A stretch of DNA of 64,000 nt, taken from NCBI GenBank assembly GCA_963765675.1, contig CAVXXK010000006.1, forward strand, positions 288,001-352,000, read 5' to 3'. The DNA is from an uncultured delta proteobacterium. GTDB lineage: Bacteria; Desulfobacterota; Binatia; Binatales; Binataceae. Each line of letters begins with the position of its first letter. Position 1 is the first letter of the stretch. This document shows, piece after piece, positions 1-64,000 of the stretch. Both the position numbers and the translations under genes were made by a program. The notes beneath the pieces were generated by a model. That model had not been told where the DNA came from and ran no database searches. It was given only the letters and a program-made list of their open reading frames with translations.

Positions 1-529
1 GTTGCGAACCCAACAGATCATCGCCGAGGAAACCGGCGTCACCAATACGATCGATCCGCTCGGCGGCAGCTACGCGATCGAGGCGCTGACCGATCGGATC
101 GAGCGCGAGGCGATGGACTATATCGGCAAGATCGACGCGATGGGCGGGATGCTGGCGGCGGTCGAGACAGGCTATCCGCAACGCGAAATCGCCGAGGCTG
201 CGTTTCATTACCAGCGCCAGCTCGAGAAAAATGAAAAAACGATCGTCGGCGTGAGCAAGTACTCGGTGCCCGAGGAGATTCCGATCGAGACGCTCAGGAT
301 CGATCCCGCGATCGAAGAGAAGCAGGTCTATCGCGTGCGCAAAATGAAACGCGAGCGCAACGCCGTGACGCTCAGAGCCGCGCTCGCGCGCGTGTCCGAG
401 GCATGCCGCTCGGGCGAAAACCTGATGGACCCGATCTGCGACGCCGTGCGCAGCGAGGCGACCGTCGGTGAAATCAGCGACATCTTTCGCGCCGAGTTCG
501 GCGTCTACACCGACCCAGGCTGGATTTAG
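1..529 (+). CDS. Acyl-CoA mutase (methylmalonyl-CoA mutase family) large subunit, C-terminal part; runs off the window start
   Basis: [38 protein letters not shown] motifs; adjacent B12-binding subunit. Confidence 0.93.
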
Positions 530-531
530 CG

Positions 532-936
532 ATGGCTGACAAGAGACTCAGAATTTTGGTGGCGAAACCGGGCCTCGACGGACACGATCGGGGCGCAAAG
601 ATTATCGCGCGCGCGCTGCGCGATGGCGGCTTCGAGGTGATCTATACCGGCCTGCATCAGACGCCGGAGATGATCGCGCAGGCCGCCGTGCAGGAAGACG
701 TCGACGCGGTCGGGTTGTCGGTGCTTTCGGGCGCGCACATGACGCTATTCCCGGAAGTGCTGCGCCTGCTCAAAGAGCGTGGCGCCGACGATGTCGCCGT
801 GTTCGGCGGCGGGATCATCCCCGATGACGACGCGGTGAAGCTCAAGCAATCAGGCGTCCGGCAGATCTTCACGCCCGGCGCGTCCACTGAGGACATCGTC
901 AAATGGGTTCGCGAAAACGTGAGCGCAAGGCAATAG
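532..936 (+). CDS. Cobalamin-binding small subunit of acyl-CoA mutase
   Basis: [11 protein letters not shown] (DxHxxG), SVLSGAH, GGGIIP base-off/His-on B12 motifs. Confidence 0.95.
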
Positions 937-946
937 GCGCGGGCGC

Positions 947-2104
947 GTGAATTTCGATCTTACCGAAGAGCAGCAGCGCATCCGCGACACGCTCGCCGCG
1001 TTCGCCGAGCGCGAGATTAAGCCGTTCGCCTCGAAGTGGGACAAGGACGAAACCTTTCCGCGCGAGGTGATAGAAAAGCTCGGCGCGCTCGGATTCCTCG
1101 GTGTCGCGTTTCCCGAGAAATGGGGCGGCGGCGCAGCGGGCACGCTCTCGCAGGTGCTGGTGGTCGAGGGGCTCTCGCGTTACGACGCGTCGATCGGTCT
1201 GACCTGCGCCGCGCACATGTCGCTTTCGACCGGGCACATTGCGTCGTTCGCGAGTAATGAGCATCGCGACAAGTACGTGCCCGAAATGCTTGCCGCCAGG
1301 AAGCTCGGCGCGTGGTGCCTGACCGAGCCGAGTTCGGGCTCGGACGCTGCCGCGATGAAGACTCGCGCGATTCGCACCGGCGATAATTTTCAGCTCAACG
1401 GCTCGAAAATGTTCATCACCAACGGCGGCGTCGGCGACGTGTACGTGGTGATGGCGGTGACCGACACGGCCAAAGGACGCGACGGTGTGTCGGCGTTTAT
1501 CGTCGATCGCGGCACCGCGGGATTGTCGAACGGCAAGAAAATCGAGAAGCTCGGCCTGCACGCCTCCGACACCGCCGAAGTAATCTTCGAGAACGTCACG
1601 ATTCCCGCGCGCAACCTGATCGGAGAGCTCGGCGCAGGGTACCGCCAGACGCTCAAGATCCTCGAGGGCGGACGAATCGGGATCGCCGGGTTCGCCGCGG
1701 GCATCGCGCGTGGCGCGTTCGAGGAAGCGCGCGTCTACGCGCTCGAACGGCGCCAGTTCAACAGCCGGATCGCCGATTTCCAGGCGATCCAATGGATGTT
1801 CGCCGACATGGCCACGCGGATCGAAGCTTCGTGGGTGCTGATTTGTCGCGCCGCTGCGCTGCGCGATGCCGGCAAACCGTACGCGCGTGAAGCGGCGATG
1901 GCGAAGCTGTTCGCCTCGGAGACCGCGATGTGGTCAACGACCAAGTCGGTGCAGATTCATGGCGGCTACGGCTACGTGACCGACTTTCCGGTCGAGCGCT
2001 ACATGCGCGACGCGAAGCTCGCCGAGATCGGGGAGGGCACCAGCGAGGTGCTGCGAATGATTATCGCCAAGTCGCTGCTCCGCGAGGGTTATCTGCCCGC
2101 GTAG
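947..2104 (+). CDS. Acyl-CoA dehydrogenase
   Basis: LTEPSSGSD, NGSKMFITNG, QIHGGYGY, IGEGTSE motifs. Confidence 0.95.
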   Translation: MNFDLTEEQQRIRDTLAAFAEREIKPFASKWDKDETFPREVIEKLGALGFLGVAFPEKWGGGAAGTLSQVLVVEGLSRYDASIGLTCAAHMSLSTGHIASFASNEHRDKYVPEMLAARKLGAWCLTEPSSGSDAAAMKTRAIRTGDNFQLNGSKMFITNGGVGDVYVVMAVTDTAKGRDGVSAFIVDRGTAGLSNGKKIEKLGLHASDTAEVIFENVTIPARNLIGELGAGYRQTLKILEGGRIGIAGFAAGIARGAFEEARVYALERRQFNSRIADFQAIQWMFADMATRIEASWVLICRAAALRDAGKPYAREAAMAKLFASETAMWSTTKSVQIHGGYGYVTDFPVERYMRDAKLAEIGEGTSEVLRMIIAKSLLREGYLPA

Positions 2105-2109
2105 CGCGC

Positions 2110-2820
2110 TCACGCCTCGAGAAGATCGGCGCGAATCGCGTCGAGATCTTCGGCGCTGATGCCGATAACCTCGCGCATGAAGCCGTCCACGCCGCCGTTT
2201 TCGTCGATCAGGTCGAACACCGGATGAAGCTGAGCGGCGGACAGCGGAATATTGGGAAAGGTTGCGTTGCTCGCAAGAAAATCCTCGATGATCGCGTCAC
2301 GCTCGACTCCTAGCGTCGCGAGAATCATCGCCGCGCCGACTCCGGTTCTGTCGCGGCCCGCCGAGCAATGGAAGAGCAGGGGATAGACGGTGCGCTCCGC
2401 CAGCAGCTTGAAGAAGCGCCGCCAGTCGTGGCGGAAATGCATCACGAGCGCGTAGTGCTCCTGCCCCGGATCGGCTTTCATGCGCTCGTAGCCCCGCTCG
2501 GTGAACCATTCGTCGCCCATCGGGATATGCTCCCAGCGCACCCCTTCCATTATCACTTGATGCGGCCGTCCCAGATGCCTCACCTCGGGATTGCTCTGCA
2601 GGGTGACCAGCGTTTTGAGTTCGATCTCGTGGAGCGGGTTGTCCGCCGGAACCTCGGCCAGATGAGCGGAGCGATAGATGCGCCCGGCGCGGATGCGGCG
2701 GCCGTCGCGAACCGGGCGTCCGCCAAGATCGCGAAAGTTGCGCCCGCCGAACGAGCGCAGCATGTCGAAATCGACTACGATGCGCTCGCCGCGATCGTTT
2801 TTTCGATTTTCTTCAGACAC
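2110..2820 (-). CDS. Tyrosine-protein phosphatase family (Y_phosphatase3-like)
   Basis: NFRDLGG and HCSAGRDRTG (CX5R) motifs. Confidence 0.88.
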   Translation of the reverse strand: MSEENRKNDRGERIVVDFDMLRSFGGRNFRDLGGRPVRDGRRIRAGRIYRSAHLAEVPADNPLHEIELKTLVTLQSNPEVRHLGRPHQVIMEGVRWEHIPMGDEWFTERGYERMKADPGQEHYALVMHFRHDWRRFFKLLAERTVYPLLFHCSAGRDRTGVGAAMILATLGVERDAIIEDFLASNATFPNIPLSAAQLHPVFDLIDENGGVDGFMREVIGISAEDLDAIRADLLEA

Positions 2821-2923
2821 TGAATCTCCGTCCGCTTGCCCTTGCAGCTATTTTATACGTGAACGATTTCCGGTGCGAGTCCCCGGCCCGCGCTCCTCTT
2901 GCTTCCCGGACCGCTCTCAATTA

Positions 2924-2945
2924 ATAGACTTGAGTATAGTTCTAT
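2924..2945. promoter_or_regulatory. Imperfect palindrome and TATAGT -10-like box at the tetR start; candidate TetR operator
   Basis: ATAGACT-TGAGTAT-AGTTCTAT in an AT-rich divergent intergenic region. Confidence 0.3.
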
Positions 2946-3591
2946 GTCTGTGTCCATCCAACGTAAAATCGCGCCGTTGGCCGTCGTGCAATCGCGGCGT
3001 GACCGCAAGAAAGAACGTACCCGCGGCGAAATCTATCAGGCCGCGATTACGTTATTCATACGGCGCGGTTTCGATACCGTTACGATCGAGGATATCTGCG
3101 ACGCGGCCGATGTCGCCCGCGCGACCTTTTTTCTGCATTTTCCAGCCAAGGAAGCGCTGTTGACCGAATACCTCCGCCGCGCCAACGAGGAGCTTGCCGC
3201 GATGCTCGCGAAGTATCGTGGCAGCGCGACCGCCGCGTTGCGCGCGGCGTTCAAGATGCTGGCCGGGATGGCGGCGCGGCATCCCGATGTCCTGCGCCTC
3301 GTGATCCGCGAAGTGCTGGTGCGGCCCCCAATCCGCAGCCGCAACGATCAACAGACTGGAGACCTGATCGAATTGCTGGCCGGCGTGGTTCGGCGCGGAC
3401 AAGCGAGCGGCGAGTTTCGCGCGCGCATCGATCCGATCGTCGCGGCGCTTTCGGCGTGCGCGGCGTTCTTCGGCTTTGTGTACGCATGGGTGCAGAGAGA
3501 AGGACGCTTCGATATCGAGGCATCGGCGGCGCAGGCACTTGAGGTAATCCTGCACGGAGTCAGCGAACGTAAACGGCGTGCAGCGCTTTAG
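2944..3591 (+). CDS. TetR/AcrR family transcriptional regulator
   Basis: HTH GFDTVTIEDICDAADVARATFFLHFPAKE; start taken at ATG 2944. Confidence 0.92.
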   Translation: MSVSIQRKIAPLAVVQSRRDRKKERTRGEIYQAAITLFIRRGFDTVTIEDICDAADVARATFFLHFPAKEALLTEYLRRANEELAAMLAKYRGSATAALRAAFKMLAGMAARHPDVLRLVIREVLVRPPIRSRNDQQTGDLIELLAGVVRRGQASGEFRARIDPIVAALSACAAFFGFVYAWVQREGRFDIEASAAQALEVILHGVSERKRRAAL

Positions 3592-3617
3592 GCGGCGCGC
3601 GAGAAGCGAGTACCTGG

Positions 3618-5042
3618 ATGAAGAACGAGCATGCGATTGTGATCGGCGGCAGCATGGCGGGCCTGTGTGCGGCGCGGGTTCTGAGCGATTTCTTTGACAA
3701 GGTGACCATAATCGATCGCGACGCCTATCCTGCCGGCGCGCATGAGCGTCCCGGCGTTCCGCAAAGCCGTCACGTCCATGCGCTGCTCATGCGCGGCCGC
3801 CAGGAGCTCGAGAATCTGTTCCCGGGCTTTGAGCGCACGATGCTCGAGCATGGCGCGATCGATATAAACTTCGGACTGGATTTTGCCGTACTGCAGCGCG
3901 ACGGATGGGGTCGGCGGCAACGAAATGCGATCGAGACCTTGTTCGCGAGCCGGGTCCTGATGGAGGAAACGATTCGAGGCCTGCTGCGCAAGATTCTCAA
4001 TGTCGAGCTGATCGAGCGCGCCGACGCCGCGGCCTTCCTGATCGAGCGCGGCGACGCGCCTCGGGTTTCCGGATTGCGCGTGATTCCGCGCGACGGCCGC
4101 CCGGAGTTCACGTTGACGGGCCAACTTATCGTTGACGCGAGCGGACGCGCGACGAAGATTCCGGGATGGATCAAGGAGCTCGGTTTGCCCGCGCCCGAAG
4201 AGGAAGTGGTCGATTCGCGCACCGGGTACGCCTCGCGATGGTACAAAGCCTCGAATCGTTCGCGCCGGCCGCCGCAGTGGTGGTGGAAAGGCGTATGGAT
4301 CGAAGCGGTGGGCGATAGTGTCGCAGAAGCTGGCGTGCTGTTCCCGGTCGAGGGACAGCGATTCATCGTCACTCTCGCGGGATGGGGCGGCAAATATCCG
4401 CCGAGCGACGAGGACGGTTTCACAGCGCAACTGCGCAAGCTGCGCAGCCCGATTATCGCGGAAGAAGTTGCGCTGGCCGAGCCGATGTCCAACGTATATT
4501 CATACCGGCAAATGGCAAACCGCTGGCGCCGCTACGATAAGTGGAGGGCGCGCCTGGACGGGTTTGTAGCGCTGGGCGACGCTACCTGCGCGTTCAATCC
4601 GGTCTACGGACAGGGGATGACGTCGGCGGCCCTCGAGGCGCTGATTCTGCGCGATTGCCTGACGGATCATGCCGGCGTCGACGCGGCCTTGCCGCCCGAC
4701 TTCTTCAGAAGGATCGCGGCGTTTCAGAAAGATCCTTGGGGTCTTGCGACCAGCGCGGATTTCAATTTTTCCGCGACTGTTGGGCGCCGTCCGCCGCTTC
4801 CGGCGCGCGCGCTGAATCGCGTGATCGGCAAGATGCTTGAAGTCGGCCGAGACGATCCAGTAATCGGCAACCGGCTGGCCGAGGTGGTGAACATGATGCG
4901 CCCGCCGTCGGCGCTGCTCGACCGCCGGATTCTCGTGCGCATCGCCAGGGCGTGGGCTCGCCGAATCGTCAAAGGATCGCCCAAGTCCGAATCGACCGGC
5001 GCGATGCCGCCGCTGGGCGTCACGCCCGCTCTGGAAGCCTGA
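3618..5042 (+). CDS. FAD-dependent oxidoreductase/monooxygenase
   Basis: VIGGSMAG Rossmann motif, DASGR, GDATCAFNPVYGQGMT. Confidence 0.88.
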   Translation: MKNEHAIVIGGSMAGLCAARVLSDFFDKVTIIDRDAYPAGAHERPGVPQSRHVHALLMRGRQELENLFPGFERTMLEHGAIDINFGLDFAVLQRDGWGRRQRNAIETLFASRVLMEETIRGLLRKILNVELIERADAAAFLIERGDAPRVSGLRVIPRDGRPEFTLTGQLIVDASGRATKIPGWIKELGLPAPEEEVVDSRTGYASRWYKASNRSRRPPQWWWKGVWIEAVGDSVAEAGVLFPVEGQRFIVTLAGWGGKYPPSDEDGFTAQLRKLRSPIIAEEVALAEPMSNVYSYRQMANRWRRYDKWRARLDGFVALGDATCAFNPVYGQGMTSAALEALILRDCLTDHAGVDAALPPDFFRRIAAFQKDPWGLATSADFNFSATVGRRPPLPARALNRVIGKMLEVGRDDPVIGNRLAEVVNMMRPPSALLDRRILVRIARAWARRIVKGSPKSESTGAMPPLGVTPALEA

Positions 5043-5047
5043 GAAAG

Positions 5048-6490
5048 TTACTTCCGCCGCGGCAGGTTGAGCACCAGCATCCGGGGCTCCGTCATTTCCT
5101 CCATTGCGTAGCGCAAACCTTCGCGTCCGATTCCGGAACCCTTCACGCCGCCGAACGGATAGGTATCGACGCGGAAGACTCCCGTGTCGCCGACGATCAC
5201 AGCCCCGGCCTCGATCTCGCGAAAGGCGGTGAACGCGCGTTCGAGATTGTTGGTGAAGACTCCTGCTTGCAGTCCGTATGGTGAATCGTTGGTGAGGGCG
5301 ATTCCCTCTTCGAACGAGTCGATCGGCTCGACCGTCGCGACTGGACCGAAGACCTCCTCGCACCACACACGCAGGCGATGAAGCTTGCGGTCGCCGAGCT
5401 CGACGATCGTCGGCCATACGACGGCGCCCTCGCGCTTGTTTCCGGTCAGGATACCGGCGCCGGCCTGCGCCGCCTCGCCGATCCATTCGATCACGCGGTC
5501 TGCCGCGGCGCGATTGATGAGCGGGCCGACGATCGTTCGCTCGTCCATCGGGTCGCCAACACCGAGCTTCTCGGTTTCGGCGACGAAGTGCTTCAGGAAC
5601 TCATGGTACACGCTGCGATGCACGAACAGGCGCTGGACCGACAGACATACTTGTCCGGCGTGGATGAACGCGCCACGCGCGGCTCGCGCCGCCGCAACTG
5701 CGACATCCGCAGTCTCGTCGACAATCAAGCCGCCGTTACCTCCCAGCTCGAGTGCGACACGTTGGCGCGTGGTCTTTGCCTTGAGCGCCCATCCGACCCG
5801 CGCGCTGCCGGTGAAACTGAGCATCCGGATGCGCTCGTCGGTCGCAAGCCTCTCTGCCACCGGAGGATCGGCCGAGATGACATTGATCGCCCCGGACGGC
5901 AGGCCCGCGGCGCAAGCGATCTCCGCCAGCATCAGCGCAGGTCCAGGACACATCGGCGGCGGTTTTACGACGAGAGTGTTTCCTGTGGCGATCGCGGGTG
6001 CGACCTTGTGCGTCACCAGGTTGAGCGGGAAGTTGAAAGGCGCGATCGCGGCAATCGGTCCGAGCGGAAATCGCTCGACCATTCCGACCGCGCCGGGATG
6101 CAGCGGATCCAGATCGAGCGGTTCGTACTCTCCGCCGAAACGTTTCGCCTCTTCGGCCGCGAGCGCGAAGACGCCGATGGTTCGGCTGACTTCGCCACGC
6201 GAATAGTCAATCGGCTTGCCGGTGTCGATCGTGATGCCGCGTTCGAATTCGGTGCGCCGCTCAGCCACGCCCCGGCTGATTCCCAAAAGAATAGCGGCGC
6301 GTTCGGCGCGAGAGAGTTTTCGCGTCGCCGCGAATGCGCGCGTTGCGGCCGCGATCGCAATCTCCATCTCAGCCTCGCCGGCGCGAGCGATAGTCCCCAC
6401 CTTTTCGCCGGTGTAGGGATAAATGATGTCGTAATGTTCGGACGAATCGACGCTCTTGCCGTCGATAAAATGCCGATACTCAGGCGCCAT
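5048..6490 (-). CDS. Aldehyde dehydrogenase
   Basis: PFNFP, FTGS, LELGG, GQVC, EEVFGP motifs. Confidence 0.95.
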   Translation of the reverse strand: MAPEYRHFIDGKSVDSSEHYDIIYPYTGEKVGTIARAGEAEMEIAIAAATRAFAATRKLSRAERAAILLGISRGVAERRTEFERGITIDTGKPIDYSRGEVSRTIGVFALAAEEAKRFGGEYEPLDLDPLHPGAVGMVERFPLGPIAAIAPFNFPLNLVTHKVAPAIATGNTLVVKPPPMCPGPALMLAEIACAAGLPSGAINVISADPPVAERLATDERIRMLSFTGSARVGWALKAKTTRQRVALELGGNGGLIVDETADVAVAAARAARGAFIHAGQVCLSVQRLFVHRSVYHEFLKHFVAETEKLGVGDPMDERTIVGPLINRAAADRVIEWIGEAAQAGAGILTGNKREGAVVWPTIVELGDRKLHRLRVWCEEVFGPVATVEPIDSFEEGIALTNDSPYGLQAGVFTNNLERAFTAFREIEAGAVIVGDTGVFRVDTYPFGGVKGSGIGREGLRYAMEEMTEPRMLVLNLPRRK

Positions 6491-6558
6491 CGCGAGTCCT
6501 CCTTATGAACCTGTTGAGGACATTATTTCGCCGCGTCCGTATGCGTGAAAGGCCCGCG

Positions 6559-8571
6559 TCAGGCGTGGATTTCCGCTTCGGTCACTGCCAAGTAGGCGCG
6601 ATATTCCGGCGATGAGTGGAGCAGGTCTGCATGAACGCCTTCGCAGGCCAGAGTGCCGCCGTTTATGAATAGCACGCGGTCGCACGCTGCGAGCGTGCTC
6701 GCACGATGCGCGACGATTATGACAATTCGCGTCCGCGCGAGGTCTCGCAGCGTTGCCATCAGTCCGGTCTCGCTCGCCGGATCCAGCGGCGCCGTCGGTT
6801 CGTCGAGAATCAAAACATCGGGACTTCTCAGGATCGCGCGTGCAATCGCGATGCGCTGCTTCTGCCCGACCGAGAGCCGCGCGCCGCGCCGACCGAGCAT
6901 CGTCGCATAGCCGTCGGGCATTTTCTCAATAAACTCCGCCGCACCCGCGAGTGCGGCGGCGGCGCGGATTTCCTCGTCGCTGGCGTCGCGATGGCCGTAG
7001 CGGATGTTGTCGGCGATCGATTCGGAGAACAGCGCTTCCTGCTGAAAGACGAAACCGATCCGGCTGCGCAGCGTATCGGGTGCGAAGCTGCGCGCATCCT
7101 TGCCGTCGAGCAAAATTTCACCCGACATGGTTTCGATGAATCTCGGAATCGACAGTATAAGCGTGGTCTTGCCCGCGCCGCTTGGTCCCGCGATCGCAAT
7201 CATCTCGCCCGAACGCAATGTGAACGAGACGTTCTGCACGACCGGTTCCGTGCCCGTATATCCGACCGCGACGTCGCGCAGCTCGATTTCATTTATCGCC
7301 AGGGGCGCGCCGCTTCCGTCGGGCGAAGCCGACGCCTCGGCGAATCCGTCGAGGACGCTATGAACCCTGCGGAGTCCCGCGACTGCCGGCTGGACCGCCG
7401 CCCACGTACCGCCGACGGTGGCCGCCGGCTTGGAAAGCATCGTGCCGTAGCTCAGCAGCAGAACCACGTCTCCGAGCGTCATCGCGTGGTGGATGACCTG
7501 CATCATCAGATAGTAGATCGCGCCGATAGTGAGTGCGGCCATCGCAGGCACCAACACCAGAGTGAGCGCCAATCCGATCGCCAGCATCTTGAGCGTGGCG
7601 AGGTACGACTTCCAGCTCGCGGCATCGACGGCGACGGCCTCGCGATTCTCGGTGCCGAACGCCTTGATCAGGTTGACTTGCGCAAGCCGTTCCTCGAACG
7701 CGGCCATCACGTCGCTGCCGCGCTCGCGCATATCCTGGCTCTGATCGCGCAGCAGGCGGCCGAAGATCGCGGCGCCGATCGCGATTGCCGGAAGCGACAG
7801 GGCCGCGAGAATTGGAATAACCCGCTCTTCGGGAAACTGCATCCACAGCACGATCAGCGCCATGACGAACATCACGATAGACATCAGCGGTCCGAGCACC
7901 GCGGTGTAGAGGACCGCGCCAATCGACGCGCTGTCGTGCATCACGCGGAACACGGCGTCGCCGAGTTTCTGATCCGCGAACAAGCCGAGCCGCGAGCGCA
8001 GGAAACGCTGATAGATCGCGGTGCGCACGCCCTGGTTGATGCGCTGAGTCAGATCGAGCGTGATCAGAACTTCGTAGTAACCGAACAGGCCGTTCCACAA
8101 GCTCCATCCGTCGTTCGCGGCGTTCTGCGAAAAGCCAGCCTGGTCAAGACCGCCGCTATCTACCCCGGTTACGAGCTCGTCGGAACGGTCGCCAACCATC
8201 CCGACCGAGAGCGCCGCGAAAATCAGGAACGCGCAGAGCACGAACAGCAGCGACATCCGGTTGGTGCCCGCCAGCGGCAACAGGAGCGTTGCCGGCAATC
8301 CGGTCAGCGGACGCCCGTCGATCACGTTGTCGATGATGATCTTGAGCGGCCACGGCGTGAGCAGAAAAAATGTCAGCGAAAAAAATGCGAGGATGCATTT
8401 CAGATAGACCAGGCGACGATGCTCGGCGATAAAGGGCCAGCTCTTGATGAGCAGGCGGGCGGCGCCAATAGGGCCGATCGACTTGCGCTCGGCCGCGTAG
8501 AGATGGCTCTTGCGCGAATCGACGCGCGCGCCGTTTCCCGGCATCGGATCGCGCGCGAGAGTGCTAGCCAT
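6559..8571 (-). CDS. ABC exporter half-transporter (TMD + NBD)
   Basis: N-terminal TM helices; GPSGAGKT, LSVGQKQ, ILDEPT, AHR; start at ATG 8571 overlaps the upstream partner's stop. Confidence 0.92.
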   Translation of the reverse strand: MASTLARDPMPGNGARVDSRKSHLYAAERKSIGPIGAARLLIKSWPFIAEHRRLVYLKCILAFFSLTFFLLTPWPLKIIIDNVIDGRPLTGLPATLLLPLAGTNRMSLLFVLCAFLIFAALSVGMVGDRSDELVTGVDSGGLDQAGFSQNAANDGWSLWNGLFGYYEVLITLDLTQRINQGVRTAIYQRFLRSRLGLFADQKLGDAVFRVMHDSASIGAVLYTAVLGPLMSIVMFVMALIVLWMQFPEERVIPILAALSLPAIAIGAAIFGRLLRDQSQDMRERGSDVMAAFEERLAQVNLIKAFGTENREAVAVDAASWKSYLATLKMLAIGLALTLVLVPAMAALTIGAIYYLMMQVIHHAMTLGDVVLLLSYGTMLSKPAATVGGTWAAVQPAVAGLRRVHSVLDGFAEASASPDGSGAPLAINEIELRDVAVGYTGTEPVVQNVSFTLRSGEMIAIAGPSGAGKTTLILSIPRFIETMSGEILLDGKDARSFAPDTLRSRIGFVFQQEALFSESIADNIRYGHRDASDEEIRAAAALAGAAEFIEKMPDGYATMLGRRGARLSVGQKQRIAIARAILRSPDVLILDEPTAPLDPASETGLMATLRDLARTRIVIIVAHRASTLAACDRVLFINGGTLACEGVHADLLHSSPEYRAYLAVTEAEIHA

Positions 8572-10448
8572 GACGCACCTCGGAGATTGGCGTGCCGGCA
8601 GTCTCGAGGCCGTCCCCCGGCTCGATTTTTCCTGCCGTGATTCGGAACGAGCGGTCCGCACGCGCCGCGGTAGTACGCCGATGGGTCACGACGATCGCCA
8701 TCCTGCGCCGCGGCGCCTCGGCAATCCATTCGCGAACCCCGAGCATCACACTCTCTTCGGTTGTGGCGTCCAGCGCCGAGGTCGGCTCGTCCAGCATCAG
8801 GATCGGCGCGTCGCGCAGCAGCGCGCGCGCAAGTCCGATGCGCTGTGCCTGCCCGATCGAAAGCTTTGAACCTTTCTCGCCGAGCACGGTCGCAAGACCG
8901 GCTGGAAGTGAGCGGACGAAATCGGTCAAACCTGCGCGCCGGATAGCGGCCGTGATTTCCGCCTCGGACGCATCGACCCGTCCGTAGGTTACGTTGTCGC
9001 GGACGCTGGCGGTGAAGAGCGGGTTCTCCTGCAGCGCGACCGACAGAAATCCGCGCCACGCGACCAGGTCAAATTCGCGCAGCAGCGTGCCGTCGAGCGT
9101 GATCCGTCCAGACGACGGTTCATAGAATCGCAGGAGCATAGCGATGATCGTGCTCTTGCCGGCGCCGCTCGGTCCGGCCAGCACCGTGATCTCGCCGACC
9201 CGGGCCTCGAACGTCACGCCCGACAGAACTGGCGCGGCCGTATCGTAGCCGAAGCTCACGTCTTCGAACGCGAGCGTTTGAGGGGAAGCGGGTGGAAGAC
9301 GATCGCCGCTTAAGATTTTTTCCTCCGGCGGCATCGCGATCATCTCGAGCACGCGCGCCATCGCGACCGCTACGTCCTGCAGGCTGCCCCAGCGGTTGGC
9401 GAGCCGGCGCATCCGGTTGCTCATTCCCGCGAAGACCCCGAGCGAACCCTGGAAGAAGCCCAGCGAGACCGCGGCGCGGACAAACCCCACGGTGCCGCCG
9501 TGCAGGACTTCGCGCGCGCCGATGTATAGCGCGGCGACATACGCGAGGCCGCGCGTCGTGTTGTTCCACACGCGGTAGCGCGCGAACATCAGGCGGGCGT
9601 GGCGCGCGGCGACGAATGCGTTCCAGTTGTCGGTGGCGTAACGGCCGCTCTCGAATTGCTCCTGCCCGAAGGCTTTGACCGCCTTGATCGACGAGAGCGT
9701 TTCCTCGATTCGCGAGGTAGCCTGCGACTCCGCTTCGCGTGCGGCGCGAAAGGCGGGTCGCAGATGGTTTCCGTAGAACCATGCGAATGCGAAATCGACC
9801 GGGAGCAGGATGAGCGCGATACAGCCCATCGCTCCGTTAAACATGAACAGCCACACGAAATTGGCAAGCGCATACGGCAGGAAGCGAATCGGTTCGATCA
9901 CCAGGCCGTCGATCACCTGCGGAATCGCGGCGGAGTCCTGAAACATCCGGAAGATTGCGTCGCCGATTTTTTCTTCAGAATGAAAGCGCAGGCTGAGCTC
10001 CTGCAGACCGCGCGTACAGATTGACGCGAAACAGATTCGAGATCCTCTGCAGAATCCAGACCGCGTAACCGAGCATCAGCGCACCGTATGGAGCCCCAAT
10101 TGCGGTTGCGATTCCCGAGGCGATACACGCGTGCCACAGGATCACCTGGCGCGAGGACCGCGGCGCAACCCTCAGCATCCACGCTTCGCCTGGCGTGAGA
10201 TGCTTGCCGTGTCCGACGACGTCGAAGAGCACGCGCACCATGTGCAGCGCGAAAAGGCCGACCGGCAACGCGGGAATCATCATGAGGAATAGGAACACCA
10301 GATGACGGCGGTAGGGGCGGATGAACGGCCACGCGCGGCCGAGCAGACGAAACACGTCGCGCGAAGTTAGATTCCGGGGTTGTGCGAATGCAATTTCATC
10401 GATCGGTGGCGGAGTGATTGCCGCCGCGATGTCGAATGGGTCTGCCAT
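8564..10448 (-). CDS. ABC exporter half-transporter (TMD + NBD), with a 1-nt frameshift near 10007
   Basis: Removing one base joins ...FRVNLYAR to LQELSLRFHSEEKIGDAIFRMFQD...; GPSGAGKS, LSIGQAQ, LDEPTSALD, THR. Confidence 0.85.
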
Positions 10449-10558
10449 CTGCAATCCACCGACGATGATAACCGTCGCCGAAGTGGCCCGTAAAGACGCG
10501 TGCGTGCTAACCTCGCGTCGCGCTCCCCGCACGCAAATCACTGCACCAGGAGTCCACG

Positions 10559-11365
10559 ATGCCAGCGGTAAATTTCGAGACACGCAATCATATCGCCTAC
10601 CTCACTCTCAACCGGCCCGAGGTTCACAACTCGTTCAATCCCGAAACGATCGTGCGACTGGGCGAAGCGTGGCAGCAGATCAGCACCGACGACGACGTGC
10701 GCGCCGTGATTATCACCGGCGCGGGCAAAGTCGCGTTCTCGGCCGGCGCTGATTTGGGCAAACTCATTCCGCTCTTCACCGGCGCGCGCAAACCGGCCGA
10801 CGAATGGGACGAAAAGCTCCTGGCGAACCGCAAACTGGGCGACGCCGCGCTGCTGCGCAATTTTAATCTCGACAAGCCGGTCATCGCGGCGGTCAACGGC
10901 TTCTGTATCGCCGGTGGGATGGAACTGATCCAGGCGACGGATCTGCGCGTCGCCTCGGACAACGCGAGCTTCGGCCTGCAGGAGGTCAAGTGGGCGATCA
11001 TCCCGGCGGCGGGATCGCTCGCGCGCCTGCAGCGCCAGATTCCTTACTGCAAGGCGATGGAAATCCTGCTGACTGGAAATCGCATCGATGCGCAGGAGGC
11101 GTGGCGGCTCGGCCTGGTCAACTATGTCGTCACGCCCGACAAGCTGATGGCGAAGGCCGAGGAACTGGCCGCGACGATCGCCGCCAACGGCCCGCTCGCA
11201 GTGCGCAAGATCAAAGAGGCGGTGCGGCGCACGTCGGGACGGCCGCTGGAAGAAGCATTCAAGATCGAGAACGAATGCGCGCGCGAGGTGATGCGCTCCG
11301 AAGATGCCAAGGAAGGCCCGCGCTCATTCATGGAGAAGCGCAAGCCCGTCTACAAAGGGCGCTGA
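10559..11365 (+). CDS. Enoyl-CoA hydratase/isomerase (crotonase family)
   Basis: FSAGADL, AVNGFCIAGGME, FGLQEV. Confidence 0.93.
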   Translation: MPAVNFETRNHIAYLTLNRPEVHNSFNPETIVRLGEAWQQISTDDDVRAVIITGAGKVAFSAGADLGKLIPLFTGARKPADEWDEKLLANRKLGDAALLRNFNLDKPVIAAVNGFCIAGGMELIQATDLRVASDNASFGLQEVKWAIIPAAGSLARLQRQIPYCKAMEILLTGNRIDAQEAWRLGLVNYVVTPDKLMAKAEELAATIAANGPLAVRKIKEAVRRTSGRPLEEAFKIENECAREVMRSEDAKEGPRSFMEKRKPVYKGR

Positions 11366-11375
11366 GTTTGATCCT

Positions 11376-12380
11376 CTATGCGCCGGCGAGCGCGCGCATC
11401 GTCGCGGTGTAGTCGCGCGTGAAGGTCGCCGCCGGTCCGATCGGAAACACCACCGGATGGGTCACGCCCGCGGCGCGGAAGCGTGCGATAAATTCGCGTC
11501 CCATGTCCGCGGATCCGAACGCCGCGATTTTGGTCGCATTGGCGTCGCTGATCGCGCCCGGAGCCTCGTCGCGCTTGCCGAGCTGCCACAGCCTGCGCAC
11601 CTCGGCGAATTCGTCCTTGAGTCCGTAGCGCGCGAACATCTTGTTGTAGCTGTCGACGAACGCGTAGCCCGCGAGCTCGCGCTTGAATGACTGAACCGCC
11701 TTGTCCACGTCGGGCGTGATACACATGCGCGCGTAGATTCCGATATCGACACTTCCCGGTGCGCGGCCAGCCTGCGCTTCGCCGGCGCGAATCTCCGCGA
11801 TCATCGGCGCCACCGCGTCGGGCGGCGAGTAGTTCATCAGCACGCCGTCGGCGATTTCGCCCGCCAGCCGCAGCATCGGCGCGTTCAGCACCGCGAGATA
11901 AATCCGTGGCGGGCGCGGCGCGCTGATTCGCATGCCGAGCCGGAAATCGGACTTGTAGATTTCGCCCTGAAACTTCGAGCGCCCCTCGGTGAAGAGCTGG
12001 CGCATGATCGTCACGCACTCGCGCATCGCGGTGACCGGCTTGCGGTACGCCAGTCCGTGCCATCGCTCGACGATCACCGGGCTCGACACGCCCAGCCCCG
12101 CTATCGCACGGCCCTGCGAGTATTCGTTAATCGTCAGAAAGCTCATCGCCATCGCGCCCGGAGTACGAATCTGGATCGGGATCACACCGGTTGAGAGATC
12201 GACCTTGCTGGTGTTGAGTGCGAGCGCGCCAAGGCTGACCAGCGCGTCGGGGCCGGAAACCTCGGCCACCCACAGCGACGAATAACCAAGCTCCTCGGCC
12301 TCTTTGGCAACGGCGAGGCGTTCGCGGACGGGGCCGCTACCGAGCGAAATTTGCAGTCCAAGTTTTGCGGGATCGGACAC
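11376..12380 (-). CDS. LLM-class flavin (possibly F420)-dependent oxidoreductase
   Basis: AEELGYSSLWVAE, GRAIAGLGVS, LAGEIADG luciferase-like pattern. Confidence 0.88.
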   Translation of the reverse strand: MSDPAKLGLQISLGSGPVRERLAVAKEAEELGYSSLWVAEVSGPDALVSLGALALNTSKVDLSTGVIPIQIRTPGAMAMSFLTINEYSQGRAIAGLGVSSPVIVERWHGLAYRKPVTAMRECVTIMRQLFTEGRSKFQGEIYKSDFRLGMRISAPRPPRIYLAVLNAPMLRLAGEIADGVLMNYSPPDAVAPMIAEIRAGEAQAGRAPGSVDIGIYARMCITPDVDKAVQSFKRELAGYAFVDSYNKMFARYGLKDEFAEVRRLWQLGKRDEAPGAISDANATKIAAFGSADMGREFIARFRAAGVTHPVVFPIGPAATFTRDYTATMRALAGA

Positions 12381-12587
12381 AGAATTCTCCTGGAACTCCT
12401 GAGACTTGATGGAGTCCCGCGATTGTCGCGCGAACTCTCCGAGGCCGCAAGCTGACGCTCGAGCGTTCTGGACGAAAGCTGGCGCATCTTATAAGAGAGC
12501 AGTCGCGCAAGGGTAAAGGGGCGTCCCGCATCGAATCCTTTCGCGGGACGCGATCGTACTAGAAGATAGAAGACCGTCGAGGCGAAT

Positions 12588-14277
12588 ATGACCAGGATCA
12601 AAACCATCCTAGCCACCACCGCGATTTTGGTTGCTTTCGCTGTACCGGCTTTCGCGCAATACCAACCGTGGCCGACTCCGTTTCCATCCGCTCCCAACTG
12701 GGGCGACTACGATCAGAGCCACACTTGGCGCGGCGCCGATTGGTGGTGGAACAATAATCCTGCCTGGGTGCGCGCGCACGATCCTGACTGGTGGGGCGAC
12801 TGGGACGATTCGCACGTATGGCGTCCGGCGTCGTGGTGGTGGGAGAACAATCCCGGATGGGTTCGTGCGCATCATCCGGAATGGTGGGGCGATTTCTACC
12901 AGGGCAAATGGTACCCGGCCGGATGGTGGTGGCAGAATCAGCGCGAATGGGCCGCTACGCATCATCCGGAATGGTGGGGCGACTTTGACGGACAGACGTG
13001 GCATCCGGCGCAGTGGTGGTGGATGACGCGCGCGGACTGGGCGCGAGCGCATCATCCGGAGTGGTGGGGCGATTCATGGGAGAACATCTGGTATCCCGCC
13101 GATTGGTGGTGGCAACTCCAACCCGATTGGGCGCGGGCGCATCACCCGGAATGGTGGGGCGACTATTGGCAGGGCACGTGGTACCCGGCCGGATGGTGGT
13201 GGCAGAACCAGCGCGACCTGTGCGAGAAAAATCATCCTGACTGGTGGGGCGCCTTCGACGATCAACACTTCTGGCGGCCCGCCGGATGGTGGTGGCAGAA
13301 CCACGCCGACTGGTGCGAAAAGAATCATCCAGACTGGTGGGGCGCGTTTGATCAGCAGCGCGTCTGGCGTCCTGCTGGATGGTGGTGGGACAACGATCCC
13401 GCGTGGGCACGCCAGAATCATCCTGACTGGTGGGGAGACTACGACGCTCAGCACGTATGGCGTCCGGCGTCGTGGTGGTGGGAGCATAATCCGGAGGAGG
13501 CTCGCGCCAATCACCCCGACTGGTGGGGCGATTTCGACGACAAGCATGTCTGGCACGCCGACGAATGGTGGCAGGCGCGCGATCCAAAGTGGGCCGCGCA
13601 GCATCATCCCGAATGGATCGGCGACTACGACGACAAGCATGTGTGGCACGACGTGAATTGGTGGGCCGCGAAAGATCCGGCCGAAGCGCGGACACGCCAT
13701 CCCGACTGGACGCCGCAACTAAGCCACGCGCTCGACCGCCAGCACCTGCAGGATCAGACCGCGTTGCAGCGCCAGCATACCAACCAGTTACGAGATCTCG
13801 AGACCCAGCAGACCGAGCAGCGCAACAACGAAGAACGCGCGCGTAACGAACAGCTACGCGCAATCGAGCAAAAGCATCAGCAGCAGGTTGACGCGCTCGA
13901 GCGCCAGCACGTGCAGGAGTCGGCGCAGCAGACCAAGCGCCAGCAGCAGGCGGCTGACGCGGAGCAGAGGCGCAACGACGCGGAGTCGGACGCATCAGGA
14001 CCAAATCGCTGCCTTGCAGCGGCAGCATCAGCAGCAACTCCAGCAGTATCAGCGCCAGCGCGCGCAGCAGGAAAACGCGTCGCGCGACGCGAGAGTCCGC
14101 GCCCGGCAGACGCTGCTGGAGCAGCACGCGCGGGAAACCTCGGCGCTGGAGCAGAAGCATGCCGAGCAGATGAGATCATTCGGGTCGCGCGCCGAGGCGC
14201 GTCCGGCCGAGCCGCGCGCCAGATCGAATCCTCCTGCCGAAAGACGGGAGGTCCCGCCTGCGCGCGACAAGCGCTAG
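12588..14277 (+). CDS. Secreted Trp-rich tandem-repeat protein with Gln-rich coiled-coil tail; 1-nt frameshift near 13986
   Basis: Signal peptide MTRIKTILATTAILVAFAVPAFA; 11 repeats; the Q-rich tail continues in the 13888..14277 frame and stops just before a hairpin. Confidence 0.85.
12693..13709 (+). repeat. Coding tandem repeat, 11 units of 90-93 nt
   Basis: Consensus HP(D/E)WWG(D/A)(Y/F)DxxHxWxPAxWWWxNxxxWxxx(H/N) read from the translation. Confidence 0.95.
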
Positions 14278-14289
14278 CTTATGAGGATC

Positions 14290-14324
14290 GCCGGGCGGGG
14301 CAATCAGATCCCGCTCGGCATTTA
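14290..14324. terminator. Hairpin between the convergent Trp-repeat gene and gspN
   Basis: GCCGGGCGGG-N10-CCCGCTCGGC followed by ATTTA. Confidence 0.5.
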
Positions 14325-14344
14325 ACTCGACGCCGTCCTTCTGA

Positions 14345-15205
14345 TCAGCTGAAGTTGGGCGAGCCGAGCGTTCCGCCCAGCGAATAGGGCGCGGTACCCG
14401 GTGGATGCGGCAGGAAGTTCAAGAGAAAGCGCAGCTTCATTCGCGCGGCCGCCGACGGTACCAGCGTGAAATGCAGCGCGAGCGCGCTGTCCCGCCACGC
14501 GGGCGCGAGCTTGATCGCGCCGCTGCCGTTGATCGCCAAGTCACCGCCGGAGGTCTTGAGGCTCGTGATCGAAAGCACGCCCTTTTCGAGCTTCAGCGTC
14601 GCGTCGAGCGCGCCCAGGTCGAGCAGCGGCATCGGTATTCTGAGGCGTCCGGAAAAGTTGGTTGCGCGAAGATGAATCGTTCCTGAGTCCAAGTTGGGAT
14701 CGTCAGGCATCACCAGCATAGAGCCCGTAGCGTCGAGGCTCCCGCCCAGCATCGCGCCGAGCGCGTGCAGGGCTTCGTAGCTGTTCAGATCGACCTTGTC
14801 GGCCGAAAATTTGAGCGCGGTGCCGGAACCGCTGCGATGCGCCGTAATCCTGATCGTTCCCTGGTAGGCGTCCGCGCTCGCGCGGATTCCGGGCCGAAGC
14901 AGCAAAATCGAGAGCAGAGCCGGTGCGATATGCACACTGTCGCTTTCGAATAGCGGGACCGCTCCGGGAGTGTAAGGCGCGATTCTGACTTGCGAGAGTT
15001 TTGCGCCAATTGGAATTGCCAGGCGTTGTCCGCCCGAGCTCACCCGCAGGCCCATCGGCGCCAGCACCGCGGAGAATGCGCTCGCATAGGGGAAGCTCGC
15101 GAACAGGAAGAAAAAGAACAGCACCACCCCCGTTGCAAGGTAGCCCGACTCGAGCCGATGCGTGCGCCAATACTCGAAGGTGAGGAGCTCTCTGAATTCA
15201 GGCAT
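14345..15205 (-). CDS. gspN: Type II secretion protein N
   Basis: Single TM followed by FPY motif and beta-rich periplasmic part; last gene of the gsp operon. Confidence 0.75.
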   Translation of the reverse strand: MPEFRELLTFEYWRTHRLESGYLATGVVLFFFFLFASFPYASAFSAVLAPMGLRVSSGGQRLAIPIGAKLSQVRIAPYTPGAVPLFESDSVHIAPALLSILLLRPGIRASADAYQGTIRITAHRSGSGTALKFSADKVDLNSYEALHALGAMLGGSLDATGSMLVMPDDPNLDSGTIHLRATNFSGRLRIPMPLLDLGALDATLKLEKGVLSITSLKTSGGDLAINGSGAIKLAPAWRDSALALHFTLVPSAAARMKLRFLLNFLPHPPGTAPYSLGGTLGSPNFS

Positions 15206-15842
15206 TGTGACCGAGCGCGACGCAGGTGATATCGACGTCGTAGGAATGAGTGTCCTGGGTGCGGCGCTGGATGCGCAAGTTCTCGACCCCGACCGGCACC
15301 GGCATCGTGCGCACGGAGTAGAGCGCGTCCACGATTTGCGCCAGGCTCACGTTCTCGAGCTTCAACTGTACGCTGTATTGCACCAGGCCGTCGGAGAGCT
15401 TCTTGTCCTCGGCCGGAGTGATCGAGGAAATCTTGCCGCGGCCGACGCTTTTGGTGAACGACGCTTCCACCACTGAAAACAGCGAGAAGTCCCTGCCTTG
15501 CGGAACGGTGCTGTGCTCGGCGCTTTCGAGGTCGGCCTTGACCGCCGCGTAGTTTGCCGCCAGATGCCGTACGCTGCCCAAGTCGTGTTCGCGCTCGGCT
15601 AGCCGCTGGTCGAGGCCCGAGTCGAAATCGACGATCGGAGAGTAGACGAGGTTATAAAGCAGGAAGATCGCGACCAACGCGGCGCCGATTTGAACCAGCA
15701 CGCGCTCGCGGGTCTCGAGCTTCTGATAACGCGCGCGGCTCTGCGCAATCAGCGGGTCGACCCGGTCGCGCAGTTGATCGATCTGCGGTCCGAGCGTCGC
15801 GCGGATCCACGCTTCGAGCTTTTGTATATATTCGCGCAGCAT
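15198..15842 (-). CDS. gspM: Type II secretion protein M
   Basis: LETRERVLV + TM + coiled coil + ferredoxin-like C-terminus; position after gspL. Confidence 0.78.
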   Translation of the reverse strand: MLREYIQKLEAWIRATLGPQIDQLRDRVDPLIAQSRARYQKLETRERVLVQIGAALVAIFLLYNLVYSPIVDFDSGLDQRLAEREHDLGSVRHLAANYAAVKADLESAEHSTVPQGRDFSLFSVVEASFTKSVGRGKISSITPAEDKKLSDGLVQYSVQLKLENVSLAQIVDALYSVRTMPVPVGVENLRIQRRTQDTHSYDVDITCVALGHNA

Positions 15843-15846
15843 CGCT

Positions 15847-17313
15847 TCAGTCGGCTCCGCCGTCCGAGTCTTTGAAGTCCGCACTCATTCGGAACTCGAC
15901 CTTGCTTGCGTCCTCGCCGGCGCGCGCGTGGGTGACCTCGATCGCGCCGAAATTGCCGCCCAGGTCGAGCGCGTGCTTGACCTCGTCAACCGAGGTGAAC
16001 GAATCGGCAAGTCCGGTCACGCGGAGTCCCGTGGCGTCGATTTGTACGTCTTCCAACTGGACGGGCAGGCGCTTGGGAATCGCGTCGGAGAGCGCGCGCA
16101 GCGTCTCGAGCGGCGAGTTGCGCGCGACGTTTCCGCCGATCAGGCGCAGGCGCTTGTTCATCGAGGCGATACCGCTGCGCAACTCCCGCATCGGATCGGC
16201 GGGGTTGCTTTCGCCCAATACAGGACCGGCGATCGCGGCTATCTGCGAGTCGAGCACGCTCAGGCGATGCAGCTTGCCGATCACTCCTGAAGCGAAATTC
16301 AGTAGAATCAGAAACACCACGCAGGCGGCGAGGATCGCGGGAGTGTAGAACGGTGTCAGGTCGCCGCGCGTGCTTCCACGAAAGGCGAAGGCCGCCTGGC
16401 GGAAGTTCAGCAACGCCACCGGCTTGGTCGGCAGCTCCCCCACCAACATCGCGATCGTGGTGCCGAAGCGCGTGATATCGGGCCGCGTACCGCCGAACAT
16501 CGCCGAGCAATCAAACTCGCGCGCCTCGCGCGGAACCAGAGCAACCGCTTCCGCCAGCATTGCCTTGACCCTTGGCATCGCGGCTCCCGCTCCGGTGATG
16601 ATCAGGTCTCCACCTTCGAGTTCGGCGGCATGCGCCAGCATCGTTTGCCGCAGAGCGTTGACGACCGGGGTAGCCTGCGCGGGCGTGGGCGCTGCGCCGT
16701 CCGCGTTGATCAACCCGCCGCCAACGGTTCGCATCACGCGCGGAATTCCCTCGACATCGAGCAGCACCATCGAGGTCGAATCCTGCTCAGCTTCGACCAC
16801 CAGGTGCGGCGTCGGACGCGTGCCGTTGCGCGCCCGCGAGAACATCGCGGCCAGAGCGTAGGGCGCGAGCGTCACGGTCTTGGGGTCGAGACCCGCGCGG
16901 GCAAGCAACTCCAGATGATGCTGCATCTCCTGTTTGCGCGCGAATGCGGCCAGCACCAGCGACCTGTCGCCGTCAGTGCCCAGGCGCGTGAACGCGATGA
17001 CAGCTCCATCGACCGGGAACGGCAGATGCTCTTCGAGCGCGAACGGAACCACCTGATGCAGCCGGCGCAAATCGCCGAACGGCAACTCGAGAATTCTTTT
17101 GGTGACCGCCTCTGAAGGGAGCGCGGAGATCAGGATATCGGGGCGCCCGGATTTCTCGGTCAGGCGCAACAACGCCGGCACGACATCGGTCTCGTCGGGC
17201 TGCTGATGGGCTTCAAAAACGCCGACGAAATCGAACGTATTCCAGGTGCGATTCGCGGCTGCGGCGCGTACCCGTTCTCCGGCGATCTCGAGAGCAATAA
17301 TACGCTGAGGCAT
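15847..17313 (-). CDS. gspL: Type II secretion protein L
   Basis: Actin-like cytoplasmic domain (LPF...VPFALEEHLPF), NFR motif, TM, periplasmic domain. Confidence 0.82.
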   Translation of the reverse strand: MPQRIIALEIAGERVRAAAANRTWNTFDFVGVFEAHQQPDETDVVPALLRLTEKSGRPDILISALPSEAVTKRILELPFGDLRRLHQVVPFALEEHLPFPVDGAVIAFTRLGTDGDRSLVLAAFARKQEMQHHLELLARAGLDPKTVTLAPYALAAMFSRARNGTRPTPHLVVEAEQDSTSMVLLDVEGIPRVMRTVGGGLINADGAAPTPAQATPVVNALRQTMLAHAAELEGGDLIITGAGAAMPRVKAMLAEAVALVPREAREFDCSAMFGGTRPDITRFGTTIAMLVGELPTKPVALLNFRQAAFAFRGSTRGDLTPFYTPAILAACVVFLILLNFASGVIGKLHRLSVLDSQIAAIAGPVLGESNPADPMRELRSGIASMNKRLRLIGGNVARNSPLETLRALSDAIPKRLPVQLEDVQIDATGLRVTGLADSFTSVDEVKHALDLGGNFGAIEVTHARAGEDASKVEFRMSADFKDSDGGAD

Positions 17314-17325
17314 CTGAACCCGTCG

Positions 17326-18279
17326 CTAATCTTCCTGCCAGGACATAAGCGTTGCGGTCCCGTTGCCCTGCCGACGGAAAGTCGAGTACACCAGTTTTCT
17401 CGACCCAGCGAAAGTACCCATCGCGCTGATGGTAAAGAAGCTGCTCTTGGTGGTTACGACTTGCATGAGCTGCTGCGAAATCGCGCCCAGATCGGGCAGG
17501 TTTCCGATGTCCGTGACGTTGGTAAACGGCGTCAGCATCCGCGCCGCGACGATCTCTTTGACCATCTTGGGATCGTCCATGAGCTGCGGCAGCAGCGAGG
17601 CCAGAACCTCCGGCGGCGCGGTATTGGCGTTTACAACAGGCTCGGGATAGACGGTCACGAATGGAAGCAGGGTGTTGAAGGTTGCTTCATCGATACCCTT
17701 AATCAGGCGCAAGTCGCCTATCGTCGGCATCATGTTGTTGCGCGGAGAGTAGGGCGGCACCAGGCGCATGTAAAAGTCCATTCCAGCGCCGCCCGGTGAC
17801 TCGATGTTAGCAGGATTGATCCAGTCGGCGATGGCTGGAACGAGCTGAGGCGAGACTCCCAGGATCGTGAACAGCCGCACCAGCTGCTCCGCCAGAGGTT
17901 CGTTCAATTTTCCGTTCTGCTGGTTGATGAGCTGATTCAAATCAACCTTGCGCGCTTCATCGACGATAGACAAAGAGACCTTGCCGCCGTCCACGTCGAT
18001 CGGCGGAAACGGCACCGCCCACACGTCCGTCAGCGCGTCATACGGAGTCTGGCTCAACGAATCCGTGCGTGAGTCCTCAGCCAAAAGGCCGAGTCCGACC
18101 GAGACCGCCGAGCGCGCAAGATAGTACGCGCGCAACTCGTTGGTCTGATTGGCGGCGGACAGGTAGTTCAGCGCGGCGGCGGTGCTGAAATCGACGATGA
18201 TCAATGTCATCAGTGCGATACCCATCAGCACGACCAGCAGCGCGATGCCGCGCTCGCTTTTTTTGAGCTGCTTCACCAT
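17326..18279 (-). CDS. gspK: Minor pseudopilin K
   Basis: ERG|IALLVVL prepilin without E5; DEARKVDLN, IADW, VNANTAP motifs. Confidence 0.92.
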   Translation of the reverse strand: MVKQLKKSERGIALLVVLMGIALMTLIIVDFSTAAALNYLSAANQTNELRAYYLARSAVSVGLGLLAEDSRTDSLSQTPYDALTDVWAVPFPPIDVDGGKVSLSIVDEARKVDLNQLINQQNGKLNEPLAEQLVRLFTILGVSPQLVPAIADWINPANIESPGGAGMDFYMRLVPPYSPRNNMMPTIGDLRLIKGIDEATFNTLLPFVTVYPEPVVNANTAPPEVLASLLPQLMDDPKMVKEIVAARMLTPFTNVTDIGNLPDLGAISQQLMQVVTTKSSFFTISAMGTFAGSRKLVYSTFRRQGNGTATLMSWQED

Positions 18280-18908
18280 ACGGCAATCGACATCGGCAGC
18301 ATCACCTGGGTCGAGAAGCGCAGGTCGCGCCCGTTGGGTGCGGCCATGTCGAGATTGATCGAGACCGCGATCGGAAGCTGGTTGCCGGGAGAGAGGATGT
18401 CAGAGTTCCAGGTATCGCCCCATTGATTGCCATCGAAATAGCGCATCCTGAGCGACAAGACGTTGTCCGCAAGAATGATCGGCGTGGACGCCCCTCCGGT
18501 CGCGAGGCCGCTGCGCTGCGTTCGCTCGAGGATCATCCATCCGCGATGCGACGGGTTCTGGACCAGAGAGTAGGTGACGATATCTTCCGGACTAAAGCCG
18601 GCCAGCGCGCGGCGATGGGCCGCGTCGAGGGTCGAGATCGAGATCGAATTGGCCGCGGACCCGGCGATGAACTGGTCGATGCCGTGGAGCATCACGCGGC
18701 TTTGCGCGGCGGGCGTCTGCACCGCGCCGCGGATCTCGCTGGTCAGCTCCCAGATAATCGAACGGCCGGCACGGTCGGCCCACATTCGTCCCTCAGCGTG
18801 CATCTTGCTGGCGGCGACCGCGTGAAACGAGCTCGCCATCATCGCCATGATGATCGCCAGAATCGCGACTGCGAGCATCATCTCGATCAGCGTGAATCCG
18901 CGCGCCAT
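18273..18908 (-). CDS. gspJ: Minor pseudopilin J
   Basis: G|FTLIE N-methylation site; RYFDG..W..TW..LP C-terminus. Confidence 0.85.
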   Translation of the reverse strand: MARGFTLIEMMLAVAILAIIMAMMASSFHAVAASKMHAEGRMWADRAGRSIIWELTSEIRGAVQTPAAQSRVMLHGIDQFIAGSAANSISISTLDAAHRRALAGFSPEDIVTYSLVQNPSHRGWMILERTQRSGLATGGASTPIILADNVLSLRMRYFDGNQWGDTWNSDILSPGNQLPIAVSINLDMAAPNGRDLRFSTQVMLPMSIAVW

Positions 18909-18938
18909 GCGGCGCGATTGATTGTTGGCGGATCCGGA

Positions 18939-19382
18939 TCATGGTTGGTCTTCGTCGGAGTCGGAATCGCCGTTCTGCGGCTCGACGGGAATCGGGTTGT
19001 GCAGGAACTCCGTCAGCTCGAAGCTCTTTGAATGATTAGGCCCGTAAAAAACGATCACCTGAACCTTGCACACGTCGGGAAAGAATCCCGACATAGTGAC
19101 GATCTGCTCCCAGCTAAAATTCGGATATTCCTTTGGAAACAGGGTCTCGAAGTTGCCCTTGGTCATTCCCGGATCCGGAAATCGCTCCATTTCCGCGACC
19201 GACATGACCGCCTGCGCGAGTTGCGCGGCGCGCGATATGTCCTGCCCGTGGATCACGCTCTGCAGGCTCTGATGATGCAGCGCGAGCAGCGCCAGCAGCG
19301 CGATTCCCAGTACCGCCATCGCGAGCATCACCTCGAGCAGGGTGAAGCCCGCCCGCATCCGACGCTTCAGCTCGGGGGTCAT
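18939..19382 (-). CDS. gspI: Minor pseudopilin I
   Basis: G|FTLLEVMLA; ATG 19382 overlaps the gspH stop. Confidence 0.82.
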   Translation of the reverse strand: MTPELKRRMRAGFTLLEVMLAMAVLGIALLALLALHHQSLQSVIHGQDISRAAQLAQAVMSVAEMERFPDPGMTKGNFETLFPKEYPNFSWEQIVTMSGFFPDVCKVQVIVFYGPNHSKSFELTEFLHNPIPVEPQNGDSDSDEDQP

Positions 19383-19966
19383 TGCTGCATCACTTGGGCA
19401 AAGGTCTGGTCGCCGGAGACGATCGCCACCTGTCCGGTGAGCGGGTTGAACGCCAGCGTCATCACGTGACCCGACAGATCCATCAGATGGACGAGCGTCG
19501 CGTCGACATAGCCCTCGGGATAGAACTGGCAAGCGACGGAGCCCTTGTCGAAGGTGCCCTGATCGGCGACGGTGACGTCGCGAATCTCGACCGACGGCGG
19601 CATCGCAACTATATTGCCGGCCATCGAATGGTCGGGAACGAATTGAGGATTGGCGGAATAGGGGTCGAGCCGCGCGACGGCGTAGCGCTGATGATCCATG
19701 TCGAAGATCAGCCGCAGCACCACCTTCTGTGTCGCCGCCTCGTCGTACAGATAAGAAACGCGCCCAGCGAGCCGGCGTGATTGGCTCTTTAGAGCAGCCT
19801 GCCGGTAGCCGCCCATGTACGGAATCGCGAGCGTGAACATCAGCGCCATTATGAAAATGACGATCGCGAGTTCGAGCAGAGTAAATCCGCGCTCGGCCGA
19901 AAGCCTTCCCGCGATCGCTCGGCGCGAAGTTCCGGCCCCGATGCACGAGTGAAGCGTGCGCCTCAT
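19379..19966 (-). CDS. gspH: Minor pseudopilin H
   Basis: G|FTLLE; FYPEG and NPLTGQV motifs. Confidence 0.82.
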   Translation of the reverse strand: MRRTLHSCIGAGTSRRAIAGRLSAERGFTLLELAIVIFIMALMFTLAIPYMGGYRQAALKSQSRRLAGRVSYLYDEAATQKVVLRLIFDMDHQRYAVARLDPYSANPQFVPDHSMAGNIVAMPPSVEIRDVTVADQGTFDKGSVACQFYPEGYVDATLVHLMDLSGHVMTLAFNPLTGQVAIVSGDQTFAQVMQQ

Positions 19967-19973
19967 AGATTAC

Positions 19974-20390
19974 TCAGGACGAACTACCATCAATATCGTC
20001 GGCGCTTTGGACTCCGTCGGGTCCAAAGGATTTGAGCGAGTAGGTGTTGCCGTCGCTTTGGTAGAAGTACTGATTGCCCCACGGATCGTTCGGTAGTTTC
20101 TCGATATATCCGCCCTGTTCGTAGTTGTTCACCGGACGGCCGGTGGTCGGCGGAGTAACCAGCGCGTTGAGCCCCTGGTCGGTGGTCGGATAGGAACCGT
20201 TGTCCAGATAGTAACGATCCAGTGCCTGCTTTAGCTCCTGGATATCGGCCTGAGCCTTGGTGGTCTTCGCTCGATCGGCGACGCCGCGCAGCCGCGGCAC
20301 GACCATCAGCGCCAGCAGGCCGATAATCATGATGACCACCATTATTTCGATCAGGGTGAAGCCATCTTGATTGCGCAGTCGTGTTCGCAT
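19974..20390 (-). CDS. gspG: Major pseudopilin G
   Basis: G|FTLIEIMVV, YPTTDQGLNAL, LPNDPWG, SFGPDG..DDI. Confidence 0.96.
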   Translation of the reverse strand: MRTRLRNQDGFTLIEIMVVIMIIGLLALMVVPRLRGVADRAKTTKAQADIQELKQALDRYYLDNGSYPTTDQGLNALVTPPTTGRPVNNYEQGGYIEKLPNDPWGNQYFYQSDGNTYSLKSFGPDGVQSADDIDGSSS

Positions 20391-20413
20391 CGTTAAACCT
20401 CGTGGCCCGCCGG

Positions 20414-21634
20414 TTACTGCATAATCTGGTTGAGCTGGAAGATCGGCATCAGCACCGCGAGCATCATGAAGACGATAACAGCCGCCATCGCAAGCGTCAT
20501 CACCGGCTCCAGAATCGTGGTCATCTGGCTGAGTGAGTGTGAGACTTCGCGTTCGTAATTGTCTGCGACCCGCTCGAGCATGCCTTCGAGCTCGCCCGAG
20601 CGCTCGCCAACGCGAATCATTTCGATCAGCAGGGGCGGGAAGAGGCCGCTCTGCGCGAGAGTGTGGCCCATGCCATGGCCCTCGCGAATTTCCTCGCGGC
20701 TCTTCTCGATCGCGTCGCGCAGCAGGCCATTGGTGACGACGCCCTTGACCGCGTCCATCGCGGGCAGCAGCTGCACGCCTGAGGCGAGCAGGGTCGAGAG
20801 CGTGCGCGCAAAGCGCGCGCAGATGATCCGGATCATCGTCGGACCCAGGTACGGCGCGCGCAGCACCGCCGTGTCGTATATACGGCGCCCGCGCGGCGTG
20901 GTCAGGCCGAAGGTCACGCCGGCGACTACTACGACCAGCAGCACCAGCAATTCGAGCCAGTAGCCGGTGATCGTGTCGGACAGACCGATTAGTACTTGTG
21001 TCGCAAACGGAAGCGCGGCGTGCTGTTGCTGGAAGATCGTCGCAACCTGTGGAACTACATAAGTCACCAGGAAGCCCATGATCGCCGTGCCGACGCAAAT
21101 CATGATCACAGGATAGGTCAGTGCACCGCGCACCTTCGCGACAAACTCGGATTGCCGTTCGCTGTACTCGGCCAGCCGGTCCAGGACCGATTCGAGCGCT
21201 GCCGCCTGCTCGCCCGCGCGAACCATCCCGACATAGAGTTCGGAGAAGACCTTCGGATGCATCGCCATCGCGTCGGCGAGCGAACTGCCCTCGCGCACGC
21301 GCTCGCGCACCTGCGAGAGCATCCGCTTGATACTCGATCGCGAAGACTGGCTCGAGAGAGCGCCCAGAGCGTCGACGAGCTGCACGCCCGCGCCGAGCAG
21401 CGCGCCGAGCTGGCGCGTGAGCAGGCCAAGCTCCGAGGCTTTCATCCCGCGCCGCGCAAACGGCGACAGGCTGCGCTCGGGTTTTATCTCGGCGCCAGCC
21501 TCGGCGGAGAGTTCGGTTGGAAAGATTCCCCGCTCACGCAGCACCGCGCGTGCGTCGCGCGGACTATCCGCGTCGATAACTCCGGATACGTTACGGCCTT
21601 CGGCTGAAAGGCCACGGTAAGCAAAGACCGCCAT
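20414..21634 (-). CDS. gspF: Type II secretion inner-membrane platform protein F
   Basis: Two GspF domains: VREGSSLADA, GEQAA, ALTYP, GERSGEL, LEP. Confidence 0.96.
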   Translation of the reverse strand: MAVFAYRGLSAEGRNVSGVIDADSPRDARAVLRERGIFPTELSAEAGAEIKPERSLSPFARRGMKASELGLLTRQLGALLGAGVQLVDALGALSSQSSRSSIKRMLSQVRERVREGSSLADAMAMHPKVFSELYVGMVRAGEQAAALESVLDRLAEYSERQSEFVAKVRGALTYPVIMICVGTAIMGFLVTYVVPQVATIFQQQHAALPFATQVLIGLSDTITGYWLELLVLLVVVVAGVTFGLTTPRGRRIYDTAVLRAPYLGPTMIRIICARFARTLSTLLASGVQLLPAMDAVKGVVTNGLLRDAIEKSREEIREGHGMGHTLAQSGLFPPLLIEMIRVGERSGELEGMLERVADNYEREVSHSLSQMTTILEPVMTLAMAAVIVFMMLAVLMPIFQLNQIMQ

Positions 21635-21655
21635 CGCTTTTGGCAGACATCGCGC

Positions 21656-23371
21656 TCAGGCGATGTCTTCCTGGGTCCGTAGCAGCAGCTCCTCGATCGA
21701 CGTTTCTCCAGCGAGTATCCGGTCGGCGCCGTCCTCGCGCAGGAGCTTCATCCCTTTGCTGGTGCAGTGCCGACGCAGAGTTGCGCCGTCGCTATTCTGC
21801 ATCACGAGCGCGCGAATCTCGTCGTCCATCAGCATCAATTCCTGGATCGCAAGGCGGCCCTTGTAACCGGTGTTGCGGCACAGACGGCATCCCTTTGCGC
21901 GATAGACCGCGTGCGGGATGTCAGCGGGCGTAAGCCCGAGGCGGGCCAGTTCCGCGGCGGTCGGAGTGTAGGCCTCGCGGCATTCGACGCAGAGCTTGCG
22001 CACCAGGCGCTGCGCCAGCACGGCGAGGATCGAAGAGGACACCAGGAATGGCTCGATTCCAAAATCGAGTAGTCGCGTGACCGCGCCGAATGAATCGTTG
22101 GTGTGCAGAGTAGAGAACACCAGGTGCCCCGTCAGCGCGGACTGGATCGCGATCTCGGCGGTCTCGCCGTCGCGGATTTCGCCGACCATGATCACGTCCG
22201 GATCCTGGCGCAGGATCGATCGAAGTCCGCTGGCGAAGGTCAGATCGATCTTCGGATTTACCTGCATCTGGCCGACGCCGCGAAGCTGGTACTCGATTGG
22301 ATCTTCGATCGTGATGATGTTTTTCTCGGGCGAGTTGATCCGGCTGAGGCACGCATACAGCGTGGTCGATTTTCCCGAGCCGGTTGGACCGGTCGCGAGG
22401 ATAATTCCGTGGCTCTGCCGAATCAGCCGATCGATCTTGCGCAGATTTTCGCCGGAAAATCCCAGGCGGTCGAGATTGATATCCACCGCCGCCTGTGCAC
22501 GATCGAGCAAGCGCAGCACCAGGCGTTCGCCAAACGCGGTCGGAATACTCGAGACGCGGATATCGATATCGCGCCCGGCGATCCGGAGCCGGATACGTCC
22601 GTCCTGCGGCAACCGCTTCTCAGCGATATTGAGACCCGACATGACCTTCACGCGCGAGGTGATCGCGGGCTGAAAACGCTTGGGTGGCTCGAGCACGTCG
22701 TACAGCATCCCGTCCACCCGGAAGCGCACAACCATCTCGCGCTCGAAAACTTCTATATGAATATCGCTGGCGCGATCCTTCACGGCCTGCGACAGGATCC
22801 CGTTGACCAGCTTGATAATCGGCGCCGAGTCGTCGGTCTCGAGCAGGTCGCGCGGCTCCTGCGCGAGTTCGTTGGCGACCACATCGAGCCGCTCTTCTTC
22901 GAGATCGATCATCAATTCTTCGGCGGTCGTGTTGCTCGCGTTGTCGTAGGCGCGATTGATCGCCTCGTTGATCACCTCGGCAGGCGCCACGACCGGATTT
23001 ATCGGCAAACCGAACAACAGGCGAAGATCGTCGAGCGGTTCGTAATTTGAAGGATCGACAATTGCGACCGTGACACCCGACCCGTCGCTCGCGATAGCGA
23101 GTAGCCGGTTTTTCTTCGCATAATTTATTGGGACTTTGCTGACCAGCGCGCTATCGAGCGAGTGTTCATCGATATGTGCCTGGAAGGGCAGGCGATATTC
23201 CTGAGCGAGCGCGCGGGCCAGACGCTGCGGCTCGAGCGCGCCCATCTCGACCAGCACGTCGGCCAGCTCCTGGCCGGGCTTGCGCCGCTGGCGAGCCTTA
23301 TCGAGGTCCTGCGGCGAGACCCACGAGCGGTCTAGCAGGATCGACTCGAAACTCTTACGCGCAGTGGCCAT
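21656..23371 (-). CDS. gspE: Type II secretion ATPase E
   Basis: GPTGSGKST, TIEDPIE, LRQDPD, TGHLVFSTLH, two CxxC zinc motifs. Confidence 0.96.
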   Translation of the reverse strand: MATARKSFESILLDRSWVSPQDLDKARQRRKPGQELADVLVEMGALEPQRLARALAQEYRLPFQAHIDEHSLDSALVSKVPINYAKKNRLLAIASDGSGVTVAIVDPSNYEPLDDLRLLFGLPINPVVAPAEVINEAINRAYDNASNTTAEELMIDLEEERLDVVANELAQEPRDLLETDDSAPIIKLVNGILSQAVKDRASDIHIEVFEREMVVRFRVDGMLYDVLEPPKRFQPAITSRVKVMSGLNIAEKRLPQDGRIRLRIAGRDIDIRVSSIPTAFGERLVLRLLDRAQAAVDINLDRLGFSGENLRKIDRLIRQSHGIILATGPTGSGKSTTLYACLSRINSPEKNIITIEDPIEYQLRGVGQMQVNPKIDLTFASGLRSILRQDPDVIMVGEIRDGETAEIAIQSALTGHLVFSTLHTNDSFGAVTRLLDFGIEPFLVSSSILAVLAQRLVRKLCVECREAYTPTAAELARLGLTPADIPHAVYRAKGCRLCRNTGYKGRLAIQELMLMDDEIRALVMQNSDGATLRRHCTSKGMKLLREDGADRILAGETSIEELLLRTQEDIA

Positions 23372-23419
23372 TATTGAATCGCGGGCGCTCCAGCGAAGTC
23401 AGAGCGAATTGAATGATTG

Positions 23420-23435
23420 TTCAAAGCTGATGCCA
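23420..23435 (-). promoter_or_regulatory. Candidate sigma-54 (-24/-12) promoter of the gsp operon
   Basis: Minus strand TGGCAT-CAGCT-TTGAA (GG-N10-GA variant), about 50 nt upstream of gspE. Confidence 0.35.
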
Positions 23436-23538
23436 CAGTATCTCGCAACGCCTGAAACGCCTCTTGGACACAATTAGACATGATATGTCCATAGCGTTGC
23501 AAGCATGGTCCCCAAGCTGTCATACCCCGATGCCGACC

Positions 23539-23976
23539 CTAGTAGTGGTTACCGGCCGGCGGCGCTACCTGTGGCGCGGTCATCCCGGCTGAGAATCCTC
23601 CGCTCTGCTTGGGCGGCATCGTGTGCTCCGCCTCGGCCCATGAGACGAGTTTGCCCCCCTGAAACTTCAAATCAACGAAAGTCCCTTTGTCGCCTTCTTT
23701 CACCTGGGTGTACAGGAGCGAGGCAGTCAGGTCGTTGGAATTGGGCTTGTAAGCGTAACTCCAGACCTCGACATCCGATGACACGAACTGATGGATATCC
23801 GGCTCGCCGTACTTTTGATGGATCTCGATCATCGACTCGCCGACCTTGAGGTGCTCGGTCATGCGCGAAGCTTTGACCCGGGTGCCGGCCTGGTAGAACA
23901 GGCCGCATCCGAATAGCGGTGCGACGGCGAGTGCGGCGATCATCACGAGCGGAGCAAATCGAACCATTTTCTCCAT
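23539..23976 (-). CDS. Lipoprotein, SmpA/OmlA(BamE)-like fold
   Basis: Lipobox LFG|C; LKVGES..EI..KYGEPD...WSY...LKFQGGKL pattern. Confidence 0.7.
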   Translation of the reverse strand: MEKMVRFAPLVMIAALAVAPLFGCGLFYQAGTRVKASRMTEHLKVGESMIEIHQKYGEPDIHQFVSSDVEVWSYAYKPNSNDLTASLLYTQVKEGDKGTFVDLKFQGGKLVSWAEAEHTMPPKQSGGFSAGMTAPQVAPPAGNHY

Positions 23977-24072
23977 CGGCGAATTGTGTTTGGCCCGGCG
24001 CGGTCTTGTCAACGAATCGCGCGAACCATGCTATAGAAGCTTGGTGGAGTTAGCCACGCAGGGGAGGCCCGG

Positions 24073-24318
24073 ATGGCCCAGAAGCTTCGGCTGGTCAAAG
24101 GCGCTTCGCGTCGCGGCGCGCTGGTGTATGGGATGCGAATTTTTGACGAGGCGCACGTCGCCGCGGTCGAGGACGCCAAGGTAACGCTCGAAGACGGCAC
24201 CACGGGGCGGGTCACGATGCACTACATCGAGGGGACTCGCGAGCAGATTCGCCGCCAACTGATGCAGAGTATCGACGCGTTCTTCGAACTGCTCGATGAA
24301 ACGACGGACCGGGAATAA
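24073..24318 (+). CDS. Small hypothetical protein
   Basis: GGGGAGG RBS before ATG; coding-like codon usage; fills the intergenic gap. Confidence 0.65.
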   Translation: MAQKLRLVKGASRRGALVYGMRIFDEAHVAAVEDAKVTLEDGTTGRVTMHYIEGTREQIRRQLMQSIDAFFELLDETTDRE

Positions 24319-24356
24319 GCAACCGAAGGAATCAGCAAAGGAAGGTTTCAGAGGAT

Positions 24357-25142
24357 ATGAAACTAGAATTCGTGAAATACGAAAAGCGCGATCATATCGC
24401 GCACATCACCTTCAACCGGCCCGAGCGGATGAACGCGCTGCATCCCGCCTGCCACATCGAGATGGACCAGGTGTGGGACGATTTTATCGCCGACAAGGCG
24501 ACGTGGGTCGCGATCGTTACCGGCGCCGGCGACAAGGCGTTCTCGGCCGGCAACGATTTGCGCTGGACCGCGGAGCATCGCGGCGAGATCGAGTCGGCGC
24601 TGCGCGGCAAGGGAGGATTCGCGGGAATCACCGCGCGCTACGATATCTACAAACCGATCATCGCCGCGGTGAATGGCTTCGCACTCGGCGGCGGATTCGA
24701 GATCGCGCTCGGATGCGACATCATCATCGCGGCTGAGCACGCCCGCTTCGGGCTTCCTGAGCCGCGAGTCGGGCTGATGGCTGCCGCGGGAGGAGTGCAT
24801 CGGCTGCCGCGCCATATTCCGCTCAAGATCGCGATGGGCATGATGCTGACCGGGCGGCATATCACCGCGCAGGAAGCGCACAAGTGGGGAATCGTCAACG
24901 AGGTTGTGCCGCTGAAGGATCTGATCCCGACCGCCGAGAAATGGGCAGCGGAGATCATGGAATGCTCCCCGCTCTCCGTTCAGGCGACTAAAGCCGCCGC
25001 GATGGACGGGCTCGGGCGTCCGGTCAAAGACGCGATCGCGCAGCACTACGATTTGCAGGCAAAGCTATTCAAGTCGAAGGACGCGATCGAAGGACCGCTC
25101 GCCTTCTCGCAAAAACGCAAACCCAACTGGACCGGCGAATAG
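24357..25142 (+). CDS. Enoyl-CoA hydratase family (CaiD-like)
   Basis: FSAGNDL, AVNGFALGGGFE, FGLPEPRVG. Confidence 0.93.
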   Translation: MKLEFVKYEKRDHIAHITFNRPERMNALHPACHIEMDQVWDDFIADKATWVAIVTGAGDKAFSAGNDLRWTAEHRGEIESALRGKGGFAGITARYDIYKPIIAAVNGFALGGGFEIALGCDIIIAAEHARFGLPEPRVGLMAAAGGVHRLPRHIPLKIAMGMMLTGRHITAQEAHKWGIVNEVVPLKDLIPTAEKWAAEIMECSPLSVQATKAAAMDGLGRPVKDAIAQHYDLQAKLFKSKDAIEGPLAFSQKRKPNWTGE

Positions 25143-25178
25143 CGCGCAGCACGCACGTTCCATTTGTTATATGTCAGT

Positions 25179-25213
25179 GGAGGCGGACGGCCCCGTCCGC
25201 CTTCTCCTTTTCC
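25179..25213 (+). terminator. Probable intrinsic terminator
   Basis: GGAGGCGGACG-GCCC-CGTCCGCCTTC followed by a pyrimidine/T tract. Confidence 0.55.
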
Positions 25214-25361
25214 GTCTTCCTGCCACGAAAGTGAGAAGGCAGGGGGAGCGCGCAGATTATCGCGGATGCCGACAGGACTCTCGCTTTGGCAATTGATTTT
25301 CGTCGCACGTGGCGGGCGACAATCTGGAAGCGTTTAGACATATCAATAAAGCAGCAAAGTT

Positions 25362-25544
25362 ATAGTGGCGCGGGCGTCTCGCCCGTGGGAGACCGGTGCG
25401 CCGCAGGCGCGTCGCACCAATGAATTACTCGGCATCGCGTGCGTGAAGTACAGCGGTTCCCGCGCGTGCACCCCTGCGGCGGATTCATTGGAGGGCGGGC
25501 CGTCGGCCCGCCGTCGCCCACGGGCGAGACGCCCGCGCCACTAT
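25362..25544. repeat. REPIN/MITE-like element with perfect 28-bp terminal inverted repeats
   Basis: ATAGTGGCGCGGGCGTCTCGCCCGTGGG at 25362-25389 and its exact reverse complement at 25517-25544. Confidence 0.85.
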
Positions 25545-25558
25545 GGCCTGTGCCGTTG

Positions 25559-27196
25559 CTAGGCGGGTGAGCGGCGACGCGCCATGTCGGCGCGATACGC
25601 CGCGAGCTCGTCGGCCTCGTGCGCGGTGTCCCATCGTAGTTCCGTGCCCATCAGGTGCGCCACCGCGGGCGCGGCCGCGTCAGCTTCGAGCGGATAGCGC
25701 CAGACCATCGCGGTGCGGCGGACCAAGAAATCGGCCAGGTGCGAGACCATCTCATTGCGCACCGCGTGGATAACCTCCGCGCCGATAACGGGGCATCCTA
25801 CCGCGAGCGGCAACGCTAACTCGGCGTTGCTCGCGGCGATTTGCGCAGGAATCGCCGCGCGAGTCCCGTAGCGCGCGACCAGAATCTCTCGCGCGACTCG
25901 CGGCAACGTTGCGAGCGCCTCGACCCCGGCGCGATCGTCGGCGTCGGGGCGCGCTCCAGGGAGCGGAGTATCGCGAGTCGGATAGACGCCGCGGGCTCGT
26001 CCGAGGTCCTTCATTACACGAGTGACGAGTTTTTCGGCGATCTCGCGATGCGTCGTCAGCTTGCCGCCTGCGACCGTGAGCAATCCCGATGCGCTCTCGA
26101 GGATCACCTCTTCGCGCGGAACTGATGACGGTGCTTTCGAGTCGCCACCGTTTTCGACCAGCGCGCGCAATCCCGCGAAGCTCGACGCTACATCCTCCGC
26201 GCTGAGCTTTATTCCCGGCAGGCTTTCGGCGAGGACTCCAAGAAGGTAGGCGACGTCGCCTTTGTCGGTGGTGACGGATGCCGGGTCGGCGTTGTAATCG
26301 GTGTCGGTGGTGCCGACGAGAACGTAATGCTCATGCGGCATCACGAATACAATTCGTCCGCTCTCGTCCGCCAGTACGAGCGAGTCGTGCACCGGCAGCG
26401 TCGTGCGCGGAAAGATAAGATGCACGCCCTTGGTCAGGCGCACGCAGTTACGCACGGCGGGATCGTCGAGGCGTCGGATATGATCGACCCACGGACCGGC
26501 GGCATTGACGAAGATTCGCGCGCGCAACTCGAACGCCGAGCCGGTCGCGAGATCCTTTACCGACATCGCGGCGATCCTGCCGTTGGTATTGCGTGCAAAG
26601 CCTTCGACGCTGGCGTAGTTGGCGACCGCGGCGCCGTGAATCGCGGCGTCGAGGATATTTTCGAACGTGATTCGCGCGTCGTCGGCCCACGCATCGTAGT
26701 AGAGCGAGCCGCCGGTCAGATTCGCACGCGCGAGCGCGGGCTCGATCTCGCGCACGCTGGCGGCGTTGAGATTGCTGTGCCACTGCGCCCGCGGCATCCG
26801 CGCGAACAGGTCGTAGAGCCACAGCCCCATCGACATCGTGAACCGCCCGAACCCGCGTCCGCGATAAATCGGAAATAGAAAACGGATCGGCTTTACCAGG
26901 TGCGGCGCCGTATGGCGGCGCAGCCGCTCGCGCTCGCGCAGCGCCTCGTACACCAGCTTCAACTGGCCCTGCGGAAGATAGCGGAAGCCGCCGTGGATCA
27001 GCTTCGAGGATCGAGAAGAAGTGCCGCCCGCGAAATCGCCGCGATCCACCAGTGCGACGCTGAGCCCGCGCATCGCGGCGTCGCGCGCGATTGCGGCGCC
27101 GTTGATTCCGCCGCCGATAATCGCAAGGTCGAATTCCTCCGCGCCGAGCCGCGAGATCGAGCGCGCGCGGTCGAGAGGATTTTCGTCCGGCGTCAT
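25559..27196 (-). CDS. glpD: FAD-dependent glycerol-3-phosphate dehydrogenase
   Basis: IIGGGING, GTSSRSSKLIHGGFRYL, GGKLTT. Confidence 0.92.
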   Translation of the reverse strand: MTPDENPLDRARSISRLGAEEFDLAIIGGGINGAAIARDAAMRGLSVALVDRGDFAGGTSSRSSKLIHGGFRYLPQGQLKLVYEALRERERLRRHTAPHLVKPIRFLFPIYRGRGFGRFTMSMGLWLYDLFARMPRAQWHSNLNAASVREIEPALARANLTGGSLYYDAWADDARITFENILDAAIHGAAVANYASVEGFARNTNGRIAAMSVKDLATGSAFELRARIFVNAAGPWVDHIRRLDDPAVRNCVRLTKGVHLIFPRTTLPVHDSLVLADESGRIVFVMPHEHYVLVGTTDTDYNADPASVTTDKGDVAYLLGVLAESLPGIKLSAEDVASSFAGLRALVENGGDSKAPSSVPREEVILESASGLLTVAGGKLTTHREIAEKLVTRVMKDLGRARGVYPTRDTPLPGARPDADDRAGVEALATLPRVAREILVARYGTRAAIPAQIAASNAELALPLAVGCPVIGAEVIHAVRNEMVSHLADFLVRRTAMVWRYPLEADAAAPAVAHLMGTELRWDTAHEADELAAYRADMARRRSPA

Positions 27197-27239
27197 CGTC
27201 CTGACGGTTCCGCTGATGGTTCCGGAGACGGTTTCGGCG

Positions 27240-27858
27240 TCAGTCTTCAGGCTCTTCCTGGAATGAGTAGCGTTCCTCGCGCCACGGATCGGCGTGATTA
27301 TGGTAGCCGCGCACTTCCCAGAAGCCGCGCTTGTCGAACTCACAGAACTCGACCGCGCGCACCCATTTGGCGCTCTTCCACGCGTAGAGCTTCGGCACCA
27401 CCAGGCGCAGCGGAAAGCCGTGGTCGGGCGGAAGATCGCGGCCGTCATGGCGATGCGCCAATATCACGTCGTCGTCGAGGAATTCATCGAGCGGCAGATT
27501 GGCAGTGTAGTTCTGCTCGCAATGAATCAGCACGAAATGCGCCCGCGGCTTGAGGCCCACGAGCTTCATCAGGTCGAGGACCTTCACGCCTTCCCAAAGA
27601 TTATCGAGCCGCGACCAGGTCGTGACGCAATGAAAGTCGCTGGTCTGCTTGGTTTGCGGCAGCGCGCGAAATTCCTCGTATGAAAATCGCAACTCCTTTT
27701 CCACCAAACCGAAGACGCGGAAATCCCATTTGGCCGGATTGAAGCGCGGCGTCGCGCCCATACGACAGGACAGGAAACTTGTCGGTCAGAGTCTGGCCCG
27801 GCGGCACCCGGTCGTTCAATTCATTGCGCAAATCATTGCGAGAGAGCGGCTTTCCCAT
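27240..27858 (-). CDS. Sulfite oxidase-like molybdopterin oxidoreductase; 1-nt frameshift at GGG 27757-27759
   Basis: RVPPGQ..FPVLSYG joins ATPRF..DFHCVTTWS..HGFPLR..YAWKSAKW..GFWE after deleting one G. Confidence 0.85.
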
Positions 27859-27901
27859 ATGGACTGTTAATATCCGAGCGCGTCAGCCGACGAAAGGGTT
27901 G

Positions 27902-28954
27902 TCATGCTGACTTGCGATCGAGCGCGCGGATCACGGCCGCGGTCATCTCGCTGGTTGAGGCTTTGCCACCGAGGTCGCGGGTCAGCACGCGGCCTGAGCG
28001 CAGGACGGCGCCGGTTGCGGCGCGAATCTTCTTCGCGGCAGCGGGGCGCGAAAGATAATCCAGCAGCATCGCGCCGGAGAGAATCGCGGCAATAGGATTG
28101 GCGAGACCCTTGCCCGCGATATCGGGCGCGGTGCCGTGGACCGCCTCGAAGATCGCGCCCTTGTCGCCGTAGTTCGCACCCGGCACCAGGCCGAGTCCGC
28201 CGACCAATCCTGCGCACAGGTCGGAGACGATATCGCCGTAAAGATTCTCCAGCAGCAGGATATCGAAGGAGCTTGGATCGGTTACCAGCCGCATGCAGGC
28301 GGCGTCGACGATCTGCTCCTGGTAGCGAATCTCCGGATAGCCGCGCGAGACCGCACGCGCGCATTTCAGAAACAGCCCATCGGAGAGCTTCATGATGTTG
28401 GCCTTATGAATCGCGGTCACCGATTTGCGATGGTTCGCGCGCGCATACTCAAAGGCGAACTTGGCGATCCGCTTCGACGCGTGCGCCGTGATCACCTTGA
28501 TACTCTCGACCACGCCGGGCGCGACCTCGTGCTCGATTCCCGAGTAGAGATCCTCGGTGTTCTCGCGCACCACGATCAGATCGACGTTGCGAAACGGCGT
28601 ATGCACGCCCTTGAAGCTGAGCGTCGGACGCAGGTTGGCGTAGAGGTCGAAGGTCTTGCGCAGGAAGACGTTGATCGAGCGGTAGCCCACGCCCACGCGG
28701 GTTTCGAGCGGACCCTTGAGCGCGACGCCGGTGCGCGTGAGCGATTTGATCAGCTCGTCCGGGACCGGATTGCCAAAGCGCTTGAGCGCGGCCGCACCGG
28801 CAGACTGCCGGTCCCAGTCGATCTTCACGCCGGCGGCCTTGATCACCTCCAGCGCGGCGGAAATAACTTCAGGACCAACACCGTCGCCGGGAATAAGCGT
28901 GACGGCGGGAATTCCGTCACGATGCGGCGCGGTCAGTCGATTGTTCTTCGGCAT
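27902..28954 (-). CDS. Isocitrate/isopropylmalate dehydrogenase family (NAD-IDH-like)
   Basis: IPGDGVGPE, RENTEDLY, HKANIMK, NLYGDIVSD, EAVHGTAPDIAG. Confidence 0.92.
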   Translation of the reverse strand: MPKNNRLTAPHRDGIPAVTLIPGDGVGPEVISAALEVIKAAGVKIDWDRQSAGAAALKRFGNPVPDELIKSLTRTGVALKGPLETRVGVGYRSINVFLRKTFDLYANLRPTLSFKGVHTPFRNVDLIVVRENTEDLYSGIEHEVAPGVVESIKVITAHASKRIAKFAFEYARANHRKSVTAIHKANIMKLSDGLFLKCARAVSRGYPEIRYQEQIVDAACMRLVTDPSSFDILLLENLYGDIVSDLCAGLVGGLGLVPGANYGDKGAIFEAVHGTAPDIAGKGLANPIAAILSGAMLLDYLSRPAAAKKIRAATGAVLRSGRVLTRDLGGKASTSEMTAAVIRALDRKSA

Positions 28955-28972
28955 CGAACTCCACTGCTTCGT

Positions 28973-30292
28973 TTAGTCGTCAACGATCGCGAGAAAAATA
29001 TCGGCGACGTTGGTGCCGGTCGGTCCGGTGCGAAACAGATCGCCGGACGCGGCGAGAAAATTGTACGCGTCATTACGCGCCAGTGCTGTAGCCGCGTCGA
29101 GCCCGCGCGCCGCCGCCCGCGCGACAGTCGCTGGCGACGCGAAGCCGCCGGCCGCGTCGGTAGGGCCGTCAATTCCGTCTGTGCCCGCGAACAGCGCGAG
29201 AAGTTTGCGCCCGGGCGCGATACGCGCCAGCTCCGCCGCCATCGCAAGTGCGCAATGCTGCGCGCGGCCGCCCTTGCCGCCGCCGCGCACGGTGACCACA
29301 GCCTCGCCCCCGGCGGTCGCGCAGATTCGCCGATGAGGCAGCGCGGCGATTCGGTTCGCCAGCGCGCGGCCGAGCTCTTCGGCCTCGCCACGGAGCTCCG
29401 GGAATCGCTCGACGGCATATCCCGCCGCGGCGGCGGCGCTCGCGGCCGCTTCGAGAGCGGTCGCGTTGTCACCGATGATCGCATTGGTCACGCGCGCGAA
29501 GACTGTGTCGCCGGGCTTCGGTGTCTCGATGATTTGGCCGGCCGCGCCGCGCTCCAAATGCTCCCGGACGCGCTCGGGTGCGCGGCCCCATACGCCACGG
29601 CGCTTCAAGACCGACACCGCGTCGCCGAAGGTGGTCGGGTCGGGCGCGGTCGGCCCGGAACCGATCGTCGCGAGATCGTTGCCGGGCACGTCGGAGAGGA
29701 TCAGGCCGAAGAGGCGCGCCGGAGCGGCAGCAGCGGCGAGCCGTCCACCCTTCACGGCCGACAGATGCTTTCGTACCAGGTTGAATTCGCGAATCGGCGC
29801 GCCCGAGCGAAGCAGCGCCTGAGTGACCGCGATCTTGTTCTCGAGCAGCAAGCCGGGCGCGGGCGCCGAGAGCATCGCGGAGGCACCGCCACTAAGCGCG
29901 ACGATCACCAGGTCGTCATCGCGCAGGCCACGGACCAGGTCGAGCGCCGCGTGCGCGCTGTGCTCGGACGCGCGGCCGGGAACGGGATGTTCTCCACGCA
30001 GGAGGTCGAAGCGCACGAGCTCGGGAGCGTCGTCGAGCGCGGGAATGACCGCGACTGCGTCGGCGATACGATCGCCCAAACGCGCTTCCAGAGCGGACGC
30101 CATGGCAGACGCAGCTTTTCCGATCGCGAGCGCGATCACGCGGCGGGCGGAGGTGATCGCCTCGGGCAGCTCCGCGATCGCGCCGTCGAGCGAGCGATAT
30201 ATCAGGCGCGCGGGTTCGACCGCCGCGATCGCCGCGCGATAAAAGCGCGTCAAATCGGCGCGTGCCGCAGCCTCATGATCGGCGGGAATCAT
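28973..30292 (-). CDS. Glycerate 2-kinase (MOFRL/TtuD family)
   Basis: GKAA, SGGASA, KHLSAVKGG, SDVPG, GTDGIDG, TGPTGTNVAD; start uncertain. Confidence 0.9.
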   Translation of the reverse strand: MIPADHEAAARADLTRFYRAAIAAVEPARLIYRSLDGAIAELPEAITSARRVIALAIGKAASAMASALEARLGDRIADAVAVIPALDDAPELVRFDLLRGEHPVPGRASEHSAHAALDLVRGLRDDDLVIVALSGGASAMLSAPAPGLLLENKIAVTQALLRSGAPIREFNLVRKHLSAVKGGRLAAAAAPARLFGLILSDVPGNDLATIGSGPTAPDPTTFGDAVSVLKRRGVWGRAPERVREHLERGAAGQIIETPKPGDTVFARVTNAIIGDNATALEAAASAAAAAGYAVERFPELRGEAEELGRALANRIAALPHRRICATAGGEAVVTVRGGGKGGRAQHCALAMAAELARIAPGRKLLALFAGTDGIDGPTDAAGGFASPATVARAAARGLDAATALARNDAYNFLAASGDLFRTGPTGTNVADIFLAIVDD

Positions 30293-30364
30293 CGCGAGAG
30301 CATTGTGCCACGCTTGCGCGAATGACACATCGCCGAGGTCTGCTGCATGAGGCGCGACGCCTGT

Positions 30365-30515
30365 GCATGGACGCCCCGGGATTTCTCCCTCCGGTCGAAA
30401 TGACGCTTGGAGGCTTGGTGCATAAGTATCGAGCACCGCCGAATCTCTGACCTCATTGGCTGAGCCCCCAAGCGTCATTTCGAGCCTTGGGCGAGAAATC
30501 CCGAGGCGCTCATGC
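30365..30515. repeat. Imperfect intergenic inverted repeat (GGATTTCTC..TCGAAATGAC family)
   Basis: GGGATTTCTC..TCGAAATGACGCTTGG versus CCAAGCGTCATTTCGA..GAGAAATCCC. Confidence 0.7.
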
Positions 30516-30556
30516 GCCGGCGTGCGGACACCAGCAAGAATCAGCAGGTGCGCGAC

Positions 30557-31273
30557 TTAGCGGGGATGCAGGGTTTTTATTTCGCCGGATTTCATTGCTA
30601 CCAAGACCGTCGTCGCGATCGCGGCGAAGATGCCGGTGCCTACTACGCCGGGAATCGCGAGCAGCTCCTTGTCGAGCTTCGCGGGGTTGTGGATTTCCTT
30701 GACTGCGCAATCGAGGATCACATTGCCGTTGTCGGTGACGAAATCGACGCCGTCTTTTTGGCGCACTGCCGGCTTGAGGCCCAGCGCTGCCACTTTGCGC
30801 GTGACCAGGGGCACTCCGAATGGCACCACCTCGACCGGCAGGATGCCGCGGGCGCCGAGCTTGCGCACGAGCTTTTCCTCGCCGACAAGAATCACCACTT
30901 TGCGCGACGAGGCGGCGACGATTTTCTCGCGGACCAGCGCGCCGCCGTAGCCCTTGATCAGGTTGAGGCGCGGATCGACTTCGTCGGCGCCATCAAAATC
31001 TATATCGATCTTCGGCGCGTCGGTGAGCGAAGCGATCTCGATTCCGAGCGAGCGCGCAAGCTCCTCACTCGCGCGCGAGGTCGGAATTCCGCGCACCGCG
31101 ATCAGGCTCTGCCCGAGCGCATTGATAAAGGCGGTCGCGGCCCGCCCGGTTCCGAGTCCGATCGTGTGATGCGGGCGGACGGTCTTGAGTGCGAATCGGC
31201 CGAGCGCCTGCATGTGATCGAGCGCATCCAAACTCCCGTGCGCATTCTGAATCGTTGAGGTCGAGGTCCCCAT
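30557..31273 (-). CDS. rpiA: Ribose-5-phosphate isomerase A
   Basis: GLGTG, DGADEVD, IKGYGGALVREK, TDNGN. Confidence 0.95.
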   Translation of the reverse strand: MGTSTSTIQNAHGSLDALDHMQALGRFALKTVRPHHTIGLGTGRAATAFINALGQSLIAVRGIPTSRASEELARSLGIEIASLTDAPKIDIDFDGADEVDPRLNLIKGYGGALVREKIVAASSRKVVILVGEEKLVRKLGARGILPVEVVPFGVPLVTRKVAALGLKPAVRQKDGVDFVTDNGNVILDCAVKEIHNPAKLDKELLAIPGVVGTGIFAAIATTVLVAMKSGEIKTLHPR

Positions 31274-31309
31274 GGCCAAGTCCCCCTCGCGAATGCCCCG
31301 TGCGGCGCG

Positions 31310-31939
31310 CTACTTGCCGTTGCGAAGCAGGTTCATGAACTCGTGGCGGGTTTCATGATTAGTCCGGAACACGCCGAGCATCGCGGAGGTCGTGACCCAC
31401 GAGTTCTGTTTTTGCACGCCCCGCATCCGCATGCACATATGTTCGGCCTCGAGCACTACAGCAACTCCGAGCGGCTCGATCTCTTCCATAATCGTCGACG
31501 CGATTTGAGTCGTCAGGCGCTCCTGCACCTGCAGCCGGCGGCAGAATATTTCCACCATCCGCGCGAGCTTCGAGATCCCGACGATTCGCTTGTTGGGCAG
31601 ATAGGCGACGTGCGCCTTGCCCATGAACGGGAGCAGGTGATGCTCACAGAGGGCGTAGAAATCGAGATCCTTGCACAGGATGATCTCCTGGTAGTCTTCC
31701 TCGACGAACAGCGCGCCGTTGATCGCGACCTTGGGGTCCTGCTTGTAGCCGGCGGTCAGAAATTCGTACGCCTTGACCACGCGGAATGGAGTGCGCAGCA
31801 GCCCCTCGCGCTCGGGATCTTCGCCGACATAGCGGAGCAGGGTGCGCACTGCTTCTTCGGCGGCAAGACGTTCGCGCTCGGAGCGTGCGGCGGAGCTATC
31901 CGGAAGATTACGGATTACAGATTTTCGGCTTTGCGCCAT
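31310..31939 (-). CDS. folE: GTP cyclohydrolase I
   Basis: [32 protein letters not shown]. Confidence 0.96.
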
Positions 31940-32820
31940 TTGCTGAACTCCAATGCGAGCTCGATCGCCAGCGACGGTCCGCCGCCACTCATTATTGCAA
32001 ATCCCGCCGCCTCACCGCTGAGCGATCGCATCAGTTCCAGATTCTGCTTGATCGAGAAGGCGCGCGCGTCGGTTTCGGTCATCCCCGAGTATCGATCGAG
32101 ATAGCCGCTGGCGCCTTTCAAATCCCTGACTTTGTCCTGCATGTATTTGGCCATGCCCGGCCGCTTGATTGGAAGAATCCCGAACACGACGGCGATTCCG
32201 ATCCGGCGGGCCTCGGCGAGAAAGCGGCGGGCGGTCTCGGCCTCGAAGATCGGCTGGGTCAGGACGAACTTCGCGCCGGCGCGCGCGCGGCGCTCGAGCA
32301 GCTCGATCTCGCGCTCGAAGTTCTTGCGATAGGGATTCGCAACCGAGCCGGCGTATATCGCCGGCAGCGTTTTGAGGCGATCCCTGCCCTCGCCAGTATC
32401 GCCGCAATTGAGCATCGCGATCATCGCGAGCAGGCTGAACGCGTCGAGGTCGTGCACCGCGCTCGGGCCGCCGGGATCGCCGGGCGGAAGCTTGTCGCCG
32501 GTCAGAGCGACCACGGCGTCGATTCCGAGCGCGCCCGCGCCGAGCAGATCGGACTTGAGCGCCAGGCGATTGCGATCGCGGCAGGAGACGTTCAACACCA
32601 CCGGAATTTGCAGCCGCGTTTTGATGATCGAGGCGAACACGAGGCCCGACATCTTGACCTGTCCCAGAGAGTTGTCGGTCAGGTTGATCGCGTCCACGTG
32701 GCCGCGCAGCGCAGCCAGATGGCGCAGCAGCAACTCAGGGTTCACGCCGCGCGGAGGAGAGACTTCAACCCACAGAGCGGGACGGCGTGAGGCAAGGCTT
32801 TCGGCGACTTTACCGGACAC
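31915..32820 (-). CDS. metF: Methylenetetrahydrofolate reductase family
   Basis: [27 protein letters not shown]. Confidence 0.82.
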
Positions 32821-32848
32821 TCCGCTTCTCTGCCCCGTCGCGCCGATA

Positions 32849-33883
32849 TTAGGCCTGGCGCCGCTCGGTCGCCTTTACCTTCTGGTACTTGCGGTAATCG
32901 TAGCCGGTCGCCATCGCCATCAACAGCGGCTCCATCCCGCCTTCGCGCTCGCGGCGCAGCACGCGCAGGCGATCGAAGAACTCGTTGAAATCCTTGTCGA
33001 CGCGCGGCCGCCCTTCGAGCGGGGAGAGAAAGAAATCGTGCAGGCGGGTGACGGTGAAGCGCAGCGAGGAAAAGCGCAGCTCGTTGGGAAACGCGTCCCA
33101 TTCCGCGAGCGACAGCGTGCGGACGGATTCGTAACCGCCCAGCAGGGAGCGAAAACGATCTAGCGAGTAGGCGCCGCCGACGAAGCATAGCGCGTTGACA
33201 GCGGTCGCGATGTCGAAAATAAATTTGCCGCGGCATGCGGCCTCGAAATCGAGCACCGCGGTCAGCTTCTCGCCGCGAAACAGCAGGTTGTCGGGAAACA
33301 GATCACCGTGAATTACGCCCTTGGGCAGCTTGCCTTCGAGATAGCGCGTCAGGTACTCGACCTCGTCGTCGAGGGTGCGGCAGATTTTGCGGAAGTAGTT
33401 GGGTAGGCGGCTGCGCACGCTCAGGTAGAGGTCGGCGATCCGCTCGAAGCTGAAGCGGTTGTCGATGCCCTTCTTGTAGGCTTTGCCGATCACGTGCAGG
33501 TCGCCGAGCGCGTGGCCGATCGTCTCGAGATGCGACAGCTTGAGCTTCTCCGCCGGCAGCATCCGGCCTTCCTGGTAGCGGAACAGCGAGACGCACTTGT
33601 TGTTGAGCGAGCGGTAGAAGCGGCCCATCCGATCCTGCATCGGATGCGGACAGGGGAAGCCGTGCTTGCGCACGAACGACAGCAGATCGATCTCGCGCTT
33701 GAGCTCGTTTTCGCTCTTGACCTCGTCGATTCGGAGCAGGAACTTTCCCTTGGCGGTCTCGAGGATATAGTTGCTGTTGACCGAGCCTTCGGCGACGCCG
33801 GTGGCTGAGCTTACGCGTCCGAGCGCGTAATCGTCGGATAGTTCCTTGAGGAACGGTTTGCTTAACTCAGTATAAACTGCCAT
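32849..33883 (-). CDS. thrB: Homoserine kinase, type II
   Basis: MAVYT start, GSVNSNY, IHGDLFPDN, LDFE, RFTVTRL. Confidence 0.9.
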   Translation of the reverse strand: MAVYTELSKPFLKELSDDYALGRVSSATGVAEGSVNSNYILETAKGKFLLRIDEVKSENELKREIDLLSFVRKHGFPCPHPMQDRMGRFYRSLNNKCVSLFRYQEGRMLPAEKLKLSHLETIGHALGDLHVIGKAYKKGIDNRFSFERIADLYLSVRSRLPNYFRKICRTLDDEVEYLTRYLEGKLPKGVIHGDLFPDNLLFRGEKLTAVLDFEAACRGKFIFDIATAVNALCFVGGAYSLDRFRSLLGGYESVRTLSLAEWDAFPNELRFSSLRFTVTRLHDFFLSPLEGRPRVDKDFNEFFDRLRVLRREREGGMEPLLMAMATGYDYRKYQKVKATERRQA

Positions 33884-34047
33884 GCGGGAATGATCGATCC
33901 GGTATGTCGCCGGAATAGTAGAGCCATAGCCTTGGTGGGTCAACTAGGGTCGGGAAAAATAGCCTTTTCGAGCCTCACTTCGAGAATGTCAGCGCTGCAA
34001 CAAGTCCGTCAGGTTAGAAACCGGACGAATCTAAATGGGAGAATAGC

Positions 34048-34596
34048 ATGCCAGTCAAGAAAAAAACGGTGAAATCGGCGGCTCGGCCGGCCAAACCTGC
34101 GGCGGCAAGCGCGTCGGCGCCGGCTTCGCTTGCGCTGGAGGGTCGTAAAGCGCCGACGTTCGAGCTGCCGTCGGGCGACGGCGCAACGGTCAAGCTTGCC
34201 GACCTGGTCCGCAAGGGCAACGTGGTGCTCTATTTCTATCCGAAAGACCTGACGACAGGATGCACCGCCGAGGCGTGCAGCTTCCGCGACAACCTGGCGG
34301 ACGTGCGCGAGCTTGGCGCGCAGATAATCGGCATCAGCGCCGACACGCCTGCGTCGCATGCGAAGTTCACCGGCAAGTACGAGCTCAATTTTCCGCTGCT
34401 GAGCGACGTCGACAACAAGGTCGGAAAGCTCTACGGCGTGTACAAGATGAAATCGATGTACGGGCGGCAGTACATGGGAATCGAGCGGACGACTTTCGTG
34501 ATCGATCGCGCGGGTGTGGTCCGAAAGGTCTTCCCCAAGGTCAAGGTGACAGGCCACACCGACGAGGTGGTCGCGGCGCTCAGGGCGCTCGACTGA
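34048..34596 (+). CDS. bcp: Peroxiredoxin BCP/PrxQ
   Basis: YFYPKDLTTGCTAEACSFRD, ERTTFVID. Confidence 0.93.
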   Translation: MPVKKKTVKSAARPAKPAAASASAPASLALEGRKAPTFELPSGDGATVKLADLVRKGNVVLYFYPKDLTTGCTAEACSFRDNLADVRELGAQIIGISADTPASHAKFTGKYELNFPLLSDVDNKVGKLYGVYKMKSMYGRQYMGIERTTFVIDRAGVVRKVFPKVKVTGHTDEVVAALRALD

Positions 34597-34619
34597 TCAG
34601 GGCGCGACTGCCGCGAGCA

Positions 34620-35522
34620 TCATGACGCCGCGTCGGTTTCGTTGCCGAGCAGGTTCTGGCGCAGGAACGCTCGCAGGTCGGGCGATACCCGGCCGCCCAG
34701 ATGATGCCCTTGCGGAAAATAGTGCGTCTCGACGTGCGCGCCGCGCTCACGCAGGGCGCTGGCGAGATCCTGAGCCTGGCTGACTGGAGTCGCCTTGTCG
34801 CGGTCGCCGTGGAGGATAAGCACGCTGCATCCGAGGCGGTTCGGCAGATGCCGAATCACGCTGCGCTCGGCCAGCACTCGCTTGCTCGGCCAAACCTCGT
34901 GGAGGATTGCGAGCTTGGTGCGAAGCGTGGTTTCGGGCCACAGACTCAGCATGTCGTAGGCGCCGGATTGCAGGATGAGTGCTCGCGGGCGGGAATCGTA
35001 GTCCATGAGAAGGCCGGCGGCGACAGCGCCATTGCCGAGACCCCAAACTGCGATCCGCGACGCGTCGACGTCTGGCCGCGCAGCCAGCAGATCGAGCGCT
35101 TTGCGCGCCGCGGCGACCGCCTGCGGACCGACGTAGCGGCTCGGGCCGGAAGAATGTCCGTAGCCAGGAATGCTGACGCAGGCGACCTGAATCCCCATCG
35201 CGACGATATAGGCGTTGGAATCGACGCAGCGCTCGGCGGTTTCCTCGCCGTTCAGCACCAGCATCGCGGGCAGCCGCCCCGGCACGTCGCTACGGGTCAG
35301 GTAACCCGCAATCTGGTACTTATTGGGGCCGAGCGAGACGGCGAAATTAAACGGTGCGGTGTTGGGATGCCGTTTCAGGAACGATACGGGGCGGACCCTG
35401 CAAGCGGGCAGCGCCGCAAGCATCGTGATTAGGGCAATCGCTGCGCCAGTGATGCGTACGACCGACCATCGCGATAGCGTGTCCGAGTCGGAGTCGGCCG
35501 AAGCCGCCGTGTGAGTGTCCAT
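34620..35522 (-). CDS. Alpha/beta hydrolase (S9-like) homologue lacking the nucleophile Ser; possible lipoprotein
   Basis: PGYGHSSG, VDASRIAVWGLGNG, LILHGDRD, GHH; LPA|C after a hydrophobic stretch. Confidence 0.75.
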   Translation of the reverse strand: MDTHTAASADSDSDTLSRWSVVRITGAAIALITMLAALPACRVRPVSFLKRHPNTAPFNFAVSLGPNKYQIAGYLTRSDVPGRLPAMLVLNGEETAERCVDSNAYIVAMGIQVACVSIPGYGHSSGPSRYVGPQAVAAARKALDLLAARPDVDASRIAVWGLGNGAVAAGLLMDYDSRPRALILQSGAYDMLSLWPETTLRTKLAILHEVWPSKRVLAERSVIRHLPNRLGCSVLILHGDRDKATPVSQAQDLASALRERGAHVETHYFPQGHHLGGRVSPDLRAFLRQNLLGNETDAAS

Positions 35523-35711
35523 AGACGGCCCATATCTATACCAGTGCGGCCACAAGGGAAACCATCGAGCCTCTCGCCAATGCACTCGCGATCGGTCACG
35601 GGGTCTTCCGAACCTCCGGAGGGGGCGATTGAATCGTGCGGGACTTTCGCCAATACTTCTTGATTCACCGGGCGTTTTGCCCGCGATCTCTGGACAATAT
35701 CTGGATACATC

Positions 35712-36134
35712 ATGGCCACGCAGTCATCGGCGATAATTGATTTCGACAAGAATGGCGGTGTGATCCCCGTGATTGCGCAGGACTACCGAAATCATCGTGT
35801 GCTGATGCTGGCGTATATGAATCGCGAGGCGTTCGAGGAAACCGTGGCGACGCGGCGCGCCTGCTATTTCTCGCGCTCCCGCAACCGGCTGTGGCGCAAG
35901 GGCGAGGAGTCGGGCAATTTTCAAATCGTGCACGAAATCCGCCTCGATTGCGACGAGGACGCCGTCCTTCTGATGGTCGAGCAGGCGGGCGACGGCGCGG
36001 CCTGCCACGAGGGCTACGAGTCCGACTATTTCCGTGTCCTCGACGGCGAGGATTGGCGCGTCGTCGACAAGCGGATTGTCGACCCCGCGAAGTACGGCCC
36101 AAATTACGGCCATCCGAAGAAACCAGTTGTCTGA
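35712..36134 (+). CDS. hisI: Phosphoribosyl-AMP cyclohydrolase
   Basis: VLMLAYMN, SRSRNRLWRKGEESG, DCDED, ACH. Confidence 0.95.
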   Translation: MATQSSAIIDFDKNGGVIPVIAQDYRNHRVLMLAYMNREAFEETVATRRACYFSRSRNRLWRKGEESGNFQIVHEIRLDCDEDAVLLMVEQAGDGAACHEGYESDYFRVLDGEDWRVVDKRIVDPAKYGPNYGHPKKPVV

Positions 36135-36156
36135 CGATAAATCCGGCGATAAACAG

Positions 36157-37053
36157 ATGTCCGGCAAGATACTCAAATTCGGAATTCCCAAGGGCAGCCT
36201 CGAGCAGAAGACGCTCGAGCTGATGCGCAAGTCCGGCTGGCGAATTCAGGTGGATGCGCGCTCGTATATTCCGACGATCGACGATCCTGGGCTTGCGTGC
36301 CGCATCCTGCGCCCGCAGGAGATACCGCGCTACATCGCCGACGGCTCGCTCGACGCGGGAATCGCCGGCAGCGACTGGGTGGCGGAAAATAACGTAAGCC
36401 TCGAGCAGGTCGAGAGCTTCATCTATTCGAAAGTCTCGATGCAGCCGGCCAGGTGGGTGCTGTACGTCGCACAGGACTCACCGATCAAGCGCTTGGAGGA
36501 CCTGGCGGGCAAGCGTGTCGCGACCGAGATCGTGCAGTTCGTCAAGCGAACCTTCGCCGAACGAAAAATTAAAGTAGAAGTTGAATTTTCGTGGGGCGCG
36601 ACCGAGGCCAAAGTCGCGGAGGGAATCGTTGACGCCGCGGTGGATGTGACCGAAACCGGCTCTTCGATCCGCGCCAATGGTCTGCGGATCGTCGAGGAGC
36701 TGCTGATCTCGAATCCGGTCCTGGTCGCCAATCCGGCCGCGATGGCCGACGAATGGAAGCGCGCCAAGATTCGGCAGATTGGCGTCCTGATGCGCGCGGC
36801 GCTCGACGCCGAGAACCGCGTGATGATTAAAATGAACGTGCTGCGCGCCAACGTCGAGAAAGTGATCGCGCTTTTGCCCGCGCTGACCGCGCCGACGATC
36901 TCGTATCTCTACGCCTCGCCGGTGCTGAAAGGCGAGGAGTGGCTCGCGGTCGAAACCGTGATTGCGGAACAGACCGTGCGCGAGTTGTTTCCCAAGCTGC
37001 TCGAGGCAGGCGCGGTCGGAATTGTCGAGTTCTCGCTCAACAAGATTATCTGA
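36157..37053 (+). CDS. hisG: ATP phosphoribosyltransferase (long form)
   Basis: PKGSL, RPQEIP, SWGATE, DVTETGSSIRANGL, C-terminal regulatory domain. Confidence 0.95.
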   Translation: MSGKILKFGIPKGSLEQKTLELMRKSGWRIQVDARSYIPTIDDPGLACRILRPQEIPRYIADGSLDAGIAGSDWVAENNVSLEQVESFIYSKVSMQPARWVLYVAQDSPIKRLEDLAGKRVATEIVQFVKRTFAERKIKVEVEFSWGATEAKVAEGIVDAAVDVTETGSSIRANGLRIVEELLISNPVLVANPAAMADEWKRAKIRQIGVLMRAALDAENRVMIKMNVLRANVEKVIALLPALTAPTISYLYASPVLKGEEWLAVETVIAEQTVRELFPKLLEAGAVGIVEFSLNKII

Positions 37054-37062
37054 CGCGTCTGT

Positions 37063-37782
37063 ATGACGACCCGCGACATCACCTTTCCGGCTAGCGGCGG
37101 TCATCCGATGCGCGCGGCGATCGCCGGCGCAGAAGACGGCGCGAAGCGTCCCGGCGTGATCGTTATCCACGAGATCTTCGGCCTCAACGATGATATCCGC
37201 CGAATCACGGCGCGGATCGCGGGGCTTGGCTACGTCGCGATGGCGCCCGATCTGTACGACGGCTCCGGCGCGCGCGCGATTTGTATCGCTCGCACCTTGT
37301 TGGCGCTGAATCGCGGCACGGGCCAGCCGTTCGAGGATCTGAAATCCGCGCGCGAGTTCCTGGCGGAGCAGCCGGGGGTCGATAGCTCGCGAATCGGTGT
37401 GATCGGATTCTGCATGGGCGGCGGCTTCGCGCTTTTGTATGCGGTGCGCGCGCCGATGAACGCGTGCGCGACATTTTACGGCGACGTTCCGAAGAGCGCC
37501 GAGAAAATTCGCGGAGTATGCCCGGTGCTCGGCGGCTACGGCGCTGACGACAAGCTGTTCGCGTCGCAGGGACGCAGGCTCGAAAAGCTGCTCGCCGAGA
37601 ACGGCGTCGAGCACGACGTGAAGATCTACGACGGCGCCGGGCACAGCTTCATGAGCCGTCACGAGGGCAGGCTCGCGAAGCTTGCGGCCTACGGACCGAT
37701 GAAGGTGGGCTACAATCACGACGCCGCCGAGGATAGCTGGAAACGAATCGACGCATTCTTCGCGCGCCATCTCGGCCGCTGA
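37063..37782 (+). CDS. Dienelactone hydrolase family
   Basis: HEIFGLN, GFCMGG, YDGAGHSF. Confidence 0.92.
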   Translation: MTTRDITFPASGGHPMRAAIAGAEDGAKRPGVIVIHEIFGLNDDIRRITARIAGLGYVAMAPDLYDGSGARAICIARTLLALNRGTGQPFEDLKSAREFLAEQPGVDSSRIGVIGFCMGGGFALLYAVRAPMNACATFYGDVPKSAEKIRGVCPVLGGYGADDKLFASQGRRLEKLLAENGVEHDVKIYDGAGHSFMSRHEGRLAKLAAYGPMKVGYNHDAAEDSWKRIDAFFARHLGR

Positions 37783-37799
37783 ACGCGGAGCCGGAGCCC

Positions 37800-38468
37800 A
37801 TGCCTATCGCGAAAAAAGAGAGCTCGACCGATCTTGAAAAGCGGGCGGCGCGAATCAGCCGCACTCTGGCGCGGCTTTATCCGAAGGCGCGGATCAGCCT
37901 CGATTTCTCGACGCCGTGGCAATGTCTTGCGGCGACGATTCTGTCCGCTCAATGCACCGACGAGCGCGTCAACAAGGTAACGCCCGCGCTGTTCAAGGAA
38001 TTTCCCGACGCGCGCGCGACCGCGGCGGCGCGGCCCGAGCGGATTAACGAGCTGATCGCGTCCACCGGATTTTTTCGGCAGAAGACCAAATCCCTGATGA
38101 ACACGGCGCGGCTACTGGTCGAGCGTCACGGTGGCGAAGTTCCCGAGGCGATGGAGGATCTCGTCGCGCTGCACGGGGTCGGGCGCAAGACCGCCAACGT
38201 GATCCGCGGCCACGTTTTTGGCCTGCCGGGATTCGTCGTCGATACGCACGTGCGCCGGCTGACGAATCGGCTCGGACTCACGCGCAGCTCCGATCCGGTA
38301 AAGATCGAGAGTGAAGTGTCGGCTCTCCTGCCGCCCAAAGATTGGACCCCGTTCTCGATGCGCCTGATCCTGCACGGCCGCCAAGTCTGCATCGCCCGCG
38401 CCCCCAGGTGCGAAGCCTGCGCACTGTCGCCGGATTGCCCGAAGATCGGGGTTAAGCCTCGACACTGA
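37800..38468 (+). CDS. nth: Endonuclease III
   Basis: LSAQCTD, GVGRKTAN, VDTH, C-X6-C-X2-C-X5-C [4Fe-4S] motif. Confidence 0.95.
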   Translation: MPIAKKESSTDLEKRAARISRTLARLYPKARISLDFSTPWQCLAATILSAQCTDERVNKVTPALFKEFPDARATAAARPERINELIASTGFFRQKTKSLMNTARLLVERHGGEVPEAMEDLVALHGVGRKTANVIRGHVFGLPGFVVDTHVRRLTNRLGLTRSSDPVKIESEVSALLPPKDWTPFSMRLILHGRQVCIARAPRCEACALSPDCPKIGVKPRH

Positions 38469-38527
38469 TGTGTCATTCCCTCGCGCGGGCGGCGGCGCGA
38501 CAGCATAAAGAGATTTAGTGCAAGGCT

Positions 38528-38719
38528 GCCCTCACCGGCGCGTCACGGTGATTGCTAAAAAGAGCAATCGCCGCGCCGCTTGCCCTCTCCCGGAAGGAGA
38601 GGGGCAGAAGAGCAGACGGAGAAGAGCAGATAGCGCCGCCGCGAGCGCGCGATGACTGCGCCTCTCCCTCCGGGAGAGGCCGGGTAAGACTTCGTCCGAA
38701 GTCTTACCCGGGTGAGGGC
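38528..38719. repeat. Inverted pair of CCCTCACC/CCCTCTCCC..GGAGAGGG REP-like elements
   Basis: Copies at 38528-38603 and 38661-38719 in opposite orientation; third copy at 61305-61377. Confidence 0.8.
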
Positions 38720-38881
38720 GGCCTTACGATAATTTGGCTCCTGCGATCCGGGATTTCCTCAGCCTTCGCGAGGTAGTCACGCGCTGAAATGACAATCCGG
38801 AACCCGCGAGGTGCGTATTTGAACATCTGTGCCGAAATGCAATAATCTCGTATCGCGTGCCCGGCTACCAGGGCCATTTCC

Positions 38882-39418
38882 GTGAAACTTCGGCTGGACG
38901 ACATAACCGCCGAGGCAAAGGATATCTCCTTTGCCGAGCCGGAATCTGAAATCAACCGTATTCTGGGGCAGGGGCCTGTGCGCGAGTACCAGGTAGAAGG
39001 ACCGATTGCTGTGAATGTTTCGTATTATCGAGCGGGCACCGACCTGTTTTTCTCGGGGCAGATCGAGGCGCGGACCGGAGCCGCATGCGCCCGCTGCGCC
39101 GAGGAATTCGACGCGTCGTCGTCGGCTCCGTTTCGATTCGTTCTGGCGCCGCGCTCGATCGGTCCCGCGAACGAACGTAATCTCAAGGTCGATGACCTCG
39201 AGTTCTCGACTTACGATGGCGACGAGATTGATCTTAGCCCGCTGATTCGCGAGCAGTTGATGCTCTCGCTGCCGACGCGTCCGTTGTGCCGCGAAGATTG
39301 CCGGGGGCTCTGCCCGCATTGCGGGATCAACCTCAATCGGGAATCGTGCGGATGCCGCGAAGAGCGGCTCGATTCGCGCCTGGCCGCGATCCGTTCGCTC
39401 AAGGTCTCGCGCCAGTAG
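38882..39418 (+). CDS. yceD: DUF177/YceD family protein
   Basis: CARC, LCREDCRGLCPHCGINLN, DSRLA; upstream of rpmF. Confidence 0.9.
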   Translation: MKLRLDDITAEAKDISFAEPESEINRILGQGPVREYQVEGPIAVNVSYYRAGTDLFFSGQIEARTGAACARCAEEFDASSSAPFRFVLAPRSIGPANERNLKVDDLEFSTYDGDEIDLSPLIREQLMLSLPTRPLCREDCRGLCPHCGINLNRESCGCREERLDSRLAAIRSLKVSRQ

Positions 39419-39452
39419 TTTTGTCCAACTCAAATCGCAGGAAGAAACCTAC

Positions 39453-39632
39453 ATGCAAGCACCCAAACGCCGAACCTCCCACTCGAAGAAGAATCAACGC
39501 CGCTCCCACGACGCCTTGCGCGCCGTGAATCCCGGCACCTGCGCGAGCTGCGGCGAGCCCGCGCTGCCGCATCATGTTTGCAGGCATTGCGGCTCCTACC
39601 GCGGCCGTGAAGTCGCCGCGGTGAAGGAATAG
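39453..39632 (+). CDS. rpmF: 50S ribosomal protein L32 (59 aa, absent from the ORF track)
   Basis: Manual translation MQAPKRRTSHSKKNQRRSHDAL..CASCGEPALPHHVCRHCGSYRGREV. Confidence 0.96.
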   Translation: MQAPKRRTSHSKKNQRRSHDALRAVNPGTCASCGEPALPHHVCRHCGSYRGREVAAVKE

Positions 39633-39650
39633 CGGGCGCAGGTTATCCAA

Positions 39651-41030
39651 TTGAAGATCGCGCTCGACGCGATGGGGGGCGATCTCGCACCCAAGGCTGC
39701 GGTCGAGGGGGGCGTGCTGGCCGCACGCGATTTCGGTATCGAGATCGTGCTGGTGGGCGACCGCGAGGTCGTCGCCAGAGAGCTCGCCGAACACGACACC
39801 AAGGGGTTGAGCATCCGGATCGAGCACGCGCCCGAAGTCGTGCTGATGGACGATTCGCCGCTCGAATCGATCCTGAGCAAGCCGGGCTCGTCGCTGCATA
39901 TCGGATTTCACCTGGTGAAGGATCTCAAGGCTGACGCTTTCGTCAGCGCCGGAAATTCCGGCGCGATGATGGTCGCCGCGTCGGTCATCCTGGGAAATCT
40001 TCCCCACGTCGATCGCCCCGCGATCGGAACGATCGTGCCGACCACCGAAGGGCAGGCGCTCTTGATCGACGCCGGCGCCAACACCGAGGTCAAGCCGCTC
40101 AACCTCGCGCAGTTCGCGGTGATGGGCGCGGTTTACTGGCGCCGCGTGCGCAACGTCTCGGTCCCGCGTGTCGGGATCCTGTCCAACGGCGAAGAAGCTT
40201 CCAAGGGCACCGAGCTCACGCGCGCCGCGGCCGCGATGCTCGGGCAGATGTCTTCGTACGTCAACTACATCGGCTACGTCGAAGGGCGCGATATCAACCG
40301 CGCCAAGGCCGACGTGATCGTGACCGACGGCTTTACCGGCAACGTCGCGCTCAAGACGATGGAGGGGTTGTCGTCGCTGATCCGCGGAAATCTGCGCGAG
40401 CTTCTGAGCGGAAGCTGGGCCGGAAGAATCGCATACTTGCTTATCCGCAAACGGCTTGGCGGGATGATCGAAAAGCTCGATCCGCACGAAGTCGGCGGCG
40501 CTCCGCTCCTGGGCGTCAACGGAGTTGCGATTATCGCGCATGGATCGTCTAATGCGCGCGCGATTCGCAATGCGGTCCGGGCAGCGGCAAACGAATCGCT
40601 GGTGCGGCACGTCAATCCGGAAATCGTGGAAATCCTCGCCCGCACCCAGAGCGCCGGGACTATCGCCAAGCCCGCGGGCAAAGGTATCCGCGCGCTGTTC
40701 AGCAAGATGCGCGAACGCCTGCAGCGTCATCCGAAAGACGCTGCGGTATTGCTGGGCGATTCACCGTCGGCGCCGAAAGAAGTTGCCGCAGAGGTCGTCT
40801 ATCCCGGCGGCGCGTCGGCACCCTCGAAATCCGCGAACCCAACCGGCGAGCTCGCGCAGACGGAAACCAGACCGCAGCCGGCCGAGAATCACAATCCGGC
40901 GACGCGCGAAACCTCCGCGTCGTCTCAGCCTGCGATTTCGACCAACGGCTCTGCCTCGAGCGGTCACGCCGACTCGACGAAACCGGCTCCCGACTTATCC
41001 AAGGACCCCGCCAACCGCGAATCCAACTGA
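39651..41030 (+). CDS. plsX: Phosphate acyltransferase with long C-terminal extension
   Basis: IALDAMGGD, SAGNSGA, DAGAN, DGFTGNVALK, HGSS. Confidence 0.95.
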   Translation: MKIALDAMGGDLAPKAAVEGGVLAARDFGIEIVLVGDREVVARELAEHDTKGLSIRIEHAPEVVLMDDSPLESILSKPGSSLHIGFHLVKDLKADAFVSAGNSGAMMVAASVILGNLPHVDRPAIGTIVPTTEGQALLIDAGANTEVKPLNLAQFAVMGAVYWRRVRNVSVPRVGILSNGEEASKGTELTRAAAAMLGQMSSYVNYIGYVEGRDINRAKADVIVTDGFTGNVALKTMEGLSSLIRGNLRELLSGSWAGRIAYLLIRKRLGGMIEKLDPHEVGGAPLLGVNGVAIIAHGSSNARAIRNAVRAAANESLVRHVNPEIVEILARTQSAGTIAKPAGKGIRALFSKMRERLQRHPKDAAVLLGDSPSAPKEVAAEVVYPGGASAPSKSANPTGELAQTETRPQPAENHNPATRETSASSQPAISTNGSASSGHADSTKPAPDLSKDPANRESN

Positions 41031-41050
41031 CGATTCGGATCGGATCTGCG

Positions 41051-41986
41051 ATGAAACTTGCCTACCTGTTCGACGGACAAGGCTCGCAACGCGTCGGGAT
41101 GGGCGCGGAGCTCGCCGCGAATTTTCCGGTCGCGCGCGCGGCCTTCGACGAAGCCGACGCTGCGCTTGGATTCAAGCTCTCGCGGCTATGCTTTGAAGGC
41201 CCGGAAGACGAGCTGAGGCTGACCGCCAACACGCAGCCCGCAATCGTTGCGGCGTCGATCGCGGCGTTTCGCGTCTTCGAGCAGGAAGTCGGCGCTCGCG
41301 CCGAAGTTACGGCCGGCCACAGCCTCGGCGAATACAGCGCGCTCGTCGCCGCAGGTGCGCTGGGCTATGCCGACGCGCTGCGGGCGGTGCGCGAGCGCGG
41401 TAGGCTGATGCAGGAGGCGTGTCCGCAAGGGCAGGGCGCGATGGCCGCGCTCATCGGCCTCGAGCTCGCCGCTGTCGAGGAGATTTGCGCGCAGGTTTCT
41501 TCCGACGGCCAAATCGCGGTGCCGGCGAATCTCAATGCCCCTGGGCAAATCGTTATCGCGGGTCATGCCGCTCCCGTTCGCCGCGCGCTCGAAATCGCAC
41601 AGGAGCGCGGCGCCAAGGCCTCGCAGGAGCTAAAGGTCAGCGCTCCCTTCCATTGTCCGCTGATGGATCCGGCGCGGCGCGGGATGACGCCGGTGCTCGA
41701 GAGGATCACAGTCGCGGCGCCGAAGATCGGCGTGATCGCGAACGTCACCGCCGAGGTCAATCGCGATCCGGCGCGCGTCGTCCCTCTTTTGCTCGAACAG
41801 ATAACCTCGCCAGTACGCTGGGAGGAATCGATGAAGCAGCTCGTCGCTCTCGGCGTCACCGACGCGGTCGAATTTGGCGGCCGAGTGCTGATGGGATTGC
41901 TGCGCCGAATCGATCGCAACATCAAGGTGAAGCCGCTCGAAGATATGGCGGGCCTGAAGGCGATCAAGGAATCCTTCGGCGCCTGA
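41051..41986 (+). CDS. fabD: Malonyl-CoA:ACP transacylase
   Basis: GQGSQ, TQPAI, GHSLGEY, SAPFH. Confidence 0.96.
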   Translation: MKLAYLFDGQGSQRVGMGAELAANFPVARAAFDEADAALGFKLSRLCFEGPEDELRLTANTQPAIVAASIAAFRVFEQEVGARAEVTAGHSLGEYSALVAAGALGYADALRAVRERGRLMQEACPQGQGAMAALIGLELAAVEEICAQVSSDGQIAVPANLNAPGQIVIAGHAAPVRRALEIAQERGAKASQELKVSAPFHCPLMDPARRGMTPVLERITVAAPKIGVIANVTAEVNRDPARVVPLLLEQITSPVRWEESMKQLVALGVTDAVEFGGRVLMGLLRRIDRNIKVKPLEDMAGLKAIKESFGA

Positions 41987-42165
41987 CGCACACGCTGATA
42001 GTGTGTTTGTCTTTGCGGCGCGAGTGGCTGCCATGAGTGAGAAAAAAACCAGGCACCCCCTCCTTGAATCCTCTACCATGTCAGACAATGGGGAAGGAAT
42101 CAGAGAAAGGAAAATCTTGCGGTGTAATGCGGCCGGAGAAATCAGAAAAAGGGCTTATATCCAAC

Positions 42166-42194
42166 TTGCCTGATCGCCCTTAAGTCCTTATGCT
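42166..42194 (+). promoter_or_regulatory. Candidate sigma-70 promoter for acpP
   Basis: TTGCCT-N17-TATGCT preceded by an A-rich tract. Confidence 0.45.
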
Positions 42195-42355
42195 GCCCAG
42201 TTAACTGGCGAAGGCGATGCGACCCGGGTGTCGCGGCTTAAAGTCTGGCGGTCGATTCCGCCGCACAGCGCGCGCAATCCCGCCGGCCAGGCAAATAGAT
42301 TCGCATTTTCAGGAGCGGCCCCCGACGGCGCGCTGCCAGGAGGAACCAGAGCACG

Positions 42356-42595
42356 ATGGCATCAGATATTGAAACCAAGGTTCGCGAGAAAATCAGCGAA
42401 CAACTGGGCGTAGCCGCCGACGAAGTGAAACCCGAGTCGTCCTTTATCGAGGATCTCGGCGCGGACTCACTCGATATCGTCGAGCTCGTGATGGCGCTCG
42501 AAGAGGAGTTCAATATCGAGATCTCCGACGAAGACGCCGAAAAAATTCGCACGGTCAAGGACGTCGTCACCTATATCGAGGCGCACAAGAGCTGA
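42356..42595 (+). CDS. acpP: Acyl carrier protein
   Basis: [20 protein letters not shown]. Confidence 0.97.
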
Positions 42596-42701
42596 ACGTC
42601 CGCCCTCCATCACGATTCTCTGACGCCGCCGCCGAGAGCGCGCTCGCTTTCCGCGGCGGACGCACGATCACGGCGCGATAAGGATCCCGGAGAGACAAGC
42701 G

Positions 42702-43214
42702 ATGCGCTGTCCGTTCTGCAAGCATCGCGGCAACCGCGTCATCGATTCGCGTCTGGCCACGGACGCCTCGACGATCCGCAGGCGCCGGGTCTGCTCGGCG
42801 TGCAAGCGGCGCTTCACCACCCGCGAGCGGGTCGAGGAATCGGCGCCGATGGTGGTGAAGAAGGACGGGCGGCGCGAACCGTTCGATCGCGCGAAAATTA
42901 TCGGCGGGCTCAAACGCGCCTGCGAGAAGCGCCCGGTCTCGATGGAGACGATCGAGGAGATCGCCAACCGGATCGAGGCTCAGGCCGGCGAGAGCGGGGG
43001 CAAGGAGATTCCCAGCTCCGAAGTCGGTTCCGCCGTGATGAACGAGCTGCATCGGATCGACCAGGTCGCCTACGTGCGCTTTGCCTCGGTGTACCGCTCG
43101 TTCAAAGATATCGATGAGTTCATGCACGAGCTCGAAGATCTGATCCGGGTCCGTAAGGAAACCCTTGACGCGCTCGGCGATACGCGGCCAGCGGGCAAAA
43201 AGAGTGATAGCTGA
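42702..43214 (+). CDS. nrdR: Transcriptional repressor NrdR
   Basis: MRCPFC..VIDSR..RRRRVC..RFTT, ATP cone, [10 protein letters not shown]. Confidence 0.97.
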
Positions 43215-44334
43215 CGCCGCCTCCGGCGCGCAGCGCTCGCGCGACCGCCGCTTCATGGCGATTGCTCTCGGCCTCGCCCGCGGGCAGCTTGGACGGACCT
43301 CGCCCAATCCCTCCGTCGGATGCGTTATCGTCCGCGCAGGAAAGATCATAGGACGTGGCGCGACCGCGGCCGGCGGCCGTCCGCATGCCGAAGCCGTCGC
43401 GCTCGCCGAGGCGGGAGCTCGCGCTCGCGGAGCGACGGCGTACGTATCGCTCGAGCCGTGTGCGCATCAGGGAAAGACTCCGCCATGCGCGAGCGCACTA
43501 GTCGAGGCGCGAGTCGCGCGGGTGGTTATCGGATGCCTCGATCGCTATCCGGCGGTGCGCGGACGCGGCGCCGCGATTTTGCGCCGCGCGGGAATCGAGG
43601 TCACGGTCGGCGTGCGCGAGGACAAATGCGCCGCCTTGAACGAGGGCTTCTTCACCCGCGTTGCGCGCGGGCGTCCGTTTGGGTTGCTCAAACTCGCGAT
43701 GTCGCTGGATGGACGAATCGCCGCGGCCTCGGGCGATTCGAAATGGATCAGCTCCAAACAGTCGCGCGCGCTGGTGCATCGATGGCGCCGCGAGTGCGAT
43801 GCCGTCGTCGTCGGCGCGGGGACTGTAATCGCCGATAATCCGCGCCTGACGTGCCGCACTCCTGGCGGACGCGATCCGATTCGCGTGATCGTCGATGCGC
43901 GCCTGCGGATTTCTCGCGCCGCGCTCGCGCTGACCGAACCCTCGACGGCGGGCGCGATTATCGTAACGACGCGAGCGAATCTTGCGCGGGCTCGCCGACG
44001 CTACGGCGGTCCTCGCGTCGAGATCCTGGCGATCGGAAGCAAAGGCTCGGGAATCGATCTCGCTTCGATGGTGCGCGAGTTCGGGCGGCGCGGATGGAAC
44101 AAAATCCTGTTCGAGGGCGGAGCGCATCTTGCGGGCGCGGCGCTGGCCGCAGGGATCATCGATCGCGCAGCGTTCTTTGTCGCGCCGAAGATCGTCGGTG
44201 GAGGTTTGGGCGCGATCGAGGGCCTCGCAACGGCGCGGATCACTCAATCGATTGCGTTTGAGGATATGTCGATGCATCAGGTTGGCCCAGATCTTCTGAT
44301 AGAAGGCCGCCCGCGCGTCCGGAAGAAGCGGTGA
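43204..44334 (+). CDS. ribD: Bifunctional pyrimidine deaminase/reductase
   Basis: [29 protein letters not shown]; start uncertain. Confidence 0.94.
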
Positions 44335-44409
44335 GGAGCGGTGCGCAATGAAACGGCCGCCGCTGGCGCGCTAGTCGCGTCCGTAAGGTGGTGATACCAT
44401 CTGATCCGC

Positions 44410-45633
44410 GTGAGCAACTCGATGTCCACTACTTCGCTCGAAGACGTTTTCGGCCGAATCCGCGCCGCAAAAATGGTCGTGATGATCGCCGAAGACCGCG
44501 ATGACGCCGAGGGCGACCTCGTCATGGCGGCGGAAAAAGTCACGCCCAGTCATGTGAACTTCATGGCCCGCGAGGCGCGTGGAATCGTCTCGATCGCGAT
44601 CACCGACAAGCGGATGCGCGAGCTCGGAATCCCGCTGGCAACCTCCTCGGACAGCGACAATCTGCCGGAGCAGGCGGGCGTGCTGGTCGAGGCGCGCGAG
44701 GGCGTCACCACCGGAATCTCGACCAGCGACCGTGCCCGCACAATCCAGGTGGTCGCGTCGAAGACCACCGGCCCCGAAGATATCGTGATGCCCGGGCATG
44801 TGCTGCCGCTGATGGCGTTGGCCGGCGGCGTCATGATGCGGGTCGGACGCGCCGAAGGTGCGGTTGATCTGGTGCGATGCGCGGGGCTCGGGCCGGCAGC
44901 CGCTCTATGCACGATCCTGCGCGACGACGGCGAGGCGGCGCGGATGGCCGACTTGAAGGAATTCGCGGCGCGGCATGAGCTGCCGATTGTGTTCGTGCGC
45001 GAGCTGGTGTCGTATCGGTTGACCAACGAAACCCTGGTGCGCCGCGTCTCGGAGGTTCCGTTCTCGCTGCTCGCGGGATCATTCAAGGCGGTGATTTTTC
45101 GCAATATCGTCGATGGCCGCGAGCACATGGCCCTGGTGAAGGGCAATGTCGGCGGCGGACGTCCCGCTCTGGTGCGGCTGCATTCGGAGTGCTTGACAGG
45201 CGACGTCTTCGAGTCGCGCCGATGCGATTGCGGCGAGCAACTACAGGAATCGGTGAACCGGATTCTCGAGGCTGACGCCGGCGTGATCATTTATTTGCAT
45301 CAGGAAGGGCGGGGGATCGGACTCGGGAATAAGATTCGGGCGTACGCGCTTCAGGACGGCGGGCTGGATACGGTCGAAGCGAACCTCGAGCTCGGCTTCG
45401 ACGACGATCTGCGCGACTACGGAATCGGCGCCCAGATTTTGCGCGACCTTGGCGTCGGCGAAGTGAAGCTCCTGACCAATAATCCGCACAAGATCGAAAG
45501 CCTGCGGCGCTACGGCGTAAACGTCACCCGGGTTCCGCTCGAGGTTGCGCCGCACGACAGCAATATCGGATACCTGCGAACCAAAAAAGAAAAACTCGGC
45601 CATCTGTTCTCCGAGCTCAAACTTCTGACCTGA
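44410..45633 (+). CDS. ribBA: RibBA fusion: intact GTP cyclohydrolase II with a degenerate DHBP synthase domain
   Basis: [29 protein letters not shown] intact; RibB motifs altered. Confidence 0.92.
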
Positions 45634-45651
45634 CCGCAGGCGCTAAGACCC

Positions 45652-46101
45652 ATGGGAATCCGGCACGAGGGGCGCGAGCTCGCGCTCAAGGCGCTTTATC
45701 GAATCGATATCTGCGGCGGAGCCTCGAACGAGGACCTGCTGCTGTTCTTCGACAGCTTTCCCGCCGACCCGCGCGTGCGCAGTTTTGCGATGCGCATAGT
45801 CGACGGCGTTTGCGGCGAGATTCCCGCATTGGACAAATCAGTCGGGGACGCGCTCGAGCATTGGAAGATTCGCAGGCTGTCGCGGGTCGATCACAATATC
45901 TTGCGCATGGCGCTGTACGAGCTGATGCGGATCGACGATATCCCCGCGCGGGTCACGATCGACGAGGCGATCGAGCTCGCCAAATGCTACGGCGATCAGG
46001 ATTCGGGGCGCTTCGTCAACGGCGTGCTCGACCAGCTCGCGTCGCGACTCAACCTCAAGCAAAAGGGCGAGCCTGCGGAAGCGGCCAAGCCGCAGCCGTA
46101 G
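45652..46101 (+). CDS. nusB: Transcription antitermination factor
   Basis: RELALKALY, DHNILR, EAIELAK, FVNGVLD. Confidence 0.95.
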   Translation: MGIRHEGRELALKALYRIDICGGASNEDLLLFFDSFPADPRVRSFAMRIVDGVCGEIPALDKSVGDALEHWKIRRLSRVDHNILRMALYELMRIDDIPARVTIDEAIELAKCYGDQDSGRFVNGVLDQLASRLNLKQKGEPAEAAKPQP

Positions 46102-46124
46102 GGTCGCAATGAGCAGAGTTCACG

Positions 46125-47219
46125 ATGCCGCTTGAATCTGCGCTCGCATTTCTCAAGTCTGGCGGGAAATCGCTTCCGCCCGCTATCGTGATTTTCGGAC
46201 CTCATCCGTTTCTCCGCGAAGCCGTGCTCGGATCGATCATCGATGGATTGCTCGAGTCCGGTTACCAGTATCGCTCAATTCACATCTCCTCGAATTCTGA
46301 TTTCGATCGCGCTCTGGAAGAGGTGCGCGCTCCTGATCTATTCGCCGCCAAGCGCGTCGTTGTATGCCGCGTACTCAAGGCGCTTCGCGAGCGCGCCGAT
46401 GACACCGAGGTCGATGCGGACGACGACGCCGAACGCCGCAGCGGACCGTCACGCGGAGGCGAGGCGGAAGTCGCCGAGGCTCTTGAATCCGCGCGCGGGC
46501 CAAATCACCTCGTGCTGGTCTATGAGCGCGACAACGCGCCGGCAAAGATTCGCAAAGCGGCGGAAAAGTCGGCGCTGTTCATCGGATGCGGCCGTCCGTA
46601 TGACAATCAAATCGCCGAATATGCCGACGCAATCGCGCGCGCGCGAAAAATCCGACTCGAGCGCGGAGCTGCGGCCGCGCTGGCGGAGCGCCACGCCGGC
46701 GATCTGGCGGCAATCTCCAATGCTATCTCCAAGGCTGCGATTTTCGCCGAAGCAGGGCAGCCGATTCGTGTCGATGATCTCAACGATCCGGGAATCCGGC
46801 GCATGCCCGACGTGTTCGAAATCGCCGACAGCCTGGCGCGCGGACGCGCCGCCGTGGCGATTGCGCAAATTGATCGCGCGGTCGCGCTCGGACGCGACTC
46901 GATCGAGATTCTGGCGGTCGAGATTATTCCGGTGATGCGGCGGATGATGACGGCGACGGCGATGCTCTCGCGCAGACGCAGCCCGAACGAGATCGCCGCG
47001 GCGCTCGGCGTTTCTCCGATGAGCGGGCTCGCGACTCGCGCGATCGAGGGCGCGCGCCGCTTCGGTCCGCGCCGCCTCGAGCGCGCCTACCGTCGCGCTG
47101 CCGAACTGGATGAAGGTTTCAAGAACGGAACGATCAAGGAACGCGAACAGGCAATTGGCGCGCTACTGATCGAGCTGATGGCCGCGCAAGATTCTCCGCG
47201 CGACGGCGCGCGCACCTGA
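46125..47219 (+). CDS. holA: DNA polymerase III delta subunit
   Basis: Size, DLFAAKRVVV, GDLAAI..K, VFEIAD pattern; convergent with rpsT as is usual. Confidence 0.78.
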   Translation: MPLESALAFLKSGGKSLPPAIVIFGPHPFLREAVLGSIIDGLLESGYQYRSIHISSNSDFDRALEEVRAPDLFAAKRVVVCRVLKALRERADDTEVDADDDAERRSGPSRGGEAEVAEALESARGPNHLVLVYERDNAPAKIRKAAEKSALFIGCGRPYDNQIAEYADAIARARKIRLERGAAAALAERHAGDLAAISNAISKAAIFAEAGQPIRVDDLNDPGIRRMPDVFEIADSLARGRAAVAIAQIDRAVALGRDSIEILAVEIIPVMRRMMTATAMLSRRRSPNEIAAALGVSPMSGLATRAIEGARRFGPRRLERAYRRAAELDEGFKNGTIKEREQAIGALLIELMAAQDSPRDGART

Positions 47220-47366
47220 CGCGCGATAGTCGATTTTTGTTCATTCCGAGCGCGAACGGGCGACGCGTAACGCGTGATGCGACAAACGCGTTGTAGCGAA
47301 CGTCGCGAGGAATCTCGCCCGTCGCACCGACGGCTCCCTCGCAGTGATGGGCGGAGAAAGGCGAAA

Positions 47367-47657
47367 CTACTTGGCTTCGGCTTTGCCGTGCGCCTTGTGA
47401 AAACGCGCGCTCAGCCGTGCGATCTGTCGCCGCGCCGTATTGCGATGCAACGTGCCCTTGCTTTGGGCCTTCTGCAGCGCACGAGTAGCGGCCTTGAGCT
47501 TCGCGGCGCCATCGGCGGCGTCGGCGCCTGCGATCGCCTCGACCGCGAGCTTCACGGTATTGCGCACCTGCGATTTGATCGCATGGTTGCGCTCGGCGCG
47601 TTTAAGGTTTTGGCGATGGCGCTTCTGGGCCGACGGATGAACTGGAATATGCGGCAT
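47367..47657 (-). CDS. rpsT: 30S ribosomal protein S20
   Basis: SAQKRHRQ..N..IKS..KGTLHRNTARR. Confidence 0.96.
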   Translation of the reverse strand: MPHIPVHPSAQKRHRQNLKRAERNHAIKSQVRNTVKLAVEAIAGADAADGAAKLKAATRALQKAQSKGTLHRNTARRQIARLSARFHKAHGKAEAK

Positions 47658-47666
47658 GACCCCGAA

Positions 47667-47695
47667 TAGCTAACAGCGCCCGCCGCACGGGTCAA
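47667..47695 (-). promoter_or_regulatory. Candidate rpsT promoter
   Basis: Minus strand TTGACC-N17-TAGCTA with TG extension, 9 nt before the ATG. Confidence 0.35.
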
Positions 47696-47750
47696 CACTA
47701 CCGCTTCTGATTCCTCCTCGTTCTTTTGAGAGACTATCGATTTAGCTGTA

Positions 47751-47868
47751 GTCATCCTGAGCCGTAGGCGAAGGATCTCCGCGAAGCGATTAGTGCAAAC
47801 AACCTGGGATTTCCGCACTAATCGCTTCGCGGAGATCCTTCACTCCGGCAACCTCCGTTCAGGATGAC
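47751..47868. repeat. Palindromic GTCATCCTGA...TCAGGATGAC REP-like element
   Basis: 10-bp terminal IR plus a perfect 27-bp inner stem (47770-47796 / 47815-47841). Confidence 0.85.
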
Positions 47869-47956
47869 GGATAAGAATTCGGGGTTTATCGACACGGCGA
47901 CTGGTAACTCGCCTTCGATACCGCCGGTAGGGGGCGCAAAATAACCGTCGAGAACC

Positions 47957-48165
47957 ATGCGACAGATTCCAGTTCCAGCGAGAAGTGTACGTATCCGTTT
48001 AACGGCTATGCGGTCGAGATGTTTCTTGACGATCAGGCCGACTATGTCGCGCATTTTGCGGAATTGCCCAACGTGTCCGCCTTCGGACGCACTCCTGCCA
48101 GGGCACTGGCCGAACTCGCCGTTGCTTGGAACCTCGTGAAAGCGTGTATCCTCGGGATTCCTTAG
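47957..48165 (+). pseudogene. HicB-like antitoxin N-terminal domain, frameshifted after the start and C-terminally short
   Basis: Frame 47959-48165 reads ..YPFNGYAVEMFLDDQADYVAHFAELPNVSAFGRTPARALAELAVAW..; ATG 47957 is out of frame by one base. Confidence 0.65.
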
Positions 48166-48956
48166 TCGTCGGCGACACTGATTTTCTTCGCTTCCTGCCA
48201 GAGCGATTCTACCTGCTCAGGAGACATCGCTTTCAGGTCGAGGCCGCGGGTGGCGGCCAGGCGCTCAAGGTTCGCGAACCTTGCGATGAACTTGTCGCAG
48301 GCGCGGCGTAGAACTTCTTCGGGGTTGGTGCCAATGAAGCGGGGAATGTTTGCGGCCGCGAGCATCAGGTCGCCGAGTTCTTCCGACAGCATCGCGAGGT
48401 CTCCGCGTGCGAGCGCGTTCTCTGCCTCCTCGAGCTCTTCGCGAACCTTCGCGAGCACCTCGCGCGCGTCGGCCCAGTCCATCCCGAGGCGGCGCGCCTT
48501 TTCACCGAGCTTCTCCGCGCGCATCAGGGCGGGCAGGGCGCGTCCCGTGTCAGCAAGCGACGACGCGCTGGTGACGCGCTTGCCGGCCTTTTCCTGCGCC
48601 TTGATTTTGTCCCATTGGACTAGCACCTGCGCCGAGGTTTCGGCCTTCACGTCGCCGTATACATGCGGATGACGCCGCACGAGCTTGTCCGCGGCCCGCG
48701 CGAGCACATTCGCAAGGTCGGGCGCGCCCGCTTCCGCTGCCAGCGTGCATGAGAAAATCGCCTGGACGATCAGGTCGCCAAGCTCTTCGACGATCTCTGC
48801 GTTGTCGCCCGACGCGATCGCATCCGCCGATTCGTAGGCTTCTTCAATCAGGTGGCGCGATGAGCCTACCAGTGTCTGCTCGCGATCCCACGCGCATTTC
48901 TGGCGCAGCTCGCGCACGATCTCGGCCAGCCGCGCGAATTCCTGCGCTTCGTTCAT
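48162..48956 (-). CDS. mazG: Nucleoside triphosphate pyrophosphohydrolase
   Basis: CAWDREQT, EEAYE, EELGDL twice, RRHPHV. Confidence 0.95.
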   Translation of the reverse strand: MNEAQEFARLAEIVRELRQKCAWDREQTLVGSSRHLIEEAYESADAIASGDNAEIVEELGDLIVQAIFSCTLAAEAGAPDLANVLARAADKLVRRHPHVYGDVKAETSAQVLVQWDKIKAQEKAGKRVTSASSLADTGRALPALMRAEKLGEKARRLGMDWADAREVLAKVREELEEAENALARGDLAMLSEELGDLMLAAANIPRFIGTNPEEVLRRACDKFIARFANLERLAATRGLDLKAMSPEQVESLWQEAKKISVADD

Positions 48957-49615
48957 GCGGTAAGAATCGGAGAAAGTACTTTGGAGGTCAGGAACTCGCT
49001 TAAGTCCTCGAGGCCGTCCGCCGTGATCTCGTGTCCGCAGTCATATTCTTTGTAAACGAGCGGCACACGCAGCTCGCGCAAGTTCTCGACCGAGGTTCGC
49101 GCGCGCGCGATTTCGATCATCTCGTCGCCGCGTCCGTGCTGGACCATCGTGGGCAGCCGCTCGAGCGCGGCGCGGTCGGTCACGGCGTCCTTCAAGTCGG
49201 GCGGGAACCAGGTCGAAAGCGCAACCAGCGCCGCGAAGCGCGACGGGTTCGTCATCGCCAGCGTGTAAGCCATATATCCGCCCTGGCTGAAGCCGAGCAC
49301 CACGAGTTTGCGCCGATCAATCGGATAACGCTCGAGCGCGGAATCGACGAAGCGCTCCGCCGCTTTACCCGCGGTCTCGATCGCGTCCCGATCAGGTGTG
49401 CCACCCATCCGGATCGGGAACCATCCGTAGCCGCGCGTTGGTCCGACCGGCACTTCAATGGCTCCCTGCGGACAGATGACCATGAACTTTCCGCCGGCGA
49501 TGTATGGCGCGAGGCCGATCAGGTCGAGTGCGCTCGCTCCCCACCCGTGCATCGCGATAATCGCCGGATGCGGTCCTGCACCTGCGGGTTCATAGACGGT
49601 GTGAATCAGATCCAT
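48953..49615 (-). CDS. Phospholipase/carboxylesterase
   Basis: HGWG, GFSQGG, HGRGD, GHEI triad motifs. Confidence 0.9.
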   Translation of the reverse strand: MDLIHTVYEPAGAGPHPAIIAMHGWGASALDLIGLAPYIAGGKFMVICPQGAIEVPVGPTRGYGWFPIRMGGTPDRDAIETAGKAAERFVDSALERYPIDRRKLVVLGFSQGGYMAYTLAMTNPSRFAALVALSTWFPPDLKDAVTDRAALERLPTMVQHGRGDEMIEIARARTSVENLRELRVPLVYKEYDCGHEITADGLEDLSEFLTSKVLSPILTA

Positions 49616-49799
49616 GCGGCGAAACCTCCGGGAGCGATCCTGCGGGCATCATAGGATGCGCGGAAACCGATACGCCAGCACCCTGTTCATCAGGCTGTCC
49701 ATCTCCGGTATGGTATCGGGCGGCGCCCAAGCGCGCGTGACTCCTTGAGCGATGTGCTGATCTTGAGCAACCTGACGGTCTGGCGATGAATTGGCGGTG

Positions 49800-52701
49800 A
49801 TGAATAGGGAGGGCACGCGCGCGTTTCGCGCATCGAATCCGGTTTGGGCGCGAATTGCGCTAGCAGCGATGGCGCTGGTCACGCTCGGCGCTTCGCCCGC
49901 AGGTACCGGAGGTCCGAGCGGCAAGCTTATCGGCATTTTCTCGGCGATCGTGCTGATGGCGATCGTCGCGTATGCGTTCTCGCTCGGCGTCGGATCGCTG
50001 CGCGGCGACGATGAGGCGGGTCTCGACTCCGCGATTATCGGGCTTGCGGCACTGGCGGTGATAAAGACCGCGATGTTGCCGTTCTTTCCGGGGTTCGGCC
50101 CGGACGTCGGCAGTTACCAGGCGTGGGCGCTGCAGATCTCGAGTCTCGGGCCCGCGCATACCTATCAGCAGGGTTATTTTCTCGATTATCCACCCGGCTA
50201 TCTCTACGCGCTGTGGGTCGCCGGATTGATCGCCGGCCTGATGCACGCGACCGGCGACACGCTGCGCGTGATCGTCGAGAGCCCCGCGATCGTCGCGGAC
50301 TTTTTTCTTGCCTTCACACTGTTTGCGTTCGTTCGCCGCACCTCGCGCCCGTCGATCGCGTACGCCGCGATGCTGATGGTCGCGCTCAATCCCGCGCTGC
50401 TGTTCGACACGGTGGTCTGGGGCCAGAGCGACTCAGTCCTGACCTTCACGATGTGGCTCAGCATAATCGCGATTCTTGACGAGCAGTACGAAGTCGGATG
50501 GGCGATGGCCGCGATCTCGGTACTGGTCAAGCCTCAGGGTCTGATGCTGCTGCCGCCGCTGGCGTGGTGGACGATGCTCGAGACGCCGGTGTGGCGATGG
50601 GTGCGCGTTGGCGTGGTCGGGTTCGCGGTGTTCATCATCGGGATCGCGCCGTTTCAAATCGGCCACCATTGGAACTGGATTCTCGACCTCTACACTTCGA
50701 CCGCGGCGTACTATCACGAGACCTCCGTCAACGCGTTCAATCTAATCGCGCTGCTGGGCGGCCTCCGGCAGCAGGACAGCGGAACAGTCCTGGGAATCTC
50801 GTGGTTTGGATTAGGGATGTCCCTGCTCGCTCCGCTGTATGGGTTCGTCGCGTGGATTCTGTGGCGCAAGCGCAGCGCGCAGACGATGGTGTACGCGGCG
50901 TTCATCACCGTGTTCGGGTTTTTTATGGTCGCGCCGCGGATGCACGAGCGTTATCTCTACCCGGCGCTGGTCTTCTCGATTCCGCTCGCGCTCGAATCGA
51001 CCGAGATGCTGGCGGTGTTCGTGGTTCTCTCGCTCACGACGCTGTTCAATCTCGCGTATGTCCTGCACACCCTGCAGACCGTGGTGTTCCTCGACTCGCG
51101 CGACACGTTGGCGATGGTGGCGTCGGCGGCCAATGTGCTGATTCTTGCGGCCTCGGTCTATTACGGCGCGGTCAAGCTCGACGGCGCGTCGGCGGGCGAA
51201 GGTACGAGCGCGAGAGAGCTTTTCCTGCGCATCTTTCCGCCCCGGCCTGCTGAGACTCGCATCGAGCCGCGCGGCGCACCGCTTAAGTGGATCAATCTCG
51301 ACACGCTGGTCGTCGCGGGTCTGCTCGCGGTCGCTATCGTGACGCGCTTCTGGCATCTGGGGCATCCGAACGAAATAGTTTTCGACGAAGTTCATTTCGT
51401 CGGCCAGGCGCGCAACTACCTGCACGGCGAGCGGTTCCTCGATCCGCATCCTCCGCTGGCGAAGCTCGTGATCGCGCTCGGTATCTGGCTATTCGGAGAT
51501 CATTCATGGAGCTGGCGGGTTGGCAACGCGTGTATCGGAACGATGTTGATCGGCGTGACCTACCTGCTCGGCCGGCGGATGACGCGATCGCGCCTGGCGG
51601 GCGCTCTGGGAGCCGGGGCGGTGTTGCTGGACGGGATGTACCTGGTCGATTCGCGCGTCGCGGTGATCGATATCGTATATCTGACGCTGGCCGCGGTATC
51701 GTACGCTGATTTTTTTTCGTATCGTCGATACGCCGGGAGTCGCCGCGAGGCGCAGGCTGCTCATTGTCCTGGGCGCGGCTCTTGGACTGTGCGTGGGAAG
51801 CAAGCTCATGATTCCGGCGGTCACCTTTCTGCTGGTGATGGGATTCCTGGTCTGGATCCTGGCGACCGAACCCTCGCTCACGCGGCGCGACAAGCGAATC
51901 ACCGGCGCGATTCTGCTCACGGGAGGAGTTGCCTCGATCTTTTATATCGGCACGTTCCTGCCGCATTACTATCTCGGATGGTGGGGGGGAATTCAGGACC
52001 TCTTCCAGTATTACAAAGACATAATCGGCTACGAGAAGAGCGTCTCCACCGCAACGCATCCCTACTCGTCCAAGTGGTGGAGTTGGCCGATGATGCTGCG
52101 GCCGATTGCGTATTGGCAGAATTTTCCCAAGGTCGGCAAAGTTGAGACCATCTGGGGCGGTGGTAATCCGATTCTATGGTGGGGCGCGTTAACCGCGATC
52201 ACGATCACCGCGGTGGATGCGTTCGAGCGTCCACGGCTGGAACGCAGCTTCCTGGTGATTGGCTATCTTGGCTATCTTGTGATCTGGATTCCAATTGGCC
52301 GCACCTTGTTTCTGTATCACTACATGGGTTCGGTCTATCTCGGATACGTCGCACTCGGATGGCTGCTGGCGCAATGCTGGAATGACTATGCCGAGCCGTG
52401 GGTTCATCTGGCGTTGATGTTCACGCTGGTGCCGGCGTTTATCCTGGGGCTCGGATGGGGATGGGGAGCGATCGCGGTGCTCGTGCTGTTCGTGAGTTAC
52501 TTGCTGATCTCCTACAATGTGTTTTCCGGCAAAATCGGATCGTCGTATCCGGGAAAGTATGTATGCGCGGTCTTCTGCGCCACCGCGATTATACTGTTCA
52601 TCTACTATTTTCCGATATGGACCGGAATGCCTATTGATCGAGCGGGTTACTACTCGCGGATGTGGCTACAAGAGGCCGGCACGGTCCGAAACTGGATTTG
52701 A
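49800..52701 (+). CDS. Double GT-C fusion: GT87/ALG6-like module + protein O-mannosyltransferase (PMT)-like module; 1-nt frameshift near 51705
   Basis: DYPPG, WGQSDS, KPQ, MHERY; then FDEVHF, HPPLAK, HPYSSKWWSWP, GNPILWW, FLYHY; deleting G51705 restores SYLIFFRIV..GSK. Confidence 0.82.
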
Positions 52702-52706
52702 TCGCG

Positions 52707-53489
52707 ATGACGCCGAGTAGCTATCACCAGGAATCATGCGCCGCGACGCTTCTCGCGGCGCTGGCGATTATACTTTCGATCATCGCGCCGTCACCCGTGC
52801 GCGCGGCCTCCGCAAACCTGCTCGTCAACGGAGATCTTTCGAAAGGCTCGGAACATCAGCCCGACGAATGGCGCACCGAAGCGTGGCTCAACGATCCCGA
52901 TGCGTTCGCCTATGACTGGACGCATCCGGCCGCAGGTGGCCCGGGTGAGCTCAAGGTCACCGCGCTCAAGGCCAACGACGCGCGCTGGATGCAGTCGCTA
53001 TCGCTGCAGCCGGGCTGGTATCACATCACGGCCGAGGTCCGCACCGAGAACGTCGGGACGCAGGCGACGGGTGCCACCGTGTCGATCATGGAGGACGGGA
53101 TTATGTCCGCCGACATCCGGGGAACAACCGGATGGCAGCCGATCGGCCTCTATATGAAAGTCGGCGCGAAGGGCGCCGACGTTCAGGTCGCGTTGCGTGT
53201 GGGAGGTTTCGGCAGCCTGAACACCGGAACCGCATATTTTCGCAATGCGCGGGTCGAGAAGATCGTGGCGCCTCCTGCGGGTGCGGCCCAGGTTTACGAT
53301 CTCGCCGCGATTCGCAAGGCTTCGGAACCGCTGCCTATCGGACAGCCGATCACGCTGGTCGCAGTGTTCGTGATTCTGGGCGTGGTATCGGCCTACGGAT
53401 GGTGGATGTTCGGGGTCGAGGAGCCGATCCGCAAGCCGACGCTGCCGAACCGCGCTGAGCGACGCGCACAGGCACGGCGCGCCCGATGA
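52707..53489 (+). CDS. Exported carbohydrate-binding (CBM4/9-like) domain protein with C-terminal membrane anchor
   Basis: Signal-like N-terminus, NLLVNGD, NDARW, GTTGWQ, GTAYFRN beta-sandwich pattern, terminal TM and basic tail. Confidence 0.7.
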   Translation: MTPSSYHQESCAATLLAALAIILSIIAPSPVRAASANLLVNGDLSKGSEHQPDEWRTEAWLNDPDAFAYDWTHPAAGGPGELKVTALKANDARWMQSLSLQPGWYHITAEVRTENVGTQATGATVSIMEDGIMSADIRGTTGWQPIGLYMKVGAKGADVQVALRVGGFGSLNTGTAYFRNARVEKIVAPPAGAAQVYDLAAIRKASEPLPIGQPITLVAVFVILGVVSAYGWWMFGVEEPIRKPTLPNRAERRAQARRAR

Positions 53490-55003
53490 TTACCGACGCG
53501 CGGCGCACCCGGCGCATCGAGTGGACGCTCTTCTTCCTCCCATTCATCAGTTACGCATATTTCTACCAGGCCGCGGATCAGAGCACGGCCGCGCGCTTCG
53601 ATCTGATGCGCTCGATCCTCGAGCGGCGCTCGCTGTGGATCGACGGCTTCGCGGGCTACAACACCGCCGACATCATCAATTACGCCGGGCATATCTATTC
53701 GGTCAAAGCGCCCGGGACCTCAATCGTCGCGATGCTGCCGTGGGCCGCGATTCGGCTCTGGCTGTGGCCGCTTTTGGCTAATCACGAGGACCTCTACTGG
53801 GCGCTCACGACCTATTTCACGATCGTGCTGACGACCGGGCTCTTGATCTCGATCCTGTGCGTCGTGATGTACCGGTTCGCGCGATTCTTGGGCGCGAGCG
53901 AAGGCCGCAGCGCCGCACTCGCGTTGATCCTCGGATTTGGCACGATCGCATTTCCCTACGCGACCGAGATGACCGGCGAGCCGTTTGCTGCGGCGTTCGC
54001 GTTTATCGCTTTTTATTTGATCGCGACCTTCGCCGAGGATCCAAAATGGCCGCGCGCGTTTCTGGCCGGACTTCTGGCGGGGTTCGCGGTGCTGAATGAT
54101 TATCCCACGCTACTTCTCGCCGCTGCGATCGGGTTTTACATGCTTTACCGCGTGCGGCGCCTCGACGGTATTGTCGCATTCTCGGCCGGCGCGGCGATCG
54201 CTGCGGCGCTGATGTTCGGATACAACTGGGGCGCCTTCGGCAGTCCGCTGTTCTTTAGCTATCAGGCATTCAAGCTGCCGGGGAACACCCAGTTCCCGGA
54301 GCAGGCCAAGGGCTTCGTCGGACTCACATATCCGAAGCTGGACAACCTTTGGAACATCCTGATCGATCCGCAGCGCGGGCTGTTCGTTTGCAATCCGATC
54401 CTGCTGCTCGCGATTCCTGGTATCGGCTACTTCTTTCGCCGCCGCGTCTTTCGCGCCGAATGGATCGTCACGATCATCGCGATCGCCGGGATGATTCTGT
54501 TCAACGCTTCCTACGGCGAGTCGATTGTTTCATGGGGCGGCGGCACCGCCACCGGACCCCGGCAGATCGTGGCTGCCGTGCCATTCATGGTGCTGACCCT
54601 CGTGTTTGTGCCGCGCTCATGGAACTGGCTAATCGGCGCGCTGGCGGTGGTGTCGGTATTCATAATGCTGGCGGCGACCGCGACCAATCCGCACTTTCCC
54701 TACGAGTACCACAATCCGGTGCGTGACTTCGCGATGCAGCAATTCATGCGCGGCGACTTCGCCACCAATCGCGATGCCTATTTTGGCGGCGGGATGATCG
54801 TTGGCGACTCGACCGCCTTCAACCTCGGCAAGCTGGCCGGCCTGCCGGGTCCGTTGCAGCTATGGCCCCTGGCATTTCTATGGATCGGCGGCGCGTTTGA
54901 ACTGACCGACACGCTGCAAATCTTTTCGAGCGGCTCGCGCGCGAGGCTAGGCCGCGCCGCAATCGCGCTCGCGAATCGCGACGGATCTTTCTGTCGTCGA
55001 TGA
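53486..55003 (+). CDS. Polytopic membrane protein, probable GT-C glycosyltransferase
   Basis: Many TM helices; YSVKAPG, PQRGLF..NP, WGGG..GPR loops; in operon with the PMT fusion. Confidence 0.7.
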   Translation: MITDARRTRRIEWTLFFLPFISYAYFYQAADQSTAARFDLMRSILERRSLWIDGFAGYNTADIINYAGHIYSVKAPGTSIVAMLPWAAIRLWLWPLLANHEDLYWALTTYFTIVLTTGLLISILCVVMYRFARFLGASEGRSAALALILGFGTIAFPYATEMTGEPFAAAFAFIAFYLIATFAEDPKWPRAFLAGLLAGFAVLNDYPTLLLAAAIGFYMLYRVRRLDGIVAFSAGAAIAAALMFGYNWGAFGSPLFFSYQAFKLPGNTQFPEQAKGFVGLTYPKLDNLWNILIDPQRGLFVCNPILLLAIPGIGYFFRRRVFRAEWIVTIIAIAGMILFNASYGESIVSWGGGTATGPRQIVAAVPFMVLTLVFVPRSWNWLIGALAVVSVFIMLAATATNPHFPYEYHNPVRDFAMQQFMRGDFATNRDAYFGGGMIVGDSTAFNLGKLAGLPGPLQLWPLAFLWIGGAFELTDTLQIFSSGSRARLGRAAIALANRDGSFCRR

Positions 55004-55461
55004 TCGGGCGGATCCGCCAACCCTTCGATTTGATCGCGCAGCACGGGCTTTTGGGGCGCTACTTCGTCGGCCAGGAGGCGGGATTCACGGCGCCGCATCT
55101 AGTTCGGATAGATCCGCAGATCGACTTCGACAGCGTGGCCGAGCTCGGTGCGATGCCGTTTCCGTCGGTCGCGCAATGGACCGGCGAACTCATCGCGCCG
55201 CGAACCGGAGTTTACCGGTTCAGTATCGACGCCGACGACGCCGGATGGCTCTCCATCGATGGCCGCGTCGTGATTCCCGATCCCGGCCAGGTGAATCGCC
55301 CGCACGCGACAGGGCTGGCCTATTTGATCGCGGGGCGGCACCGAATCATGGTTGCCGAGCGCAACTTGGCGGGCGACGCATCGATCCAGCTCTACTGGAG
55401 GGTGCCGGGCAATCAACCCGAACTGGTGCCGTCCGCCGCGCTCATTCCGGAAACTCCGTAG
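55000..55461 (+). CDS. PA14 domain; probably the frameshifted C-terminus of the preceding membrane protein
   Basis: RIDPQIDF, WTGEL..P.TG.YRF..DADDAGWLSIDG, LYW..PG..ELVP. Confidence 0.78.
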   Translation: MIGRIRQPFDLIAQHGLLGRYFVGQEAGFTAPHLVRIDPQIDFDSVAELGAMPFPSVAQWTGELIAPRTGVYRFSIDADDAGWLSIDGRVVIPDPGQVNRPHATGLAYLIAGRHRIMVAERNLAGDASIQLYWRVPGNQPELVPSAALIPETP

Positions 55462-55476
55462 GCTGGCCGCAACGGC

Positions 55477-56559
55477 TTACCCTTGTTGCGGGAGCAGGCC
55501 TGCGCGCGTGATCTCGCGCCGCTCGCTGCGATCGAGCGCCTCGGCCGCGCGCGATAGCGGAAAGCTTGCGTCGCATAGCTCGCCGTAAGGATAACGATCC
55601 ATGTGCGTCGCCAGGAAATCGAGCGACTTCTTCAGGTAGTGCGGCGGATAGGTCGCAACGCCGATAATCTCGAGCGACTTGAACGTGATCATCGAAGGCG
55701 GAATCGAGACCTTCAGCCCGGCCGAGATATTACCGACCTCGATCACGCGGCCTCCGGCCCGCACCATCTTCATCGCCTCCATGAATGCGTCGGGCACGCC
55801 CGCAACTTCCAGCACCATGTCGGGCCATCCGTGGCAAAGCTCGCGCACGCGTTTGTCGCGCGCCTCGGGGTCGGCATATTCGCGCATATCGATCGTCTCG
55901 TCGGCGCCGAAGCGGCGTGCCTGCCGGAGCCGCAGGTCGAAGCTGTCGATTGCGATCACCCGCGCGCCGCGCGCCTTCGCAATCGCCATCGCATGCAGCC
56001 CCAGTCCGCCCGCGCCCAGGACGACGATCGTCTCGCCATAGGCGAGCCGTCCGCGATCGACGCTCCAGTAGACCTGCGACATCGCGCAATTCGCCGCCGA
56101 GGCAACCGCGTCGGGAACATTGTCGGGCACCTTGTAGAAATGCTGCCCTGGTCTGATGACGTAGTGCGTGGCGAAGGTCGCGGTGAAATGCGGCGGCTCA
56201 TCCGGATGACGCGAGCCCATCACTTTGTTGATGCACGCCGCGTGATTCCCCACCACGCAATTCACGCATCGGTTGCACACCGTGTAATAGACCGGCGCGA
56301 TCCTGTCGCCCTCGCGAATCGGCGCGCCCGCATAATCGGCGGAGACACCCGCGCCCAGCGCATGCACCCGTCCCGACATCTCGTGGCCGGGCATGATCCC
56401 GCGCCGTCCGAATTCGCCCTTCCACATGTGCACTTCGGAGCCGCAGACGTTGGTCTGAGTGACCGACGCGACCAGACCGCCGGCGGGAGGCGTCGGAACC
56501 TCGTATTCATGAAACTCGATCTCGTGACCAGCCGGGATGTAAGCGATTTTGCCTTTCAT
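55477..56559 (-). CDS. Zinc-dependent alcohol dehydrogenase (MDR family)
   Basis: CGSE, GHE, CxxCxxC..C, GAGGLG. Confidence 0.92.
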   Translation of the reverse strand: MKGKIAYIPAGHEIEFHEYEVPTPPAGGLVASVTQTNVCGSEVHMWKGEFGRRGIMPGHEMSGRVHALGAGVSADYAGAPIREGDRIAPVYYTVCNRCVNCVVGNHAACINKVMGSRHPDEPPHFTATFATHYVIRPGQHFYKVPDNVPDAVASAANCAMSQVYWSVDRGRLAYGETIVVLGAGGLGLHAMAIAKARGARVIAIDSFDLRLRQARRFGADETIDMREYADPEARDKRVRELCHGWPDMVLEVAGVPDAFMEAMKMVRAGGRVIEVGNISAGLKVSIPPSMITFKSLEIIGVATYPPHYLKKSLDFLATHMDRYPYGELCDASFPLSRAAEALDRSERREITRAGLLPQQG

Positions 56560-56721
56560 CGGAGACCTCCATCAGGCGAGGAGCAGTAAACACGGTTTCC
56601 CGCCGTCGCGATGATATGTCAAGCCGACGCGAAGCAGGATCAGGAGTCGTAGCAAAAAAAGATATCTCTGCGAACGGAAAACCGTTGTACCCGCCGCTCG
56701 TAGTCCCCCTTCCCGTGGTCG

Positions 56722-57333
56722 TCAGCTTCCCGGCTTCTTCAGGACGTCCGGACCCAAGAGCGTTGGCCGGCTAGGACCGAAAGGCTGCTCGTTGTGAGAA
56801 GCCGCGGCAGCGGGAGCGTTCTTATACACCGGCGGATGCGTGATGCGCGCCTGAGCGAGAACTTGTTGCAGCAGGCGCGACTCCTGTGCCCCGCGCGATA
56901 TGCATTGCTCGTCGCGCACGGGTCGCAGTGGCACGCTGACCGGAGAGTCGAAGGTCGCGTTTATCGCGACCCGGCTCGATTCGTTCGAGACTGCCTTCAC
57001 GTGGAAGTTGTATACGCTGGTCGAGTCAGGCTCGGGCACGGCAGCATAGGTGCCGACCACGCTCTTGATCTCGCCGCAATCCGCATCCTGGAGCGAGAAC
57101 GGGCGTCCCAAAACCTCGATAATTCCGTGATTCGGATCCGTTGCCTGCACGTTGTAGCTGTTCGAGCGGATCACGTCGTTGACCGCCGTCCACGCGAGGT
57201 CATAGGGCAACGGTACGATCGTGCTGGTCTTGTCGTCCGGCGGTGCCTGCGCGGTCGGCGGATAGAAGCATCCAGAGGCGACGAGCGCGAGAATCGCGCC
57301 GAAGAGAATCAGGCGTATTTTATCGAACTCCAT
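56722..57333 (-). CDS. Hypothetical lipoprotein
   Basis: Lipobox ASG|C after a hydrophobic signal; two further Cys. Confidence 0.7.
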   Translation of the reverse strand: MEFDKIRLILFGAILALVASGCFYPPTAQAPPDDKTSTIVPLPYDLAWTAVNDVIRSNSYNVQATDPNHGIIEVLGRPFSLQDADCGEIKSVVGTYAAVPEPDSTSVYNFHVKAVSNESSRVAINATFDSPVSVPLRPVRDEQCISRGAQESRLLQQVLAQARITHPPVYKNAPAAAASHNEQPFGPSRPTLLGPDVLKKPGS

Positions 57334-57527
57334 GACCCGGGCTTTCAACGTATCCGATCGCGGCATCATAGCAGAGGTCGGGCGTCCGCTGTCCAATCTT
57401 TCGCGTGAATTCGCCTGAATCGGAACCGCATTCGCCCACGGCCCTCGCGGATGTTCCCCCTTGTCGCGATCTTTGTGATAATAGTCGCGCTTCGGGCCGC
57501 CACATCTTGGCCGCCCGCATGGAAACA

Positions 57528-58280
57528 ATGTCAGGTCATTCCAAATGGTCATCGATCAAGCATAAGAAGGCGGCGCGCGACGCCAAGCGCGGCAAAGTCT
57601 TCACCAAGCTGATCAAAGAAATCACCATCGCGGCCCGGCTGGGTGGCGGCGATATCAACGCCAATCCTCGCCTGCGCACGGCGGTCCTGACCGCGCGGCA
57701 GCAGTCGATGCCCAACGACAATATCGATCGCGCGATCAAGAAAGGCACCGGCGAGCTCGGCGGCGGCCAGATCGAGGAAGTCACCTACGAAGGCTATGGC
57801 AGCGGCGGCGTCGCGATCATGGTCGAGGTGCTGACCGACAATCGCAATCGCACAGTCGCGGAAATCCGCTTCATGTTTTCGCGGCATGGCGGGAACCTTG
57901 GCGAGGCCGGATGCGTCGGCTGGATGTTCAAAAAGCATGGGATGCTCTCGATCGACAAGGGCGCGATCGATGAAGACAAGCTGCTTGAGCTAGCGCTCGA
58001 AGCCGGCGCCGACGACGTGCAGAGCGACGCCGATTCGTACACCGTGATGACCGCGCCCGACAAGTACGGCGCGGTGCGTGAAGCGATCGAGAAGGCCCAG
58101 ATTCCGATCGCCAACGGCGAGATTGCTCTAGTGCCGGAAAACACGGTGCCGGTTTCCGGGCATACGGCCGAGCAGGTGCTCAAGCTGATCGAGGACCTCG
58201 AAGAGCACGATGACGTGCAGAGCGTCTCGGCCAATTTCGATATCAGCGACGAGGAAATGGCGCAGATTTCCGCGGCGTGA
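57528..58280 (+). CDS. yebC: YebC/PmpR family protein
   Basis: MSGHSKW..IKHKK, NPRLR, YEGYG, TDNRNRT. Confidence 0.96.
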   Translation: MSGHSKWSSIKHKKAARDAKRGKVFTKLIKEITIAARLGGGDINANPRLRTAVLTARQQSMPNDNIDRAIKKGTGELGGGQIEEVTYEGYGSGGVAIMVEVLTDNRNRTVAEIRFMFSRHGGNLGEAGCVGWMFKKHGMLSIDKGAIDEDKLLELALEAGADDVQSDADSYTVMTAPDKYGAVREAIEKAQIPIANGEIALVPENTVPVSGHTAEQVLKLIEDLEEHDDVQSVSANFDISDEEMAQISAA

Positions 58281-58320
58281 TTCCCTTCACAACGCGCGCG
58301 GTGACGCCTGGGGGACGAGG

Positions 58321-58869
58321 ATGCGGGTGCTCGGGGTTGACCCGGGAAGCGCGGTTACAGGCTTCGGGATCGTCGAAGGCGCCCCCGGAAAGTTTCAGTT
58401 TATCGCGGCGGACACCATCCGGACCCGCCCGGGCGAGCCTATGCCCGAGCGTCTGCGCGCTATCCATCACGGACTGCTCAGAGTTATCGACGAATTCGGG
58501 CCCGCTGCGATGAGCCTCGAGCGCAACTTCGTTGCGCGCAATATCCAGAGCGCTTTTCGGATCGGAGAGGTGCGGGCGGTCGCGATGCTCGCGGCGGCCG
58601 AGCGCGGACTTCCACTCTACGAATATCCGCCCAACGAAGTGAAACTCGCGGTCGCGGCGTTCGGCCACGCCGACAAGCTCCAGGTCAAATTCATGGTCCG
58701 GCGTACCCTGGCACTCGACGTGGATTACGAGCTCGCCGACGACGCATCCGACGCTCTCGCGCTTGCGGTATGCCATCTTGGCCGCTCGCGGCCCCCGCGT
58801 ATCACGGACGCGGTCGAACGTCCTGCGCGCGGCGACGCATCGCGCGCAATCAGGAACCGCAAACGATGA
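58321..58869 (+). CDS. ruvC: Holliday junction resolvase
   Basis: LGVDPG..TGFG, DDASDALA. Confidence 0.95.
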   Translation: MRVLGVDPGSAVTGFGIVEGAPGKFQFIAADTIRTRPGEPMPERLRAIHHGLLRVIDEFGPAAMSLERNFVARNIQSAFRIGEVRAVAMLAAAERGLPLYEYPPNEVKLAVAAFGHADKLQVKFMVRRTLALDVDYELADDASDALALAVCHLGRSRPPRITDAVERPARGDASRAIRNRKR

Positions 58870-58887
58870 TCGCGAATAGCAAATAAG

Positions 58888-59520
58888 ATGATCGCGTCAA
58901 TCAATGGAACCCTCGCGGTGCGCGACGCCGGCCGTGTGATCGTCGAGACTGCGGGCGTCGGCTATGAGGTCTTCATCCCGCTCAGCACGTTCTATCGGCT
59001 GCCCGCGCTCGGTGAACAGGTGCGGCTGCAGGTCCGGCAGGTCGTCCGCGAAGACGCGCTGATGCTGTATGGATTCGCCGAGCCGCTCGAGAAGCGCGCC
59101 TTCGACCTCCTGATGTCGGTGCAGCACGTCGGTCCAAAGCTGGCGCTCGCGATCCTGTCGGTGCTCGAACCGATCGAGCTGGTCGCCGCGATCGGACGCG
59201 AGGACGTCGAAAAGATCGACGCGGTGCCCGGCGTCGGTCCCAAGGTCGCCGAACGCGTGGTCCGCGAGCTACGCGACAAAATCGGAGATCTGAAGCTCGC
59301 CGATTCCGCCGTCGCCAACGGAACCTCCGGCCCACGAGCGATCAGCAATACGCCGGCGACGCCGATCGACGACGCGGTTTCCGCGCTGATAAATCTCGGC
59401 GTCAAACCGATCGAGGCCAAACGCACGATCGATTCGGTCGTTGCCGCCGACCCCGCCGCCGCGAACGATCTGCAAGTGATGGTGCGCAAGTCGCTGGGCG
59501 CGATCTATGGCGAAAAATAA
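58888..59520 (+). CDS. ruvA: Holliday junction DNA-binding subunit
   Basis: [26 protein letters not shown]. Confidence 0.95.
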
Positions 59521-60556
59521 GCGCCAGAATCCTCGCGAAGGTATCGACGACGCCGAGCGCGTCGCCTCGCCCGCCGAGCTCGGCGACGACCATCGCCTCG
59601 ACCTTTCGCTGCGCCCGCATTCGCTCGGCGAGTTCGTCGGACAGGAAAAGCTAAAGAGCGTCCTTGGTATGTCGATAACCGCGGCCCGCCAACGCGGCGA
59701 GACTCTCGATCACGTGCTTTTCGCCGGACCGCCCGGACTCGGCAAAACCTCGCTCGCGCACATTATCGCGCGCGAGATGGGCGTTAGCGTTCACGTCACC
59801 TCGGGACCCGCGATCGAGCGCGCCGCGGACCTTGCGGCAATCGTCAACAACCTGGAAGAGGGCGATATCCTGTTCATCGACGAGATTCATCGCCTGCAGC
59901 GTCCGGTCGAAGAACGGCTCTACTCCGCGATGGAAGATTACGAGTTCCATATCGTGGTGGGCGAGGGGATGGGCGCGCGCACGATGAAGCTGGCGGTGAA
60001 TCCATTCACCCTGGTCGGGGCGACCACGCGCTCGGGCCTGCTCAGCTCTCCGCTGCGCGACCGCTTCGGGCAGAATTATCATCTCGAATTCTACAATCAC
60101 ACCGAGTTGACCGAGATCGTTGCGCGCTCGGCCCGGTTGCTGAAAATCGCTATCGACGGCGCCGGCGCGACGGAACTGGCCTCGCGCTCGCGCGGAACGC
60201 CGCGAATCGCCAATCGTCTGCTGCGCCGGGTGCGCGACTTCGCGCAGGTCAACGAAGCCGCTCTCGTCACGCGTGAGGTCGCGCTCGGAGCGCTCGAGAT
60301 GCTGGATATCGACGGGGCGGGGTTCGACAAGATGGACCGCGCGATCCTCGAAGCTGTCATCGACAAATTCGGCGGCGGACCGGTCGGCGTCGAAACCCTC
60401 GCCGCAGCTATCGGCGAAGAGCCCGACACGATCGAAGAAGTGTACGAGCCCTATCTCCTGCAGGAGGGCTTTCTGATGCGCACGCCGCGCGGCCGCGCCG
60501 CCACTGATCGAGCATTCAAGCACCTGGGCCGCAAGCGCGCAGGCACCATGTTTTAG
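59507..60556 (+). CDS. ruvB: Holliday junction branch-migration ATPase
   Basis: [33 protein letters not shown]. Confidence 0.97.
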
Positions 60557-60570
60557 CGACGGGAACTCAT

Positions 60571-61281
60571 ATGGCTAAGATCATAGTCTTGCAGCATCAT
60601 CCGGCCGAAAATCTCGGCGCGATCGCGGGCGCGCTCGAAAGCGCCGCGCTCGCCTGGCAGTACGTGCGAATCCATGACGGTCATCCGGTCCCGAAAGACA
60701 TGAAGGGCGCAGGCGGGCTGATCGTTATGGGCGGCCCGATGTCCGTGTATCAGACCGACCGGTATCCGTTTCTACTCCACGAAATGAAGCTGATCGAAGA
60801 CGCGATCAAGCAGGGGCGTCCGGTTCTCGGCATCTGCCTCGGCGCGCAGATCGTGGCGGCGGCGCTGGGTGCGAAGGTCGCGAAGAATCCGGCAGGAAAA
60901 GAAATCGGATGGTTCCCCGTCCGGCTGTCGGCGGCGGCGCGCGAGGGTCCATTGTTTCACGGTGTCGCGGAAACCTTCACGCCGTTTCATTGGCATGGCG
61001 ATCACTTCGAGCCTCCAAACAGCGCGATCTCGCTCGCATCGTCGGAGAAAACGCCATGCCAGGCGTTCCGCTACGGCGAAAAAACCTGGGCGCTCCAATT
61101 TCATCTGGAAGTGACGCGGGACGGAATCGAGAACATGTCCAACGCTTTTGCCCGCGAACTCGAGCGGGAGAAAATCCAGCCGAACGCGATGCTGGCACAA
61201 TCGGACCAGCACCTGTCGGCCCTCGAAACGATCGGCGACACAATCTTCACCCGCTGGGCCGCCCCAATTCAAGGCACTTAG
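60571..61281 (+). CDS. Type 1 glutamine amidotransferase family
   Basis: GGPMS, GICLGAQ, QFHLE. Confidence 0.9.
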   Translation: MAKIIVLQHHPAENLGAIAGALESAALAWQYVRIHDGHPVPKDMKGAGGLIVMGGPMSVYQTDRYPFLLHEMKLIEDAIKQGRPVLGICLGAQIVAAALGAKVAKNPAGKEIGWFPVRLSAAAREGPLFHGVAETFTPFHWHGDHFEPPNSAISLASSEKTPCQAFRYGEKTWALQFHLEVTRDGIENMSNAFARELEREKIQPNAMLAQSDQHLSALETIGDTIFTRWAAPIQGT

Positions 61282-61304
61282 CGCGCCGCCGCTTCTGTCA
61301 AATT

Positions 61305-61377
61305 CCCTCTCCTCCGGGAGAGGGCAAGCGGCGGCGATTGCTTCTTTCAGCAATCGCCGTGACGCGCGGGTGAGGGC
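61305..61377. repeat. CCCTCTCC..GGGAGAGGG..GGGTGAGGG REP-like element
   Basis: Near-identical reverse complement of 38528-38603; between convergent genes. Confidence 0.8.
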
Positions 61378-61410
61378 GGCCTTGCTCGATAGCGGATCGT
61401 TTCGACCTCT

Positions 61411-62670
61411 TTATCTGGATTCCGAGACCGCCGAGGCACCCGCGCTGGCGCGCTGGGGCGTGAAGCGCACAGGCATGTGCTTGATGCCGGCGACGAAGTT
61501 CGAGCGCAGCCGCTCGACCGGCCCCGCGAGTTCCAGGTCGGGCATCCGCCGGTTGATCGCTTCAATCATTACCTTGAGTTCGATCCGCGCGAGGTTCGCG
61601 CCCAGGCAGAAATGCTCGCCGTGGCCGAACGCCAGGTGATCATTCGGCGTCCGCGTCAGGTCGAACGCGTCAGGATTCGGAAACGCCGCGGCGTCGCGGT
61701 TTGCCGACGCGTTCCAGATTACGACGCGGTCGCCATTCTTGATCTTCTGCCCGCGCAGCTCGCCGTCCTTCTTCGCGGTGCGCAGGATGTGTGTGACCGG
61801 ACTGGTGTAGCGGAGAAATTCCTCGATCGCGGTCGCGGTGATATCCGGGTTGCGGCGCAGCAGCGCGCGCTGATCCGGGTTTTCCAGAATTGCCAGCATC
61901 CCGCCCGAGGTCGCGTTGCGCGTCGTCTCCTGGCCGGCGACCAGCAGCAGCAGGCAGTTGAATAGGATCTCCATGTCGTTCAGGCGGTCGCCCTCGGCTT
62001 CGCCGCTTACCAGCGCGGTCAGCAAATCCTCGCCGGGATTTTTGCGCCGCTCTTCGATCAGCTTCGAGAAGAAGCTGAAGAACTGCATCTGCGCGTACTG
62101 CCCGGTCTCGATCGCGCTGCGGCCTTGCTGATACTCGGGATCCTCGAATCCGATCGACATGTTGGCGAGCGTGAACATAAGATCGTAATGCTCGCGATCC
62201 ACGCCCATCATCTCGCAGATCACGGCGGTCGGCAGCTTCGCCGCCACGTCGACCACGAAATCGCATTCGCCGCGCTCGATCACGCCGTCGATTATTTCCT
62301 CGCAGAGGCGGCGCACCTGCACCTCGTACGGCGCGAGCGCCTTGGGTGTAAAGCGGCGGTTTACGATCTGGCGCAGCTTGCCATGACGCGGAGGATCGGT
62401 CGTCAGCAGCATCATGCCGAAGCCGGACTGCGCCCCCGCGTCGGCGTTGAAGTTGAATTGCAGCGACATCCCGCGCTCGGAGCTGTAGGTATTCGGATCG
62501 TGATAGACCTTCAGGCTGTCGTCATAGCGAGCGACCGACCAGAAACCTTGTCCCGCGGCGCGCTCGTGCCAATAGACAGGAGCCTCGGCGCGCAGCACCT
62601 TGAATGCCTCGAGATGCTCTCCGCGCAGGAACATTTCGTTATCCATCAGGTCGATATCTTGAAGCTTCAT
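61411..62670 (-). CDS. Cytochrome P450
   Basis: AGQETT, EFLR, FGHGEHFCLG heme motif. Confidence 0.96.
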   Translation of the reverse strand: MKLQDIDLMDNEMFLRGEHLEAFKVLRAEAPVYWHERAAGQGFWSVARYDDSLKVYHDPNTYSSERGMSLQFNFNADAGAQSGFGMMLLTTDPPRHGKLRQIVNRRFTPKALAPYEVQVRRLCEEIIDGVIERGECDFVVDVAAKLPTAVICEMMGVDREHYDLMFTLANMSIGFEDPEYQQGRSAIETGQYAQMQFFSFFSKLIEERRKNPGEDLLTALVSGEAEGDRLNDMEILFNCLLLLVAGQETTRNATSGGMLAILENPDQRALLRRNPDITATAIEEFLRYTSPVTHILRTAKKDGELRGQKIKNGDRVVIWNASANRDAAAFPNPDAFDLTRTPNDHLAFGHGEHFCLGANLARIELKVMIEAINRRMPDLELAGPVERLRSNFVAGIKHMPVRFTPQRASAGASAVSESR

Positions 62671-62760
62671 GGTGCGGCCTCCGGCGCGAACGCGCTTTCG
62701 CGAGATCGAAATTGTAGGGAATTTCGCGCGCGGTGACTAACGACTGAACCGCGAAAATAG

Positions 62761-63342
62761 TCAGTGCCGGAAGGCCTCGATTTCGAGCAACCGGCGCTTG
62801 GCCTCAAGTCCCCAGCGGTAGTTGTGCAGCGCGCCATCAAAGGCGACAGCGCGATGGCACGGAATCAGGATCGAGACCGGGTTCGCTCCGACCGCGGCGC
62901 CAGTTGCGCGGGCCGCAGCGGGATTGCCAACGCGCCGTGCGACTTCGCCGTAGGTGCGAGTGGTGCCTGCAGGAATAGCGACCAGCTCGCGCCAGACACG
63001 GAGCTGAAATTCAGTGCCGCGAATATCGAGCGGGAGCGCCGGCATCGCGGTTTCGCCCGCCGCGTATTTCGCCAGGCCAGCGGCCCAATCCGCCACGACG
63101 CCATCGGCGCGGCTGATCGACGCGGCGTCGCGAAAATCGCGTCGCAATTCCGCAATCAGATAGTCGTCACCGCGATCGCTCGTGCGCTCCGCGCCGATCG
63201 CGGCAAAGCAGATGCCGCGGCGCGTGCCCGCGACCAGAATTCGTCCGAGAGGAGAATCCGTGATCGCGAAACCAATCTGCGCACCACGTCCGTGCGCGCC
63301 GTATTCCGACGTTGATAGGAGTTGAGAAGTTGTTGTCGTCAT
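62761..63342 (-). CDS. ogt: Methylated-DNA-protein-cysteine methyltransferase
   Basis: GTEFQ..VW..L..IP.G.T.TY, IPCHR. Confidence 0.92.
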   Translation of the reverse strand: MTTTTSQLLSTSEYGAHGRGAQIGFAITDSPLGRILVAGTRRGICFAAIGAERTSDRGDDYLIAELRRDFRDAASISRADGVVADWAAGLAKYAAGETAMPALPLDIRGTEFQLRVWRELVAIPAGTTRTYGEVARRVGNPAAARATGAAVGANPVSILIPCHRAVAFDGALHNYRWGLEAKRRLLEIEAFRH

Positions 63343-63410
63343 GACGGGGTATAACCCCGCGCTCACGCGATCGTGAGAGCTCGCCAATCCGAATTTTCTG
63401 GCATCGGAGT

Positions 63411-64000
63411 TCAGCCCTTGGGTAGTTTGAGGACTCGCTCGCCGATGATGTTGTGCTGAATCTCGCTCGAACCGGCCGCGATCGTCAGGCCGCGCGCAGC
63501 CAGCAATCGATGCGCCCACTTGCCGTGCTCGATCGCGTCCTTGCCGCCTTCGAGCGCGGCATACGGACCGAGCAATTCATCGGCGAACATCGCGACGCGC
63601 AAATTCAGCTCGGTCGCGAATAGCTTTCCGAACGAGCTCTCTGGTCCCGGCACGCGTCCGCGCAACTGCGCGCTGAGCGAGCGATAACGCGACAGCCGGA
63701 GGCATCGCGAGTCGCTCGAAAACTGCGCCAGCCGCTGCCTGACATACGGATGCTCTCGCGCGGGGACGCCCTGGAAATCTACCTTCTTCGCCAGCTCGAC
63801 CAGCTCATTGATCGTGCGTTCGATCGGATGGCGCGTGCCGCCGGAGACACGCTCGTACATCAGCGTCGCGATCGAGACCTGCCATCCCTGGTTGATCTCA
63901 CCGACCAGGTTTTCTTTCGGCACTTTCACGTTGTCGTAAAATACTTCGTTGAACCCCGACTCGCCGGTTATCTGCACCAGCGGACGAACCGTGATTCCGG
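63411..64000 (-). CDS. Acyl-CoA dehydrogenase, C-terminal part; runs off the window end
   Basis: FNEVFYDNV, GWQV..TLMYER, TIAAGSSEIQHNII. Confidence 0.92.
   Translation of the reverse strand, partial: GITVRPLVQITGESGFNEVFYDNVKVPKENLVGEINQGWQVSIATLMYERVSGGTRHPIERTINELVELAKKVDFQGVPAREHPYVRQRLAQFSSDSRCLRLSRYRSLSAQLRGRVPGPESSFGKLFATELNLRVAMFADELLGPYAALEGGKDAIEHGKWAHRLLAARGLTIAAGSSEIQHNIIGERVLKLPKG

Follow-up and report, generated by a model that had tools for sequence, protein, structure and literature searches.

Tandem repeats rich in aromatic residues are, in exported proteins, typical of carbohydrate- and cell-wall-binding modules. The choline- and cell-wall-binding repeats (CW_binding_1) of Gram-positive surface proteins have units of about 20 residues, each formed by a hairpin only. 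CpxP/Spy/ZraP, SmbP and SilE/PcoE are small, exported, soluble proteins of the periplasm that are helical, rich in histidine and acidic residues, and non-enzymatic. The prion-protein octarepeat, PHGGGWGQ, is a Gly/His/Trp repeat that binds Cu(II), and hole-hopping chains of tryptophan and tyrosine are established in redox enzymes. The mycobacterial haemophores (PF16525, MHB, and TIGR04529) are secreted, small and helical.

The protein analyzed here is encoded in a 64,000-nucleotide stretch of DNA (the window) from an uncultured member of the Binataceae. It resembles the CW_binding_1 proteins in its export, its short aromatic-rich tandem units with a hairpin predicted in each, its elongated predicted shape and its variable number of units. 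In contrast to those repeats, its units are 30 or 31 residues long and are predicted to combine the hairpin with two helices, tryptophan is several times more abundant, and a histidine-striped helix follows the array. The CW_binding_1 HMM gave no row for the window protein at E values up to 10, a range in which the HMMER filters drop most matches above 0.1. Like CpxP/Spy/ZraP, SmbP and SilE/PcoE, the protein may be a metal or stress buffer of the envelope, but none of those proteins has a Trp-rich repeat array. The family HMM for CpxP/Spy/ZraP (LTXXQ) did not match, and fold searches, in which the stalk was modelled only to residue 405, returned no helical-hairpin chain of that type. Most orthologues end in a Gly/His-rich tail that recalls the prion octarepeat: 22 of 34 have a tail with GGG and at least two histidines, in repeats such as APHGGGGG, and most others have His/Pro-rich tails. 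This likeness is limited to other genera; the C-terminus in the window's genus is basic, rich in proline and arginine, and ends in ...PARDKR without glycine or histidine. Resemblance to the haemophores consists of weak matches to a module found in short relatives only. The EAGR box of Mycoplasma terminal-organelle proteins (PDB 4dcz) and the LDL-receptor class A modules of LRP2/megalin, which are likewise chains of small repeated modules rich in aromatic or acidic residues, were the top, insignificant Foldseek rows; with E values of 1.3–10 and TM-scores of 0.1–0.27, they are no evidence of kinship.

As assembled, the open reading frame covers 12588..14387 on the + strand and encodes 599 residues (Table 1). 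An earlier note on this DNA had reported a protein built from Trp-rich tandem repeats, with about 75 tryptophans in about 350 residues. Both observations hold: 11 units of 30 or 31 residues occupy residues 38–374 (nt 12699–13709), and residues 24–374 contain 75 tryptophans in 351 positions (21.4%), besides 40 Asp, 27 His and 15 Glu. In the array, acidic residues number 55, histidines 27 and basic residues 25; cysteine occurs just twice and methionine once, and the pI is 5.1. From unit 1 to unit 11 the lengths are 31, 31, 30, 30, 30, 30, 31, 31, 31, 31 and 31, with 4–8 tryptophans apiece; pairs of units are on average 52% identical, and TRF finds periods of 90, 93 and 180 in the gene. The unit motif of the earlier note is a fair consensus, with the junction HP(D/E)W(W/I)G(D/A) occurring nine times, but its strict form fits a single unit. 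The length pattern of units 3–6 is repeated in the 11-unit orthologues. In units 10 and 11, WW replaces WWW, and these correspond to the final two units in seven of the nine orthologues compared. Tryptophan is the rarest and costliest residue. Its median content in this genome is 0.9% (6201 ORFs of at least 100 residues with GC3 > 0.68), and the runner-up 351-residue window over all ORFs holds 22 tryptophans versus 75 in the array. Thus the array is not a chance composition; it is the extreme tryptophan outlier of its genome.

Table 1. Features of the Trp-repeat gene and its surroundings (positions counted from the first nucleotide of the window).
Feature	Position	Strand	Description
Accessory segment (gene and about 135 nt upstream)	12453..14344		Present here and in G074, absent in three same-genus genomes
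Ribosome-binding site GAGG	12579..12582	+	5 nt 5' of ATG, read from sequence
Signal peptide, aa 1-23	12588..12656	+	Basic n-region, hydrophobic core, AFA then Q
Pro-rich linker, aa 24-37 (QYQPWPTPFPSAPN)	12657..12698	+	Lower pLDDT, 56-76
Units 1-2	12699..12884	+	31-residue type, WGDYDxxHxWRPAxWWWxNxPxWVRAHHPEW
Units 3-6	12885..13244	+	30-residue type, WGDxYQGxWYPAxWWWQxQPxWxRxHHPEW
Units 7-11	13245..13709	+	31-residue type
Stalk, first part (aa 375-466)	13710..13985	+	Q/R/E/H-rich helix (predicted), in the frame of the array
Extra base relative to same-genus orthologue G074	13986	+	From alignment; shifts the reading frame
Rest of stalk and basic Pro/Arg tail	13987..14277	+	Frame +1 only; stop at 14275-14277
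Ala/Arg-rich frame-0 tail of assembled ORF	13987..14387	+	Overlaps the end of gspN by 43 nt
Possible terminator, 11-bp GC-rich hairpin then AUUUAACU	14290..14319		Between convergent gene ends

The N-terminus reads as a Sec-type signal, as the earlier note had proposed. Residues 1–23 (MTRIKTILATTAILVAFAVPAFA, followed by Q) contain a putative basic n-region, a hydrophobic core and an A-x-A motif; neither a lipobox cysteine nor a twin arginine is found in the signal region. The same N-terminal layout is present in 24 of 24 orthologue N-termini that could be delimited. The Kyte-Doolittle mean over residues 4–22 is 1.92, and past residue 24 the top 19-residue mean is 0.97, in agreement with the earlier statement that there is no TM segment. 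We consider it very likely that the product is a Sec-exported soluble protein.

Two AlphaFold2 models, of 405 residues and of five units, have pLDDT values of 84.1 and 89.5 and a pTM of 0.73 each. In the predicted unit, a beta-hairpin (strands GDY and WRP, loop D-x-x-H) is followed by two 7-residue helices (AxWWWxN and PxWVRAH). Together, the units are predicted to form an elongated repeat architecture unlike any solved structure. A conservation logo was built from 330 units. Six Trp positions per unit are kept at 88–100%, and W17 is the least conserved tryptophan (61–65%). Outside the tryptophans, conserved residues include H28 (96–97%), E/D30 (82–100%), D3 (76–85%), D5 (97%) and H8 (78%); D5 and H8 are lost from the four 30-residue units. 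As three consecutive tryptophans in one helix cannot share one core, some indoles are probably exposed or located at unit interfaces in the modelled fold.

No solved structure or named family accounts for the unit. Foldseek returned nothing significant for either model (best E 1.3 and 5.6). With VIA-align, 0 of 48,161 chains reached Z ≥ 2 for the five-unit model, and for the 405-residue model the maximum Z of 4.5 was confined to the terminal helix. A unit profile found no match among PDB sequences (best E 2.7). The confident models are regular and have no counterpart among solved structures, which supports, as a prediction, the earlier suggestion of a new repeat fold. The same note had recognized no named family, and we reach the same result: searched against Pfam-A and NCBIfam, both the array and the whole protein gave nothing at curated cut-offs; the rows that did appear lie on the stalk and are at chance level (best E 0.057, with 12 bits versus a cut-off of 213). 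Five full-length orthologues matched 0 families at E ≤ 1. In the ESM Atlas, the top two rows scored 0.78 each, under the counting level, and are unnamed 'hypothetical protein' clusters. One of these clusters is commonest in Binatota and the other has no recorded taxa. The listings and opening parts of abstracts covered by our literature search contain no account of such a protein. The protein family appears to be undescribed. Its repeat unit is very rare, matching only 179 of 1.84 billion representative proteins. A scan of 70 representative matches for co-occurring domains gave none that is real; the Aldedh and IstB rows among them are probably chance or alternative-frame matches.

The gene does not end at 13709, where the earlier note had placed its end. 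Reading continues into a Q/R/E/H-rich helical region, a C-terminal stalk that the note had overlooked together with the frameshift at 13986. AlphaFold2 predicts helix from residue 372, with the stalk modelled to residue 405. In 34 sequences, the stalk histidines have an autocorrelation of 0.344 at lag 11 and 0.176 at lag 22, and the hydrophobic residues one of 0.212 at lag 11. Such recurrence of apolar and marker residues along a predicted helix, with a period of 11, is that of a hendecad repeat, suggesting a helical stalk of ~150 residues after the array with His and hydrophobic residues every 11 positions. Relative to the orthologue in G074, which is 97% identical and unbroken over 561 residues, the extra base puts the last ~95 codons out of frame. 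The GC3 signal switches to frame +1 past about 13940, and the frame +1 translation agrees with the G074 C-terminus (...ALQRQHQQQLQQYQRQR...PARDKR). The frame-0 tail, in which GC3 falls to 0.42–0.60, has no counterpart in any orthologue and is probably not native. The extra base is not within a homopolymer. The only public contig across the site, X3, does not have it; at about 94% identity, X3 is a relative and not this strain, of which no read covers the position. The frameshift reflects either a genuine lesion or an error of assembly, and in both cases the whole array is intact.

Orthologues are 47–66% identical and contain 7–12 units; array tryptophan is 19.5–22.6% in all 34 that were measured. 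Matches at E ≤ 1e-40 occur in 56 of 151 sampled genomes of the same family (MAGs titled Binataceae or Binatus), and the unit was not found in other families of the phylum sample. Among 38 loci from named MAGs, 36 are long forms, nearly all in Binataceae/Binatus. Comparison of the array with that of G074 gives a dN/dS of 0.034 (dS 0.36). We are therefore highly confident that the gene is real, is held under strong purifying selection and encodes a soluble, acidic, Sec-exported protein whose family is confined to the Binataceae. Within the genus, the gene is accessory. G074 is collinear throughout the locus (92%); in G020, G092 and G044 the flanks (window 10600–12452 and 14345–16398) are collinear with merely 72–105 nt between them. 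What separates these genomes is the insertion or deletion of a single gene at a site flanked by a luciferase-like monooxygenase gene and gspN.

Taken as a whole, the explanation we tentatively prefer is an exported Trp-repeat protein with a metal-binding role. Divalent-metal binding in the cell envelope is our best guess at the function, one we regard as possible rather than probable. The tryptophans would build the scaffold, and divalent transition-metal ions would be bound by the acidic and His residues conserved at each unit junction (H-H-P-E-W-W-G-D-x-D-D-x-H), by the histidine stripe along the stalk and, in most orthologues, by the Gly/His tail. The protein, periplasmic or extracellular, would then buffer, store or chaperone metals. 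The conservation of H28, E/D30, D3, D5 and H8, the abundance of acidic and His residues in the array, and the His-bearing tails of orthologues and short relatives are consistent with this role. Several observations argue against it. No metal-related gene is a conserved neighbor: neighbors vary by clade and are ordinary metabolic genes. No known metal-binding family in Pfam or NCBIfam was matched, and the Gly/His tail is missing in this genus. The putative metal site of the hairpin loop is not universal, since the four 30-residue units do not have D5 and H8. The conserved Asp, Glu and His could instead have a structural role, satisfying buried indole N-H groups in a Trp-rich core, and the frameshift could signal decay of this copy.

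A structural or adhesive envelope protein, in which a rod-like Trp array would present aromatic surfaces to polysaccharide, cell-wall material, humic or aromatic soil organic matter, or mineral surfaces, is rather doubtful. The hendecad helix would then be a spacer or a self-association stalk. Aromatic-rich tandem repeats in an exported protein, as in carbohydrate- and cell-wall-binding modules, point in this direction, as do the range in unit number across lineages, the weaker conservation of W17, the elongated predicted shape with no VIA-align counterpart for the five-unit model, and near-identical pieces from soil and freshwater-sediment metagenomes, all from one study. However, no carbohydrate- or cell-wall-binding family was matched, a lipobox, sortase signal, TM segment and OmpA, LysM or SLH domain are all absent, leaving no anchor, and very strong purifying selection at nearly all positions is unusual for a simple spacer. 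The indoles themselves might be redox-active or protective: a chain of closely spaced tryptophans, with Tyr or His, would carry holes or electrons across the envelope or serve as a sacrificial sink for oxidants, singlet oxygen or UV. A regular array of about 70 tryptophans, with six positions conserved in every 31 residues, would suit this role, which we consider very unlikely, given that the gene has no linked redox partner, cofactor-binding motif or cytochrome and that Cys and Met are nearly absent from the array. Highly improbable, as one joint claim, is a ~10 nm rod with about 70 indoles stacked in its interior as a near-continuous ladder, this ladder being the working part, a long-range conduit for holes or electrons or a sacrificial oxidant sink that ties a soil bacterium's envelope to metals, minerals or humic matter, with the junction His/Asp sites as entry and exit points.

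Binding of haem, another tetrapyrrole or a planar aromatic ligand, by Trp pi-stacking with His as axial ligand, would fit units rich in both residues but is distinctly unlikely. It draws on the short relatives, which have 1–3 units and often His-rich tails (a paralogue in this genome is an example). An N-terminal 48-residue module, FxxFLxxHPxxAxxLxxNPxLxYxPxWRxxHPxLxxFLxxHPxVW, is present in 36 of the 152 proteins of the set. It repeatedly matches the mycobacterial haemophore families, always below the curated cut-off: TIGR04529 in 7 of 11 proteins (E 6e-6 to 0.06; best 27.1 bits, cut-off 32) and PF16525 in 3 of 74 (best 24.4 bits, cut-off 27.4). A profile of 15 short relatives did not find the solved haemophore among PDB sequences (best E 0.13, unrelated). 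The long protein of the window does not have the module and gave no row with PF16525 or TIGR04529; module and Trp unit are unrelated, with an hhalign probability of 3.6%. Proximity raises another candidate, as the gene lies tail-to-tail with gspN of a type II secretion operon (gspE-N, 14345–23371, opposite strand) and its product, like T2SS substrates, carries a Sec signal. That the product is cargo of this system seems, from the sequence, extremely unlikely: any of six gsp genes lies within 6 kb in 0 of 38 orthologue loci, and G020, G092 and G044 retain the same operon and flank without the gene. On the same two grounds, the T2SS was rejected as a conserved genetic partner. It is also unlikely that this strain's copy is a decaying pseudogene with a real frameshift and no current function. 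The single extra base outside homopolymers and the dispensability of the gene within its genus favor decay; the intact array and first 92 stalk codons, and the low dN/dS, do not. Other assemblies and metagenome proteins of this family often have the array in a shifted frame (L026, L039, P0003–P0005, P0007, P0008 and P0105), which points to assembly error in the repeats.

A natural, conserved protein that is one-fifth tryptophan, with a regular fold and no solved counterpart, would represent a new way to build a protein core. The array would be suited to structure determination, to spectroscopy of exciton-coupled tryptophans and to protein design. To our knowledge, the Binataceae, a widespread uncultured lineage of soil and peat, have almost no experimentally characterized proteins. 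If the metal-binding or the redox reading is true, the protein would have an undescribed envelope function in soil bacteria.

The surroundings of the gene were also searched for signals. No RNA datasets are among those matching the gene. In 12381–12587 there is no sigma-54 consensus with up to two mismatches (22 in the whole window versus 21.3 expected), and a scan found no sigma-70 consensus. By eye, TATAAG with a weak -35 is discernible upstream. The terminator candidate is weak, with a fragment z-score of only -1.24, and is not among the predictions of a + strand terminator scan. Conserved neighbors exist solely within the Binatus clade, and none is out of the ordinary: an FAD monooxygenase, a GST, an epoxide hydrolase, MaoC, a K-channel-like protein and a response regulator. 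This genome has two paralogue loci, whose surroundings, viewed by eye in the ORF listing, contain nothing telling. A conserved 5' element of the Binatus clade (TTGGCTTGCGATGCGA), absent from this window, lies upstream of 12 orthologues. Four genomes were searched for it and no regulon was found. Three of them (G448, G450 and G451) have the exact element once each, at the orthologue locus, and in G449 the copy at the orthologue (L015) has two mismatches.

We firmly conclude that the long-protein gene is real, that its product is exported and under strong purifying selection, that it is restricted to Binataceae and that its predicted architecture is without match. The gene carries GAGG five bases 5' of its ATG and encodes a signal peptide, a Trp-rich array of tandem units, a helical stalk and a tail. 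Residues 1–23 are MTRIKTILATTAILVAFAVPAFA, followed by Q; the basic start, hydrophobic core (Kyte-Doolittle 1.92) and A-F-A form a Sec-type signal, with no Cys and no twin-Arg in this region. Past the signal, 19-residue Kyte-Doolittle windows reach a maximum of 0.97. Residues 24–374 contain 75 Trp (21.4% of 351 residues), 40 Asp, 27 His and 15 Glu, and the array has a pI of 5.1. The median Trp content among 6201 likely coding ORFs of the same genome is 0.9%, and the runner-up 351-residue window has 22 Trp. The units, of 30 or 31 residues, share a mean identity of 52%, with TRF periods of 90, 93 and 180. The signal, the repeats, the Trp-richness and the lack of a TM segment had been described in an earlier note, and these descriptions hold.

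Coordinates of the long-protein gene, its flanks and the tandem short paralogues
Feature	Position	Strand	Remarks
Long-protein ORF	12588..14387	+	599 aa
Eleven Trp units	12699-13709 (aa 38-374)	+	lengths 31,31,30,30,30,30,31,31,31,31,31
Luciferase-like monooxygenase gene	11376-12380	minus	flank of long-protein gene
Type II secretion operon, gspN to gspE	14345-23371	minus	other flank
Tandem short secreted paralogues	776-1174 and 1213-1791 of locus L002 (window's genome G000, contig C6, outside the window)		132 and 192 aa; 1 and 2 Trp units

The AlphaFold2 model of residues 1–405, from a 24-orthologue alignment, has a mean pLDDT of 84.1 and a pTM of 0.73; units 6–10 alone give a pLDDT of 89.5. 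Each predicted unit begins with a short beta-hairpin, whose strands are G-D-Y and W-R-P and whose loop is D-x-x-H, followed by helix A-x-W-W-W-x-N, helix P-x-W-V-R-A-H and, as linker, H-P-E-W. In a set of 330 units taken from 34 orthologues (31-residue numbering), G2, W10, W15, W16, W23, H28, P29 and W31 are 88–100% conserved, E/D30 82–100%, W1 80–98% and D3 76–85%; D5 (97%) and H8 (78%) are kept in the 31-residue unit type only. The conserved Trp positions would form the scaffold of the array. For both models, Foldseek returned nothing at E ≤ 0.001; the top rows were LRP2 (E 1.3) and an EAGR-box domain from Mycoplasma (E 5.6). Against 48,161 chains, VIA-align gave Z ≤ 4.5 for the long model, in the terminal helix only, while for the five-unit model no chain reached Z ≥ 2. 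The protein is without match in Pfam, NCBIfam, solved sequences or solved folds, in agreement with the note, which recognised no named family. The proposal of a new repeat fold stands in part: nothing known resembles the predicted architecture, but an absent match is no proof of a new fold. Judged on listings and the starts of abstracts, we found no literature on such a Trp-repeat protein.

The gene does not end at 13709, the end given in the note. The long protein runs on as a Q/R/E/H-rich region, predicted by AlphaFold2 to be one long helix starting at residue 372. Across 34 sequences, stalk His recur with an 11-residue period, the autocorrelation being 0.344 at lag 11 and 0.176 at lag 22, and hydrophobic residues share this period (0.212 at lag 11); the stalk is a histidine-striped hendecad helix. 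Near 13940, third-position GC switches from frame 0 to frame +1. In the same-genus genome G074, collinear with the window at 92% nucleotide identity across 5.8 kb and 97% protein identity in the array, the orthologue is an unbroken 561 aa ending in ...PARDKR. DNA alignment with G074 shows that the window has a surplus base at 13986; from 13987, frame +1 agrees with G074 up to the stop codon at 14275–14277, and no orthologue has a counterpart of the Ala/Arg-rich tail that frame 0 encodes up to 14387. The sole public contig across 13986 lacks the base, and is a relative's since it is only about 94% identical. The surplus base is either an assembly error or a real lesion; the former is plausible because other assemblies of the family often read the array in a wrong frame. 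Decay of the window's gene copy, which is independent of any reading of function, is unlikely.

At loci L026 and L039 and in proteins P0003, P0004, P0005, P0007, P0008 and P0105, the array is partly wrong-frame, with Gly/Arg/Val-rich stretches; such stretches in many assemblies suggest indel errors in the Trp repeat. The public short-read contigs X1 and X2 fuse window position 12811 to 13451 and share 34–35 letters at the joint; the 639 nt they omit amount to exactly seven units and keep the frame. This skip is probably repeat collapse during assembly; a shorter allele is conceivable.

Building a profile from the units, a check proposed in the note, found homologues: an exhaustive search of 1.84 billion representative proteins gave 179 hits at E ≤ 0.001, of which 67 reach E ≤ 1e-10; short proteins or fragments with 1–6 units make up most of the 179. 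A word-indexed search of 5.8 billion proteins gave 4 hits. Scanning one genome per species gave 38 loci, nearly all in MAGs titled Candidatus Binataceae, Binatus or 'uncultured delta proteobacterium'; 36 are long forms, at 47–66% identity. Orthologues share a signal peptide, 7–12 units and a stalk of 150–190 residues. Array Trp is 19.5–22.6% in all 34, and 22 of the 34 have a Gly/His-rich tail such as ...APHGGGGGGHPEAPHGGGEHH. Within the own family, some match occurs in 108 of 151 genomes (five unpublished ones included) and one at E ≤ 1e-40 in 56; across a phylum sample, the unit profile at E ≤ 1e-5 matches 3 of 301, all of family f1. Array dN/dS versus G074 is 0.034 (dS 0.36). A 137-aa Trp/Ser-rich ORF (35 W) in an Acidimicrobiales MAG (L041, 5953–6366), a weak match among the candidates (31% identity, E 4e-5), has the appearance of an alternative-frame or low-complexity match rather than of a relative.

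By Pfam, the type II secretion (T2SS) operon comprises gspN, M, L, K, J, two more pseudopilin-like ORFs, F and E; no secretin (gspD) was found among the scanned ORFs. In the same-genus genomes G020, G092 and G044, both flanks are collinear and only 72–105 nt apart (G044 is unpublished; G020 and G092 give the same result). The segment present or absent is 1892 nt (12453–14344) with the long-protein gene as its sole gene, which is therefore accessory and monocistronic. No gsp gene lies within 6 kb at any of the 38 loci. Together with the gene's absence between the same flanks in three genomes, this makes the T2SS adjacency incidental; we rejected the linkage, and that the long protein is a T2SS cargo is highly improbable.

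Divalent-metal binding, our leading reading of what the long protein does, is possible but doubtful. Judged from conserved residues, the junction His and acidic side chains, the His stripe of the stalk and the Gly/His tails would provide for it. Against it, there are no metal-related neighbour genes, the His tail is missing in the window's genus, D5 and H8 are lost from 30-residue units, and the conserved polar residues may do no more than form hydrogen bonds with buried indoles. Among the rival readings, adhesion through aromatic surfaces, or a structural role, is rather unlikely, and a Trp chain with a redox or protective role very unlikely. Binding of haem or a planar ligand is improbable. 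An N-terminal 48-residue module, FxxFLxxHPxxAxxLxxNPxLxYxPxWRxxHPxLxxFLxxHPxVW, often duplicated, occurs in many of the short relatives, with 36 carriers among 152 collected proteins (P0013, P0021, P0045, P0073, P0108, P0122 and others), and repeatedly matches mycobacterial haemophore models below threshold (TIGR04529 in 7 of 11 proteins, PF16525 in 3 of 74). This likeness is a weak lead only, because a profile of 15 module-bearing short relatives does not retrieve the solved haemophore, the module and the Trp unit show no relationship, and the long protein has no such module.

The window's genome has three short relatives: the tandem pair, whose 192-aa member ends in a His/Asp/Gly-rich tail, and a two-unit protein of 325 aa. 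The pair is followed by an OmpA-like protein (L002, 2058–2786) that contains a long poly-Pro run.

The region upstream of the long-protein gene yielded neither a sigma-54 nor a sigma-70 consensus. A 9-bp GC-rich inverted repeat in the 5' region (12521–12551; GCGTCCCGC ... GCGGGACGC) is, from comparison with G074, probably not a conserved structure, because three stem positions are changed there, uncompensated. An element of 16–26 nt (TTGGCTTGCGATGCGA...TTGACTTGAC), absent from the window, is identical or nearly so in 12 Binatus-clade orthologues (L004–L007, L010–L013, L015, L020, L021, L026), about 30–60 nt before the start codon and downstream of a TATAAT-like box. Three of four genomes searched hold one exact copy each, and the fourth a copy with two mismatches. 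The element may belong to the 5'-UTR or be an operator, in either case specific to this gene. Unchecked ARAGORN output for the whole G000 genome contains two tRNA-Trp(CCA) genes, one with an unusual length of 93 nt, as well as three tRNA-SeC.
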